Source: an uncultured archaeon
Lineage (GTDB): Archaea; Aenigmatarchaeota; Aenigmatarchaeia; CG10238-14; CAZWBF01
Length of the DNA stretch: 45,003 nucleotides
Direction: 5' to 3'
Assembly: GCA_964632185.1 (NCBI GenBank)
Contig: CAZWBF010000002.1
Coordinates: 1-45,003, forward strand
The position numbers and the translations under genes are program-made. Below, one piece after another: positions 1 to 45,003 of the stretch. Position 1 is the first letter of the stretch; every line of letters starts with the position of its first letter. The notes beneath the pieces are model-generated. The model had not been told where the DNA came from. It did no database searches and saw nothing but the letters and a program-made list of their open reading frames with translations.

Positions 1-105
1 TTTTTCTAACATTGGCTTAATATATCTATATCCAATCCCAAATAAAGAAATAGCTAAAATTAAAATTATAACAGCAGTAATTATATCTGCTTGTCCTTTT
101 TTCAT
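1..105 (-). CDS. N-terminal fragment of a protein with a class III (type IV pilin-like) signal peptide; runs off the window
   Basis: The minus strand reads ATG AAA AAA GGA CAA GCA GAT..., giving MKKGQADIITAVIILILAISLFGIGYRYIKPMLEK. A short charged head (KKGQ/A) followed by a hydrophobic helix is typical of archaeal prepilin-like signals. The ATG is at 105-103, 1 nt after the stop of the upstream gene. Confidence 0.4.
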   Translation of the reverse strand, partial: MKKGQADIITAVIILILAISLFGIGYRYIKPMLEK

Positions 106-106
106 A

Positions 107-574
107 TTATATTTTTGGTGTAGGACTAATTAATGGTTTTTTCTTTATTACTATTGGCGGTCTTTTTAACTTATCTTTAACTTCTTCCAAACTATTTAGC
201 ATTTCTTCCAAAGTTTCTGAGATTTTCTTATTACTTTCAATAAGTTCTTCTAATTTTTTATCTAAATTAGATTCTTTAGCTTGAGTAGGAGTTTCTTCAG
301 ATGCAGCAGTTTTTATGTATTCTAACAATTCATTTAGTTTAGATACTAATTCCTCAATTCTTGGAACAACTCTTGCTAATTCCATTCTTAACGCATCATT
401 AGCTTTAACAAGCTCGCTAACTATCTCTTGATTTAATCTGATTATACTCACCATTTCTCTGAAAAATTCTTTTTCTCCTCCTTTTGTAGCTTTTTCTAAC
501 TCTTCTACTCTTTTCTCCAATCTTCTTATAGGAGAAAGTGGAACAACTTCATACTCTTCTTTGGTCTTCGGCAT
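107..574 (-). CDS. hypothetical coiled-coil protein (155 aa)
   Basis: Long ORF rich in E/K/L with a heptad-like pattern. No catalytic motif recognised. It abuts the pilin-like ORF. Confidence 0.5.
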   Translation of the reverse strand: MPKTKEEYEVVPLSPIRRLEKRVEELEKATKGGEKEFFREMVSIIRLNQEIVSELVKANDALRMELARVVPRIEELVSKLNELLEYIKTAASEETPTQAKESNLDKKLEELIESNKKISETLEEMLNSLEEVKDKLKRPPIVIKKKPLISPTPKI

Positions 575-625
575 ACTAAATATTAATTGGATAAGAAAAA
601 TAAAAAGTTAAGCATGGTTAAAAAC

Positions 626-2272
626 TTAAGCTTCTGGAGGCATTGGTGGTGTTTCTTTTCCTTTTTCTAGTTTACCTGCAGCAATTACATCATCTATTCT
701 TAATATCATTTCTGCAGCTTCTGCTGCACTCTTTATTGCTTGTGTTTTAACTTTTAATGGCTCAACAACCTTTAATTCAAAAGCATCTTCAACCTTTCCA
801 TTAAATATGTTAATTCCTGCATAAATGTTTCCCTTTTCATGTTCTGACCTTAGTTGAACCAAAACATCTATTGGGTCTAAACCTGCATTTTCAGCTAAAG
901 CTCTTGGTATTACTTCTAATGCTTCAGCAAATGCGCGAATTGCTAATTGCTCTCTTCCTGAATATTTCTCTGCAGCTTTTCTTAATCTTTTTGCAATTTC
1001 TGCCTCTGGAGCACCTGCACCTGCCACTACTTTTCCCAATTCAATAGCTGAAGCTACCGCACCTATTGCATCTTCTATACTCCTATCAACTTCATCTACA
1101 AAATGTTCAGTTGATCCTCTTACTAAAATGCTTACAGCTTTTGGATCTTTACAATCTTTTACAAAAACCATTGATTCTCCTGCTATTTTAACTTCTTCAA
1201 CAGTTTTTGCATATCCTAAATCTTCTGAAGATAAATCATCTATGTTAGTAACTATTCTTCCACCAGTTGCTTTTGCTAGTGCTTCCATATCACTTTTCTT
1301 GACTCTTCTGCATGCCAATATTTTGTTTTTGGCTAAGTAATGCTGAGCTAAATCATCTATTCCTTTTTGGCAAAATACAACGTTAGCACCACTTTCAACG
1401 ATTTTATCTACCATTTTCTTTAGCATCCTTTGCTCTTGCTCTACAAATGCTTGCAATTGTTCAGGACTAGTTATTCTTATTTGAGCATCTGTTTCTGTTT
1501 CTTTAACTTCCAAAGCTGTATCTAGTAAAGCAATTTTTGCATCTTTTATTAATTTTGGCATTCCTGGATGTACAACTTCTTTATCAATTATTATTCCTCT
1601 TACTAGCTGAGTTTCTTCAGAAGACGCTCCATGTTTTTTAATTCTTTTTATATTTTCCTTATCTATTACTATCTTTCCATCTTTTTCTTCTGCAACCATT
1701 TTTATTGCATTTACTACTAAATCAGCTAGCTTATCAGAAGCTTTTTCAACACTCTTGCCAGTCATTGCAGTTAATGCTATTAGTTTTAAAGTATCAGCAT
1801 CTGATAAAGTAACTGACTTAGAAATTTCTTTTAATGCTTTTAATGCTTCATCTCTTGCAATTCTAAATCCTCTTGTAATTACAGTTGGATGTATTTCTTG
1901 GTCAAGCAACTCTTCAGCTTTTTTCAATAATTCTCCAGCAATTACTACACTTGTTGTTGTTCCGTCGCCAACTTCTTCATTCTGAGTCTTTGCTATTTCA
2001 ACCATCATCTTTGCAGCTGGGTGCTCAATTTCCATTTCTTCAAGAATTGTTACTCCATCGTTTGTAATTACTATATCTCCTATAGAATCAACTAGCATTT
2101 TGTCCATTCCTTTTGGTCCTAGAGTTGTTCTTACTGCATCTGCTACAGCTTTTGCTGCAGCTATGTTATTTTTTTGCGCATTTTTTCCTATTTGCCTTAA
2201 AGTTCCTTCTGGTAATATTAAAACAGGTTGTCCACCCAATTGGGCTATTTGTGGTTGTACCATTTTCATCAC
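626..2272 (-). CDS. ths: thermosome / group II chaperonin subunit
   Basis: 548 aa with group II chaperonin signatures ([35 protein letters not shown]) and a C-terminal tail. Confidence 0.95.
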
Positions 2273-2301
2273 TAAAATAATGTATACCTACATACATATA
2301 T

Positions 2302-3201
2302 TTAAATTTTTCTTTCAATTTTTTCTAGTAGCTCTTTTGAAGAAAAAATTTCTAAAAGCTCATTTTTTGAAATTATAGGATATTCGATTTTTTCTTTCAC
2401 TTCTCTTTTCGCTACATAAAGTGTTAAAGAAGAAAAAATTGAAGATAACTTTTCAATTCTTTCTGCATCAACTTTAATTTCTTTAATTTTTTCGAAAGAT
2501 TTTGTAATTATTGGAAATTTTTCTTTTCCAATCAAATTGAATGGTGCAAAAAAAACTGCAGTATTTTCAATTCCCAAATCAAAAAGTTTATTACTTATCT
2601 CTTTTTCTACTTTCTCTTTCGGCTCTATAAAAACTTTTTTTGGTTCAGAAGGATTAAATGGAACTATTAATTTCGTCTTCAAAATTTTTTCTAATCTTTT
2701 AGCAGTTTCTTCTTTTGGTAAAACTCTTCCATTTTCTATTTCATACAATGCTTTTTTCGAAATATTTGCAAGTTTAGATAGCTCATTCAAAGAATAATTT
2801 AACTCTCTTCTTCTTTCTCTTAATTTTTCACAAAAAATTTTAACAACATGTTTTCCTCTTGAAGAAAATGAAGGATAAATTTCTTCATTAACCATCTTTT
2901 TAAATGTATTTGGTGTTAAAACATCTAAATCAAAACGAGAATAGATAACTTCATCTCTCAATTTATCTCTTCCGTTTTTCAATGAAATTATAATAGGTAT
3001 GGCAGAAAGAAAATAAGAAATAGCTTTTAAACTTAGTGAATGACCTCTTGAAAATGCATCAATATTTACAAGAACTTTTAATAAAAATTTTTCTTTTTTT
3101 CTTGCCGCAATATCAAAGCATCCACTACAAAATGAAATTTTGTAATCATTTTTAACTAAAGTTTTTGCAATATCCTGAACAATAAAAAATTTCTCGAACA
3201 T
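2302..3201 (-). CDS. putative transcriptional regulator with a central XRE-type HTH
   Basis: 299 aa. The segment [37 protein letters not shown] looks like an HTH_3/XRE helix-turn-helix. The architecture resembles archaeal COG1395-type regulators (from memory). Confidence 0.55.
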
Positions 3202-3239
3202 TTACCAAATAAAAATTTATAATAAATAAATTTATATGT

Positions 3240-3331
3240 GGGCCGGTAGCTCAGCCAGGTTAGAGCAACGGTCTTATAAGGCCACTGAGCATAAAAACCG
3301 TAGGTCGTGGGTTCAAATCCCACCCGGCCCA
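3240..3331 (+). tRNA. tRNA-Ile (anticodon UAU) with a 17-nt intron at the canonical 37/38 site; no encoded CCA
   Basis: Manual cloverleaf: acceptor GGGCCGG/CCGGCCC, D arm GCTC-AGCCAGGTTA-GAGC, anticodon stem ACGGT/ACCGT, T arm GTGGG-TTCAAAT-CCCAC. There are 24 nt between the anticodon-stem halves (CTTATA[AGGCCACTGAGCATAAA]A). Confidence 0.8.
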
Positions 3332-3384
3332 TTAGATAACTCTTAAAATCTAAATAGAAATTAAGTAGTATTCTAATTTTAATT

Positions 3385-4410
3385 ATGCAACTCTTGAAAG
3401 ATGAAAATGTTTTGTTGGCAGAATATTTACCAGAATTTTTACCTCATAGGGAAAATCAAATTAAGCAGTTAGCAAATAATTTATTGCCAGCCTCTAAAGG
3501 AAGAAATCCTCAAAATACTTTTATTTATGGTCCTCCTGGTATTGGTAAAACTGCTTGTGTAAAATTTGTATTTAGAGAGTTTGAAAAATATAGCGAGAAA
3601 GTAAAGACAATTTATATTAATTGTTGGGATTATAAAACTGTTTATTCAAATTTAGTAAAAGCTGCTTTAAGCTTAGGAATTTTTGTTCCTAGAAGAGGGT
3701 GGGGAAAGGATGAAATTATAGAAAAAATTGTTGAATGGCTTAATAAGACAAAAAAGAGTTTAATAGTTTGTTTAGATGAAGTTGACCAATTGGAAGAAGA
3801 AGCATTGTATGATTGGTTAAGGTTAAATCAATACGTTAAGAATCCTATTGGAATTGTTTTTATTTCAAATCATAAAGATGTATTTGTTGATAAAGAGCCG
3901 AGAATAAGAAGTAGTTTAAGAATTGAAGAAATAGAATTTAAACCTTATACTTTTAATGAAATGAAAGATATTTTATTGGAAAGGGCTAAACTAGCTTTTA
4001 CAAGTTTTGAAAATGCAGCAATATTGTTAGCTGCAAGTTATGCAATAAATAAAGGTGGGGATGTAAGAGTTGGTTTAGAATGCTTGTTAAAAGCTGGAAG
4101 AATTGCAGATAGAGAAAATGCAAGTAAGTTAAAAGTTGAACATGTAAAAAAAGTTTTAGGTAAAGTAAAAGAAGTGAAACCAAAAATTATAGAAAAAAAG
4201 TTGAGTAAAGTTGAGAAAATAATAATGGACTTGTTAAAAGAAAGACCTTATACTTCCGGCGAACTATATAAAAAAGTCTCAGAAAAAATTAAGATAAGTG
4301 AAAGAAAGCTTAGAGATTATGTAAATAATTTAGCAAAAAGAAAGTTGATAAAAGTTGAGGAAAAAAGATTAAAGACAAGAGGATATACAAGAATTATATC
4401 AAAAATTTAA
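3385..4410 (+). CDS. cdc6: Orc1/Cdc6 replication initiator
   Basis: 341 aa with Walker A GPPGIGKT, Walker B LIVCLDEVD, an AAA+ lid and a C-terminal winged helix. The N-terminal LPHRENQIKQL is typical of the family. Confidence 0.93.
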   Translation: MQLLKDENVLLAEYLPEFLPHRENQIKQLANNLLPASKGRNPQNTFIYGPPGIGKTACVKFVFREFEKYSEKVKTIYINCWDYKTVYSNLVKAALSLGIFVPRRGWGKDEIIEKIVEWLNKTKKSLIVCLDEVDQLEEEALYDWLRLNQYVKNPIGIVFISNHKDVFVDKEPRIRSSLRIEEIEFKPYTFNEMKDILLERAKLAFTSFENAAILLAASYAINKGGDVRVGLECLLKAGRIADRENASKLKVEHVKKVLGKVKEVKPKIIEKKLSKVEKIIMDLLKERPYTSGELYKKVSEKIKISERKLRDYVNNLAKRKLIKVEEKRLKTRGYTRIISKI

Positions 4411-4432
4411 GACCAAAATATAAAATTAAATT

Positions 4433-5491
4433 GTGAGTTCTGAAATTTTAGAACTTGAGCAAAAAGTATATTCTATATCTATTATATTAGATCCAGATAT
4501 TCTTGATCAATATAAAAAAATTTTGATTTTTTGTAAATCTGATGAAGAATTGAAAAAGTTAGAAAAAGTTTTATCATATGAAAAAAGTAAAGAAAATCTT
4601 GAAAATATTTATAAAAAGATTTTATCCATTTACAATTCTCATAAACGCATTCTTCTTCACTTTGAAAACAACATTTTAAAAATAGAAGGAATTTATCAAA
4701 ACTTGCTTAAAGAGTTTTCCAATGAAAATATTGAAAATTTTTATAGATATGCATCTGATTTTCATTTAAGCGTTAAAAAAATTTTTGATGTTAGAAGAAA
4801 TTTCTATTATTCAAAATTTAATGAGTTAAAAAATAATTTGAAAGAAAAAGTTGAGAGAGTTGAAAATTCTCCCTTTGTTAATTTAATTAAAACTGCTTCA
4901 GAAATTGAAAATAATATAAATGAGCTTAAAATAATGAGCTTAAGTGAAGATTTTGTCAATAAAAAAATTAAAAGCCTTTCTCCACTTCTTGAAAATATTG
5001 AAGAATTTGCTAGGAATGAAAATGATAAAGAGTTGTTAGTTGAAACTAGAAATTTAAGAAGGCGTCTAATTTCTATTAAAAATATAAATAAAGAGAATTT
5101 GGAAGATCTTGAAAATTATGGAAAATTTCTGAGAAAGATTGCTAGCGAGTATTTAAATAGCAAAAGAAAGGTAGAAGAAAATTTATTTGAAATTTCTATA
5201 GAAAGTGATGTTGAAACACTTGAAAGGCTAATAGATGAAATTCAACTCATTGACAAACCTTATGGCACTTGGGGATTGGTAAAGGACTTTCTCGAGAATT
5301 CAATAAAAGATTTGGATAGAATAGGTGAAAAAGATTTAGCTGAAGAAATGAGTGAACTTTACAAACTTTTACAAAAAATAAATGAAAAGACTTATCTACC
5401 AGATTCTTCAACAGAAAAAATTAAAAGCTTTTTTGATAAAATAATTTCAAAAATAGTAAAAAAATATATGGAATTAAAAAGTTTAGATTAG
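4433..5491 (+). CDS. hypothetical coiled-coil protein (352 aa, GTG start)
   Basis: Long K/E/N/L-rich ORF starting 22 nt after cdc6. No motif recognised. Confidence 0.45.
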   Translation: MSSEILELEQKVYSISIILDPDILDQYKKILIFCKSDEELKKLEKVLSYEKSKENLENIYKKILSIYNSHKRILLHFENNILKIEGIYQNLLKEFSNENIENFYRYASDFHLSVKKIFDVRRNFYYSKFNELKNNLKEKVERVENSPFVNLIKTASEIENNINELKIMSLSEDFVNKKIKSLSPLLENIEEFARNENDKELLVETRNLRRRLISIKNINKENLEDLENYGKFLRKIASEYLNSKRKVEENLFEISIESDVETLERLIDEIQLIDKPYGTWGLVKDFLENSIKDLDRIGEKDLAEEMSELYKLLQKINEKTYLPDSSTEKIKSFFDKIISKIVKKYMELKSLD

Positions 5492-6511
5492 ATGAGCTTC
5501 TAAAAAATTTCTTTTAATACATTTTCTAATTTCTTCTATTTCCATATCAAAATATTTTGCTTGGATTATGCTAGTATAAAATTCATTTATATTAAAATTT
5601 TTTCTCTTCAAATTGTAAAGTTTTAGGGCAAAATCAATTACTTCCTCTTTTTTATCAGATTTAAAAATTTTTCTGCAAATCTCTTTTACATTTTCTATTT
5701 TTTCATATGGCTGTAAAGATGTAATTATAATAGTTTCAAATATTCTTGCTAATCTAAACAATTCGTAGGCATTTTCCCTAATAAACTTTGCCTTGATTAA
5801 TAATGGTTCTTTAGTTAAAGAAACTTCTTTTTTCTCTCCGATAAGCAAAGTTGGAAAATTATATTTCATCCCTAATTCGATTAGCTCTTTATCTAGAATT
5901 ATATCGTCCGTTACAAAAACACAAAAATCTGCTTTATCAGAACTTAAAATTTTTTCAACATAATTAGCTTTATTTTTTCCAATCATCACATCAATATCTG
6001 CAAGCATATTGTTATCAAAATAAAGAGTTGAACCTTTAACTTCTATCTCCAAATTTTTTGGAAATCTTTGAGCTAAAAATCTTACTGCTGGATCAAAGCT
6101 TCCTGAAATTAAATATAAATCATAACCTAATTTTTTAATATCAATTATAGCTGGGTAAAAATTTTTTACAAACCTAAAATTTTCTGCTGCTTTTCTACAT
6201 GCAAATTCAATTAATTTTTTGTCTAAGCTGCAACTCAAAATTTTTTCTTTTGCTTTTTCCACATACTCTTTTTTCCCATCTTGTGCTTTTCTAATAAATT
6301 TTGAAATTTCAGAAAGATTTTCTCTGAATTTTTTGTTGTAAGAAGAAAGGGTTGAAAAAATGTTTGAAAGTAAACTTGGAGAATTGACAGAATTTAAAGT
6401 ATCGTCAATATCTAATATACAATATTTTTTCTGGTCAAGTATTCTTTTGGGATAAGGGTCAAAGTCTTCATCAAAAGCGTATTTGAATAAGTCTTCAATC
6501 TTATTTTCCAT
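5483..6511 (-). CDS. HAD-superfamily (subfamily IB-like) hydrolase with a C-terminal extension
   Basis: HAD motifs in the correct order: I = ILDIDDTLN (DxDxT), II = LISGS, III = GKNKANYVE, IV = FVTDD. Confidence 0.6.
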   Translation of the reverse strand: MENKIEDLFKYAFDEDFDPYPKRILDQKKYCILDIDDTLNSVNSPSLLSNIFSTLSSYNKKFRENLSEISKFIRKAQDGKKEYVEKAKEKILSCSLDKKLIEFACRKAAENFRFVKNFYPAIIDIKKLGYDLYLISGSFDPAVRFLAQRFPKNLEIEVKGSTLYFDNNMLADIDVMIGKNKANYVEKILSSDKADFCVFVTDDIILDKELIELGMKYNFPTLLIGEKKEVSLTKEPLLIKAKFIRENAYELFRLARIFETIIITSLQPYEKIENVKEICRKIFKSDKKEEVIDFALKLYNLKRKNFNINEFYTSIIQAKYFDMEIEEIRKCIKRNFLEAHLI

Positions 6512-6761
6512 AAAAATTTATTCTATTGTTTGTTCTTTAAGAATCACTATTTCTTTTTCTCTTTCCTTTATACATCTTTTAAGTAAGGAATATAATCATT
6601 AAAAATAATTACACCTTGAGCTATCAATTCTCGTGAACCTTTTTGTTGTATTTTCAATTTTTTCTTTAATTCCCTATATTCATTTATATATTCATCTAAT
6701 TTTGCTTGGTAAAGCATAATTATTACTACTATTTAGTAGTATTTAAATATTTAGAATTAGT

Positions 6762-7769
6762 TTAACCACAACTTCCACTAGAGCTAGAGCTAACTTCCTC
6801 CAAGCTACCAAAGCCAGGAGATGGTGTGTTTTCAGATAATTTTTGATTACATTCTTCTGGTGGATTATTAAATGCATTACAAATTGTTTGTTTTAATATT
6901 TCTGGTGTTCTACTAACACTTACTACTTTATCATTAATTACTAAAGTTGGAGAACCTCTGACACCATATTTCTGGTTTAATTCAAGCTCAACATCCCATT
7001 TTGGAAATCTTCCATTATACCATGTACTTGTGTCATTGTAATTTTCATATACTTTGTATTGTTCATCAACTTCATTTATGCAATTTTCCATTTTTTGCAC
7101 ATCTATTCCTACTTTGCTTGCACATTTATCAAAATCTCCTTCTTGAACAAAGCAAGTTAGATAATCAAAATATTTATTATTCTGTTCTTTCTGAATGCAA
7201 TACTGTCTTAAACTTTCATCCAACTCTTTCTTTCCATGCATTATGTAATAAACAAAATGAACTTTAAAGTTTGCTTTATCTTTCAACAAATCAATTACTG
7301 GTAATAAAGCTTTTTCCATTTGTAGACCAAATGGACAATATGTCATAACAAATAATTTAACTTCTGGCTTATCACTCTTTGGAATTTCTGGAGTTTGTTG
7401 CTGAGGTTGTTGCTGTGGCTGTGTCTCTTCTGTTCTTAATTTCTGTGAAGTATCTAGAGGAGAAGAAACAAACAAATATTTTCCATCTTTTGTTATATAA
7501 ACTGGAATTTCATTACCTTGATATTTTGTTAAAACTTTATAAACTCCACTTATTTCTTCAACAGAAACTAATTCAGCTTTTGTTCCTCCTTGAACTAAAT
7601 TTTCATTAATAAAATCTATTGCTTTTTTTGCTGCCTGATCTTTTGATAATATAAAAAATCCAACTTTAGGAATAGGTTTTATTAAAGAATAAACTATATA
7701 GAGAGAAAGGATAACTATTATAGATATTAGTGCTAGATTAAGTTTCGAGAGTTTGCCATTTAATTTCAT
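6762..7769 (-). CDS. membrane-anchored thioredoxin-fold (DsbA-like) protein with a monothiol CPFG site
   Basis: N-terminal TM helix (LNLALISIIVILSLYIVYSL), a Q/P-rich linker (QPQQQPQQQTPEIP), then FVMTYCPFG plus a cis-Pro loop GVRGSPTLVIN, typical of the DsbA/thioredoxin_4 fold. Confidence 0.55.
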   Translation of the reverse strand: MKLNGKLSKLNLALISIIVILSLYIVYSLIKPIPKVGFFILSKDQAAKKAIDFINENLVQGGTKAELVSVEEISGVYKVLTKYQGNEIPVYITKDGKYLFVSSPLDTSQKLRTEETQPQQQPQQQTPEIPKSDKPEVKLFVMTYCPFGLQMEKALLPVIDLLKDKANFKVHFVYYIMHGKKELDESLRQYCIQKEQNNKYFDYLTCFVQEGDFDKCASKVGIDVQKMENCINEVDEQYKVYENYNDTSTWYNGRFPKWDVELELNQKYGVRGSPTLVINDKVVSVSRTPEILKQTICNAFNNPPEECNQKLSENTPSPGFGSLEEVSSSSSGSCG

Positions 7770-7823
7770 AATCTTATAAATAGAGAGTAATGCTTATATT
7801 TCTTTCATTACAAAAAATTAATT

Positions 7824-9101
7824 TTATTTCGCTTTAACAACATCTAAACAAATTCCTGCTGCAACTGTCATTCCCATATCTCTTATTGCAAATCTTGCCA
7901 ATTCTGGAAATTCAGAATACTTTTCTATTGCTAATGGTTTCAAAGGAACAACTCTTATCTTTGCTGCATCTCCAGCTTTTATAAACTCTGGTTTTTCTTG
8001 AATCACTTGCCCAGTTTTTGGATCAATCTTTGCAATTATTTCCTCAATTCTACCTGCAACACTTGCAGTATGAATATGAAAAACTGGAGTATAACCAGGA
8101 GCTATAACAGATGGATGCTGCAAAACAACAATTTGAGCAGTAAATTCTTTTGCAACTGTTGGAGGATTGTCTGGATGACCAGCTACATCCCCTCTCTTAA
8201 TATCTGCTTTGCTAACTCCTCTAACATTAAATCCAATATTATCTCCGGGTTCAGCCTTATCTATTTGCTGATGATGTATTTCTATACTTTTAACTTCTCC
8301 CTTTACTCCAGATGGTTCAAAAACTAAAACATCGTTAACTTTTAGAACTCCAGTCTCAACTCTTCCTACTGGTACAGTTCCTACACCAGTTATGGAATAA
8401 ACATCTTGAATTGGAATTCTTAATGGCTTGTCAATTGGCTTTGGAGGAAGAGTTATATATTGGTCTAAAGCTTCAACCAAAGTTGGCCCAGTATACCAAG
8501 CCATCTTATCGCTTTTCTTAACAACATTATCTCCGACATAAGCTGAAACTGGTACAAATGGTATATTCTCAACTTTGTAACCTACTCCTTTTAATAACTT
8601 TGTAACTTCTTCTTTTACTTCATTAAATCTCTTTTCATCATAATTTATTGTATCCATCTTATTCATTGCAACTATTATTTGATTAATTCCAAGAACTTTC
8701 ATTAGCCAAACATGTTCTTTTGTTTGCTCTTGAACTCCTTCTCCAGTTTTACAAGAAACAACAAGAATTGCAGCATCTGCTTGCGAAGCTCCAGTAATCA
8801 TGTTTTTAACAAAATCTCTATGTCCAGGACAATCAATTACGGTAAAGAAATATTTTTGAGTTTCAAATGGTCTATGCATTATATCAATAGTTAGTCCTCT
8901 TGCCCTCTCTTCCTTTAATCTATCCATAACAAAAGCAAATTCAAATGTTTCCTTTTTCAATTCAGTTGCCAATTCCTTCAACTTTCTTAGTTCTTCTTCT
9001 CTAATTGCACCAGAATCAAAAAGTAATCTTCCCACTAAAGTCGATTTTCCACTATCTACATGTCCAGCGGTTATCAAGTTTATATGTGGTTTGGCTGGCA
9101 T
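7824..9101 (-). CDS. tuf: translation elongation factor aEF-1 alpha
   Basis: 425 aa with G1 [10 protein letters not shown]3 DCPGHRDF and G4 NKMD. Confidence 0.97.
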
Positions 9102-9135
9102 AGTATTAATTTATTGTATATCATATTTAAATATT

Positions 9136-11325
9136 TTACTCAGGTTTTGGAATTTTTTCTGGCATACCTTTCCTTTTTCTTATTCCTAAAACTGTACTTT
9201 CTCTTAATTCTTTTGGCAATTTTTCAAATACAATTTCAACTAAACTATAAAATCCTCTTCCAGAAGTTATAGATTTTAGAGTTGCGTCAAAACCAAACAT
9301 TTCAGCTACAGGAAGTTTTGCCATTATTATGCTTGCTCCTCTTTCTTCTCTCATATTCAAAATTTGTCCTCTCCTATTTTCAATTTCTCTTGTTACATTA
9401 CCGATTAATTCAACTGGAACATCAATCCTTATTATTTGTTTTGGTTCAAGCAAAGTTGGGTCTGCTCTTAACATAGCGTTCATTATTCCATATTTAACAG
9501 CTGGTATTATTTGTCCAGGACCTCTATGAACAGGATCTTCGTGTAAATCAGCATCAACAAGTTTAACTTTAATTTTAGTACAAGGCTCTTTAGCTAATGG
9601 ACCTTCATCCATCATTTCAGTAAAAGCTTCAATTATCATTTCAATAACTTCATTCAAGAATTGAACTCCTTTTGTTAGGTCAATTAAAACATTTTTATTA
9701 TGAATACAAATAATGTTTCTTGCTTCATCATAATTCATACCATATTCACTAATAGTTTTCGCAAGCTTAACATTTTTCTTCTTCAAATTCATATCACTTG
9801 GAATAATTCCCTCCTTCATCTTTTCATAGATCGAATCTTCTAAAGGCTCAACACATATGTAAAGTTTGTTATGCTTATTCGGAGATTTTCCTTCAATTGT
9901 TGGAGAAGAAGAAAAAATTGTTTCTCTGTAAACAACTATTGGTTGAGAAGTTATAACATCTATACCACTCTCTTTAAGTTTATTTTCAACCTTTGCTTCT
10001 AAATGTAGTTCTCCTAATCCAGAAACCAAATATTCTCCAGTTTCTTGATTAATCTTTACTTTTAAAGTTGGGTCTTCTTTTCCAATTCTTATCAAAGCAT
10101 TTACAAGTTTTGGTAATTCCATAGGATTCTTTGGTTCAATTGCTTTTGTAACAACTGGCTCAAACAAATGTTTTATTTCTGTGAATGGCTCAATTGGGTT
10201 ATCAACTTCACAAATTGTTTCACCGGTAAAAGCTTCTGGTATACCTACTATTGCAGCTATATTACCTGCTGTAATTTCATCAACAGGTATTCTCTGTATT
10301 CCTTTGAAAATCGCAATATTTTGAAGTCTTTCTTTTTTTCTAGAACTAATTAAATAAACTTCTTTTCCTTTGAAAACTTTCCCAGAGAAAATTCTTGCAG
10401 TAGCAACAAAACCTACATGTGGATCTGGAATCATTTTCGTAACTATAGCTGCTAATTTTCCATTTGAATTACAATTAAGCATATCTTTTCCAATTTCACT
10501 ATTTAAATCTCCTTTCCAAATTTTTGGAATTCTGTATTTTTGAGCTTCGACTGGAGAAGGTAAGTGCCTAATTATCATATCAAGTACAACTTGATGTAAA
10601 GGTGCAATTCTTGCTAATTCATCTTCTTTTCCTTCTAGAGTTAGTTTTATTATATCGTTAAAAGTAATTCCAGTTTTTTTCATGAATGGAATAGAAATTG
10701 CCCATCTTTTATATGCAGAACCTATTGCAACACTTCCATCAGAAATTTTAACTAACCATTTATTTTTGTATTCTTCTGGAGCATATTTCTGAATTAAAAT
10801 ATTCACTTCTTTAATTAGATTTTCAAATCTTTTCATCATATCTTCTGGGCTAAGCTTTAACTCTTTTATTAAGCGGTCAGTTTTATTTATAAATAAAATT
10901 GGTTTTACATATTCTCTCAAAGCTTGCCTAAAAACAGTTTCTGTCTGGGGCATTATTCCTTCAACAGCACATATCAAAACTATAGTACCATCTGCTGCTC
11001 TCATTGCTCTAGTAACATCTCCACCAAAATCTACGTGACCAGGAGTATCAAGCAAATTAATTAAATAATCTTTTCCTTCATATTCATGAACCATTGAAAC
11101 GTTAGCACCATAAATAGTTAATTCTCTTCTTCTTTCTTGCTCGTCAAACCAAGTATACATTACTTTCCCTGCCATTTCTTCAGCAAGCATTCCTGCACCA
11201 GCCATTAAATTGTCAGTTAAAGTTGTTTTTCCATGGTGTACATGAGAAGAAGTTGCTACATTCCTTACTCTATTTGGATCTTTCATACACTCTTTTATTC
11301 TTTCGCTCATCTCTTTTTTAGGCAA
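9136..11325 (-). CDS. fusA: translation elongation factor aEF-2 (TTG start)
   Basis: 729 aa with HVHHGKTT, DTPGHVDF, NKTDR and the diphthamide-loop HEDPVHRGPGQ. The start is TTG, preceded by GAGGTGA. Confidence 0.97.
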   Translation of the reverse strand: MPKKEMSERIKECMKDPNRVRNVATSSHVHHGKTTLTDNLMAGAGMLAEEMAGKVMYTWFDEQERRRELTIYGANVSMVHEYEGKDYLINLLDTPGHVDFGGDVTRAMRAADGTIVLICAVEGIMPQTETVFRQALREYVKPILFINKTDRLIKELKLSPEDMMKRFENLIKEVNILIQKYAPEEYKNKWLVKISDGSVAIGSAYKRWAISIPFMKKTGITFNDIIKLTLEGKEDELARIAPLHQVVLDMIIRHLPSPVEAQKYRIPKIWKGDLNSEIGKDMLNCNSNGKLAAIVTKMIPDPHVGFVATARIFSGKVFKGKEVYLISSRKKERLQNIAIFKGIQRIPVDEITAGNIAAIVGIPEAFTGETICEVDNPIEPFTEIKHLFEPVVTKAIEPKNPMELPKLVNALIRIGKEDPTLKVKINQETGEYLVSGLGELHLEAKVENKLKESGIDVITSQPIVVYRETIFSSSPTIEGKSPNKHNKLYICVEPLEDSIYEKMKEGIIPSDMNLKKKNVKLAKTISEYGMNYDEARNIICIHNKNVLIDLTKGVQFLNEVIEMIIEAFTEMMDEGPLAKEPCTKIKVKLVDADLHEDPVHRGPGQIIPAVKYGIMNAMLRADPTLLEPKQIIRIDVPVELIGNVTREIENRRGQILNMREERGASIIMAKLPVAEMFGFDATLKSITSGRGFYSLVEIVFEKLPKELRESTVLGIRKRKGMPEKIPKPE

Positions 11326-11381
11326 ATTTTCTCACCTCGTAATTTAATGAATTAGTAGATTTATTCTATTAAAAGTTTGCA

Positions 11382-11978
11382 TTATCTTGCTCCTTCAGCT
11401 TCTTTTTCTATTCTTTCTTTTTCTCTTATTGCTATTGATTTACTTGCATCATTATTATAAGCTGCAATTATTTCTTCGGCCAAAGCATCAACTATATTTA
11501 GCTTTTTTCCAAATGCTTTTTTATAAGCAGCTTGTGCAATATTTTTTAATGCTAAATCAACTCTTCTTTGCGGACTCGTAACAACAGCCCTTCTAACTAT
11601 TATTCCTCCAACTTGATAACCAGCAATTTCCTCTCTTAACGCAGCGTTTTCTATTGCTCTAATAAAAACCTCTATCGGATTTTTATTTAATTCCTTCTCA
11701 ATCTTTTCCATCGCTTTTATAAATATCTTATAATTTTTTTCCTTCTTTCCTATAATTATTCCGCTTGTTCTCTTATGTTTTTTACCTTCATGTCCTGGTA
11801 CCATCATTTTGTTTATAAACCTTTCAACTATGTTTATCTTTGATTTTGCTTGCCTTTTCGCATATCTTCCATAAGAATGAGGTATCAGTTTAGAAGATAA
11901 ATTTATATAATCTTTTAGACCCGGATCTTTTACTTCTATTTTATCAATTTCCCATTTATCAAAAATTTTAAAACTCAT
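11382..11978 (-). CDS. rps7: 30S ribosomal protein S7 (uS7)
   Basis: 198 aa at the conserved position after S12 and before EF-2. S7-like segments are present (VERFINKMM, AIENAALREE). An AGGAG SD lies upstream. Confidence 0.93.
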   Translation of the reverse strand: MSFKIFDKWEIDKIEVKDPGLKDYINLSSKLIPHSYGRYAKRQAKSKINIVERFINKMMVPGHEGKKHKRTSGIIIGKKEKNYKIFIKAMEKIEKELNKNPIEVFIRAIENAALREEIAGYQVGGIIVRRAVVTSPQRRVDLALKNIAQAAYKKAFGKKLNIVDALAEEIIAAYNNDASKSIAIREKERIEKEAEGAR

Positions 11979-11979
11979 C

Positions 11980-12324
11980 TTAAGTCTCCTCTTGTGTTAT
12001 TGGTTTCATTCCAATTTTATATCCGGTTATTCTGCTTCCAAACTTTGGATGTGTGATTATACTCCATTTCAGGTACCCATAATAGCAAAGTATTCTTAAA
12101 TCTTCTAATAATAGTAGTGAGGTATATCTAAGAGACCCTTCTCCAAAATCATCATAAAGAGATGGAGCATAATTTTTGACTGCATCAACAATTATGCCAT
12201 AAGAGACAAACATATCTTTTGGTAGGTGTTCATTTAAAATTTCCCATAACTTAATTTGTCTTTCATTTAACTCGGCAGATAAAATTTTCAAAGCAATTTT
12301 TTCGACTAAATTCAAAACTATCAC
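11980..12324 (-). CDS. hypothetical protein inserted between rps12 and rps7; possible winged-helix fold
   Basis: 114-codon ORF. Its GTG overlaps the S12 TGA, or an in-frame TTG at 12315 lies 5 nt after GAGGTGA. It ends 1 nt before the S7 ATG. The helix/helix/beta-hairpin pattern (..[32 protein letters not shown]) resembles a wHTH wing. Confidence 0.5.
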
Positions 12325-12743
12325 CTCGCCGGCTTTTGTTTTTTACCTTTTAATATTTCGCTTAAGGCAACACCATTTACTGCCACAACTTTATACTTTA
12401 TTCCCCACATTGTTCCCTTTGGACCTTTCTGCTTTCCCCCTATACCTTCTATAATAACTTCATCATGCTCATCTATTATATCAATAGCTCCAGTTTTTGG
12501 AACATGAGCAGTAACTTGAACATTATTTTTAAGAAGTTGTACTCTAACAGCTTTAATCATTCCAGAAGAAGGTTTTCTTTGCTCAACCATTCTTTTTGCT
12601 ATAACAATTCCTTTTGCTCTTGGTGCACCTTCTAAAGGATCCAGTTTCCAAAGTTTTAACTTTTTAGATTTAAACTTATAGCTACTCCATCTAAACTTTT
12701 TTCTTTTTTTCTTCAAATTTCTTGCAGCGAATTCACCTGGCAC
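12321..12743 (-). CDS. rps12: 30S ribosomal protein S12 (uS12), GTG start
   Basis: 140 aa with a [22 protein letters not shown] core typical of S12/S23. An AAGGTGAT SD lies upstream. Confidence 0.95.
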
Positions 12744-12747
12744 TTTA

Positions 12748-13152
12748 TCACCTTATTATCAAATTCTTTATATTATGATTCCTCTCAAGTAATTTTTTTA
12801 TTATTTTTAAATTTTTTTCATCTCTTCCTATTACAATTGGTCTATCTTTTTTATCAACTTTTACTTCAACCGTATCTTCTTTTATAATAACTTCTTTAGC
12901 CATTGGTATTAAATTTCTTACAAATTCCTCTAAATCATCGGAAAACTCAAAAACCTTTATATTTCTTCTTATCGCTTTTTCAGCTCTTTTAATTAATATT
13001 CCATTTTTTCCGATCGCATAACCTACTTTTCCTTTTTCCACACCAATATAAACTGTATCTCCTTCAATAATACAATCTTTAACCTCAGTTCCAGTCAAAT
13101 TTTCAAAGATGTTTATTATATGAATTGTTTCTGTGTCAAATTCTTTTGGCAT
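12748..13152 (-). CDS. nusA: archaeal NusA-like transcription termination/antitermination factor (KH domains)
   Basis: 134 aa with two KH-like GxxG segments ([19 protein letters not shown]). It sits at the conserved position between L30e and S12. Confidence 0.85.
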
Positions 13153-13154
13153 CT

Positions 13155-13415
13155 TTAACCCTTTATAACTATTGTTGATATTGGATATGGTTTTCCACAG
13201 ACTACACCTAATTCTCTACTTGTACCTTCAAATACTCTAATTTTTGTCTTTGAGAGTTTGCACAAATGATTTATATCCTTTTTCATTTTCTCGGGCATAT
13301 TTTCAGCTATTATTACTAATTTTGCTTTATTTATCTTTAAAAATTTTATTGATTCCTTAAATCCCAAAATAGCACTTCCTTTTTTTAAAGCATTCTTCAC
13401 TATTCTTTCTACCAT
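13155..13415 (-). CDS. rpl30e: 50S ribosomal protein L30e
   Basis: 86 aa with an L7Ae/L30e-fold pattern (AKLVIIAENMP...SRELGVVCGKPYPIS). It sits at the conserved position after rpoA''. Confidence 0.85.
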   Translation of the reverse strand: MVERIVKNALKKGSAILGFKESIKFLKINKAKLVIIAENMPEKMKKDINHLCKLSKTKIRVFEGTSRELGVVCGKPYPISTIVIKG

Positions 13416-13454
13416 ATAATGAATAATAAGAACAAAAAAGATAAATAAAGATTT

Positions 13455-14585
13455 TTATTCCTCTTCAAATTTCATTATCAAATCAAACATTCCAGTACCA
13501 CTAGGAACGACTTGACCTATCATCACATTTTCAAATATTCCATTAAAGTTATCAACTTCATTTTTTAATGATGCTCTAACCAAATGCTTTATAGTTTCTT
13601 CAAAACCAGCTCTTGCCAAAACAGAAACTTTGGAACCAGCAACACCATATCTACCTATAGGGCTAATCTTCCCTCTAAATGTCATTATATCTGCAACTAA
13701 AATTATATGCCTTAGATCAACATCTATTGCTTGTTGTTGAATTGTATTTAAAACTTCTTCTATTATTAAATTCCTTGCAGCTTCTATTCCAAAAATCTTT
13801 TCTATTTCATAAATGTTGTTTGATAAAACTTTATTTTCATCCACTTCCTTCAATTTCATAATTTCTTCTAAGTTGCTTCCAATTGTTTCAACTACCCATT
13901 CGTTATTCTCTTTCTTAACTAAAGCATTCTCTATTCCTTTAATTCCACTAATACTCAAATCCAAAACTTTTCTTTTCAATTTTTGAAGTTCAGTTATGCT
14001 AACCTCTTCTTTTGGTAAAATAACTATCAAATCTTTTCTACTTCTTACTTTCACGTCTTTTATTTCTTTTTTTATTTTTTCAATCACTGAGCTAGTTTTT
14101 CTTTTGTCAATTAATTCAACTTCTAAACAACCTTCACTCAAATTAATTGAAATTCCTGAAATTAAATGAATTAACTTTCTTTCAATTATTTTTTCAGCAA
14201 ATCGGGTTGCTTCTTTTTCAGTATTATACTCCTTTTTCAAAAATATAGTCATTGTTGAAATATTTGGCTCTTTTCTTGCGTCAAACAATTCAATTAATCT
14301 TGGTAATCCTTGGGTTACTTTTACACCAACTGTTCCTGCAACATGGTAAGTACGCATAGTCATTTGAGTACTTGGTTCAGAAATGCTTTGGGCTGCTATT
14401 ATTCCAATCGCTTCTCCAGGCTCAAAAGAACTCTTCAAATATTCTTTTTTTACCTCAGCTTCTAACTTTGATATTTCTTCCTTTTTTAATCTAAATTTTT
14501 CCGCAACTTTCAATATTTCTTTTCTAATATTTTCTGGAAGTTCAACTTCCAATTTTGAATATTCTTTTTGCAATATTTTCGACAT
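13455..14585 (-). CDS. rpoA2: DNA-directed RNA polymerase subunit A''
   Basis: 376 aa with [28 protein letters not shown] (trigger-loop region) and [19 protein letters not shown] lies upstream. Confidence 0.93.
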
Positions 14586-17500
14586 CTATACCCTCCTTTT
14601 TAATTTTGCTTGGGTCCAAATTATCTTCTCCAGCAGTAAATTGAATTATATTTTTACCAGAGTCCCTTACAGTTCCATCATACTCAACTTTTAAATCTTG
14701 GAGAGCTCCGATCAATCTTCTTTCCATATATCCAGAATGCCTAGTTCTTAAACTTTTATCCATTAAATTCTCTCTTGAATTCATAGCATCGAAGAAAAAT
14801 TCAAAAGGAGATAATCCTTGTCTGAAACCTTTTGGAACAAAACCTTTTGCCTCTAAACTTATATCACCAACTTTAAAATGAGGGAATGTTCTTCTATAAT
14901 AACCTCTTTTTATTCTTTCTTCCATTATCATTTCTTGTCCAATTAAAGTTGAAATTTGCATAAAGTTTACTATTCCTCCTCTTGCACCACTTAGCATCAT
15001 AGCTAAAACGTTATTAAACCTTATATTTTCAGAAAGTAATTCACCAACCCTAGTAACTAATGAGCTTATTTTCCTTTTAATTAAAGTTTCTAAAGTTTCT
15101 TCTAAAGTTCTACCAACCATAATTTTTAATTTTCCACTTTCATACTCGTTTATTAGTTCGTAAACCTCTTTTCTCGTTTTCTCTATTAAGCTATTAATTT
15201 CTTTTTTCAGATCCTCTGGTAAATCTTGATCAGCAATACTTATGCTAAATCCATAAAGAGTCAAAAATTCTATTCCTAATTTTGTTATTTTTTGTAGAAA
15301 ATCTTTAACAAATTCGCTACCATATAGCTTTTCCATTTCATCTATTATCTTACCACCCTCAGCACCAACTGCATTTTTATCAATTGCACCATATAACAAT
15401 TTTCCATCTTTTATTACAACATAAGTGTCAGATTCTAAAACATGTTTACATTTTTCTTTCTTGCATTTTCTACAACCAACATATGCTTTTGTTTTAAATT
15501 CTATGTTAAAATCTTTTGGTAAAAACAGGCTAAATATTTCTTTCCCAGTCATAAATGCTTTTTTTGGTATTTCCATATCTTTATCAACACTTCTTATCAA
15601 ATGAACAAACTCTTTTCTTGAAAATTTCTTTTGACCCAAAGTTAAAAGATATAGACCAGTTATATGGTCACGCATCGCACCAACTATTGGCCCTGAAAAC
15701 CTAGGACTTCTCAAATGTTTGATTACATTCATTAAAATTTTTGCTTCTGCTTGTGCCTCTTCAGTTTGCGGTATATGCAAATTCATTTCGTCTCCATCAA
15801 AATCTGCATTATAAGGAATGCAACTGCATAAATTCAATCTAAATGTTTTGAATGGCATTACTCTAACTTTATGTGCCATCATACTCATTCTATGCAGACT
15901 TGGTTGCCTATTGAATAAAGCTACATCTCCATTTATCAAATGCCTTTCAACTATATATCCAACTGTTATCTCTTTTGCTATCTCTTCCTTATTTTCTTCT
16001 GTTATCTTTTTTCTTCTTCCATCAGGCCTTATAACATAATTCGCACCAGGCCAAGTTTTTGGCCCATTTAATATTAAACTTTTTAAGAAATCTATATTGT
16101 TTTCATTTACTCTTACAGGAATAGTTAATTCCATTGCAATTCTTTCTGGCACACCTACTTCATCTATATCGATTAAAGGGTCTGGCGAAATAACTGTTCT
16201 GGCTGAAAAATTCACTCTTTTTCCAGCCAAGTTACCTCTAAATCTTCCTTCTTTTGTTTTTAATCTTTGAGATAAAGTTTTTAAAGCTCTTCCAGACCTA
16301 TGCCTAGCTGGAGGTACTCCTGTAAGTTCGTTATCAAAATAAGTTGCCACATGATATTGTAAAAGTTCCCAAAGGTCTTCTATTATGAAATCTGGTGCAC
16401 CCAACTCAATATTTTCCCTTAATCTATCGTTAATTCTAACAATATCAACTAACTTATGAGTTAAATCATCTTCTGACCTTTCTCCTGTTTCTAAAGTAAT
16501 TGAAGGCCTAACAGTTACAGGAGGAATTGGAAGTAAAGTTATTACAAGCCACTCAGGCCTAAATCCTTTAAGACCTAAAAGATTCAATTCTTCATCCTCA
16601 ATTTTTTCTAATCTTTCTCTTATCTGTATTTGGTTTAATATTTTATTTCCTTCTATTATTGTGTATGGCTTCAAAAATTTCAAGTTCTTTTGCTCAGCTT
16701 TACAGTACGGACACTTCTTTAAAACTTTTCTTATAGCTTCTTTAACCGAAATTTTTCCTTCTTTAAGTTTTTCAACAGTTTTTTCATCAAGTAACAATCT
16801 ACTACATTTCCTACAAAAACATTTTAAAAGAGTAAATATTGTTTTTGCATAATGAACATGAATTACTGGTTTTGTTAATTCTAAATAACCAAAATGGCCA
16901 TAACATTCACCAACTCCTCCTCCACAAGTTCTACATTTTATACCAGGATCGACAACCCCTAATCTAGGATCCATTAATCCTCCTTCGATTGGATAACCCT
17001 CTTGATCATATAAATCTATCTTTGTAATTTTTGCAGAGCTCATTTTCTTTACCATTTCTGGACTTAAAACAGTAAAAACAATTCTTTCAACTTTTGGCAT
17101 TTCTTCAGAAATAACTATTTTTGGATAAATTAGCATACTCTTTAATTCCTCAATCATTAGTTTGAAAGCGTAACTCATTTCAATAATCGAAATTTTTGAT
17201 TCACCACAAACTGGACAATAATATTTCTTTTTAATTTTATCATAAATTGCAAATAATCCACACTCATTACATATAGGAATAGCAGCTTTATCAGAACTAA
17301 ACCTTTCTTTCAAAACTAGAGAAGCGCCATGAGCAATTAAGCAATCTTTTTCCATTTCCCCTAATCTTAATCCTCCTTCTTTACTTCTTCCTTCTGTTGG
17401 TTGTTTAGTTAGTAAAGTTACTGGTCCTCTAGACCTCGCATGGATTTTATTCGAAACCAAATGATCAAGTTTTTGATAAAAGCAAATTCCTATGAAAGTA

Positions 17501-18888
17501 GTTTGGGGCATTCCTGTTCTTCCCTCATACATTGTTTCTGTTCCATCTTCACTATATCCAAATTCTTTCAATCTCTTTCTTAATTCATCTTCTTTTACAG
17601 GGTCAAATGGCTGTGAATAAATTATTTCCCCAGAAAGAGCTGCAACCTTTCCAGCCATAATTTCTAGTAATTGACCTACGGTCATTCGGGTTGGTAAGGA
17701 ATGTGGATTAAATAGTAAATCTGGTACAGTTCCCTCTTCAGTAAATGGTAAATCTTCTGCTGGGGCAATTAAACCTATTACTCCTTTTTGTCCATGTCTA
17801 GAAGCAAATTTATCCCCAATTTCTGGTATTTTCAAATCTCTTACAACAACTTTAACTAATTTTGTTCCATCAACTGTTTGCGTTATAAAAACTCTATCAA
17901 CAATTCCTTTATCACCATGTCTTAAAGTTACGGAAGTTTCTCTTATATTTTCAATTCCAGTAATAAATTGATCCATCGCACCAAGGAAGCGTAAAGGTGA
18001 AATTCTTCCTATCAAAACATCATCAGAATTTACTTTCGTCTCTGGATTTACAATTCCGTCTTCAGGTAAATGTTTATATGCATCTTCGCCAGCATAACCC
18101 CTTACTCCAGGCTTAGGAATACCGATTATGTCTTCTTGCCCGCCCATATACCTCTTTTCTTCAGCTTCGTAAGTTCTATACATTATGCTCCAGAATAAAC
18201 CTCTTTCTATTGAAGCCTTATTAAATACTAAAGCATCTTCCATATTATATCCTAAATAACTACCAAGTGCGATTACAACATTTGAACCTGCAGGATGTTC
18301 TTCTACCTTCAAAATTTTATGAGAAAATGTTTGTACGAGAGGGACTTGAGAATAAACTAAAATATTAGATTTTGTATCTACTCTTAGTAAAAAGTTAGAA
18401 GAAAAAACACCTATAGCTTGCCCATGCATTTTTGCACCATAATTTACTCTATCTCCTCTATCAAATTCTGCATAAGGAATATGACTACTAGAAAGACCTA
18501 AAATTAAAGAAGGATGAATTTCAAGATGAGTATGCTCATTTGTCAAATCTTCTTCTCTTAAAGCAATATATGCATTTTCCTCTTCTTCTGCATCTAAATA
18601 TTCAATTATTCCATTTTTTATTAAATCGTCCCATTTCCATTCTCCTCTCTTCAATTTTTCTATATGTTCCTCTTTTAATTTTGGCTTTCCATTTTCAACT
18701 ATTATTAAAGGTCTCCTAACTCTTCCAGATTCTGTTGAAATATTTATTATATCTAGATGCTTATGCCAAGCTATATTTACTTGGTCTGAGATTAAGCCTA
18801 ACCTTCTTCTTTCCCTTATAGTTTTAACTATTTTTTCTGGATTTTCCGTTTTTCCAATATATCTACCGTCTAAAAATATTGAAGTCAT
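14542..18888 (-). CDS. single ORF encoding RNA polymerase subunit B' (aa 1-596, nt 18888-17101) fused in frame to subunit A' (aa 597-1448, nt 17100-14542)
   Basis: The B' part carries [13 protein letters not shown], the [10 protein letters not shown]-type motif and a C-terminal Zn ribbon CNECG..CPVCG. The A' part carries a Zn site [32 protein letters not shown] and the catalytic [10 protein letters not shown]. The junction ...[24 protein letters not shown] has no stop codon. Confidence 0.9.
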
Positions 18889-20360
18889 TTCAATACCTCC
18901 ATTATATTTTTCAAACTTTTTTCATCTGCACCCTTCGTAACTTCAGCCATTAAAGCTAAATATTTTCTTAATCCAATAGTTGCACCTTCTGGAGTTTCAC
19001 TTGGACATAATTTACCCCAATGCGTAGGATGTAATTCCCTAGCTTCAAAATGTTCTTGCGTAGAAGTTAATGGTGATAAAACATTTCTCATATGAGTTAA
19101 TGTTTTTAAATAATTTGCTCTTTCCAATCTTTGACTTACACCAGTTCTTCCTCCAACCCATGTTCCTATGGCTAAAGCTGAAACAATTTGATTTGTTAAA
19201 ACGTTTGATTCAACTATTGCTTGTAAAGGTGGTAATCTTCCCCTTTTTGTTAGCTTTTGATAATTGTAAGTTATTCTAGTTATCAAACCCCATTTCCCAA
19301 GTAAAATTGATCTTAATAGAATTTCTAAAAGATCTCCAGCCAATCTTAATCTTTTATTAGAGTAATGGTCTAAATCATCTTCTTCAATCTTTCCCAAATG
19401 CAATTTAATTATTTTCTCTATTGCTTTACATAAAAATAATGCTTTTTCTAATCTGTTTGTTGAATCTTGGCCTAAATGAGGTAACAAATATCTATCTATT
19501 AAGCGGGTTGCTCTTTCGATTTGATATTCTTTTTGTGGAATTTTTATATGTCTACCAATAGCTTCTAAAGCTTCTTCTTGAGTTGTGACTTCGCATTCGT
19601 ATATATTCGAATAAAATTCTTCCAAAATTTCTTCATCTGTTGAAATTGCAGCAATTATTTCATTATCTTTTATCAATCCCAAAGCTTTGATTAATATTAT
19701 AATTGGTAATCTTGTAACATTTGCAAAACTTATAAAAATCATTCCATCATTCCTTCTTTCAATTAAATGTCTTTGAATATATCCTTCCTTTTCAGAATGA
19801 ATTCTTGCAATTTCGGTAATGCTACCAGTATCTTCTTTTGTGACAATTATTTTGTTTTGGGCAATTTCCTCAACCATTACCAAAATCCTTTCAGTTCCAT
19901 TTACTATGAAATATCCACCTGGGTCATCCGGGTCTTCACCCGCTTCAATTAGCTCATTCCTATCCATTTTGGATAGAGGACAAATCTTTGATTTAACCAT
20001 AACTGGCAAATCACCAAAATTAACCATAACACTCTCGCTTTCAATATTGTTAAGAATTGGTGTCATTTCAACAAACATTGGAGCAGCATAAGTTAAATTT
20101 CTTAATCTTGCTTCCATAGGTAAAATTTCTCTTACACTTCCATCAGCTTCTTTAATAGAAGGTCCACCTATCATAAACTTTCCAAGCTTTATTCTTAACT
20201 CTCCTATATCTGGCACTTCTGGTTTTATCTCTCCAATTTCCTTAAAAATTTTAGGAATCCTTCGAGTGATGAAATCATTGTAAGACTCTATTTGAAATCT
20301 AACTAATCCTTTTTCTTTAACAAAAGTGTTAAGTAACTCTAAAAATATTTTATTATTCAT
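18885..20360 (-). CDS. rpoB2: DNA-directed RNA polymerase subunit B'' (N-terminal half of split B)
   Basis: 491 aa with typical N-terminal segments of subunit B (SYNDFI, GYFIVNGTERIL, LSPLTSTQEHFEARELHPTHWG). It overlaps B' by ATGA. Confidence 0.93.
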   Translation of the reverse strand: MNNKIFLELLNTFVKEKGLVRFQIESYNDFITRRIPKIFKEIGEIKPEVPDIGELRIKLGKFMIGGPSIKEADGSVREILPMEARLRNLTYAAPMFVEMTPILNNIESESVMVNFGDLPVMVKSKICPLSKMDRNELIEAGEDPDDPGGYFIVNGTERILVMVEEIAQNKIIVTKEDTGSITEIARIHSEKEGYIQRHLIERRNDGMIFISFANVTRLPIIILIKALGLIKDNEIIAAISTDEEILEEFYSNIYECEVTTQEEALEAIGRHIKIPQKEYQIERATRLIDRYLLPHLGQDSTNRLEKALFLCKAIEKIIKLHLGKIEEDDLDHYSNKRLRLAGDLLEILLRSILLGKWGLITRITYNYQKLTKRGRLPPLQAIVESNVLTNQIVSALAIGTWVGGRTGVSQRLERANYLKTLTHMRNVLSPLTSTQEHFEARELHPTHWGKLCPSETPEGATIGLRKYLALMAEVTKGADEKSLKNIMEVLK

Positions 20361-20385
20361 CCAACACCTTTTTTAAATTTTTTAC

Positions 20386-20398
20386 CGAGCCGCCTATA
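20386..20398. repeat. GC-rich 13-mer CGAGCCGCCTATA, copy 1 (rpoB'' upstream region)
   Basis: Exact match to 39260-39272. Similarity extends to CGAGCCGCCTATA[G/T]TGT. Confidence 0.6.
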
Positions 20399-20446
20399 GT
20401 GTAAATATTTTACTTTTTATTGTTTTTAAACTTTTCGTTTATCACT

Positions 20447-20452
20447 AAAAAA
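20447..20452 (-). terminator. oligo-T tract immediately after tRNA-Asp
   Basis: The minus strand reads TTTTTT directly after the discriminator base. Oligo-T is the usual archaeal termination signal. Confidence 0.4.
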
Positions 20453-20542
20453 CGCCCCGAGCGGGATTCGAACCCGCGTCATTCGCCGGTTTAAACCTCA
20501 GGCGTGACAGGCCTGTATCCTAGGCCGCTAGACGATCGGGGC
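20453..20542 (-). tRNA. tRNA-Asp (GUC) with a ~16-17 nt insertion between the anticodon stem and the variable/T region; no encoded CCA
   Basis: Minus strand: GCCCCGA TC GTCT AGCGGCCTA GGAT A CAGGC CTGTCAC GCCTG [AGGTTTAAACCGGCGAA]TGAC GCGGG TTCGAAT CCCGC TCGGGGC G. Every arm is canonical except for 21 nt where 4-5 are expected. Confidence 0.75.
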
Positions 20543-20563
20543 TTAATTAAGATTAATAGAGAA

Positions 20564-20588
20564 TTTTATATTTAAAGTTTTTACCGGA
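20564..20588 (-). promoter_or_regulatory. candidate BRE/TATA promoter of tRNA-Asp
   Basis: The minus strand reads CCGGTAAAAAC TTTAAATATAAAA, centred about 29 nt upstream of the mature tRNA 5' end. Confidence 0.4.
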
Positions 20589-20635
20589 CCTCTACTTTGA
20601 AAAAAGTTATTATTTCTTATTAGGAACTAGATTGT

Positions 20636-21292
20636 ATGAAAGATGAAAAATTAGCCTATTGGATAGGAGTTGTACATGCTGATGGATCCATCGTAAAGCG
20701 CAGATTTAAGAATAGAATATGTTTACAAACACTGGTCTCTCTGCAAGTTTCACCAAAATCAAAAGAAATGCTTCTTAAGTTTAAAGAAATAAGTGAAGAA
20801 AAATTGGGAAGAAAAGTTAAAATTGTAAAATTAAAAACCAGGAACATTTTAATGTATCAGATAGGTATATCAGAATTCAGAGATAAGTTTGATGAATTAG
20901 GTTTAAAAGAGAAATATGTTATACCTAACTGGATTTTGAATAAAGATTCTCTGCTTGGCAGTTATTTAGCTGGAATAATAGATGGAGATGGAAATATCCG
21001 CATAAAAAGAAAAAAGTATCCACAATGTGTAATCAGAATAACTGGAAGTTTTTCGCTCTCTAAACTTTACAAATTAATCAAAAGGAGGTTAAAATGGAGT
21101 ATGCAATTTGTAAAAAGGCAAAGAGAAAGTAAACTTTGTGGGAGAAAAATTAAAGGAAAGTAGTATGAACTCGAATTTTATGTGTCAAATAAAAATCGTT
21201 TATTTATAGAAAAGTATGTCTTACCTCATTTAGCTATAACATATAAAAGAGTTGCATTAACAAACTTCATAAATAAGAGATTTGCTCAATGA
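20636..21292 (+). pseudogene. free-standing double-motif LAGLIDADG homing-endonuclease-like gene interrupted by an in-frame TAG at 21161-21163
   Basis: Motif 1 is LAYWIGVVHADGSI and motif 2 is LGSYLAGIIDGDGNI. The ORF stops at TAG after 175 codons, but the same frame continues for 42 codons (YELEFYVSNKNRLFIEKYVLPHLAITYKRVALTNFINKRFAQ) to a TGA at 21290-21292. That continuation would complete the second domain. Confidence 0.7.
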
Positions 21293-21427
21293 TAACACCT
21301 TTTGGATACTTCTTGTGCTACTGGTTCAGCTATTGGGAAAAAAGTAAGTAAGCTTCTCAGAGTTTTAGTAAATAGTTAAAAGTAGATTGAAGTGTTTCAA
21401 AGAAACTTTCCGAACGAAAGTAAAATA

Positions 21428-21545
21428 GTTGGCAGCGTCGTGAATTTCCCGTGGCATGCACCACAGTACTCTTCACATCGCGGGAAGGCTTAACTTCCGG
21501 GTTCGGAATGGGACCGGGTGTTTCCCCTCCGCTTTGGCCGCCAAC
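21428..21545 (-). rRNA. rrf: 5S rRNA
   Basis: The minus strand reads GTTGGCGGCCAAAGCGGAGGGGAAACACCCGGTCCCATTCCGAACCCGGAAGTTAAGCCTTCCCGCGATG...GCTGCCAAC. It has the universal CCGAAC...GAAGTTAAGC core and terminal helix I pairing, and it forms a GC-rich island in AT-rich DNA. Confidence 0.9.
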
Positions 21546-21616
21546 CAAATTTTAATAAGTAAAGTTATTATTTAAAGGTTTTGTTTGTTGAAACGTTTTC
21601 AGAAAAAGTTAAAAAG

Positions 21617-21750
21617 TCCCCGCCGGGAGATTTGAACTCCCAACCTTCCGGTATTAACCGAGCATCGGCTCCGAGCAAGTGCCAATGCACTCGCCTTTGG
21701 CCTCTCAATACCGATACAGCCGGACGCTCTACCAGTTGAGCTAGGCGGGG
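21617..21750 (-). tRNA. tRNA-Tyr (GUA) with a 61-nt intron in the anticodon loop; no encoded CCA
   Basis: Minus strand: CCCCGCC TA GCTC AACTGGTA GAGC G TCCGG CTGTAT[61 nt]A CCGGA AGGTT GGGAG TTCAAAT CTCCC GGCGGGG A. The C1:G72 pair plus A73 is the archaeal/eukaryal Tyr identity set. Confidence 0.75.
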
Positions 21751-21784
21751 TTAAATAAAATAATAAATAAAGAAAATAAAAATT

Positions 21785-23188
21785 TTATCTGCCTATTACT
21801 ACACTTTTTGACATTATAGTTTTCTTAATTCTTTTTTCTTTATACCTTAATTTTACTCTTGGTAATCTAATGCTTCCAATAATTTTGACAACTGGTTTTA
21901 TTTTATAGGTTAATATTCTTTCTTCATATGGATGTAATACCGGAATTTTCCAAGTTAAAATTGTTCCTTCACTTGTTCTTTTTATACTTGGTTTTAGAGT
22001 TGCAAATTCTGGTACAACCTTAACAATTCCTGGAACAAAATCCTCAATCACTAAATTGTTTATTTCATATCTTTTTCTATTCTTAACTTCTATCGAAACT
22101 GTTATTTCTTTCTTAGGAGTTAAAGTCCCTCTATATGTACTTATTTTTCTTATACTTACTGTAAATGTTAGTATATAACCGATATATCCTAATATTACAA
22201 CAACTATTGTTAGCAAGACTATTGGATAGAAATGTAGAGAATAAGAAATTGATTTTTCTTCTTGAGGTTCTAAACTCACTTTCCAAATTAAAACAGCTTT
22301 TTCCTTTTCCACCAAACTCGAATTTGGTTGTACTTCATATCTCAAAAATGGTTGTAAATATCTTTGTATTTCCTCTTTAACATCAACTGTAATTGGCGAA
22401 TTCCCTGTATTTTTAATATGAAATTCAACCGTTTTTCCAAGGAAAAATGGTGTCTCAACTTTTTGTATCACATATGTTTCAACCTTTTCTATGTAAAAAG
22501 GTTTTGAAATAGTTCCCATCTCTTTACCATCTTTTGTTAAAAGCGTAACTTTAACTTCATATTCCCCTGGTTCATGGGTTGTCAAAATATCAAAAGAGAA
22601 GTTCAGGTTTTTTACTTCCCATGCACCAAGTCTAACCTCTTTCTCATCCTCAAACTGCTTTTCATTATTTTTCCAAATTGAAAATTTTAAGTATCCTTCC
22701 TCGCTATACCCTCCTTTATTTTCTACTTTTACAATTGCTTCTAATGTTTCATTTGGTTTATAGCTTTCTTTATTTAAAGTTATATTTTCGATATTTAATG
22801 CAAATTTTCTTTTTACCGAAATTATTAGAACGTCTGATGAAATTTCTCCGGTATTTAATGATTGTACAAAAACTTTGATCACAGAATGCATGACTCTTGC
22901 AGTTTCAGGAGCTGTTATAGTAAAATATGTTGTTTCACTTTCTCTAGCTTTAACATCAACTCTATAATCTTTTTGCATTAAAGTTACATCATCAAATTTG
23001 TTTGGCCAGATTGAAATGATATAAACATCATCTCTTACTCCCTTATTCTCTATGGTTATATAAACTCTTTTTGATTCTCCTGTAAGCAACGATACTTCCT
23101 TTTCACTTAGTGAAAAAGAAATTTCTGCCTTAACACACTGCATTAAAAGCAATGCTATTAAAAATAAAAATACTGTGGTTTTTCTCAT
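21785..23188 (-). CDS. secreted/membrane protein with repeated beta-rich (CARDB/DUF11-like) domains
   Basis: The likely start is the internal ATG at 23188 (MRKTTVFLFLIALLLMQCVKA, a signal peptide). There is a mid-protein TM helix (FYPIVLLTIVVVILGYIGYILTF). Repeated V-x-V/T-x-T beta patterns flank it. Confidence 0.5.
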   Translation of the reverse strand: MRKTTVFLFLIALLLMQCVKAEISFSLSEKEVSLLTGESKRVYITIENKGVRDDVYIISIWPNKFDDVTLMQKDYRVDVKARESETTYFTITAPETARVMHSVIKVFVQSLNTGEISSDVLIISVKRKFALNIENITLNKESYKPNETLEAIVKVENKGGYSEEGYLKFSIWKNNEKQFEDEKEVRLGAWEVKNLNFSFDILTTHEPGEYEVKVTLLTKDGKEMGTISKPFYIEKVETYVIQKVETPFFLGKTVEFHIKNTGNSPITVDVKEEIQRYLQPFLRYEVQPNSSLVEKEKAVLIWKVSLEPQEEKSISYSLHFYPIVLLTIVVVILGYIGYILTFTVSIRKISTYRGTLTPKKEITVSIEVKNRKRYEINNLVIEDFVPGIVKVVPEFATLKPSIKRTSEGTILTWKIPVLHPYEERILTYKIKPVVKIIGSIRLPRVKLRYKEKRIKKTIMSKSVVIGR

Positions 23189-23225
23189 AAGCTCACTAAA
23201 AATATTTTTGTTTACGAATATTAAT

Positions 23226-23822
23226 TTAACTTTTATTCTTAATTTTTTCAAGCGCTGAATTTATTGCTTCTTTAAAAATCTCTGAAATTCCTTTCTCAAA
23301 TTTTCCACTATATTTTTCTTTGTGTGAAATATTTTCAAAAGGCAATTCTCCTTCGAACTGAAAATCTCTTGCTTTTCCAAGCAATATAATTGCGTATGGA
23401 ATTACATTTCCCTTAAGTTCAAGCAATCTTGAAATCTTTTCTTTATCAAAAACTCTTACCCAATCGCTATCTAAGCCTAAGCCTTTTGCAGCTAGCATTA
23501 TATAAGTAGAAACACTTCCAACATCTTGCAAAATATATTCATCCTTTTTTTCCGGATACTTTAATTCGACTTTATTCTCATCAATGCAAACAACAATTAA
23601 TATCGATGCTTGAACTATCTTTTCCTCATTTAAAGAAAATTTTGCAATTTTTCTTTTTACCTCTTCATTTTCAACTATAACAAATTCCCACGGTTTTAAG
23701 TTCCCAGCAGATGGAGCATAGGTTGCTGCATGTAATATTAATCCTAGATACTTTTCATCTATTTTATATTTCTCAAAGCTATTTGCCCTCTTCCTTTCTA
23801 TCAAAGCTTGAATTATGTCCAT
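23226..23822 (-). CDS. nitroreductase-family oxidoreductase
   Basis: 198 aa with AATYAPSAGNLKPWEFVIV and a later GLDSDWV segment, both typical of the NADH/FMN nitroreductase fold. Confidence 0.8.
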   Translation of the reverse strand: MDIIQALIERKRANSFEKYKIDEKYLGLILHAATYAPSAGNLKPWEFVIVENEEVKRKIAKFSLNEEKIVQASILIVVCIDENKVELKYPEKKDEYILQDVGSVSTYIMLAAKGLGLDSDWVRVFDKEKISRLLELKGNVIPYAIILLGKARDFQFEGELPFENISHKEKYSGKFEKGISEIFKEAINSALEKIKNKS

Positions 23823-23859
23823 GATTAATTTTAAACAGAAAAAAATTAATCTTTTAAAT

Positions 23860-25566
23860 ATGAAGTATTCGTTTCTCGTTGACTATTATGAAAAATTAGA
23901 AAGCACAACTTCGAAATTAGAAAAAACAAAAATTTTAGCTGAATTATTTAGAAAAGTTTCTACTCAAGACTTAGAAAAAGTTGTTTTGCTTATCCAAGGA
24001 AAAGTTTATCCAAAATATACACAACTTGAACTTGGAATTGCAACTCAAATGATGATGAAAGCCATAAATAGAGCTACAGGATATTCAGAAAAAGAAATCG
24101 AAGAGATTTTTAAAAAAACTGGAGATTTAGGATTAACAGCAAAAGAATGTTTAGAAAAAAGAAAGCAAGTTACACTGTTTAGAAAAAAATTAGAATTAAA
24201 TGACGTTTTTGAAAAAATAAGAAAGCTTGCATTAATAACTGGAGAAAAATCGCAAGAAAAAAAGTTAAGTGTAATTGCTGAACTTTTAACTTCGGCAGAG
24301 CCAAGAGAAGCTATATATATAGTAAGAACTATTCTCGAAGAATTGAGAACAGGAGCTGCTGAAGGAATAATTAGAGATGCGATTGCAAAAGCCTTTTTAA
24401 TTTCAGAAAAGAGTACAAAAGAGGAAAAGGAAGAAGCTATTAAAGCTGTTGAATATGCATGGAATATTTTATCAGATTTTGGAGAAGTTGCAAAAATTGC
24501 AAAAGAAAAAGGAATTAAAGGATTAAAAAAAGTTAAACCAATTTTAGGCAAACCAATACAAGTAATGCTTGGCTTAGCTGCAAAAAATATTGAAAGTGTA
24601 ATTAAAGAATTTGGAAAAGTTGCTGCAGAATGGAAATTTGATGGTGTTAGAGTACAAATACATAAAAAAGGAAATAAAGTCTGGATATTTACAAGAAGAT
24701 TAGAAAATATTACGAAACAATTTCCAGATATAGTTGAATTGACTAGAAAGGGATTAAAAGCAGAGGAATGTATTGTTGAGGGTGAAGCATTAGCAGTCGA
24801 TCCAAAAACAAATATACCAATGCCATTTCAGGTTTTAAGCCAAAGAATTCATAGAAAATATGAAATTGAAAAAATGATGAAGCAAATTCCAATTCAGGTT
24901 AATTTATTTGATGTTGTTTATGTAGATAGAAAAATTTTAATTTCAAAACCTTTTGTAGAAAGAAGAAAAATGTTGGAAAAAATAGTTAATATTATTCCGA
25001 AAAAGTTTCAACTAGCAAAGCAAATAATAAGTGACAATTTAAAAGATCTGGAAAAATTTTATCATGAAGCATTAAATGCGAAGCAAGAAGGAATATTTTT
25101 AAAAGTTCTTAATTCTCCTTACGTCTTTGGAAGACATGTTGGTGGATGGTATAAGATTAAGCCGATAATGGAAACTTTAGATTTAGTTATAGTAGGGGCT
25201 GAATGGGGAACTGGAACAAGAGCAAAATGGTTAAGCTCATATGTTTTAGCTTGTAGAGATCCTGACACCGGAGATTTCTTGCGCTGTGGTATGATGGGAA
25301 CTGGCTTAACAGAAGACCAATTCAAACTTATGACAGAAACTTTAAAGCCATTAATATTAAAAGAAAGGGGAAGAGAAGTTTATCTTAAACCTAAAGTTGT
25401 TGTTGAAGTAGCATATCAAGAAATTCAAAAATCACCGAATTATGAATCTGGATTTGCTTTAAGATTTCCAAGATTAGTTAGAGTAAGAGAAGATAAAAGT
25501 CCAGAAGAAGCTGATACTATAGATAGAATTAAAGAATTGTTTAAATCTCAAGGAAGAGCTGGATAA
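23860..25566 (+). CDS. lig: ATP-dependent DNA ligase
   Basis: Adenylation motif I EWKFDGVRVQIH, motif III EGEAL, motif IV/V LFDVVY...EGIFLK, and an OB domain ending VREDK. The start is set at the ATG at 23860 (MKYSFLVDYYEKLE), because the first ATG at 23815 overlaps the divergent gene. Confidence 0.95.
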   Translation: MKYSFLVDYYEKLESTTSKLEKTKILAELFRKVSTQDLEKVVLLIQGKVYPKYTQLELGIATQMMMKAINRATGYSEKEIEEIFKKTGDLGLTAKECLEKRKQVTLFRKKLELNDVFEKIRKLALITGEKSQEKKLSVIAELLTSAEPREAIYIVRTILEELRTGAAEGIIRDAIAKAFLISEKSTKEEKEEAIKAVEYAWNILSDFGEVAKIAKEKGIKGLKKVKPILGKPIQVMLGLAAKNIESVIKEFGKVAAEWKFDGVRVQIHKKGNKVWIFTRRLENITKQFPDIVELTRKGLKAEECIVEGEALAVDPKTNIPMPFQVLSQRIHRKYEIEKMMKQIPIQVNLFDVVYVDRKILISKPFVERRKMLEKIVNIIPKKFQLAKQIISDNLKDLEKFYHEALNAKQEGIFLKVLNSPYVFGRHVGGWYKIKPIMETLDLVIVGAEWGTGTRAKWLSSYVLACRDPDTGDFLRCGMMGTGLTEDQFKLMTETLKPLILKERGREVYLKPKVVVEVAYQEIQKSPNYESGFALRFPRLVRVREDKSPEEADTIDRIKELFKSQGRAG

Positions 25567-25679
25567 TTTTTATAATTTATTTGAAAATATTTTTAAAATT
25601 TTTGTAAAAGAATATAAAAACTTTCTCATAAAAAATTCATTAGGAAACATTTATAATCTTTTAGTGGTGAATTTAAATT

Positions 25680-26492
25680 ATGGTAGTAAGCGAAAAGACG
25701 ATGGATGCATTAAAAGGAATTGGATTAAATCTTTATGAAAGGAAAATCTGGGTTTCTTTACTTGCAAAAGGAACAGCTACTGCTGGAGAATTAGCAGAAA
25801 TGTCAAATGTACCAAGGTCTAGATGTTATGATACACTTGAAAGTTTGGCAGAAAAAGGTTTGGTAATAATCCAACCAGGAAAACCAATTAAATTTGTAGC
25901 TGTAGCTCCGGAACAAGCTTTAGAAAATGTTAAAAAGAAAATTGAAGAGAGACTTAGAAGTTTACAGGCAAAAGTTGATGAGCTTAAGAGTTCAGAAGTT
26001 CTTAAAGAGTTAAACCAAGTTTATCAAAAAAGTGTAGAAATTATTCAACCAGAAGATGTTACTGGAACCCTAAAAGGAAAATTCATGTTTTATAGGCAGT
26101 TTGAAAATATGATAAGAAATGCGAAGAAAAAGATAAACATATTAGCATCTCCAAAAATTTTGAACGAAATTTTCACAAATTATTTAGAACTTTTAAAAGA
26201 AGCTAAAGAAAAAGGTATTGATATAAATATTGCTGTAACAACTGCTCAATCTCTAGATATTTTGCAACCTCTTTCCCAAATAGCAAAAGTAAAAGTTTTA
26301 AATCCAAAAACTTTACCTGTTTATGGTAATTTAGTTCTTGTTGATGAAAAAGAACTTTTATTTGATTTAACAAATCCAAAAGTAAATGTTGCACAAGGAA
26401 TGGCATTGTGGACAAAAAGTGAGCATGCAACTAGCAATTTAATGGAACCATTCTTTAAATTAATTTGGGATAAAGCAAAAACCTTTAAATAA
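25680..26492 (+). CDS. TrmB-family transcriptional regulator
   Basis: N-terminal wHTH LGLNLYERKIWVSLLAKGTATAGELAEMSNVPRSRCYDTLESLAEKGLV, followed by a coiled coil and a C-terminal domain. A GGTGA SD lies upstream. Confidence 0.8.
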   Translation: MVVSEKTMDALKGIGLNLYERKIWVSLLAKGTATAGELAEMSNVPRSRCYDTLESLAEKGLVIIQPGKPIKFVAVAPEQALENVKKKIEERLRSLQAKVDELKSSEVLKELNQVYQKSVEIIQPEDVTGTLKGKFMFYRQFENMIRNAKKKINILASPKILNEIFTNYLELLKEAKEKGIDINIAVTTAQSLDILQPLSQIAKVKVLNPKTLPVYGNLVLVDEKELLFDLTNPKVNVAQGMALWTKSEHATSNLMEPFFKLIWDKAKTFK

Positions 26493-26493
26493 T

Positions 26494-28365
26494 CTATTTA
26501 CCCCAAGGAACAAAGATAGGCCTTTTAGACAAGTATTTTGGCAATGGAAGTTTTTTGAAAGGTTTACTTTCAACTTTACCCTTAATTTCCTTGATCAAAC
26601 TATTAAGATCCATTTTTACAATTCCTCCCCTTTCCCTTATTCTAACTGACAACTTATTTGACTTAACTTCCTCTTCTCCAACAACTATAATGTAAGGACA
26701 CCACGAAATTTCTGCATCTCTTACTTTCCTCTTCACACTTTCATTCCTATCATCAATGTCAACTCTTATATTTTCTTTTTCAATTCTATCAGCAATTTCC
26801 TCGCAGGCTTTAATATATTTCTCAGAAACAGGGATTAACCTTACTTGAGTTGGAGAAAGCCATAAAGGTAAAGAGGGTACTTTTCCACTTTTTTCCTTCA
26901 TATAAGCTTTTTCAAGTAAAGCATACATTACTCTTTCAATTGCTCCGCTTGGTGAACAATGCAAAATAAACGGATATTTCTTTTTCCCATCTTCATCAAT
27001 ATAAGTTATTCCATATCTTTCAGCATTTTCATGATCAATCTGAACTGTTGATAAGGCAGAAGCCTTGTCCAAGGCATCAACAAAATTAAACTCAAACTTA
27101 GGATCAAAATAGGCATATCTAAAATTCCACATTTCGATTAATACCGGTTTATTAATTATTTTCACAAGCGAAATGATAAACTCTTTATTTTCTTTCCAAA
27201 AATCTTCGGTAAATCTTATTGCTGTTTCTATGTCCTTTTCATCAAATCCAATTTCCTTTAAAACTTGCAAAGAAAACTTAAATTGATTTTTAAACTCGTT
27301 TTTTGCTTCATCCAAAGTTTTGCATAAAGTATGCATGTCCGGCATCGTAAATGTCCTTAATCTTTTTAGTCCAACCAACTCCCCACTTTTCTCCCTTCTA
27401 AAACTATACCTTGTCAACTCATACATTCTTAGTGGTAAATTTTTGTAAGAAATTTGCATATCTTTTTTAATTAAAAATTGGCCAAAACAAGCACTGAACC
27501 TCATAAAGTAATCTTTTTTACCACTTCTCAAAACATAATGCCTAGCTGGAAATCTATTTAAATAACTCACAAATGCTGGATGATTATAATCAAACATTAT
27601 TGGAGTTTCAACTTCCATTGCACCAAATCCTATAACTTTCCTCGTTACAAACTCTTCAAGCAAAGATTTAATTAATCTTCCTGCAGGATAATACCTCAAA
27701 TTACCAGGATCACTACCGCTCTCATAATCAGCAATTTCCAACTTTCTCATCAAAATTACATGCGGGGGTATTTTCTTAACAACTCTCGACTTTTCAATTT
27801 CATACTTCGCAAATTTTTCCAGGTTTTTATGTTTTGTGAAATCAAATTCTTTTACCGAAACTAAATTACCGTTTGGCTCTAAAATGTACCATTTTGATTT
27901 TACTTTTTTTTCTTCAATTTTTAAAGCCTTTGATACCTCTTCCCTTTCTTTTTCTTTAACTTCATATATCCTCAATTGCTCAGCCAAAGGATGACCTTTT
28001 AATTTTAAATGAAAAGATTTTGTCCAGCCAAAAGGTGCTCTGTAAGTTTCTATTCCATTTTTCTTTGCAAATTCTTCCATCTTTTTCAAAATTTTTAGTG
28101 CAGTATTTGGTTTAGCAAGCTGATTACTTAAATGCGCAAATGGATAAATTAAAATTTTATTTATTTTCAAAATTTTCAAAAAGTCTTTTATCTCTTTGAT
28201 TGCTTTTTCTGCAACTTTCTCATCATCGTTTTTTTCAATAGAAACAAAAAGAACTAATATTTCTTCAAACCTAAATTTCTTTTTCTCTGTTTCTTCTGCA
28301 ATCTCAATTTCTTTTTCCACTGGCTCAAATTCTATGAAGTCAACATGTTGCTGCAATATTCTCAT
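26494..28365 (-). CDS. thrS: threonyl-tRNA synthetase (archaeal type with N-terminal editing domain)
   Basis: 623 aa with class II motifs (RLRTFTMPDMH, FILHCSPSGAIERVMYALLE) and a C-terminal anticodon-binding domain. The N-terminus MRILQQHVDFIEFEP is typical of the archaeal editing domain. Confidence 0.93.
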   Translation of the reverse strand: MRILQQHVDFIEFEPVEKEIEIAEETEKKKFRFEEILVLFVSIEKNDDEKVAEKAIKEIKDFLKILKINKILIYPFAHLSNQLAKPNTALKILKKMEEFAKKNGIETYRAPFGWTKSFHLKLKGHPLAEQLRIYEVKEKEREEVSKALKIEEKKVKSKWYILEPNGNLVSVKEFDFTKHKNLEKFAKYEIEKSRVVKKIPPHVILMRKLEIADYESGSDPGNLRYYPAGRLIKSLLEEFVTRKVIGFGAMEVETPIMFDYNHPAFVSYLNRFPARHYVLRSGKKDYFMRFSACFGQFLIKKDMQISYKNLPLRMYELTRYSFRREKSGELVGLKRLRTFTMPDMHTLCKTLDEAKNEFKNQFKFSLQVLKEIGFDEKDIETAIRFTEDFWKENKEFIISLVKIINKPVLIEMWNFRYAYFDPKFEFNFVDALDKASALSTVQIDHENAERYGITYIDEDGKKKYPFILHCSPSGAIERVMYALLEKAYMKEKSGKVPSLPLWLSPTQVRLIPVSEKYIKACEEIADRIEKENIRVDIDDRNESVKRKVRDAEISWCPYIIVVGEEEVKSNKLSVRIRERGGIVKMDLNSLIKEIKGKVESKPFKKLPLPKYLSKRPIFVPWGK

Positions 28366-28498
28366 CTAATCACCCAATTACAATAATTAAAATTATTAAA
28401 AGAAAAAGTATTAGTGTGTTTGGCACCCACCTTTCATCCTTATCAAAAATTAATTCTATTTTAGAGTTTAAAAAGATAATGCAAATAATTATATAGAT

Positions 28499-28571
28499 AG
28501 CCCCGTCGTCTAGCGGTCAAGGACGCCGGCCTCTGGAGCCGGAAACCCCGGTTCGAATCCGGGCGGGGCTA
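28499..28571 (+). tRNA. tRNA-Gln (CUG), intron-less, no encoded CCA
   Basis: AGCCCCG TC GTCT AGCGGTCAA GGAC G CCGGC CTCTGGA GCCGG AAAC CCCGG TTCGAAT CCGGG CGGGGCT A. The A1:U72 pair is typical of archaeal tRNA-Gln. Confidence 0.85.
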
Positions 28572-28859
28572 TTAAACTTTAAACCATTTCCTTATTTCCT
28601 TTGGAATTATTAGCAAATTAAAATTTGCCAATGTGTCAAGAATTCCCCAAATGTAATTTTCAAGTTCAAAGACTTTCACATATTCCCCTTTATCAAAAAA
28701 ATATTTCATATCTTTAAAATAAGATTTAGCTAACTCAAAAACTTCCTTACCTTCTTTTTTAACTTTTACTTTTTCAAAAACAATTTCCAGCTTTTTCTTT
28801 TCCCTGCTCAAATAATAGAAAAATTCTTCCTTCATTTTTTTAGTAATTCTTTTCTTCAT
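28572..28859 (-). CDS. small conserved archaeal protein, DUF357-like
   Basis: 95 aa. The pattern AKSYFKDMKYFFDKGEYVKVFELENYIWGILD resembles DUF357 helical proteins (assignment from memory). Confidence 0.4.
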   Translation of the reverse strand: MKKRITKKMKEEFFYYLSREKKKLEIVFEKVKVKKEGKEVFELAKSYFKDMKYFFDKGEYVKVFELENYIWGILDTLANFNLLIIPKEIRKWFKV

Positions 28860-28919
28860 TTCAAAAAGAAATTGAAAAATGTGAAAGAAATTTTTATTGC
28901 AAATTTAATCTATATTTGG

Positions 28920-30095
28920 ATGACCTATCAAAAATTTTTCAAAGGCTTGGAAAAGGCTGTAGATTTTGTTAAAAATGTGTATAAATCTGGGAATAAAGCT
29001 CTTTTAGTTCATCATAATGAGGCTGATGGCATATGCTCAGCAGCTTTAGCAATTAAAGGATTGGAAAAATTAAATTTTGAAGTAAAGGCAGTAAGTTTAG
29101 AAAAGGCTTATCCCGAGGTACTAAAGGAAATTTATAATAGCAATTATAACCTTATAACATTTACAGATTTAGCCGGATCTCATGCAGATCTAATTTGCGA
29201 GCTAAATAAATTTAACATACCAACCCTCATTCTTGACCATCATGAACCAAAAAAATCTACAAAATCTTGCGTATTAAATCTTTCCCCCGATTTTTATGGC
29301 TTAAGTGGGGATGAAGTATCTGCATCAACTATTTCATACTTTTTTGCAAAAACCATTTCTCAAGAAATAGAAGAATATGCTCATCTAGCATTAATTGGTT
29401 CTGCAGAAATTCCAGAATTGAAAGGGTTAAATTTAGAACCTGTAAAAGATGGTATTAGAAGAAAAGTAATTGAAAAATCAAAAAATGATTATAAAGTTAA
29501 AATTTTAAAAAATCTTTCTTATAAAAGATTATCAACACTTTTATCTGTTCTAGGCTCTGTTGGTTATTATCAAGATGGGCCTAAAGAAGGGTTAAAGTTA
29601 TGTTTAGAAGGTTTTGATCAAGAAATTGAAAGAAAAGCAATTGAATTAGAAAATAAAAGAAGAAATGCGAATCGAAAGCTCTTAGCAGAACTAAAAAATA
29701 AAGGATTAAACATAGATAGACAAGTACAATGGTTTCATGCAAAAAATAATTATAAAGGAATGGGTGTAAAGGTTATAGGAAGTTTTTGTTCTTATTTGCG
29801 CTACCAAACAAAAATAGTTAAACCAAATCTTTATTTACTTGGCTTTATGTACATGTCAAGAGAAATACCAAGTTTTAAACCGTTAAAAAAAGATTATACA
29901 AAAGTTTCTGGCAGAGTTCCAATTTTCTTGGAAAAGAAAATAAAAAATGGTAAAAAATTACCTTTGTCAAAAGTTTTACCAGAAGCTTGCAAACAGAATG
30001 GTGGTTTTGGAGATGGACATTCGTTAGCTGCATCTGGAATAATTATTAGAGGTAAAGAAAAAGAATTTATAAATTCGTTCAACAATTTGCTTTAA
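28920..30095 (+). CDS. DHH/DHHA1 phosphoesterase (RecJ-like / nanoRNase-like)
   Basis: DHH motifs VHHNEADGICSAA, FTDLAG and LILDHHEP, plus DHHA1 GGFGDGHSLAASG. The ORF track starts at a TTG at 28872; the first ATG is at 28920. Confidence 0.75.
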   Translation: MTYQKFFKGLEKAVDFVKNVYKSGNKALLVHHNEADGICSAALAIKGLEKLNFEVKAVSLEKAYPEVLKEIYNSNYNLITFTDLAGSHADLICELNKFNIPTLILDHHEPKKSTKSCVLNLSPDFYGLSGDEVSASTISYFFAKTISQEIEEYAHLALIGSAEIPELKGLNLEPVKDGIRRKVIEKSKNDYKVKILKNLSYKRLSTLLSVLGSVGYYQDGPKEGLKLCLEGFDQEIERKAIELENKRRNANRKLLAELKNKGLNIDRQVQWFHAKNNYKGMGVKVIGSFCSYLRYQTKIVKPNLYLLGFMYMSREIPSFKPLKKDYTKVSGRVPIFLEKKIKNGKKLPLSKVLPEACKQNGGFGDGHSLAASGIIIRGKEKEFINSFNNLL

Positions 30096-30343
30096 GACAT
30101 GCTTTTTATCATTTGCTGCAAATATTTCAGCTTTCTTTGTAAAAACTTTACTCTTTTAACACTTCTTGCATTAAATAGTTCTTGCTGTGTTTGGTAGAGT
30201 TGTTGAAATAAAAGCTGCTCTTTTTCTTCCTTTCCCATGATTACTAAATAGTAGTTACAATATATAAATTTTACTATTCTTTAGTAGCAAAATATTTAAA
30301 TCTCTCTGTAAAAAATTTTACACTTGCTACCAAATAATTAAAT

Positions 30344-31759
30344 ATGAAAAAATATTCGCTGATTTTTAGAGAAGTTTTAAAAGAAATTAAGCCGTCAAAA
30401 GAGCAAGAAGTGCATCTTAAAAGAGTTGCAAACAAGGCTTTAAAACTTGTTAAGGCTGAAGCGAAAAAATATAAAGCAAAGGCTATTTTAGCTGGCTCTA
30501 TAACAAGAAATACTTGGCTTCCTGACAAGCTAGAATTTGATATTTTTATTATGTTTCCAGAGGAAATGAAAGAAAAGAGAATGGAAAATTTGGGTTTAAG
30601 AATAGGTAAAAAGGTTGTGAGAAAATTGAAAGGTACTTTTAAAATCGAATATGCAGAACATCCTTATGTTTCTGGTAATGTAGATGGAATAGATATTGAT
30701 ATTGTACCTTGCTATGAGCTAAAAAGTTTGGAGAAAATAAAGTCTGCAGTGGATAGAACCCCTTTCCATGTTCGATATCTAGAAAAAAATTTTAAAAAAG
30801 CTATGAGTAACGAGGTTAGATTATTAAAGCAGTTTTTAAAAGCAAATGAAATTTATGGTGCTGACGCTAAAACTCAAGGATTTTCTGGTTATAGCTGTGA
30901 ACTTTTAATAATAAAGTATAAAAAATTCTTAAATCTTTTAAAAGAAGCTGTAAAGTGGAATCCTGGAGAAATAATCGATATAGAAAAATATTATACAAAA
31001 AAAGATTTTGAAAAATTAAAAATGATGTTTAAAAACCAGCCTCTCATTTTAATAGATCCTGTTGATAAAAATAGAAATACAGCTGCTGCTCTTTCACCCA
31101 GAAACTTCTTTCTATTTAAAAAATTAGCAAAGGCATTTCTTAAAAATCCTAGCAATAAATTCTTCTTTCCGAAAGAAATTAAGCCTATGAGAGAGGAAGA
31201 TTATATTAAAAAGTTAAGAAAGAGAGAAACAGAAATTATAGTTTTAAAATTTGAAAAGCCTGATGTTATTGAAGATATTCTCTGGCCTCAACTAACAAAA
31301 TTTGCAGATAGAGTTTGCTCCATTTTGAAAGAATATGATTTTAAGGTAATGAAAAAAGCAGTTTTTGCAGATGAAGAATTTTGCTATGTTTTGTTTGAAT
31401 TTGAAATTTGGAAATTGCCAGAAGTGGAAAAAAGAGTTGGACCAATAATTTTTGATTTAAAAGATTCAAAGAATTTTTTGGAAAAGTATAAAGAGGATAC
31501 AATTAATGGTCCATATGTTGAGGGAATAAGATGGGTTGTTGAAACAAAAAGAAGATTTTTAACTGCAAAAGAAAAGCTTATTGATAGTTTAAGTAAATCA
31601 TTTGAAATTTTAGTGGCTAAAGGTATTCCAAATTATATAGCTGAAAAATTAGCTAAAGGCTTTGATATATTTGCTGGTAGTGAAGTTATTTTACTTTTGA
31701 AAAATAGAAAATTTGCTATCTTCTTAAAAAAATATTTCACAAAAGAAAAATTAATATAG
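30344..31759 (+). CDS. cca: CCA-adding enzyme (class I tRNA nucleotidyltransferase)
   Basis: 471 aa with GSITRNTWLPDKLEFDIFIMF (G[SG]..R + DxD), DIVPCY and RTPFHVRYL, which are archaeal class I signatures. Confidence 0.9.
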   Translation: MKKYSLIFREVLKEIKPSKEQEVHLKRVANKALKLVKAEAKKYKAKAILAGSITRNTWLPDKLEFDIFIMFPEEMKEKRMENLGLRIGKKVVRKLKGTFKIEYAEHPYVSGNVDGIDIDIVPCYELKSLEKIKSAVDRTPFHVRYLEKNFKKAMSNEVRLLKQFLKANEIYGADAKTQGFSGYSCELLIIKYKKFLNLLKEAVKWNPGEIIDIEKYYTKKDFEKLKMMFKNQPLILIDPVDKNRNTAAALSPRNFFLFKKLAKAFLKNPSNKFFFPKEIKPMREEDYIKKLRKRETEIIVLKFEKPDVIEDILWPQLTKFADRVCSILKEYDFKVMKKAVFADEEFCYVLFEFEIWKLPEVEKRVGPIIFDLKDSKNFLEKYKEDTINGPYVEGIRWVVETKRRFLTAKEKLIDSLSKSFEILVAKGIPNYIAEKLAKGFDIFAGSEVILLLKNRKFAIFLKKYFTKEKLI

Positions 31760-31765
31760 AATATA

Positions 31766-32677
31766 ATGATAGTAATAACATTTCTTGGCACAGTTGCTGG
31801 AATTCCTACTAAAGATAGAAATCATCCAGCTATTGCATTAGAATATTTTGGTAAAGGGAAAGAAACTTTTCTTTTTGATTGTGGTGAGGGAACACAAAAA
31901 AATTTAATGATAGCTGGAATTAGCTATATGCAAATAGATAAAATTTTTATTACACATTGGCATGCTGATCATTTCGCTGGCTTAATTCCTTTGCTAGCTA
32001 CTATGAACTTAGAAAAAAGGAAAAGGGAATTGCAAATTTTTGCTCCAGAAGCTGAAAAGTTCGTAAGCAATATTTTAAGTTTAGGTTATTACGGATCAAG
32101 ATTTCCAGTAAAAGCAATAAATGTACCTTTTCATGGAAATAAAATAACTAAAGTGGATGAAAACGAAGAATATGAGATTTATTCTATTCCTGTTTTGCAT
32201 ACTGTGCCAGCAGTAGCATTTTGCTTTAAGGAAAAAGATAAGTGGAGCATAAATTTAAACAGGCTTAAAAAACTTGGATTGAAAAGAGGTAGGTGGTTGA
32301 AGAAGTTAAAGAAAGAAGGTGTGGCAACTTATAGAGGAAAGAAGATTAGCATAGAAGAAGTTGCTGACATAAAAAAAGGAAAAAAGATTGTTTATAGTGG
32401 AGATACAAAACCTTGTGAAAATATGGTAAAAATTTCAGAAAATGCAGATTTGCTAATTCACGATGGAACATTTTTAGAGCCAGATGAAATGAAAGGAAAG
32501 GCTCATACAAATGTTAAACAAGCTGCAAGAATAGCTAAAAAGGCAAAAGTCAAGCAACTAATTTTAACTAATATTAGCAGAAGATATACAAATATTAAAG
32601 AATTGGAAGAAGAGGCAAAGAAAGTTTTTCCAAATACAAAAGTTGCTTTTGATTTTATGAAAGTTAAAATTAAATAA
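31766..32677 (+). CDS. rnz: ribonuclease Z (tRNA 3' endonuclease)
   Basis: 303 aa metallo-beta-lactamase with ITHWHADHFAGL, later D/H ligands (YSGDT, HDGTF) and a C-terminal H. Confidence 0.9.
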   Translation: MIVITFLGTVAGIPTKDRNHPAIALEYFGKGKETFLFDCGEGTQKNLMIAGISYMQIDKIFITHWHADHFAGLIPLLATMNLEKRKRELQIFAPEAEKFVSNILSLGYYGSRFPVKAINVPFHGNKITKVDENEEYEIYSIPVLHTVPAVAFCFKEKDKWSINLNRLKKLGLKRGRWLKKLKKEGVATYRGKKISIEEVADIKKGKKIVYSGDTKPCENMVKISENADLLIHDGTFLEPDEMKGKAHTNVKQAARIAKKAKVKQLILTNISRRYTNIKELEEEAKKVFPNTKVAFDFMKVKIK

Positions 32678-32681
32678 TTTT

Positions 32682-33182
32682 TCAAATTTTTAAATTATTA
32701 AAAAATTCTTTTAACGCTATTTTCTTAATATACTTCACTACCCTTTCATCAACCCATTTTTCCCATTCTTCTCCTTCTTTCATCATCTTTCTTATGTTAG
32801 TTCCACTCAATATCTTAGCTTCTATTTCTTCAATTTTTTCTATTTGCTTTCTATTCTCAAAACATTTCTCTACCCAATCGCTACCAGTTATAATAACATC
32901 AAAATTAATTTTATTAATTATTTCATTCGTCCATTCTTCATCACTTTCTCTATCTTCAATTCCAAAAATTTCTATTTTATTTTCTTTTATTTCTTTTGAA
33001 AAAACTAGCTCAAGCATATTTTTCCTTTCCTCATAACTAAATGGGTTCCTTTCTTCTCTACTTTTTTTACAACTCCCTATTCCAATCAAAACTTTTTCAT
33101 ATTTTTTCAACGCATCTTCTATTACCTTAATATGACCTTTATGTAAAGGTTGAAATCTTCCAATGAAAAGTGCTATTGGCAT
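32682..33182 (-). CDS. nicotinamide-nucleotide adenylyltransferase (archaeal NMNAT)
   Basis: 166 aa with GRFQPLHKGH (the (H/T)xGH nucleotidyltransferase motif) and ISGTNIR-like SGTNIRKMM near the C-terminus. Confidence 0.85.
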   Translation of the reverse strand: MPIALFIGRFQPLHKGHIKVIEDALKKYEKVLIGIGSCKKSREERNPFSYEERKNMLELVFSKEIKENKIEIFGIEDRESDEEWTNEIINKINFDVIITGSDWVEKCFENRKQIEKIEEIEAKILSGTNIRKMMKEGEEWEKWVDERVVKYIKKIALKEFFNNLKI

Positions 33183-33236
33183 AATTAATTCTTTTTTTTT
33201 TGAAAATATTTCAATTTATAATACAATTTTTAATCA

Positions 33237-33632
33237 ATGGAAATTCATTTGGCATTAAAAGCAATTATTGAAAAAGATGAAAAGATATTGATCATTAAGA
33301 GAAGTGAGAAAGAAGATTACTTTAAAGGAGTATGGGATTTACCTGGTGGAAAAATAAGTTTCGGTGAAGAGCCATATGAATCTTTAAAAAGAGAGGTTAA
33401 AGAAGAAACAAATTTAGAAATAGAAATTATTAAACCAATAAGAGTTTGGTCAGTTTTTAAAAATACTAATATACAACTTCTTGGCGTAACAATACTTTGC
33501 AAATATAAAAGTGGAGAAGTAAAATTAAGTTCAGAACATACAGATTATGAATGGATCAAACCAGAAAAAATTGAGAATTATAATACTCCAGAAGGAATAA
33601 AAAGAGATGTAAAAGAAGCTTTTAAAGTCTAA
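33237..33632 (+). CDS. NUDIX hydrolase
   Basis: Nudix box GGKISFGEEPYESLKREVKEETNL (Gx5Ex7REUxEExGU). Confidence 0.85.
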   Translation: MEIHLALKAIIEKDEKILIIKRSEKEDYFKGVWDLPGGKISFGEEPYESLKREVKEETNLEIEIIKPIRVWSVFKNTNIQLLGVTILCKYKSGEVKLSSEHTDYEWIKPEKIENYNTPEGIKRDVKEAFKV

Positions 33633-33672
33633 TTACTTCATAAAATTTTAATCAAAGAATTTTATTGTAATT

Positions 33673-34317
33673 ATGAGAAGGTCAGCTAAAAAAGTTTGGA
33701 ATAAGATTTTCAGAGAAAAGGGTGAAAACTTTACCAGAATACAGGAAGATATACCAAAAATTACTAAATTATTTAAGAAAAATAAAGTTAAGAGAGTTCT
33801 TGATCTTGGTTGTGGTGCTGGTAGACATACTGTTTATTTAGCAAAATGTGGTTTTGATGTTTATGGTATTGACATTTCTAATGAAGGAATAAAAATTACA
33901 AAAAGAAGACTTAAAAAACAGGGGCTTAAAACTCATTTAAAGATTGGAGATATTCATAAGAAGCTTCCGTATAAAGACAATTTTTTCGATGCAATAATAA
34001 GTGTAAGAGTTTTAAATCATGGAAGAATAAGAGATATAAGAAGAGCTATAAAGGAAATTAAACGTGTATTAAAACCAAATGGTTTAATTTTTATAACTGT
34101 AAGGAAGGAGCTCCCTAAAAAGTATATTCCTAGAGAAAAGTTATATGGAATAAAATTCATAGCTCCCAGAACTTACATAATTCTTGGCGGTGATGAAAAA
34201 GGTCTAATTCATTATAAATTCAATAAAGAAATCTTGAGAAGAGAGTTTAAAGATTTTAAAACCAAAATATGGGTTGATTCTAGAAGTTATTATTGTTTAT
34301 TTGGCGTTTTAAAATAA
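33673..34317 (+). CDS. class I SAM-dependent methyltransferase
   Basis: Motif I VLDLGCGAGRHT, motif II DVYGIDIS, and post-II/III FDAIISV...LKPNGLIF. Confidence 0.8.
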   Translation: MRRSAKKVWNKIFREKGENFTRIQEDIPKITKLFKKNKVKRVLDLGCGAGRHTVYLAKCGFDVYGIDISNEGIKITKRRLKKQGLKTHLKIGDIHKKLPYKDNFFDAIISVRVLNHGRIRDIRRAIKEIKRVLKPNGLIFITVRKELPKKYIPREKLYGIKFIAPRTYIILGGDEKGLIHYKFNKEILRREFKDFKTKIWVDSRSYYCLFGVLK

Positions 34318-34421
34318 TTTAGTTAATAAAGTTATGTTCTATCTCAATAAATACGAAGAAATTTTTTGAAAGTAGGGAAATTTTTTCTAGATCTTATGAT
34401 ATATGCGAATGGTGTAAAATT

Positions 34422-35429
34422 TTAGATTCTTATAAAAAATGTTTTTTGATAGGAATCTAAAATACCTGTACTTCCATATGGAATGGTTATTATTGGATCG
34501 GTATGACCAAAATTGACATTAGCTAAAATTGGAAAATCAAAATCTTTCAATCTCTTCAAAATTAATTGATAAAATTCTTTTTTCATTTTTTCTGTATATT
34601 GGTAGGGAACTCCTAAAATCAAACCTTTTGCTTTATCAAATATTCCAATTTCTATTAATTGACTTAAATTTGCATCAACCTTTTCTATTGGATAAAATTT
34701 TCCAGGTTTTTCTCCTTCAGGAGTTTCTAAGAAAATCATTGAATTTTTAAAAGAAGGAAAATGTCTAGTTCCAGCAACTCTCAAAATGCTTGGTAAACAA
34801 CCTCCTATAAGCTTACCTTTTGCTCTTCCTTCTCTAAGCCATAAAAATTCATTTTTTTTGAATCTAGTTCTTGCAACATTTTTATACTTAGCCCAATCTA
34901 AAAATTGGTCAGTATAATTAGTTGGTTTTACTTCTATTACTTTTTCTCTTTTCATTACAATCTTGAAGAAATACTCAATCGTATAATCAAATGGTTTTGG
35001 ATATTCTCCAAATTGTGTTAAGGCCATTGGCCCATAAAAGGTTTGAACTCCAGAAGTTTTATAGAACGATAAGTGCAAAACACTGATATCAGAAAAACCA
35101 ACAAATATCTTTGGATTTTTCCTAAACGTTTTAAAATCAATGTATTTTAACAATTGAATTGAATTCTCTCCTCCAATAGCACAAATTATTGCTTTAACCT
35201 CTTTGTCATAAATCATTTCATTCAAATCTCTAGCTCTTTCCTCTGGTTCGCCGGCAATATAGCCAGTTTTCCAAAAATTTTTGCTTAATTTTACCTTTAA
35301 ATCTTGTTTTTTGAACCATTTTATTGCTCTTTTAACTCTATATTTAAAAATTCCTGCCAAACCAGCAGAAGGTGACACAAAACCTATCACATCATTCTTT
35401 TTTAAAGATGGTGGAATTAGAAGCTTCAT
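34422..35429 (-). CDS. S66-family LD-carboxypeptidase (LdcA/MccF-like)
   Basis: 335 aa with the nucleophile motif VGFSDISVLH, acidic E in FLETPEG, and C-terminal NVNFGHTDP. This is the Ser-Glu-His arrangement of peptidase S66. Confidence 0.75.
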   Translation of the reverse strand: MKLLIPPSLKKNDVIGFVSPSAGLAGIFKYRVKRAIKWFKKQDLKVKLSKNFWKTGYIAGEPEERARDLNEMIYDKEVKAIICAIGGENSIQLLKYIDFKTFRKNPKIFVGFSDISVLHLSFYKTSGVQTFYGPMALTQFGEYPKPFDYTIEYFFKIVMKREKVIEVKPTNYTDQFLDWAKYKNVARTRFKKNEFLWLREGRAKGKLIGGCLPSILRVAGTRHFPSFKNSMIFLETPEGEKPGKFYPIEKVDANLSQLIEIGIFDKAKGLILGVPYQYTEKMKKEFYQLILKRLKDFDFPILANVNFGHTDPIITIPYGSTGILDSYQKTFFIRI

Positions 35430-35494
35430 AATTTATAATTTAAAGTTTAAGGCAATTTATGTTTAACAATAAAGGGAAAGGAATTAGAGTTCCA

Positions 35495-35568
35495 TGCCCC
35501 CGCTGGGATTTGAACCCAGGTCTCAGGCTCCGCAAGCCTGCGTTCTATCCAAGCTAAACTACGGGGGC
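35495..35568 (-). tRNA. tRNA-Arg (GCG), intron-less, no encoded CCA
   Basis: Minus strand: GCCCCCG TA GTTT AGCTTGGATA GAAC G CAGGC TTGCGGA GCCTG AGAC CTGGG TTCAAAT CCCAG CGGGGGC A. Confidence 0.9.
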
Positions 35569-35604
35569 AATCTATAAAAAAGTAGATTTTCAATTTAATT
35601 AATT

Positions 35605-35763
35605 ATGAATTGCATAAGTTGTGGAATGCATATAGGAGCAGAAGAGACTTTTGTTAAGTTCGAATGTCCAAGTTGCTTAGAAGCAATTATTATTAGATGT
35701 AGGAAATGCAAAGCATTGGGAAATAAATATACTTGCCCAAAATGCGGATTTGTGGGACCATGA
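35605..35763 (+). CDS. 52-aa zinc-ribbon protein (four CxxC pairs), of the type commonly found upstream of aEF-1 beta
   Basis: Not in the ORF track because it is under 60 aa. Translation: MNCISCGMHIGAEETFVKFECPSCLEAIIIRCRKCKALGNKYTCPKCGFVGP. Its TGA overlaps the next ATG (ATGA). Confidence 0.7.
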   Translation: MNCISCGMHIGAEETFVKFECPSCLEAIIIRCRKCKALGNKYTCPKCGFVGP

Positions 35764-36017
35764 GAGTTGAAGTTATATTTAGAATTTTGCCAAAAAGCGC
35801 TGAAGTTGATATTGAGAGATTAAAGGAAAGAATTGAAAAAGAAATTATGCCAGAAAAAATTGAGGTTGAGCCAATAGCATTTGGCTTAAATGCAATAAAA
35901 ATTTCTAAAATTATTGAAGAGAGAGAGGGAGAATTAGAAAATCTGGAAAGTAAAGTAAAAAGTATAGAAGATATTGGGGAATATGATATAGTTTCTATAA
36001 CTCGTCTATTAGCTTAA
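35760..36017 (+). CDS. translation elongation factor aEF-1 beta
   Basis: 85 aa counted from the ATG at 35760 (MRVEVIFRILPKSAEVDIERLKERI...EPIAFGLNAIKI...). Size and pattern match aEF-1beta. The longer track ORF (35733) runs through the Zn-ribbon gene. Confidence 0.85.
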   Translation: MRVEVIFRILPKSAEVDIERLKERIEKEIMPEKIEVEPIAFGLNAIKISKIIEEREGELENLESKVKSIEDIGEYDIVSITRLLA

Positions 36018-36018
36018 A

Positions 36019-36267
36019 TTATAATTTTTTACATTTTTTAAAATCTGAAATTAAATTTAGCTTAGAATCAATTTCCTTGAATCCGATTTTAAGTTCTACT
36101 TCCAATCTAATCAACCAACCTAGTATGAAAATTATTAGATTTTCAAGCAAGTTTGGCGAAGCTATTATTCTAAATTGTTTAAGTAGAAAGAATAGAAGGA
36201 TAAACAAGATACCACCCCAAATTAAAATTCTTGACAGTAAATCAAAATATTCTTTCATTTTTACCAC
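36019..36267 (-). CDS. small hypothetical membrane protein
   Basis: 82 codons (GTG start; ATG at 36258) with two hydrophobic helices (ILIWGGILFILLFFLL, LIIFILGWLI). Confidence 0.35.
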   Translation of the reverse strand: MVKMKEYFDLLSRILIWGGILFILLFFLLKQFRIIASPNLLENLIIFILGWLIRLEVELKIGFKEIDSKLNLISDFKKCKKL

Positions 36268-36508
36268 TTATAGGAAACTAAACCAATTATACAAGCTATT
36301 ATAGCTGAGACTATAAGTGTAGGATACCAATTTAATTTAACTACAAAATATGAAACTAAACCAACTGCAAGAAAGGCTGTTATTCCGACAATTGTTGCTC
36401 TATCTTCTTTTGACAATCTCATAAATCAAATTGAATTAGAAATAAATATAAAATTTTATAACTTTTTTGAGTTGTTATAAATTTGAATTTTATTATCTAA
36501 TTAATATT

Positions 36509-36718
36509 ATGAAGAAAAATCTAAAAGCTGCGATTTTTTGGTTAATTGGAAGCTTATTAATTTTTCTTGGTGCAGTCTTTGCAGGAAAAATAGAAATGAA
36601 AATTGGTGTTGATTATATTTCTCTTTTAATAGCAATTCTAGTTTCATTATTTCTTATAATGCTTGGCGGCCTATTCTGGATTTGCGTTGCAGGATCAAGA
36701 AAATCTATCTTGCGATAA
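36509..36718 (+). CDS. small hypothetical membrane protein
   Basis: MKKNLKAAIFWLIGSLLIFLGAVFAG...ISLLIAILVSLFLIMLGGLFWICVAG has two to three TM helices. The start is taken at the first ATG. It overlaps the convergent DUF655 gene end by 14 nt. Confidence 0.3.
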   Translation: MKKNLKAAIFWLIGSLLIFLGAVFAGKIEMKIGVDYISLLIAILVSLFLIMLGGLFWICVAGSRKSILR

Positions 36719-37247
36719 ATAATCTATGTCTATCTCTATTTTGCAACTCTTCAATTATTCTTCTTACTATCATTTTCTTAGGATTTGGCAACATAGGAAC
36801 TCTTTTTTGGAGATCATCAAAATTCTCAAAAGGTTTTTTCTTCCTTTCTTGTATTATTTCCCACATATGTTTTTTTCCTATTCCGGGCAAGAGTTCTAAG
36901 CTGTGCAAACGAGTTGTTAGTGGACCAGCTCTATTAAAAAATTCTACAAATCTTTTTTCATTTTTATCAATTATTTCTTCCACAACTTTTTCTAGCAAAT
37001 CTTTTGCATAGGTTGTTAATTCTTCATACCTTATTCTTCCTCTTATATATTTTACTTCATCTCTCTTCTCTTCCCCAATATAAACTTTATCTAAGGGCTT
37101 AACACTTATTCCCTCTTTTATCACAACCTCTAAAAGATTAAAGAAATCTTGGCCTATTCCTTGGGCTAATGGCTCTGCTCTTTTATCCCCAGGCTTACCA
37201 TGGGGAAAAAAATCAAGAATAATTAAATATTCGTCTTTTGCCGGCAT
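36705..37247 (-). CDS. DUF655-family predicted RNA-binding protein (OB-like N-terminus plus HhH)
   Basis: 180 aa: DEYLIILDFFPHGKP...AQGIG, then LELLPGIGKKHMWEII (helix-hairpin-helix). It occupies the conserved archaeal position after L21e and RpoF. Confidence 0.75.
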   Translation of the reverse strand: MPAKDEYLIILDFFPHGKPGDKRAEPLAQGIGQDFFNLLEVVIKEGISVKPLDKVYIGEEKRDEVKYIRGRIRYEELTTYAKDLLEKVVEEIIDKNEKRFVEFFNRAGPLTTRLHSLELLPGIGKKHMWEIIQERKKKPFENFDDLQKRVPMLPNPKKMIVRRIIEELQNRDRHRLFIAR

Positions 37248-37256
37248 AGAATCACC

Positions 37257-37577
37257 TTAAATATTCTTAATAATTTCCAAGATTTGATTAACCTCTTCTT
37301 CTTTCAACAAATTAAAATCTTTATGCAAAACAATTTTTAACTCTTCTTTATCTTCTGGTAAAAAGTTTATAATAGCAGCGATATGCCTATCTCTCAAACT
37401 TTTTATTTTTTCCAATTCTTTCATCAACTTTTCAGCTTGTTTGCTATCTATCTTCACAAATTTTTTCAAATGGTCTAAAGCATTTTTTTGTTCGTACTTA
37501 AGCTCTTCTTTCTCCTTTTCTTCTAAATATTTCAAAGCCATTGCATCCGGTATATATCTTTCTTTCAAAACTCTCAT
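37257..37577 (-). CDS. rpoF: RNA polymerase subunit F (Rpb4 homologue)
   Basis: 106 aa. The pattern ..YEQKNALDHLKKF..L..EKA.KLMKEL...RHIAAIINFLPEDKEELKIVL matches archaeal RpoF. It shares an ATGA-type junction with L21e. Confidence 0.75.
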   Translation of the reverse strand: MRVLKERYIPDAMALKYLEEKEKEELKYEQKNALDHLKKFVKIDSKQAEKLMKELEKIKSLRDRHIAAIINFLPEDKEELKIVLHKDFNLLKEEEVNQILEIIKNI

Positions 37578-37861
37578 TAAACCACCTTTAAATGCTCTGG
37601 TCTTGCAATTATTTTTTTAACAGTACCACCATCTTCTATTTTAATTATAAAACTTTTACCTCTTTTGCCTATTATTTCTCCAACTTTTCCAACATATCTT
37701 GGATGAGGCACACCTTTTTGACTACTTGCCTCTATATCAATAACTACTTTTTGTCCTATATCAAATTCTTGCAAAAATTTAGTAATTGGAGGTCTATATC
37801 CAGCTATTTGTTTCAATTTTTTTCTTGTTCTTGAGCGAAAACCTCTAGATCTTTTGACCAT
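37577..37861 (-). CDS. rpl21e: 50S ribosomal protein L21e
   Basis: 94 aa with MVKRSRGFRSRTRKKL...VPHPRYVGKVGEIIGKRGKSF (SH3-like L21e core). Confidence 0.9.
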   Translation of the reverse strand: MVKRSRGFRSRTRKKLKQIAGYRPPITKFLQEFDIGQKVVIDIEASSQKGVPHPRYVGKVGEIIGKRGKSFIIKIEDGGTVKKIIARPEHLKVV

Positions 37862-37895
37862 AATTTATTTTAGTAGTTATGTTTATAAAAGAATT

Positions 37896-39158
37896 TTAAC
37901 CGTGGATTTTAATTACATCCAACAAAATCTTTTTAGGTTTATTTTCCAAAATTTCAGCTAGATTTGGTTTTGTTCTGCCATTATCTCCAGTTATTAGCTC
38001 TTTTATATAAAGTCCAGCCTGTGCTCTTATTTTCAACTCTAATTTTTTAGCTGATATTAACTTCCATCTAATACTCTTCACTAATCTTTTTCTAGTTTTT
38101 GCTGCTCTTCTATGCAAAACCCTAAGAGGTGTTTTTTGCTCTATAACAGTTTTTAATTTTTTAATTTCCTTCAGCTTCTTTTCATCAATTTTTTTAGAAA
38201 AAGTTACAACAACTAAATAAGTTTTATCATTTCTTTGACTTTTTATTTGCTTTACAAGAGAATGATCTACAAATTTAAAAGATGAAACCTTTATCTTTTT
38301 TGATTTATTTATTTCTCTTCTTATTTTTGCTAAATTAATTTTTCTTTTTAAAGGTTTAACTAACTCTATTACAAATGGTCTATAATCCAAGCAACGAGCA
38401 TCTATATCCTCCCTACCACTTGCATGAAACTTTGATTTTTTTGCTTTTGTTTCTTTCAACAAAGGTTTTTCAATTATTTCCTGCACAGAAGTTGGATAGA
38501 GCTTACCTTTACCTTTACATTTTAAACAACCTTTCCCTTTACAATATCGACAAATCCATTTTGATTGTGGAATATTTCTTACTAGCTTTTTATATTTTCC
38601 GAAAATGAACAAGCTTTTAATTTGAACTGAAATCCTATCATTTTCTAAATCAAGCAAAATCGTTATATCTGGATTTTGAGGGTCAAACTTTTTCTTCAAT
38701 TTTTTTTCAATAATTTTTCCAACTTCCCTATTAATTTCTTCTTTTATTCTTTCAACAAACTCTATCCCAATTTTTTCAAAAATTTCCTCTTCAGCTTTTA
38801 TCATCTCTTCCTTAGGTCTACAACCAACTAAAAAAGAATCAAACTCAAATTTTTCTATTCTAGAAATTATCTTTTTAGCATATTTTTCTAAATCTTTTTC
38901 GAAAAAGTTTTTGCAAACAAAACATTTCTTTTTGTTAGCACTAAATTTAAAATTTCGGAATTCAATTTCATAAAAATTGGAATAATCTACATCAAACTTT
39001 TCTCCGCTATCAATCAGAAAAGCTATCATATAACGAAAGATTTTCCCCCTTTCCTTATTGTTTAAACCATGTAAAAGCTGACCTCCAATAATTCTTCCTA
39101 AGCAATTATCACAAATTGGGTATTTAAGAATTTCCATTAAATTTTTTACCAATCTCAT
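37896..39158 (-). CDS. pus10: tRNA pseudouridine(54/55) synthase Pus10
   Basis: 420 aa with an N-terminal Zn site CDNCLGR...C, a second cluster CRYCKGKGCLKCKGKG, and the C-terminal catalytic region GREDIDARCL...RVLHRR...GLYIKELITGDNGRTKPNL. Confidence 0.85.
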   Translation of the reverse strand: MRLVKNLMEILKYPICDNCLGRIIGGQLLHGLNNKERGKIFRYMIAFLIDSGEKFDVDYSNFYEIEFRNFKFSANKKKCFVCKNFFEKDLEKYAKKIISRIEKFEFDSFLVGCRPKEEMIKAEEEIFEKIGIEFVERIKEEINREVGKIIEKKLKKKFDPQNPDITILLDLENDRISVQIKSLFIFGKYKKLVRNIPQSKWICRYCKGKGCLKCKGKGKLYPTSVQEIIEKPLLKETKAKKSKFHASGREDIDARCLDYRPFVIELVKPLKRKINLAKIRREINKSKKIKVSSFKFVDHSLVKQIKSQRNDKTYLVVVTFSKKIDEKKLKEIKKLKTVIEQKTPLRVLHRRAAKTRKRLVKSIRWKLISAKKLELKIRAQAGLYIKELITGDNGRTKPNLAEILENKPKKILLDVIKIHG

Positions 39159-39244
39159 AACTAATCCTAAATAAAAAATAAGAATTTCAAAATATATTTT
39201 AAATCTGAGAAAAAGTTTTTAATATTTAACTTTAAAAATAAAAA

Positions 39245-39468
39245 TAGCTATGGTAGCATCGAGCCGCCTATATTGTCTTGTTCTTGTAAAGAGCTACCTA
39301 GCTAAGCCTTTAACATTTATCAGATACTAATTTGGGATGATCCCGTTATAAAAGGTTTGTTTTGTGGGGGACCTGTGGTTTTTCTTTTTGCCAAGATAAA
39401 AGGGAATGAGTCAAGGTCTAACCCCACGGAGGTATTCCGATTTTAATAAGATTTGGACCCTCTGACTC
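39245..39468 (+). ncRNA. candidate structured non-coding RNA of unknown class (a divergent SRP RNA was considered but not confirmed)
   Basis: The only relatively GC-enriched, non-coding stretch in a 317-nt gap. Successive long helices can be drawn by hand (39245-57/39293-304; 39305-14/39345-57; 39364-74/39414-27 with upper stem 39380-88/39398-406). Three G.U pairs become C.A on the other strand, which favours a plus-strand transcript. Confidence 0.3.
39260..39272. repeat. GC-rich 13-mer CGAGCCGCCTATA, copy 2 (inside the loop of the first helix of the 39245-39468 element)
   Basis: Exact match to 20386-20398. Confidence 0.6.
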
Positions 39469-39475
39469 ACCTAGA

Positions 39476-40786
39476 TTAAAGCTTAAATCCAAATTGTTTA
39501 GCTAAATCCATAATTTTTCCTCTTTTCAAATTAGAAAGATTAAATCTTTTTAAAAGCTTTTTCATTTGATTATATTGAGTTAAAAGTTCTCTAACATCTT
39601 TTTCACTTCTTCCACTTCCCTTTGCAATTCTTCTTATTCTACTTGCATTTATTATTTCTGGATTTCTTCTCTCTTCCTTTGTCATGCTTTGAATTATCGA
39701 TTTAAAAACTTTTATTTTTCTTTCCTGTTCTTCTAAAACTTCTTTTGGAATTCTTGTCGATAATCCTGGAATTAAACTAACAATTTTGTCTAAAGAACCA
39801 ACTTTGCTTAAATTCTCAAACTGCTCAATAAAATCTTCTAAGGTAAATTCACCCTCAACTATTTTTTCAGCCTTTTCCTTAGTTATTCCAGCCTCTCTAA
39901 CTTTTTCCAGTAAAGTTTCTAAATCGCCTAGTCCAAGCAAGCGAGAAACAAATCTTTTAGGGTCATAAAATTCAAAATCTTCCAATTTTTCTCCAGTCCC
40001 AATAAATTTTACTTTTGAGCCAGTAGCATAACAAGCTGCTAAAGCAGCCCCTCCTTTAGCTGTTCCATCCATCCTTGTAATTATTACTCCAGTAATTCCA
40101 ACAAGCTTATTAAATTCTTTTGCTTGCTTCCCAGCAATCTTTCCTATATCAGCTGGTATAACTAACAAAACTTCATCTGGTTTTATAATTTTTCCAAGTT
40201 CTTTAAGCTCTTTACTTAACTCTTTGTCCAAAGCATCTCTTCCTGCTGTGTCAAAGATTAGAGAATCATATTTCTCTTCTTTCAAAACTTTTTCAGCTAA
40301 TTCAAACGGATTTTTATTTTCACTAACAAAAACTTTTGCTCCAATTTTTTGCCCTAGTTCAATTAATTGTTCTGGAGCCGCAGCTCTATGATAATCTAAG
40401 CAGACTAGAGCTGGTTTTAAACCTTGTTTTTGCAAGAATCTAGCTATTTTTGCACATGTCGTAGTTTTACCACTACCAAACAAACCAATCAACATTATTC
40501 TCTTCTTTCCAAGCAAAGAAGCTTTTTCTCTTCCTAAAAAATTCACAAGTTCTTCATAAATCGTTTTCAAAACAAACTCTCTAAGAGTTAAACCTTTTGG
40601 TACTTTTTCTTTCAAGCATTTTTTCCTTATATTTTCAATAAAGCTATTTGCCAATGGAATTTCAACATCGTTTTGAATTAAAATAAGTTTTAGCTCTTCT
40701 AGAATATCGTTTAAAAATTTTTCATCTATAACTGCTTTACCTGTAAGCTTTGCAATTAGGTTTGAAAGTCCTTTGAAGATGAGCAT
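39476..40786 (-). CDS. srp54: signal recognition particle protein SRP54
   Basis: 436 aa with an N domain, G domain GLFGSGKTTT, DTAGR, TRMDG and a C-terminal M domain. Confidence 0.95.
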   Translation of the reverse strand: MLIFKGLSNLIAKLTGKAVIDEKFLNDILEELKLILIQNDVEIPLANSFIENIRKKCLKEKVPKGLTLREFVLKTIYEELVNFLGREKASLLGKKRIMLIGLFGSGKTTTCAKIARFLQKQGLKPALVCLDYHRAAAPEQLIELGQKIGAKVFVSENKNPFELAEKVLKEEKYDSLIFDTAGRDALDKELSKELKELGKIIKPDEVLLVIPADIGKIAGKQAKEFNKLVGITGVIITRMDGTAKGGAALAACYATGSKVKFIGTGEKLEDFEFYDPKRFVSRLLGLGDLETLLEKVREAGITKEKAEKIVEGEFTLEDFIEQFENLSKVGSLDKIVSLIPGLSTRIPKEVLEEQERKIKVFKSIIQSMTKEERRNPEIINASRIRRIAKGSGRSEKDVRELLTQYNQMKKLLKRFNLSNLKRGKIMDLAKQFGFKL

Positions 40787-40800
40787 AATTATTAATTAAT

Positions 40801-41817
40801 TTAAATTTTTAAATCTCCGATTAAATTCTCAATAAATCTTTGGCTATCAAATTCTTCAATATCATCAAAATTTTGACCTTTACCTAAAAACAAAATTGGT
40901 TTCTTGAATTTATAACAAACACTTAAAATATTTCCACCTTTTTCATTAACATCAACTTTTGTAAAAACTACAGCGTCTATTCCAACAGCTTCATCAAAAA
41001 ATTCGAACTGATTAATAACATCATTTCCACTTAGAGAATCCAAAACTAATATTTTTAAATCTGGTTTATTTACCCTTACAATTTTTTGCAACTCATCTAG
41101 CAAATCTCTTTTTGTATGAATTCTTCCACTAGTATCCGCTAATACTATATCATATTTTCTTGATTCAGCAGCTTTCCTCGCATCAAAAATAACAGCAGCA
41201 GGATCAGCACCTCTTTTATGTTTTATTACTGGTAAATTCAAAGCACTTGCATATTTTTCAAGCTGAATATCTCCAGCTGCTCTAAATGTATCACCAGCAG
41301 CCAAAATAACTCTATATCCTTTTTTGCTCAAGAAATTGGCAAATTTTGCAATACTTAAGCTTTTTCCAACACCGTTTATTCCAAAGAAAATAAATGTAGC
41401 TGCTCTATCTTCATTTTTTGCTTTGGAAATTATTTTCTCTAAATCTATTGAAGGAATATTTAAAATTTCAATTAAACTTTCTTTTAAACTTTTTATTATT
41501 TTTTCTTTAAACTTCTTACGTTCTATTTCTTTCTCGACTAAACTTTTAATTAAATCGTCTCCAATTTTATTAGCAACTTCTAAAGAAGCATCGGCCTCTA
41601 TCAAATTAATTTTAAATTCAGAAATGATTGGCTCTATATCTTCCTTCTTCAATTTCTTGACTTTAATCTTCTTTATTATCTTTTTTAAAAGACCTTTCTT
41701 TTTTTTAACTTTTTCTTCTACTTTTTTCTTCTTCTCTTCAATTTTCTCTTTTTCTTCCCCTTTCCTAGCTATTTTTTGAACTGCACTCAAAATTCTTTTT
41801 TTAAGTTTTTCGAACAT
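40801..41817 (-). CDS. ftsY: SRP receptor FtsY
   Basis: K/E-rich N-terminal region, then the NG domain with GINGVGKS, DTSGR and TKVDV. The start is ambiguous (TTG 41847, ATG 41832 or ATG 41817), and every option overlaps the end of pfdA. Confidence 0.9.
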   Translation of the reverse strand: MFEKLKKRILSAVQKIARKGEEKEKIEEKKKKVEEKVKKKKGLLKKIIKKIKVKKLKKEDIEPIISEFKINLIEADASLEVANKIGDDLIKSLVEKEIERKKFKEKIIKSLKESLIEILNIPSIDLEKIISKAKNEDRAATFIFFGINGVGKSLSIAKFANFLSKKGYRVILAAGDTFRAAGDIQLEKYASALNLPVIKHKRGADPAAVIFDARKAAESRKYDIVLADTSGRIHTKRDLLDELQKIVRVNKPDLKILVLDSLSGNDVINQFEFFDEAVGIDAVVFTKVDVNEKGGNILSVCYKFKKPILFLGKGQNFDDIEEFDSQRFIENLIGDLKI

Positions 41818-42223
41818 TTTTGATCGACTCATTAATTTCTGAAGCAAGTTGATTTAAAATATTTGATGAAAAATTAATTTCATTTTGAATTTCATTTAAA
41901 ACTTTTTGAAAATTATTTTTTCTTTTTTCCAAAATTTTTATACTTTCGTCTAAATTCTTTTCTAAAAGAATTCCTGCACCGATTTCAACTAAAAACTTAT
42001 CTTCCTCTGAAAAATTTCCAAAGGCATGAACACCAGAGCCAAGAGAAAAAATTACATTTCCTTTTTTAAGGTCTTTCAAGCTTTGGATTGAAGTATTTAT
42101 TTCTGAGATTTTTGTTAAAATCATAGCTTGCTGTTTACTTAAACTATCCAAACGATTCTGTAAATATTGATAGGTTACAATCTTTTTCTCAAGTTCTTTC
42201 TCTTCCATACTTAATTTTTTCAA
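41801..42223 (-). CDS. pfdA: prefoldin alpha subunit
   Basis: 140 aa with coiled coil, central beta hairpins (VIFSLGSGVHAFGNF...FLVEIGAGILLE), then coiled coil. It sits in the conserved position upstream of ftsY. Confidence 0.8.
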   Translation of the reverse strand: MKKLSMEEKELEKKIVTYQYLQNRLDSLSKQQAMILTKISEINTSIQSLKDLKKGNVIFSLGSGVHAFGNFSEEDKFLVEIGAGILLEKNLDESIKILEKRKNNFQKVLNEIQNEINFSSNILNQLASEINESIKNVRKT

Positions 42224-42242
42224 TAAAAGAAAATTAATATTT

Positions 42243-43187
42243 ATGAGAAAAGGCCTTATTTTAGCTGTTTTACTAGTAGCTATAATAATTCATTTTGTAA
42301 AGGCCCAGACAGAATTAGAGGCAGGAGAAATTTCTCTCCAAATAACACCTATAGTCTTAGAAAATGTATCAGATTATACAAAAACACCAAAATTAATTGG
42401 ACTTTTTGGTAATCAGAGCTACTTAATGATTAGTTGGAATGCATATTATTATGGGGGAGTGGAGAATGATATTGCAGTACTTTGTTACCTTAACTGTTTT
42501 AATCTAACCAATGAAGACTTAACTTCTTCTTGCAACGGAATCCAAAACTGTAGTTATATTGGTTTGCCAGGAATAAGGAGCTGCACAATTTTAAATCCTA
42601 ACTACTTATATAACCAAACCAACACTGTTGCTTGCAAATTCTATAATCCTTATTCCGACATAGTATATAATTCCTCAGAAGGAAAGCCATATATTGCAAG
42701 AAATTTTAGCGTAATTAATTATACAATGAAAATCTCTACTGTAAAAGTAACTGTTGGTGAAGAATTTTCATTTCCAATTAAAATTACAAATTATGGTTTG
42801 TTAGAAAGTGTTTATGAGGTAAACCTTACTCCACTTACTTCAAATGTAAATGTGAAAGATGGATATACAACTACTGATAGTATAACTTATGGAGAAACTA
42901 CAACAACTTATCCAAAGATTTTGTTTTTAGTTGCACAGAATGCTAATTTTAAACTTCGATCTAGATCTTTTGAAGATAGGTTTTATTGCTTGTCAAATAA
43001 TGATTGTTCTTATTTAAATGAGTACAGTACAAACGGTATCTGTATAGAAAATTCTTGTTACAAGGAAAGAACTTTCCAAATCGAAGCAGGAAAAATGGCT
43101 TTGCCAGATTTTAGTTTTTACCAGGTATTAGTTTTATTACCTCTCTTTGTAGCTACTTATATTTTTATATCTAAAGGTAAAAAATAA
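42243..43187 (+). CDS. secreted Cys-rich, N-glycosylation-sequon-rich surface protein with a C-terminal TM anchor
   Basis: Signal peptide MRKGLILAVLLVAIIIHFVKA, 10 Cys, at least 9 N-x-S/T sequons (NVS, NQS, NLT, NCS, NQT, NSS, NFS, NYT, NLT), and a C-terminal helix VLVLLPLFVATYIFI followed by KGKK. Confidence 0.5.
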   Translation: MRKGLILAVLLVAIIIHFVKAQTELEAGEISLQITPIVLENVSDYTKTPKLIGLFGNQSYLMISWNAYYYGGVENDIAVLCYLNCFNLTNEDLTSSCNGIQNCSYIGLPGIRSCTILNPNYLYNQTNTVACKFYNPYSDIVYNSSEGKPYIARNFSVINYTMKISTVKVTVGEEFSFPIKITNYGLLESVYEVNLTPLTSNVNVKDGYTTTDSITYGETTTTYPKILFLVAQNANFKLRSRSFEDRFYCLSNNDCSYLNEYSTNGICIENSCYKERTFQIEAGKMALPDFSFYQVLVLLPLFVATYIFISKGKK

Positions 43188-43194
43188 AAAATAC

Positions 43195-43265
43195 GGGTCC
43201 GTAGTCTAACGGCAGGACGCGACCCTTACGAGGTCGAGATCCCGGTTCAATTCCGGGCGGACCCA
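43195..43265 (+). tRNA. tRNA-Val (UAC), intron-less, no encoded CCA
   Basis: GGGTCCG TA GTCT AACGGCA GGAC G CGACC CTTACGA GGTCG AGAT CCCGG TTCAATT CCGGG CGGACCC A. Confidence 0.9.
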
Positions 43266-43266
43266 T

Positions 43267-44307
43267 TTAAGAATGAATTTCAACTATATCTTTATCTGCT
43301 AAAATATGTTCTAATCCAACTTTTGCAAAATTGTGTTTAACAGATTTTCCCCAAACTTTTGCAAATCTAAAATTTTTGAGTAAATCTTCTCTATGCAATT
43401 TTTTTATTAAATTTTTAACTGTTGAATTTAAAGGTAGAGTTACTGGTCTTTCCTCTGGTTTAGCTTTATTTATTGGTTTTACATAAACTCTTACCAGTTT
43501 TACCAATTTCCATATTTTTTCTTTTATTTTTTCAGGTTCGAGCTCTTTAACTTTTGTAACTATAAAAATTGCATTTTTATAAACTAAAGATCTATCTAGA
43601 GAATCCATGACATCATCTATGCTAACTTCTTCCTGCAAAACTAGCAAGCAATTTCTATAACCAGAAACTTGCAAAATTTCTCTAACCTCTTCTATACTTC
43701 CTTTCAAAAAATTTTTTCCTCTTATTTCAATTCCATTACTTCTCTTTTCAATTTTTATTTTCTTCGGCTTCTCATTTATCTTAATTTTATTTCTCCTCAT
43801 TATCTCCAAAAGCTTTTCCATCTGCTTTTTCTCATCTTTAGTTCCATCTATTAGAAAAACTATTCCGTCACAATTTCTCACAATATTCATAACATCTTTA
43901 TCAAATGTTGATGGTATTTCAACTAATTGAATCTGAACGTCTTCATAATTCATCATTCCAACTTTTGGTTCTGTTGTTGTAAAAGGGTGAGAAGCAATTT
44001 CTACCTTTGCATTAGTTAAAGATTTTAAAATAGTGCTCTTTCCAGAATTAGTAAAGCCAACTAAACATACTTGAGCAGCTCCTTCTTTTTTAATAACAAA
44101 TTTTGGTTTGGCTGTTACTTTAACTTCTTTTTGTGCTCTTAATTTTGCAAGTCTTTTTCTTAAATCGCGAAGTAAATTTTCGCTTCCTTTATGTTTTGGT
44201 AATAATCTTATCATTTCTTCCAACGCTTTAATTTTTTCTTCTCTAGTTTTAGCGGATCTAAACTTTTCTTCTGCTTTAAAATATTCTATTGGAGCATTGA
44301 CTGGCAT
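43267..44307 (-). CDS. DRG/Obg-family GTPase with C-terminal TGS domain
   Basis: 346 aa with G1 GFTNSGKST, G2 FTTTEP and G3 EIPS..; the C-terminal ...VWGKSVKH..KVGLEHILADKDIVEI resembles a TGS fold. Confidence 0.85.
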   Translation of the reverse strand: MPVNAPIEYFKAEEKFRSAKTREEKIKALEEMIRLLPKHKGSENLLRDLRKRLAKLRAQKEVKVTAKPKFVIKKEGAAQVCLVGFTNSGKSTILKSLTNAKVEIASHPFTTTEPKVGMMNYEDVQIQLVEIPSTFDKDVMNIVRNCDGIVFLIDGTKDEKKQMEKLLEIMRRNKIKINEKPKKIKIEKRSNGIEIRGKNFLKGSIEEVREILQVSGYRNCLLVLQEEVSIDDVMDSLDRSLVYKNAIFIVTKVKELEPEKIKEKIWKLVKLVRVYVKPINKAKPEERPVTLPLNSTVKNLIKKLHREDLLKNFRFAKVWGKSVKHNFAKVGLEHILADKDIVEIHS

Positions 44308-44344
44308 GATTAAAATTTATCTTAGAAATCAAAAACTATTAATT

Positions 44345-44845
44345 TTATATTAAACTAATAATTTCTTTTGGTAAATTTTCCCTATTTTCTAAAGTAACTT
44401 CTATAACTTTTCCATATCTCTTAAATCTTTCAACAAAATTTCTATGCAACACAGCAATTATCATTTTTTTAGATTCTAAAATTTCTTCTAATTTTTGCTT
44501 AAATCTTTCGCTAAAAAATTCCATTTTACCAATCTCATCTATACCTATAACTTCACAATTTTCCGAAGCAAAATTTAGTGCCGGAATCGCAATTTTTTCA
44601 AAACTTTCTAGATCAATAAAATATTTCCCAAATCTAATTTTTGTTTTATACTTAACTGTTGCCAAAATTCCTCTTTTACCAGAAAATAAATCAATAACTT
44701 CAAAACCTATTCTTTTCCCATTTTCTCTTATTTCTGGAGTGACTATTCCTCCAACTTTTAATCCTCTTTGTTTAAGTTCATCAATAATTCTTTTAAATAC
44801 AGTCGATTTTCCTATTCCTGGTCTACCTGTTAAAAAAATTTTCAT
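44345..44845 (-). CDS. nucleoside-triphosphatase, THEP1/COG1618-like P-loop NTPase
   Basis: Counted from the ATG at 44845: MKIFLTGRPGIGKSTVF (Walker A) and IGIDEIGKME (Walker B). The 50 extra N-terminal codons in the track ORF are the antisense of a tRNA gene. Confidence 0.8.
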   Translation of the reverse strand: MKIFLTGRPGIGKSTVFKRIIDELKQRGLKVGGIVTPEIRENGKRIGFEVIDLFSGKRGILATVKYKTKIRFGKYFIDLESFEKIAIPALNFASENCEVIGIDEIGKMEFFSERFKQKLEEILESKKMIIAVLHRNFVERFKRYGKVIEVTLENRENLPKEIISLI

Positions 44846-44913
44846 AATTAAAGTTTGGGTATCATAAGTTAAAATTAAAATTTCAATCAATATTATCTTG
44901 TTGCTTAATTTAA

Positions 44914-45003
44914 TAGCGGGGGCAGGATTTGAACCTGCGTCCTCCGGGTGTCTTAGCCTGGAGCTTATGATTCCGGATACTTGCCCGGCGAGCAATCTGT
45001 TAT
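44914..45003 (-). tRNA. partial tRNA with a CAU anticodon, initiator-like, carrying 28 extra nt in the anticodon region; the 5' end lies outside the window
   Basis: Minus strand: ...GCTC G CCGGG [35 nt containing TCATAA] CCCGG AGGAC GCAGG TTCAAAT CCTGC CCCCGCT A. The 3' acceptor CCCCGCU-A implies A1:U72, and the anticodon stem has three G:C pairs next to the loop. Both are hallmarks of archaeal initiator tRNA. Confidence 0.6.

Follow-up and report, generated by a model that had tools for sequence, protein, structure and literature searches.

RNA polymerase subunits B' and A' in one uninterrupted open reading frame: a probable gene fusion within the Aenigmatarchaeota

The subunit composition of archaeal RNA polymerase (RNAP) is textbook material, and the A'/A'' and B''/B' splits are widely used phylogenetic characters. 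The locus described here raises the question of whether a lineage of Archaea has also joined its two largest subunits across the B/A boundary. The original prediction held that B' and A' are encoded as one 1448-codon frame, and this frame was found on the minus strand of the window, the whole 45,003-nt stretch of DNA that was analysed. The features of the locus are as follows.

13455..14585, minus strand: rpoA'' (Rpo1C), 376 aa, a separate cistron in a different frame, with a 44-nt overlap with the fused ORF
14542..18888, minus strand: fused rpoB'-rpoA' ORF, 1448 codons plus stop, ATG start, predicted product of 164.6 kDa
14542..17100, minus strand: A' (Rpo1N) module, residues 597-1448, with the catalytic NADFDGD motif
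14590..14597, minus strand: Shine-Dalgarno (SD) motif AGGAGGGT, upstream of the A'' ATG and within the 3' end of the fused ORF
17092..17112, minus strand: junction and linker ISEEMPK, residues 593-599, without a stop and without an SD
17101..18888, minus strand: B' (Rpo2C) module, residues 1-596, Rpb2 domains 4-7 including the C-terminal Zn-ribbon/clamp part
18885..20360, minus strand: rpoB'' (Rpo2N), 491 aa, a separate cistron whose TGA stop overlaps the ATG of the fused gene as ATGA
18895..18900, minus strand: SD GGAGGT, 6 nt upstream of the fused-gene ATG
20365..20369, minus strand: SD-like AGGTG, 4 nt upstream of the B'' ATG

The ORF listing and the translation of the window gave zero internal stops in the fused frame. 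Both modules are full length and directly abut each other, as indicated by the boundaries of the NCBIfam matches. The archaeal model TIGR03670 (rpoB_arch) matched residues 4-596 over model positions 1-598 of 599, with 876.2 bits against a cut-off of 811. On the A' side, TIGR02390 (rpoA1) matched residues 599-1439 (1173.5 bits, cut-off 1042.55) and NF006336 matched residues 598-1444 (1194 bits, cut-off 819). The Pfam domains PF04566, PF04567, PF00562 and PF04560 occur in order in residues 4-592 of the B' module, and the A' module contains Rpb1 domains 1-5, of which domain 5 is represented by its N-terminal part only. The C-terminal CxxC...CxxC zinc motif of B' is present as ICNECG...YCPVCG and the Mg-binding NADFDGD motif is present in A'; the Cys columns of the former and the core Cys/His columns of the zinc-binding clamp in A' are invariant in alignments A1 and A2. 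By calculation the fusion weighs 164.6 kDa, of which the B' portion accounts for 67.2 kDa and the A' portion for 97.4 kDa.

The uninterrupted B'-A' ORF is thus a confirmed observation. Its most probable explanation, to which we assign a probability of roughly 0.85, is a genuine gene fusion in which the stop between rpoB' and rpoA' was lost and one ~165 kDa chain is made. Neither module has the boundary expected of a free-standing gene: B' has no stop codon of its own, residue 596 continuing directly into residue 597, and A' has no translation start of its own, since Met597 lacks an SD and the Met is missing in most orthologues. The minus strand at 17130-17071 reads ATT TAT CCA AAA ATA GTT, followed by ATT TCT GAA GAA and then ATG CCA AAA GTT GAA, in which the Met597 codon occupies 17100-17098.

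The first alternative is dual output, in which the fused ORF is real and a substantial amount of A' is also made from Met597, giving a mixture of tethered and free A'. Met597 is no more than one residue away from the A' start of unfused relatives (L005, L001-type and L030), a minority of fused relatives also retain a Met at the junction, and initiation independent of an SD is possible in some contexts in archaea. However, no SD-like motif was found in the 25 nt before Met597 (TCCAAAAATAGTTATTTCTGAAGAA), while an SD precedes seven of the eight known cistrons in the operon of the window (hypothetical orf114 excluded). SDs had been reported before B', A'', B'' and S12 (AGGTGAT in the last case) and none before the A' Met, and all of these were located as described. 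The 45,003-nt window contains no 16S rRNA and hence offers no direct reading of the anti-SD or of the taxonomy. A lone ATG is also uninformative, because the fused ORF contains 37 internal in-frame ATGs. Moreover, internal initiation would yield free A' without a free B' partner, since B' has no stop codon.

The relatives of the fused protein also argue against dual output. Among the best 120 database matches, Met occurs in the column of Met597 in six sequences and in column 599 in ten; at the Met597 position E, G, L or a gap is found in most fused relatives, so that the family as a whole can do without this Met. Separate production of A' by internal initiation would be impossible in most relatives because they have no Met at the junction. 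Together, the unconserved Met and the variable linker of 3-6 residues indicate that the family is translated as one chain, and Met597 is a relic of the A' start codon. A conserved internal start at the junction was ruled out by the unconserved Met and the absent SD, and dual output as a whole is considered improbable.

The linker itself is shorter than first described. A linker does join B' and A', but its length is about 3-6 variable residues rather than 8-10. In the alignment of 120 relatives the linker columns are the most variable and contain indels, with a column entropy of 2.4-3.35 bits compared with less than 1 bit in most flanking columns. The pattern in fused proteins is a variable linker of this length after ...IYPK(I/L)x(V/I), to which the window conforms, and the window aligns without gaps with the junctions of 119 other fused proteins and 24 genomic loci.

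A second alternative, somewhat less probable still, is a polyprotein, in which one chain is made and a protease then cuts at the linker to restore conventional B' and A'. In the AlphaFold model the linker forms an exposed hairpin turn. Against this, the linker is short, varies in both length and sequence, and shows no conserved motif at which a protease might cut. In addition, an engineered equivalent is stable as a single chain: the recombinant clamp of Pyrococcus furiosus (rClamp; B 1053-1115, a short linker and A' 3-318) folded and bound Spt4/5, and its crystal structure is 3QQC (Martinez-Rucobo et al. 2011, PMC3094117). The B'-A' chain probably stays uncleaved in vivo.

Structural comparison of the junction also favours a tolerated join. 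The 3QQC junction (...LNLSE-GG-KVIGSIEF) aligns gap-free across that of the window; in 3QQC the B C-terminus is joined to A' residue 3 by a 2-residue linker, in the same alignment columns as the natural junction. Unlike natural B'-A', 3QQC is a laboratory clamp-domain construct (B 1053-1115, A' 3-318, A'' 334-371) and not a full-length subunit, and it appends an A'' segment that the natural protein does not have. A first AlphaFold fragment (A1, 12 sequences) had a mean pLDDT of 61 and a Foldseek TM of 0.26 to 3QQC, and was replaced by the clamp-shaped construct A2 (window residues 533-900). In A2 the junction forms a strand-turn-strand with pLDDT of 85-88, and the top Foldseek match of the model was 3QQC_A (TM 0.77/0.74), which is 50% identical to residues 533-900. 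The model and the analogy with rClamp support a join compatible with the native clamp fold, and lend indirect support to the prediction that the chain would be built into active RNAP.

A sequencing or assembly artefact, in which a missing base or miscalled stop joined two ordinary genes, has a negligible probability: the window is probably metagenome-assembled, being near-identical to metagenomic contigs, and the region is AT-rich (~31% GC), but five independent assemblies from different samples and assemblers concur, the fusion recurs in over 100 diverged orthologues drawn from many studies, and comparison with unfused relatives shows both modules in frame and free of indels. The four assemblies beyond the window (two ENA and two Logan) each contain the intact fused gene, and they and the orthologues rule out assembly error. 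A comparison of the five over 4347 nt gives 16 variable sites, 14 synonymous and two non-synonymous. The ORF is intact in all five strain-level assemblies.

For a genuine gene fusion the following steps can be proposed. In the ancestor of most Aenigmatarchaeota, rpoB' and rpoA' would have been abutting, in-frame cistrons, and loss of the stop codon would have merged them. A ribosome starting at the SD-led ATG (18888) would continue to 14542 and produce one ~165 kDa chain in the order B' (Rpo2C), a linker of 3-6 residues and A' (Rpo1N). The join falls in the clamp, where the B C-terminal strand and the A' N-terminal strand are already neighbours; the linker would form a mere hairpin turn and leave the folding of the enzyme unchanged. 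This would give the organism a catalytic core of three large chains: B'' with 491 aa, B'-A' with 1448 aa and A'' with 376 aa. For rpoB'', the subunit B'' model NF007175 scored 578 bits against a cut-off of 355 and Pfam Rpb2 domains 1-3 are present. For rpoA'', Pfam Rpb1 domain 5 was matched over profile positions 67-265, and TIGR02389 scored 386 bits, which is below the curated cut-off of 420.65 and formally places the protein outside that equivalog model. The original suggestion of a covalent B'-A' polypeptide that keeps the B''/B' and A'/A'' splits is supported by conservation, the loss of the Met and the 3QQC junction. The consequences would probably be modest: the two clamp halves would of necessity be made in a 1:1 ratio and would pair co-translationally.

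The fusion is not limited to one organism. In each of the best 120 database matches a single protein carries both B and A' domains; 115 of these are 1417-1932 aa long, identity reaches down to 55%, and many are titled Aenigmatarchaeota. At least 115 protein clusters (clustered at 90% identity and 55-77% identical) share the B-A' fusion, which has a second form of about 1910-1930 aa in which an unsplit B is fused to A'. A HMMER search of 1.84 billion cluster representatives identified only one strong junction-spanning representative (P0060, 499 bits) and two distant ones. The latter, P0181 and P0198, are the only candidates for a fusion outside the phylum in this search, and P0181 is a singleton without relatives.

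Alignment of rpoB'/rpoA' junctions from related genomes, which had been put forward as a check, showed the fusion in 24 species-level genomes. These are 24 of 34 GTDB species-representative loci within the Aenigmatarchaeota clade, and wherever a title names the phylum of the fused clade it is Aenigmatarchaeota. None of the 46 GTDB loci outside the clade is fused; their titles name Woesearchaeota, Nanoarchaeota/Nanoarchaeia or Pacearchaeota, or are uninformative or doubtful. The Woesearchaeota, Nanoarchaeota and Pacearchaeota relatives retain a stop and a start codon between B and A'. The remaining ten genomes inside the clade are also unfused, with an in-frame stop followed by an SD and ATG. 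In unfused relatives a stop is followed by 0-2 codons and an ATG, and the SD lies within the final codons of B'; in unfused Aenigmatarchaeota the junction site carries GAGGT or AGGAGG plus ATG. Stop-codon recoding in these genomes was ruled out, since TGA, TAG and TAA all occur, each before an SD and ATG/GTG. A' is in the same frame as B' at all 80 loci, which were ranked by a single tblastn HSP among 481 candidates, a ranking that favours in-frame pairs.

In a neighbour-joining tree of B'+A' (81 taxa), which is approximate and has some internal nodes at 38-60% bootstrap, the Aenigmatarchaeota clade had 100% bootstrap and the window was nested in its crown. Parsimony required 5-7 switches between the fused and unfused states. 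By these sequence comparisons the fusion is a trait of most of the phylum, and its state is labile, having switched several times. Since the two cistrons adjoin in the same frame, a single-nucleotide change could be enough to take a lineage from the tethered to the untethered form or back, and the fusion is dispensable, as indicated by the ten unfused genomes. The repeated switching suggests that it is close to neutral. More speculatively, low-level stop readthrough in "unfused" in-frame genomes may already give some tethered enzyme. The broader proposal, which we regard as slightly better than even, is that a covalent tether of two catalytic subunits via the clamp (B'-A', or B-A' in the form with unsplit B) is a phylum-wide property of Aenigmatarchaeota RNAP, unrecorded for Archaea. 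If so, the phylum would be a natural experiment on whether clamp tethering matters, and a system in which to ask whether tethering the clamp halves alters assembly or clamp dynamics in genome-reduced symbionts. To our knowledge, there are no cultured Aenigmatarchaeota.

A fusion across the B/A boundary would be significant for several reasons. First, it adds a new state to the RNAP character set and marks Aenigmatarchaeota as a rare genomic change, to be used with care because it is homoplastic. Secondly, annotation pipelines name the fused proteins simply "subunit A'", and marker-gene workflows built around COG0085 and COG0086 as two distinct proteins are liable to mishandle them. Lastly, it would be a natural counterpart of the engineered clamp fusion from structural work and an archaeal parallel to the beta-beta' fusion of Helicobacter.

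That bacterial fusion is the closest analogue. Wolbachia is one example of a beta-beta' (RpoB-RpoC) fusion. Helicobacter and Wolinella are others (Zakharova et al. 1999, as cited in PMC1557499). As in the latter two, the second-largest subunit is joined head-to-tail to the largest by loss of the intercistronic stop in adjacent genes, with B/beta first; one large polypeptide is produced, and the change is a rare genomic one specific to a lineage. The archaeal ORF likewise carries the two modules in this order. However, B'-A' is an independent event in a different domain of life. As B and A are themselves split, the fused chain takes in just the C-terminal half of the one and the N-terminal two-thirds of the other. 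The archaeal state is homoplastic within its phylum, whereas the bacterial fusion is described as a single event. The bacterial beta/beta' fusion models NF007172 (339 bits, cut-off 5372) and NF011417 (338 bits, cut-off 4632) score far under their thresholds, and the resemblance is one of analogy and not of membership.

No description of an archaeal B-A' fusion was found in the openly searchable literature, and within those bounds the claim that the architecture is undescribed in archaea stands. The known archaeal variants are the A'/A'' split, the B''/B' split and a secondary A'-A'' fusion in Pacearchaeota (Da Cunha et al. 2017, PMC5484517). In these, as in B'-A', a cistron boundary was gained or lost in the same B''-B'-A'-A'' operon string, but they split or join pieces of one subunit, whereas B'-A' joins pieces of two different subunits across the B/A boundary. 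An A'-A'' fusion was also present in two of the loci analysed here, L078 and L072.

A single uninterrupted ORF of 1448 codons was found on the minus strand at 14542-18888 in the ORF listing and translation of the window, and it encodes RNA polymerase subunit B' followed by A'. The junction codons read ...ATT TAT CCA AAA ATA GTT ATT TCT GAA GAA ATG CCA AAA GTT GAA..., with the codon for Met597 at 17100-17098. Rpb1 domains 1-5 follow directly after Rpb2 domains 4-7 in the Pfam assignment, domain 5 being represented by its N-terminal part only. The fusion has a predicted mass of 164.6 kDa, its B' part one of 67.2 kDa and its A' part one of 97.4 kDa. The listing, the translation and the full-length NCBIfam matches of both modules bear out the original prediction of one unbroken B'/A' frame. 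The modules and the adjoining subunit genes are:

Residues 4-596 (minus strand): complete B' module; NCBIfam TIGR03670, matched from position 1 to 598 of the 599 in the model, 876 bits (cut-off 811).
Residues 598-1444 (minus strand): complete A' module; TIGR02390, 1173 bits against 1042; NF006336, 1194 bits against 819.
18885-20360 (minus strand): B'', a separate gene whose stop overlaps the ATG of the fused gene as ATGA.
13455-14585 (minus strand): A'', a separate gene; Pfam Rpb1 domain 5; TIGR02389, 386 bits, under the cut-off of 420.65.

Downstream in the window lie the genes for L30e, NusA, S12, S7 and EF-2 (Pfam/NCBIfam). GGAGGT is located 6 nt upstream of the ATG of the fused gene, and Shine-Dalgarno (SD) motifs also precede A'' (AGGAGGGT), B'' (AGGTG) and S12 (AGGTGAT). 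No SD-like motif was found within 25 nt upstream of Met597, so that the upstream sequences agree with the original prediction at all four genes and at the junction. The only SD-led start of the fused gene is at 18888, the frame is open from there to 14542, and the junction carries no initiation signal. A 165 kDa B'-A' chain would be made and would join B'', A'' and the small subunits in the enzyme. Tethering would enforce 1:1 synthesis and may help the clamp form co-translationally.

We consider this a genuine fused gene translated as a single chain, with a probability of about 85%. The covalent B'-A' product that had been proposed is supported for several reasons. First, the ORF is intact in other assemblies. 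Two further ENA contigs (ERZ27248160 and ERZ27247988) and two Logan contigs (SRR7051295 and SRR7051275), which represent four samples and two assembly pipelines, encode a protein with two residue differences from that of the window. Over the five assemblies, window included, 16 of 4347 positions are variable and the ORF is unbroken in every one. The variable sites comprise 14 third-position synonymous and two non-synonymous changes (E385D, T387I), which is the pattern a functional gene under purifying selection would be expected to show. An assembly artefact is ruled out by the intact ORF in all five and the mostly synonymous differences.

Secondly, the fusion is found throughout the lineage. 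In a search of 5.8 billion protein clusters, all of the best 120 matches carried B and A' domains within one protein, at 77% down to 55% identity to the window. These fell into B'-A' proteins of the window type (1417-1461 aa) and proteins with an unsplit B joined to A' (1909-1932 aa). Their named sources were nearly always Candidatus Aenigmatarchaeota, and the product was called merely "subunit A'". A scan of GTDB genomes, one for each species, gave 481 candidate loci, of which the best 80, ranked by single tblastn HSP, were retained. One ORF crossed the junction in 24 of these 80, with titles of Aenigmatarchaeota or "uncultured archaeon." In all loci titled Woesearchaeota, Nanoarchaeota or Pacearchaeota, B' ends in ...K(Y/F)-stop and the A' Met follows 0-20 codons on. 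An exhaustive HMMER search with a 360-residue junction-spanning query against 1.84 billion representatives at 50% identity returned one strong junction-spanning representative, the protein P0060 (499 bits); the other strong matches covered one half of the query each, save the distant proteins P0181 and P0198 (34-35% identity). On these results the fusion is essentially confined to one clade.

An unsplit B, with B'' and B' read in one frame, characterizes a sub-clade of Aenigmatarchaeota in which loci L017, L018, L022, L024 and L033 are fused and L019 is unfused. The proteins P0084-P0115 (B-A', 1909-1932 aa) belong to this sub-clade, and P0061 (1924 aa, 66% identical to the window) has the same B-A' layout inside the crown group. 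Cistron boundaries along the B''-B'-A'-A'' string appear fluid in Aenigmatarchaeota. In the same scan, A' shared the frame of B' in 80 of 80 loci, even with 1-20 codons and as many as three stops between them. A bias of the ranking probably accounts for this, since one tblastn HSP that runs through a stop gets the best score.

Third, the Met at the junction is variable. When the 120 fused proteins are aligned, both the tail of B' and the start of A' (V/I-x-x-I-x-F-x-x-L-S-P) prove highly conserved, and the linker of 3-6 residues between them contains the most variable columns of the region (2.4-3.35 bits of entropy, with indels). Met occupies the column of Met597 in 6 of 120 sequences and that of residue 599 in 10 of 120; the remaining sequences have E, G, L, T, S or a gap. 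Internal initiation thus cannot supply a separate A' in most members, and the family is obligately made as one chain. Met597 is at most one residue from the start codon of unfused relatives and is best read as a relic.

Ten loci within the Aenigmatarchaeota clade are unfused (L005/L050, L011/L041, L019, L030, L027/L068 and L059/L072), and in eight of these, the exceptions being L059 and L072, a single in-frame stop falls exactly at the junction. Stop-codon recoding in these members was ruled out since all three stop codons occur. In the five junction-stop loci read as nucleotides, an ATG or GTG follows 0-2 codons after the stop, and in most an SD lies within the last B' codons. For example, L005 reads AAA GAG GTA TGA AAG ATG and L030 reads GAG GAG GCC GTA TAA ATG. 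A one-nucleotide change at the junction stop suffices to fuse the genes.

B' and A' were concatenated for a neighbour-joining tree (81 taxa, 1415 columns, 100 bootstraps). Every bootstrap recovered the Aenigmatarchaeota clade, with the window nested in a crown group and unfused lineages scattered among fused ones. The unfused L019 is nested with the fused L017, L018 and L022 at 100% support. Fitch parsimony gave 5-7 state changes in every bootstrap replicate, a count that is approximate owing to some weak internal nodes (38-60%) and to the use of a distance tree from the RNA polymerase itself. The fusion would thus have arisen early and been lost again four times or more, or else have arisen repeatedly; in both cases it is cheap in evolutionary terms and probably near neutral.

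The join is also structurally plausible. The junction fragment has its best PDB sequence match in chain A of 3QQC, a recombinant Pyrococcus furiosus clamp (Martinez-Rucobo et al., PMC3094117) consisting of B 1053-1115, A' 3-318 and A'' 334-371 with short linkers. The engineered clamp proved soluble and bound Spt4/5 stoichiometrically, and its structure was determined at 3.3 A (PMC3094117). It contains the same join that is natural in the window, and the two align without gaps across the junction, the P. furiosus side reading ...VIRPKLNLSE-GG-KVIGSIEFGILSP. An AlphaFold2 model of residues 533-900 from a 23-sequence alignment had a pTM of 0.73 and a pLDDT of 85-88 across the junction; a fragment with other boundaries had given a poor model and was set aside. 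In the model, strand 55-61 of the B' tail and strand 68-75 of the A' N-terminus are arranged as strand-turn-strand, and the top Foldseek match was 3QQC_A (E 3e-32, TM 0.77/0.74, 367 columns).

An engineered E. coli beta-beta' fusion is functional, and H. pylori tolerates a split of its own beta-beta' fusion. Little functional change would be expected from the archaeal fusion, given the Helicobacter/Wolinella beta-beta' analogy and the repeated reversions in Aenigmatarchaeota. This bacterial fusion, described in PMC1557499 as a single polypeptide of about 2900 aa, is the nearest natural analogue; with 339 bits where 5372 are required, the window protein is no member of the bacterial beta-beta' families. 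The archaeal variants known so far split or join parts of a single subunit: A'/A'', B''/B' and, as Da Cunha et al. 2017 (PMC5484517) found in Pacearchaeota, a re-fused A'-A''. No mention of a B-A' fusion in archaea was found in the openly accessible full-text literature or in a 2026 preprint on Aenigmarchaeal B'' sequences, and the fused sequences have been public for years as "subunit A'". We regard the fusion as a real trait of the whole phylum that apparently had no earlier description, but its mechanism is unsurprising and its functional consequence probably modest.

The distant protein P0181 is a 2214-aa single ORF (4732-11376 of the Logan SRR24908257 contig L085) with B (Rpb2 domains 1, 3, 6 and 7) together with A' and A'', for which Rpb1 domains 1-3 and the whole of domain 5 are present. 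If true, both large RNA polymerase subunits would lie within one chain. The contig is compact, with 53% GC and an archaeal context (S19e, S12, S7, EF-2, FEN1, GatA/B). Given its B-A' linker of about 16 residues, P0181 would be an independent fusion, and as a singleton without close relatives in the 5.8 billion clusters it is treated as a candidate only. In P0198 (1665 aa; 10 contigs up to 79 kb from JGI, Logan and ENA), Rpb1 domains 1-2 come after a complete Rpb2-like B. JGI names this protein "RNA polymerase II subunit RPB2," its identity over the junction is 35%, and it could represent either a gene model of eukaryotic or viral origin or a further independent fusion.

A'-A'' fusions in one ORF of about 1171-1175 aa were seen in L072 (1004-4516; titled Aenigmatarchaeota, its B' separate) and L078 (4806-8330; titled Pacearchaeota). 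Titles of metagenome-assembled genomes look unreliable (L012, L020, L023, L031, L034 and others; P0063). For example, L012 carries a fused Aenigmatarchaeota-type gene yet is titled "uncultured bacterium," many Woesearchaeota-clustering loci are titled "uncultured Methanosarcinales archaeon," and the fused P0063 is named Woesearchaeota.

Between rps12 and rps7 lies a 114-codon ORF (11980-12324, minus strand) with a GTG start, no SD and no Pfam match. Contigs L081 and L082, from the same species, have it as well; in 43 related loci the S12-S7 gap is just 3-55 nt with nothing like it, and it looks like a species-specific insertion within a very conserved operon. Just upstream of the RNA polymerase operon, on the opposite strand, a 175-aa ORF (20636-21163, plus strand) has weak LAGLIDADG homing-endonuclease matches (PF14528, E 1.6e-6; PF00961, E 3e-4) and is flanked by tRNA-Asp (20453-20542) and 5S rRNA (21427-21545). 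ARAGORN missed a 134-nt tRNA at 21617-21750 and gave no anticodon identity at 3240-3331. These two and the tRNA-Asp gene (minus, plus and minus strand, respectively) are over-long at 90-134 nt and presumably contain introns.

Follow-up and report, generated by a model that had tools for sequence, protein, structure and literature searches.

A free-standing LAGLIDADG homing endonuclease gene in the 5S rRNA/tRNA-Asp spacer of an uncultured archaeon: a nonsense allele and an intact allele in one species

An open reading frame with two LAGLIDADG motifs, split by an in-frame TAG, lies among RNA genes in the 45,003-nucleotide stretch of DNA from an uncultured member of the Aenigmatarchaeota that was analysed here (the window). 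In archaea, enzymes of the LAGLIDADG type have been described in rRNA introns and in inteins. The locus raises the question whether the gene is a recently inactivated homing endonuclease gene, is expressed by read-through of the TAG, is a relic of a mobile intron or has been domesticated by its host, all of which had been suggested in an earlier note on this DNA. With a probability of roughly 0.8 we take it to be an ordinary selfish gene at the start of its decay, knocked out by a G-to-A change after a recent spread, with an intact allele still in circulation and no recoding.

The frame on the forward strand runs from 20636 to 21163, where it closes with the TAG at 21161-21163 after 175 codons; beyond the stop it stays open for another 42 codons up to a TGA at 21290-21292. 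The two motifs described in the earlier note were both found. Motif 1 is LAYWIGVVHADGS (residues 6-18) and motif 2 is YLAGIIDGDGN (residues 110-120). D16 of motif 1 aligns to the Asp of the first LAGLIDADG motif of I-DmoI, and motif 2 carries D118. In the family alignment D116, G117, D118 and G119 were invariant, while D16 and G17 were conserved to at least 90%. The match to the Pfam profile LAGLIDADG_3 had an E value of 2e-6 and a score of 28 bits, which is above the cut-off of 22.5. The truncated frame takes in domain 1, stops three quarters of the way through domain 2 and includes both catalytic residues, Asp16 and Asp118. We class the gene as a homing endonuclease gene of the LAGLIDADG family which stands free and encodes a two-domain enzyme similar to I-DmoI.

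The earlier note had allowed for the domain being complete at residue 175 with no similarity downstream. This was not the case. The 42 codons past the stop aligned with at least 30 homologues and share homology with the C-terminal ends of about 70 relatives. The 218-residue conceptual product was spanned to 96-100% by 34 database homologues, in which the column of the TAG is mostly Trp. L179, E180, F181, S184, K186, N187, P197 and K204, nearly invariant in the family, are all retained past the stop. The window copy as a whole is modestly divergent: of 45 highly conserved columns it departs from the family at five, where the median is two, and it has a terminal branch of 1.67 in the family tree against a median of 0.97.

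The state of the gene in other strains was seen in 18 public contigs that cover this locus in the species. Base 21162 was A (TAG) in nine and G (TGG) in the other nine, the window being an additional TAG. The TAG contigs came from SRR7051243, SRR7051244, SRR7051245, SRR7051295, JGI 3300021492 and 3300021469, ERZ27248139, ERZ27248285 and ERZ27248160, and the TGG contigs from SRR6301444, JGI 3300021499, ERZ23491060, ERZ23491052, ERZ2433807, ERZ27248120, ERZ27247988, ERZ27248101 and ERZ27227320. The TAG is no assembly error, since it recurs in these nine contigs, each assembled independently. The decisive base is the middle A at 21162, not 21161 as in the earlier note. The product of the G allele is exactly the 218-residue read-through protein with Trp, the majority residue of the family, at position 176. 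The 90% cluster of the 175-residue product includes this exact sequence on seven contigs at the same locus, and seven of the nine TGG contigs are otherwise identical in protein sequence to the frame of the window. The shared order of the locus is rpoB', endonuclease gene, DUF4139-like gene, nitroreductase and ligase. The reading frame, broken at codon 176 in the window, is uninterrupted in the nine sister-strain contigs with TGG. From the comparison of alleles the stop is evidently a recent Trp-to-stop mutation, caused by a single G-to-A transition at 21162 (TGG to TAG). The proposal of a recently inactivated homing endonuclease is strongly supported by the intact allele at the same locus on nine contigs.

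The TAG allele occurs in several samples and flank haplotypes. R151G was found on TAG and TGG backgrounds alike, which means that recombination or recurrent mutation has occurred and that the TAG could have arisen repeatedly. One TAG contig (L124) has G58K and in addition a 1-nt deletion at 20847 that shifts the frame at codon 71. Overall the gene is almost invariant within the species, whereas the flanks differ by about 1.5%. The variants within the gene were two synonymous, four non-synonymous and two loss-of-function; the corresponding numbers for the adjacent rpoB genes were 52 synonymous and three non-synonymous (Fisher p = 3e-5). Few variants that are mostly damaging fit relaxed selection on the endonuclease gene. 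On the other hand, there were no synonymous differences in the gene between the strain groups, and this would fit continued constraint too.

The effect of the stop was evaluated on an AlphaFold2 model of the intact 218-residue allele (pLDDT 93.5, pTM 0.90). The first half of the model has helix 4-16, strands 17-23 and 30-38, helix 40-57, strand 72-77 and helix 79-88; the second half has helix 104-118, strands 119-124 and 130-137, helix 142-152, strands 156-167 and 170-183, and helices 188-198 and 202-216. This fits tandem alpha-beta-beta-alpha-beta-beta-alpha domains which form a DNA-binding beta-saddle. In a Foldseek search against the PDB all top matches were LAGLIDADG enzymes, with a target-normalised TM of 0.62-0.69 for I-DmoI. 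Residue 176 falls inside strand 170-183 of the model. The stranded last 42 codons and TGA (21164-21292) would encode the second half of this strand and the two helices that follow it. In the 175-residue product half of the final beta-strand of domain 2 is missing, together with the two helices that close the domain, and the product is therefore most likely non-functional.

We consider it highly improbable that the truncated protein has a function of its own, e.g. as a DNA-binding protein, nickase or regulator, and that the TAG allele is kept by selection. The allele is indeed common, being present in half of the 18 contigs and the window, with its spread over samples and flank haplotypes, and both catalytic Asp residues are located upstream of the stop. 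Yet the stop lies inside the last strand of domain 2 and costs two packing helices in a region that is strongly conserved, with F181, P197 and K204 invariant. Furthermore, one TAG allele went on to acquire the frameshift at codon 71, and the variation within the gene is mostly non-synonymous or loss-of-function.

If TAG were recoded in this genome, it should be rare as a terminator, or coding sequence in the same frame should often come after it. Open reading frames of at least 150 codons end in TAA 324 times, in TGA 128 times and in TAG 59 times (59 of 511). Long frames followed by at least 40 open codons amounted to 9 of 78 for TAG (11.5%), 49 of 412 for TAA (11.9%) and 20 of 184 for TGA (10.9%). 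In the window the TAG codons at 26494-26496, at 31757-31759 and at the end of the frame that closes at 5491 do terminate long frames, as the earlier note had stated. No tRNA-CUA was among the 35 predicted tRNAs of the genome, which is 89% complete. A search for PylS yielded nothing above the cut-off, the best PylS_Cterm match having 19.8 bits versus a cut-off of 178. On the grounds of the normal use of TAG as a stop and the lack of a tRNA-CUA and of PylS in the assembly we reject global reassignment of TAG, a suppressor tRNA and pyrrolysine, and the earlier argument against reassignment holds on the level of the genome. Stop-codon recoding is not involved, and nothing here points to an altered genetic code in the Aenigmatarchaeota.

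Leaky or programmed read-through of this particular TAG might still provide a low dose of the full 218-residue endonuclease, for example limiting toxicity; we regard this as quite improbable. The 42 downstream codons are still open with their conserved residues all intact, and the zero synonymous variation across strains is readable as constraint. However, an intact TGG allele coexists, and therefore the youth of the mutation explains the open frame past the TAG. Neither a suppressor tRNA nor PylS is at hand for read-through of a codon that is a normal stop throughout the genome, a TAG allele later gained the frameshift, and a second family member is interrupted by a TAA near the corresponding position. 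To our knowledge AAG-TAG-TAT is not among the known read-through contexts. Thus, the suggestion of the earlier note that the gene is expressed by read-through was not upheld.

The remaining questions concern the origin of the gene and its relation to the RNA genes around it. The tRNA-Asp(GTC) gene (20453-20542, 90 nt) and the 5S rRNA gene (21427-21545), both on the reverse strand, were confirmed as the neighbours described in the earlier note. To these we added a tRNA-Tyr(GTA) gene with a 61-nt intron (21616-21750, reverse strand) upstream of the 5S gene, which belongs to the tRNA-Tyr / 5S / tRNA-Asp arrangement conserved in the order. The 5S gene is the only one in the genome and is full length without insertion. 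The endonuclease gene lies on the strand opposite to the RNA genes on either side of it, has its own start and stop, and leaves both of them complete. The spacer between 5S and tRNA-Asp (20543-21426) is expanded by the gene to 884 nt: 93 nt lie between tRNA-Asp and the gene, the gene itself takes up 657 nt, and 134 nt separate it from 5S. An A/T-rich box, AATTTTATATTTAAAGTTTTT, is located at 20562-20582 about 20-40 nt upstream of the 5' end of tRNA-Asp, and a similar box at 21562-21582 upstream of the 5S gene. The two boxes are probably promoters of the archaeal BRE/TATA type that serve the RNA genes; the one near tRNA-Asp, 54-74 nt upstream of the endonuclease ATG, may serve the endonuclease gene too. 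Besides this promoter-like box common to the two RNA genes, the search for terminal or flanking repeats of the element gave only short A/T-rich ones at chance level.

The ancestral layout in the order is 5S, a gap of 35-106 nt and tRNA-Asp. In relatives without the endonuclease gene tRNA-Asp follows the 5S gene on the same strand at this distance. Of the 34 5S loci examined, 13 had the two RNA genes only 5-106 nt apart. The endonuclease gene fills the spacer in 6 of the 58 genomes of the order that have a 5S gene, one of these copies being fragmentary (G034). In other enlarged spacers of the order the place is taken by genes for DUF123, Pterin_4a and AAA_17 proteins, and a scan of their six-frame translations with the family HMM detected no degenerate remnants. 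The spacers of relatives lacking the gene are A/T-rich and unalignable to that of the window, and their 5S genes are at most 84% identical to the window's; even the nearest of these relatives are too divergent to mark the point of insertion or the recognition site. We concluded that the gene is a sporadic, optional, selfish element at one conserved site.

The family to which it belongs consists of free-standing LAGLIDADG genes across the DPANN archaea. Of 39 family members in public genomes, 19 have a tRNA, 5S or other RNA gene no more than 100 nt away, compared with 7.6% of the ordinary open reading frames in the genome of the window (p = 7.5e-12). The distribution is patchy across phyla and the orientation relative to the RNA gene varies. 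Copies adjacent to 5S in a tail-to-tail arrangement occur in the Aenigmatarchaeota. A single clade of 5S-adjacent copies was rejected: these copies are scattered in a tree of 40 sequences with unresolved deep branches and require five changes, the same number as shuffled labels.

The proximity of the family to RNA genes is consistent enough to bring to mind a domesticated host protein that would serve its neighbours in 5S/tRNA processing or transcription, by analogy with WhiA and the intron maturases, and that is lost in some strains. LAGLIDADG proteins have reportedly been recruited as maturases and as the regulator WhiA (PMC3384342). We nevertheless judge domestication, which the earlier note had suggested, to be very improbable. 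The gene is both sporadic, with 6 of 58 5S loci occupied, and decaying, which is the opposite of what is expected of a domesticated gene. The patchy distribution and the two synonymous versus six damaging variants do not agree with stable vertical inheritance and purifying selection, and loss-of-function alleles have reached about half frequency in the species. In addition, the catalytic acids are kept family-wide, the orientation to the RNA gene is variable and the 5S-adjacent copies are scattered in the tree.

The least probable origin is a mobile bulge-helix-bulge intron of an rRNA gene, whose reading frame would have been stranded beside the 5S gene: characterised archaeal LAGLIDADG enzymes other than inteins are reportedly all encoded by rRNA introns (PMC2602781), and the assembly is without 16S and has a 23S piece (C39, identified by Infernal) that spans model positions 16-1783 only, so that intron copies are possible there, yet the gene is antisense to both RNA genes, nothing interrupts the complete 5S gene, about 40 relatives are free-standing as well, and the gaps around the gene contain no rRNA or tRNA fragment. 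For the latter point a permissive Rfam scan of 20543-21426 detected no 5S or tRNA stubs, and local alignments of the gaps with 5S, tRNA-Asp and tRNA-Tyr gave nothing above shuffles; the only near-match, a borderline 12 of 13 positions between 20583-20595 and the D-arm of tRNA-Tyr, was no better than the best shuffle. There was also no intron-borne homologue in the assembled rRNA, i.e. the 23S piece, and the assembly has just one further LAGLIDADG frame, a distant one next to tRNA-His (C15). A free-standing family beside tRNA and 5S genes does not agree with the relic of mobile-intron activity that the earlier note had considered.

The reading of a selfish gene at the start of decay is further characterised by the pattern of divergence around it. 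Between 20269 and 21413 strains with about 1.3-1.6% flank divergence differ from the window at 21162 only. This single difference, the nonsense site, compares with 24 in 1476 and 22 in 1467 positions of the flanking genes. For the 657-nt gene alone 8.8-10.7 differences were expected from the divergence of the flanks and one was observed, with Poisson P values of 0.0003-0.0015 that are optimistic because the SNPs are clustered. The tract, with the endonuclease gene at its centre, would be the product of recent gene conversion or of a recent sweep, although recombination of the ordinary homologous kind, or a sweep that has nothing to do with the activity of the endonuclease, could produce it as well. 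All contigs of the species that extend to the site carry the gene. One scan of metagenomes with the 3' end of 5S recovered gene-bearing contigs only and no empty allele of the species, and there was none among the contigs encoding an identical RpoB' N-terminal protein.

The data are consistent with an element that spread recently through the species by homing or gene conversion and would now occupy the site in every contig reaching it. Selection for retaining the enzyme would have lapsed once empty targets had run out, and loss-of-function alleles would pile up. The present state would then be the decay phase in the life cycle of a homing endonuclease gene.

Annotations should treat the locus as a pseudogene allele of a homing endonuclease gene, neither as a recoded gene nor as the gene of a 175-residue protein. 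It adds population evidence for mobility and selfishness, in that the element appears to be younger than its flanks and to decay once every site is occupied. As far as the searched literature shows, a large free-standing family in 5S/tRNA spacers of genome-reduced archaea is apparently undescribed. Whether the family constitutes an undescribed class of archaeal mobile elements, homing into short 5S- and tRNA-flanking spacers across DPANN and beyond (Hadarchaeota), with this species as a snapshot of a fresh sweep followed by decay through nonsense and frameshift mutations, and with an active intact allele whose target is the empty 5S-tRNA-Asp junction, appears to us an even bet. The intact allele is a candidate for the biochemical definition of the target of the family, and the family's enzymes are compact (218 residues) monomeric meganuclease scaffolds from mesophilic, AT-rich genomes.

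Among known systems the enzyme most resembles I-DmoI from the 23S rRNA intron of Desulfurococcus mobilis and its archaeal monomeric kin. They share a length of about 190-220 residues, two motifs each with a catalytic acidic residue, the pseudo-dimeric alpha-beta-beta-alpha-beta-beta-alpha fold, which is predicted for the window protein, and an archaeal host. The half of I-DmoI in 1mow is the best PDB sequence match of the window protein with an identity of only about 15%. In contrast to the intron-encoded I-DmoI the gene stands alone with its own start and is antisense to the RNA genes, and the copy in the window is broken; unlike the I-DmoI/I-PorI type it does not reside in a bulge-helix-bulge intron of rRNA.

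With respect to its location the closer parallel is SegB, a free-standing GIY-YIG homing endonuclease in the tRNA gene cluster of phage T4 (PMC2330249). Both are free-standing endonuclease genes between small RNA genes. SegB propagates by cleaving genomes without a copy of it, whereby neighbouring markers are co-converted, and the low-divergence tract of the window resembles a co-conversion tract. The two differ in the endonuclease class, GIY-YIG versus LAGLIDADG, in the host, a phage versus a cellular chromosome, and in that homing has been demonstrated by experiment for SegB and is only inferred here.

Finally, Goddard and Burt are said to have described in 1999, for the omega element of yeast, a cycle of homing endonuclease genes that leads from invasion via fixation and degeneration to loss. 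The present case differs from theirs in being a single uncultivated archaeal population and a free-standing gene rather than an intron reading frame, in which loss and re-invasion were not observed. Otherwise it is much like such a cycle: within the species the element has gone to fixation at its site, intact alleles coexist with nonsense and frameshift alleles, the variants are mostly damaging, and among related genomes the element is patchy with one copy reduced to a fragment.

The homing endonuclease gene (HEG) at 20636-21292 (+) opens with ATG at 20636 and runs for 175 codons to a TAG at 21161-21163, after which the same frame stays open for 42 further codons and is closed by TGA at 21290-21292. 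It contains two LAGLIDADG motifs and matched the Pfam model LAGLIDADG_3 above threshold. The top sequence match in the PDB was the I-DmoI half of the E-DreI chimera, with Asp16 of the HEG product aligned to the Asp in the first LAGLIDADG motif of I-DmoI. The neighbours are tRNA-Asp(GTC) at 20453-20542, 5S rRNA at 21427-21545 and an intron-containing tRNA-Tyr at 21616-21750. Since all three lie on the minus strand, the HEG is antisense to them. Thus the two motifs, the in-frame TAG, the open continuation and the location between tRNA-Asp and 5S rRNA, as described in an earlier note on this DNA, were all confirmed. Both flanking RNA genes are complete, the 5S gene has no insert, and no duplicated 5S or tRNA stub was found at the window's HEG copy. 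The genome assembly (G000) comprises 0.67 Mb with roughly 30% G+C and is 89% complete.

A large protein collection yielded 34 homologues of the 218-aa conceptual product, in which TAG is read as Trp (215-267 aa, 35-47% identity, coverage 96-100%). In the alignment the segment behind the stop bears a family-conserved LEFxVSxKN block as well as P197 and K204, all of which are kept in the window. The column of the stop itself is occupied in most homologues by Trp, whose codon TGG becomes TAG by a single transition. For the 218-aa read-through sequence, an AlphaFold2 model computed with an alignment of HEG homologues was of high confidence (pLDDT of 93.5, pTM of 0.90) and predicted two alpha-beta-beta-alpha-beta-beta-alpha domains. 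Foldseek against the PDB returned exclusively LAGLIDADG endonucleases and maturases as top matches, with target-normalised TM-scores of 0.62-0.69 for I-DmoI chains. Judged by sequence, the 42-codon segment is genuinely part of the HEG; it is homologous to the relatives, and the domain is not complete at residue 175, the counter-case considered in the earlier note. In the model, residue 176 falls in strand 170-183, the final one of domain 2, and helices 188-198 and 202-216 come after it. Because the stop falls inside this strand with two helices beyond it, the 175-aa product lacks core elements of the second domain and is probably non-functional.

The 175-aa product is encoded unchanged on seven contigs, each from a different assembly, whose HEG matches the window at 657/657 nt; two additional TAG contigs were found beyond these. 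Among 18 public contigs of the same species and locus, all aligned to the window, base 21162 is A (TAG) in nine and G (TGG, Trp176) in nine, and this segregation excludes an assembly error as the source of the TAG. Clustered at 90% identity, the 175-aa protein falls together with the exact 218-aa sequence predicted with Trp in place of the stop. Seven contigs of other samples encode the intact protein, in the gene order of the window, i.e. rpoB', HEG, a DUF4139-like membrane protein, nitroreductase and DNA ligase. As to the polymerase genes, downstream of rpoB' (N-terminal part) one 1448-aa product was called at 14542-18888 (-), a B'-A' fusion with Rpb2 and Rpb1 domains.

Expression by stop-codon read-through, suggested earlier to account for the open continuation, is an unnecessary explanation, because an intact TGG allele segregates in the species and explains the open frame. 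The three other TAG stops named for the window were verified as genuine stops, and TAG terminates 59/511 ORFs of at least 150 aa in G000. At least 40 open codons follow long frames of this genome after 11.5% of TAG, 11.9% of TAA and 10.9% of TGA stops. No CUA anticodon was present among the predicted tRNAs of the 89%-complete assembly, where the best match to the PylS model scored 19.8 bits against a cut-off of 178. Furthermore, P0034, a family member beside tRNA-His, is interrupted ten residues before the counterpart of the window's TAG, here by an in-frame TAA, so nonsense decay in the family is not TAG-specific. P0034 (L110:1501-2240; ena:ERZ27237584 k141_68176) occurs on nine contigs; past its TAA it continues with in-frame homologous sequence, the tail of which overlaps the convergent tRNA-His.

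The 18-contig alignment showed further variants of the HEG: G58K accompanied by a neighbouring synonymous change (20806-20808), another synonymous change in the K60 codon (20815), loss of 1 nt from codon 71 (20847) restricted to TAG contig L124, D83E (20884), R151G (21086) on TAG and TGG backgrounds alike, and V195G (21219). The resulting tally of 2 synonymous, 4 non-synonymous and 2 loss-of-function variants differs from that of the two adjoining RNA polymerase genes with 52 synonymous and 3 non-synonymous changes (Fisher p = 3e-5). Therefore the HEG is under relaxed selection and, with TGG alleles at the same locus, the TAG is a young, segregating loss-of-function allele. The proposal of a recently inactivated homing endonuclease was right. 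On L124 (ena:ERZ27248160 k141_36528) the changes GGG to AAA, A to G and the 1-nt deletion are clustered in 42 nt (window-equivalent 20806-20847), a pattern suggesting that several nucleotides mutated at once or that a small patch was converted.

With one genome scanned per species, 40 family loci were detected, in Aenigmatarchaeota, Woesearchaeota, Nanoarchaeota, Micrarchaeota, a Hadarchaeum and unclassified archaea. According to Rfam and ARAGORN, an RNA gene is no more than 100 nt away from 19 of the 39 usable copies, against only 7.6% of the ordinary ORFs of G000 (binomial p = 7.5e-12). The adjoining genes are 5S in six cases and tRNAs for His, Arg, Val, Trp, Phe, Pro and others; SRP RNA is near one copy. 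Orientation is variable and the final codons often extend into the RNA gene. Catalytic residues are conserved across the whole family. In a maximum-likelihood tree with unresolved deep branches the 5S-adjacent copies did not form one clade, and the branch of the window's copy was long (1.67 vs a median of 0.97). The earlier view of a relic of mobile-intron activity or of domestication found no support: a family of 40 loci that recurs near RNA genes speaks against an intron relic, and the patchy distribution, the conserved catalytic residues and the repeated decay are typical of a selfish HEG and not of a domesticated protein.

The only other LAGLIDADG ORF of G000 (contig C15, L002:1489-2145 (+)) is intact, 218 aa long and 25% identical to the HEG; its last 80 nt or so overlap an intron-bearing tRNA-His at L002:2066-2186 (+), so G000 has a second free-standing endonuclease gene next to an RNA gene. 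ARAGORN predicted introns in about 22/35 tRNA genes of G000; the longest reach 64 nt, and some occupy non-canonical positions. No 16S gene is present in the assembly. A 23S piece (C39:3202-5026) covers only model positions 16-1783 (Infernal), and blastn matched a short part of C63 to the 3' portion of 23S.

A 5S gene was present in 58/61 genomes of the window's order, as a single copy in 57. At 13 of 34 examined loci tRNA-Asp follows 5-106 nt downstream of 5S, mostly 35-106 nt, often with tRNA-Tyr upstream. The family gene adjoins 5S in only six genomes of the order (the window's, G027, G036, G042, G057 and G034). G027 has the layout of the window (5S, antisense family gene, tRNA-Asp) with spacers of about 884-885 nt in both, and in G034 the family gene is split into two out-of-frame fragments. 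The distance from stop codon to 5S 3' end is 0-11 nt in the 5S-adjacent relatives and 134 nt in the window. The recognition site was not derivable from gene-less relatives; their spacers do not align. In the window, two similar A/T-rich boxes lie 17-40 nt upstream of the tRNA-Asp 5' end (20562-20582, minus strand AAAAACTTTAAATATAAAATT) and of the 5S 5' end (21562-21582, minus strand AAAACCTTTAAATAATAACTT), and they look like separate BRE/TATA promoters, one per RNA gene.

The 137-nt 5S gene of G034 (L008, contig C8, 1367-1503), which adjoins the fragmentary HEG copy, has 22 additional nt (taagatatgatacatctgagga) inserted behind roughly position 37, within the conserved CCCA/TTCCGAAC stretch. 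Over-long 5S genes of 138-149 nt were seen in G018, G058 and L059. Three genomes from another genus of the order (L090 of G056, L096 of G005, L097 of G038) have a 5S-tRNA-Asp spacer that a DUF123 gene (PF01986, E 3e-28; 132-134 aa) extends to 444-622 nt; the gene is antisense to the RNA genes and lies 4-169 nt past the 5S 3' end. DUF123 belongs to the GIY-YIG nuclease clan; thus a second, unrelated nuclease-like gene uses the same spacer.

Four TGG contigs (L117, L119, L120 and L126) belong to a strain group about 1.2% from the window overall, with rpoB' differing at 24/1476 positions and the membrane protein gene at 22/1467. Over 20269-21413, i.e. the rpoB' upstream region, tRNA-Asp, the whole HEG and most of the 134-nt gap, the group differs from the window only at 21162, apart from two further non-synonymous changes in L126. 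At the flank rate 8.8-10.7 differences were expected in the 657-nt HEG (Poisson P 0.0003-0.0015, values that are optimistic because SNPs are clustered). Homing with co-conversion of flanks yields such a tract, and we infer a recent gene conversion centred on the HEG; ordinary recombination could also leave a tract of this kind. The HEG was present in every contig of the species reaching the site, and a metagenome scan with the 5S 3' end revealed no empty allele. In sample ERZ27247988, L132 ends at window-equivalent 20541 (tRNA-Asp 5' end) and L121 starts at 20593, 44 nt ahead of the HEG ATG; this break may stem from differences between strains at the left HEG boundary or simply from low coverage.

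The HEG encodes an I-DmoI-like protein with both catalytic acids, and the host spacer is short and empty in most relatives. If the A/T boxes serve as promoters of the RNA genes themselves, a gene inserted after the 5S terminator and ahead of the tRNA-Asp promoter would cost the host little. The intact enzyme would cut the empty 5S-tRNA-Asp junction, or a nearby conserved RNA-gene sequence, in HEG-less genomes, and repair of the cut would copy the HEG in. With every genome of a population occupied there would be nothing left to cut, and mutations such as TGG to TAG could drift. Taken alone, the window copy is a young pseudogene allele of an ordinary kind. Of some note are the family's apparently undescribed niche and an unusually clean population snapshot with intact and broken alleles and a low-divergence tract.

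In predicted fold and chemistry the HEG product matches I-DmoI and other intron-encoded archaeal LAGLIDADG enzymes. The population pattern is that of the Goddard-Burt cycle. Full-text literature searches turned up no description of free-standing LAGLIDADG genes in archaea/DPANN or beside 5S/tRNA genes; a survey of CPR bacteria saw no 5S gene with an insertion and touches only briefly on archaeal LAGLIDADG_3 proteins. In lifestyle the HEG resembles the free-standing endonucleases of phages and among these is most like SegB of T4, which is located in a tRNA gene cluster (PMC2330249).

Follow-up and report, generated by a model that had tools for sequence, protein, structure and literature searches.

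The window, by which we mean the whole stretch of DNA analysed here (45,003 nt), comes from an Aenigmatarchaeota MAG of 674 kb in 69 contigs. Towards the end of the window two genes on the minus strand, pus10 and srp54, enclose a gap of 317 nt, which had been described before and is real, given that pus10 occupies 37896-39158 and srp54 39476-40786. The features of the gap and its borders are the following:

37896-39158, minus strand: pus10, confirmed by Pfam
39207-39229, plus strand: promoter, an A-rich BRE-like run (GAGAAAAAG) and then a TATA box (TTTTTAATATTTAA), recognised by shared layout and consensus
39243-39249, plus strand: predicted transcription start and very short 5′ leader, AAUAGCU here and GAUAGACU in most relatives, placed near these positions because of the location of the TATA box
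39245-39304, plus strand: helix P4, in which UAGCUAUGGUAGC (39245-39257) pairs with GCUACCUAGCUA (39293-39304), recognised by covariation
39250-39330, plus strand: small ORF of 26 codons in a conserved frame (MVASSRLYCLVLVKSYLAKPLTFIRY), with the stop codon TAA at 39328-39330
39331-39376, plus strand: kink-turn hairpin, from a 40-member alignment, with stem I (UUUGG 39331-39335 with CCUGU 39372-39376), the bulge G-A-U (39336-39338), the sheared pairs G39339·A39371 and A39340·G39370 followed by U39341·G39369, stem II (CCC 39342-39344 with GGG 39366-39368) and a loop (39345-39365)
39404-39472, plus strand: optional 3′ hairpin domain, from covariation of the closing pairs in 21 members, with an outer helix (UGAGUCA-AGGUC 39407-39418 with GGACC-(CUC)-UGACUCA 39455-39469) and, near the apex, CCCC (39422-39425) and the hairpin CGGA-GGUAU-UCCG (39427-39439)
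39476-40786, minus strand: srp54, confirmed by Pfam

The best reading of these features is a near-leaderless RNA, probably translated, whose stop codon abuts a probable L7Ae site. A separate observation concerns the neighbouring gene: in four genomes (G104:C44, G027:C2, G076:C6 and G037:C11) the Pus10 match breaks off near residue 246 and resumes within one open frame of about 930-947 residues; this has the appearance of an intein or of some other large insertion in frame.

In contigs whose Pus10 is 97% identical the gap is almost identical, and in a more distant locus, L013, where Pus10 is only 72% identical, a gap of 299 nt retains long identical blocks. RNAalifold, which the preliminary description had proposed for relatives, shows covariation in the 3′ domain on 21 members. 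In other relatives srp54 abuts pus10 or trmY (PF04013) fills the gap. A DNA similarity search in relatives returned AT-rich noise only; a sequence-only model, R1, has matches in 35 of the order's 118 genomes, almost always a single one in each, and under this model the copy in the window scores only 14.2 bits and is a divergent outlier. Many members lie at a distance from pus10 and srp54, one of them behind a tRNA gene, and the copies of family f5 stand beside a gene for an RPB9-type zinc ribbon. Since relatives carry the RNA by a tRNA gene, by the RPB9-type gene or elsewhere, its adjacency to srp54 and ftsY in the window is accidental.

The exact pattern of the kink-turn hairpin occurs in 78 of 371 genomes of the phylum and in 37 of 170 genera, and the reversed control gave one match. 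Because this pattern misses divergent copies such as that of the window, the true spread is wider than 78 of 371 genomes. The family is, from these searches, a normally single-copy one found in most Aenigmatarchaeota lineages. In the genome of the window (G000) the motif is present in one copy. A few genomes contain more than one match to the pattern, namely four in G009 and two each in G044, G049, G025, G097, G295 and G296; the additional matches may be paralogous RNA genes or reflect a redundant assembly. Outside the phylum, among 185,579 species genomes, only chance-like bacterial matches and a few differently labelled MAG contigs were found. Contigs with the Aenigmatarchaeota-type RNA are filed as Thorarchaeota, Micrarchaeota, Nanohaloarchaea, Thermoplasmata or 'bacterium' (L283, L284, L295, L264, L316 and L317), and at least two of the differently named contigs are the same sequences as genomes placed in the order of the window, which suggests mislabelled or mis-binned MAG records.

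Three further observations were made on the surroundings of the RNA. First, trmY (PF04013, pseudouridine-54 N1-methyltransferase family) lies between srp54 and pus10 in many Aenigmatarchaeota, among them L017, L019, L026, L031, L034, L037 and L042; in G000, G060 and G089 the RNA with the small ORF and K-turn occupies the gap instead of trmY, and no TrmY was detectable genome-wide in these three. Second, in f5 (L208, L211-L214, L218, L220 and L228) an RPB9-type zinc-ribbon protein of 58-69 residues is encoded 41-95 nt downstream on the same strand, by a gene (PF02150, 28-33 bits) that has its own SD and TATA box and always follows the RNA gene. Third, L217, L223, L229 and L137 contain a conserved basic ORF of 21-24 residues (MGNKTWVRLVLTKYRSRKDRK and variants) about 125-145 nt downstream of the K-turn; this ORF, found in genus g12 and one metagenome contig, is preceded by GGUGA, stands behind the 3′ domain and has no Pfam match.

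The invariant block GGGAUGAUUCC and the downstream GGAUGACC form a kink-turn of the box C/D type. After the stop codon the family motif reads 5′-UUUGG/GAU/GAU-UCC, then a pyrimidine-rich loop of 5-35 nt, then GGA-UGA/CC(UAA)-3′. The elements follow in the order of stem I (GG/CC with extensions), the 3-nt bulge G-A-U, the sheared G·A and A·G, U·N and stem II (UCC/GGA), so that all parts by which a kink-turn is recognised (a stem, a 3-nt bulge, tandem sheared G·A/A·G and a second stem) are present. The GAU bulge, the G·A/A·G pairs and the four flanking G-C pairs are invariant in 40 of 40 aligned members. Pair 4b-4n covaries, being U-A in 38 members and C-G in two, one of which is the window, and the third pair of stem I alternates between U-A, G-C and G·U. 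In the stem extensions 38 cells are changed on both sides, compared with 25.0 expected, a value reached by none of 500 shuffles; the covariation score of 0.162, compared with 0.115, was reached by 2 of 500 shuffles, and slid partners gave 0.04-0.09. In the window, box C is GGGAUGAUCCC (39334-39344) and the box-D strand is GGGGGACC (39366-39373); box D reads GGA in place of the usual UGA, U39341 faces G39369, stem II is CCC/GGG, and the G·A pairs are intact. One of the helices drawn previously, helix (b), which treated box C as a GGGA/UCCC mini-hairpin, is not supported by relatives: it is not kept in L013, and it cuts through the kink-turn of all relatives.

A gene of the Ribosomal_L7Ae family is encoded in G000 (C8:7063-7341, 109 bits), and the kink-turn is a probable L7Ae site. 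A second match to this family lies in the window itself (C2:13137-13409, minus strand, 69.5 bits) and contains one in-frame TAA, which may mark the boundary of a gene, a site of recoding or a fault in the assembly.

The 3′ domain is often present, and is absent in f5 and in G057. Its closing helix had been listed before as an alternative long-range pairing (39407-39418 with 39455-39469), and it proves to be a conserved part of the fold: RNAalifold with 21 members predicts 10 pairs, 9 of them with compensatory changes, such as UUGAG/CUCAA versus UUAGG/CCUAA and UUGGG/CCCAA. The small hairpin (d) at 39427-39439 is also retained, as GGA-loop-UCC or, in some genera, as AGA/UCU. The long hairpin (c), which pairs the box-D strand with the 3′ domain, did not hold as a family feature. 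It reaches 9 bp in L149 and G063, and similar complementarity is significant against shuffles (p ≤ 0.05) in only 3 of 40 members; the pairing of the ORF segment with box C is significant in 2 of 42. Riboswitch-like alternative pairings were consequently rejected, as they are not significant against shuffles. A Shine-Dalgarno reading of GGAGG in the 3′ domain was also rejected, since no start codon lies at a constant distance and GGA is the stem of hairpin (d). Genomic base-pairing targets for the conserved single strands were sought in this MAG, which is without 16S rRNA, and none were found.

Helix P4 corresponds to helix (a) of the preliminary description (39245-39257 with 39293-39304), which is present; in relatives, compensatory changes preserve it. 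GGUAGC/GCUACC in the window corresponds to GAUAGC/GCUAUC in L013, and in other genera GACUAUGC/GCAUAGUC or GUAUGCCA/UGGCAUAC pair at the same place. The helix encloses the start codon and the first 18 codons of the small frame, and the 5′ end, including the AUG, pairs with codons 15-18. In a single-sequence test against shuffles P4 is significant in only 14 of 42 members, and it therefore rests on covariation and not on the stability of single sequences. The region as a whole does not fold better than dinucleotide shuffles (z = -1.11 for the plus strand, -0.63 for the minus strand). Since the fold is no better than chance, the density of helices drawn by hand is no evidence alone, whereas their conservation is.

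The promoter is shared in layout by every member. The BRE-TATA arrangement is located 19-25 nt before the outer end of helix P4, including about 30 members in unrelated contexts, and the TATA box varies as TTTTATAT, TTTATTA or ATTTAAATA. Across 42 members the consensus is AAAattttTTtataTtta at -42 to -25 from the AUG, and the fraction of A/T is at least 0.9 at -36 to -29; for members that match well, the median distance from the TATA centre to the AUG is 32.5 nt. In the family the promoter stands about 25 nt before the RNA start, and the AUG about 8 nt after the predicted RNA start. A conserved AAAATATATTTTGAA about 30-40 nt before the pus10 start codon (window 39186-39200, minus strand; also L013, G089 and G060) is most likely the TATA box of pus10, and the promoters of the RNA gene and of pus10 would for this reason stand back-to-back, about 20 nt apart.

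The small frame is conserved in its openness. It reaches 22 or more open codons in 32 of 33 members, compared with 6 and 8 of 33 for the other two frames, and its median open length is 34 codons, compared with 10 and 8; the length ranges from 22 to 45 codons across members. The frame ends with TAA, TGA or TAG exactly 3 nt before the invariant GGGAUGAUUCC, and the spacing to GGGAUGA is kept in all members but one. The same result was obtained with 27 of 28 evaluable new loci, a set that reaches to family f8 in another order of the class, and among 185,579 species genomes 58 of 68 pattern matches have both frame and stop. Of the ten that fail, seven are bacterial chance matches without the frame, which serve as an internal control for the frame test, and one more is bacterial, with TGA and a frame that at 11 codons is below the length counted; the remaining two are archaeal (L300 and L315) and do have the stop, with frames of 73 and 83 codons that exceed the upper limit of 60 codons set for the test. 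In L013 the ORF differs from that of the window by an in-frame deletion of 3 nt, with the stop codon at the identical place. A second ORF starting from the AUG inside box C was discarded, because its frame and length are not conserved. The region had been called non-coding, a label that is doubtful because the ORF at 39250-39330 belongs to a frame conserved across the family.

In the encoded peptides no comparable conservation is seen. Length and sequence vary freely between genera, and close pairs show 3 synonymous versus 16 non-synonymous codon changes, where 22% synonymous changes are expected by chance. The conservation of openness and not of the product is the signature of a frame that would matter because it is translated. 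An open frame with a non-conserved peptide is unusual, and its purpose is what we infer here.

A first alternative is that of a pure non-coding RNA, namely a structural or scaffold small RNA bound by L7Ae, for example in ribosome or RNP biogenesis, on which ribosomes would never use the AUG or the frame, the latter being a by-product of RNA constraints. In agreement with this, conservation tracks the RNA helices and not the amino acids, the changes in the peptide look neutral, the AUG is buried in helix P4, and the combination of a kink-turn with covarying domains is typical of RNP RNAs. Even the semi-conserved V-Y that recurs in the peptides derives from the RNA, being the translation of the P4 strand GUCUAU. 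On the other hand, a by-product does not account for one single frame that stays open over 22-45 codons in 32 of 33 members and again in 27 of 28 further loci, for length changes that preserve the frame, or for an end that is fixed in place although any of the three stop codons can supply it. We consider this alternative unlikely, although it deserves to be taken seriously.

A second alternative treats the locus as an ordinary gene for a very small protein, in which a peptide of 22-45 residues is functional and the kink-turn, together with the 3′ domain, serves as a 3′ UTR for mRNA stability or tuning by L7Ae. Such a gene would have a promoter, a start codon (here a near-leaderless AUG) and a frame maintained up to a stop codon, as the locus does, and L7Ae is known to regulate mRNAs through kink-turns (PMC5539422). 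In addition, third codon positions are the most changed (15 of 29 changes), and some clades share C-terminal motifs such as FPI..K..TW. However, a functional peptide is difficult to reconcile with a length and a sequence that are free to vary between genera, with the 16 non-synonymous versus 3 synonymous changes in close pairs, and with the position of the invariant parts, which are all found outside the ORF; moreover, neither a hydrophobic run of transmembrane length nor a recognisable motif was found in the peptides. The lack of sequence conservation makes the peptide an improbable effector, and we regard a protein gene as unlikely.

A third alternative places the element on the minus strand and assigns it to a neighbouring gene, as a leader of pus10 or as the terminator or 3′ UTR of srp54. 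In eight members the element is directly upstream of pus10 in one orientation, and in the window a T-run follows helix P4 on the minus strand. Against this stand the many members that are nowhere near pus10 or srp54, the conserved TATA box that pus10 has of its own between the element and its start codon, and the invariant blocks, which read U·C instead of G·A on the minus strand, as the G·A pairs of the kink-turn exist on the plus strand only; no conserved frame or promoter was found on the minus strand. The wobble pairs also favour the plus strand. In a test of helix P4 that treats G·U and A·C alike, the plus strand has 17 G·U versus 7 A·C, and twelve members favour plus and three minus, while a comparison of MFE was uninformative about the strand. 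Apparent G·U pairs that had spoken for a minus-strand RNA came from a mis-registered helix, which RNAalifold re-registered, and the constant orientation relative to pus10 is outweighed by the evidence from promoter, ORF and G·A pairs. Four independent observations (promoter, reading frame, kink-turn and wobble pairs) thus place the element, as judged from sequence comparison, on the plus strand, and a minus-strand element is very improbable. The plus strand had been chosen earlier on account of three G·U pairs; the choice was correct, on stronger grounds. Helices kept in relatives, together with the promoter, the reading frame and the G·A pairs, bear out the earlier view of 39245-39470 as a structured stretch with the plus strand as the likely transcript.

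The suggestion of a very divergent SRP RNA, in favour of which the adjacency of the gap to srp54 and ftsY and its several hairpins can be cited, is refuted to near certainty, because the canonical, full-length SRP RNA sits on another contig (G000:C10:13262-13535, Archaea_SRP RF01857, 166.9 bits over model positions 1-317, with a gathering score of 96.5), no SRP match exists in the gap at E ≤ 10, and members of the family occur away from srp54. More generally, the Rfam scan for which the preliminary description had called finds no family matching the gap. The presence of SRP RNA elsewhere in the genome is an outcome that had been named there as a refutation. At the gathering threshold the whole window contains only 5S rRNA and six tRNAs; a permissive scan of 39100-39520 gave no match better than E = 1.9, and no Rfam family was found in the gap or in six relatives even at E ≤ 10. 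The RNase P RNA of the genome (RF00373) is located at C4:29345-29590 with 111.1 bits, and its model (P4, CR-I to CR-V) has no match in the gap.

Other candidates were rejected individually. The gap is no decayed trmY, as tblastn of TrmY against it finds nothing. An H/ACA guide sRNA beside pus10 would require an ACA box and a pseudouridylation pocket, and both are missing; in the sequences of the family stem I is followed by an A-rich run or CCUAA, with no ANA box at a fixed distance and no shared lower stem. A type I toxin mRNA was rejected because the peptides are without a hydrophobic run of about 18 residues, the locus is single-copy and there is no conserved antisense promoter.

We conclude that the gap most likely contains a stand-alone plus-strand gene for an RNA of about 230 nt, extending from about 39245 to at least 39470, which belongs to an undescribed Aenigmatarchaeota family and is most likely a translation-coupled L7Ae RNP; we assign a probability of roughly 0.55 to this reading. 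Points against it are the outlying character of the window copy, a fold of the whole region at chance level, the lack of significance of the alternative pairings that a true switch would need, and the unusual combination of an open frame with an unconserved peptide. The reading agrees with one of the two options offered in the preliminary description, an unclassified structured RNA of the plus strand, which can now be regarded as a member of a phylum-wide family with promoter, small ORF and kink-turn.

In the mechanism that we propose, ribosomes would enter at the 5′ end, which is nearly leaderless, melt helix P4 and finish with the A site on UAA 39328-39330, and the kink-turn would be bound by L7Ae, which is encoded in the genome. 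A terminating ribosome would cover about 12-15 nt past the stop, so that its mRNA channel would lie over the box C strand and, for this reason, the ribosome and L7Ae would exclude each other at the junction. The RNA would most likely work as a regulator or sensor of this kind: the act of translating the frame, and not the peptide, would control the assembly, stability or activity of the kink-turn and 3′ domain, or the reverse. Among the neighbours compared, no common downstream target of the family was found; the downstream neighbours are the convergent srp54 in the window, the gene for an RPB9-type zinc ribbon in f5 and, in g12, a basic ORF of 22 residues. A more specific version of the proposal is tentative, and we would call it possible and not probable: in a ribosome-engaging regulatory RNP, the ribosome on the mini-frame would meet the L7Ae-bound kink-turn, termination or stalling would report the level of free L7Ae versus translating ribosomes, and this would set the fate of the RNA and its 3′ domain, as a housekeeping feedback of archaea with reduced genomes.

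Genomes of Aenigmatarchaeota measure 0.5-1 Mb, yet most lineages keep one copy of the RNA, which argues for an important function. If the ribosome and L7Ae compete at the junction, the family would show in nature the kind of L7Ae/K-turn translational control that synthetic biologists have built, and it would represent a new way to couple translation with RNP assembly. The results also provide an annotation for a recurrent 'empty' spacer in Aenigmatarchaeota MAGs and remove a false SRP RNA candidate.

The arrangement of a frame that ends at a kink-turn is described neither in Rfam 15 nor in the literature searched. Several known systems can be compared with it. Archaeal SRP RNA (RF01857) resembles the RNA of the gap in its similar size and its place next to srp54/ftsY, whereas the latter has no features of helix 8 or helix 5 and no match to the model. 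The resemblance to box C/D sRNAs (box C RUGAUGA, box D CUGA) lies in the core, since the family blocks AUGAU and UGA form the same G·A, A·G and U·U core between two stems. Here, however, the core AUGAU...UGA is internal to a longer RNA, and pairs of stem II take the place of box C positions 6-7 and of box D position 1. In place of the two guide spacers of about 12 nt, the boxes are joined by a short stem and a variable pyrimidine-rich loop of 5-35 nt; a second GA motif (C′/D′) is missing, and the RNA, which includes an ORF, has two to five times the length.

With the bacterial leader-peptide switches (the trp/his attenuators and ermC) and with dual-function small RNAs, the family shares a short frame of which the translation rather than the product would matter and which is set within RNA structures that compete. 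It differs from these switches in having no common regulated downstream gene and no statistical support for alternative pairings; a leader-peptide attenuator was rejected because the downstream neighbours differ and those pairings are not significant. The partner of the frame would here be a protein-bound kink-turn and not a terminator or an SD-masking hairpin.

The closest comparison is with the autoregulatory K-turn in the 5′ UTR of archaeal l7ae, which is bound by L7Ae (Daume et al. 2017, PMC5539422; Huang et al. 2019, PMC6298567). There, the K-turn adjoins the Shine-Dalgarno sequence of a normal protein gene, whose initiation it blocks. In both cases the K-turn is of the simple standard type, comprising a GAU bulge of 3 nt, two G·A pairs and a short Watson-Crick stem, and in both it is located on a translated RNA on which bound L7Ae would clash with the ribosome, as is predicted for the present family. 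Two differences set the family apart: first, its K-turn follows the stop codon, at a distance of 3 nt, of a frame that is tiny and near-leaderless and has an unconserved peptide; second, its K-turn is joined to further covarying RNA domains.
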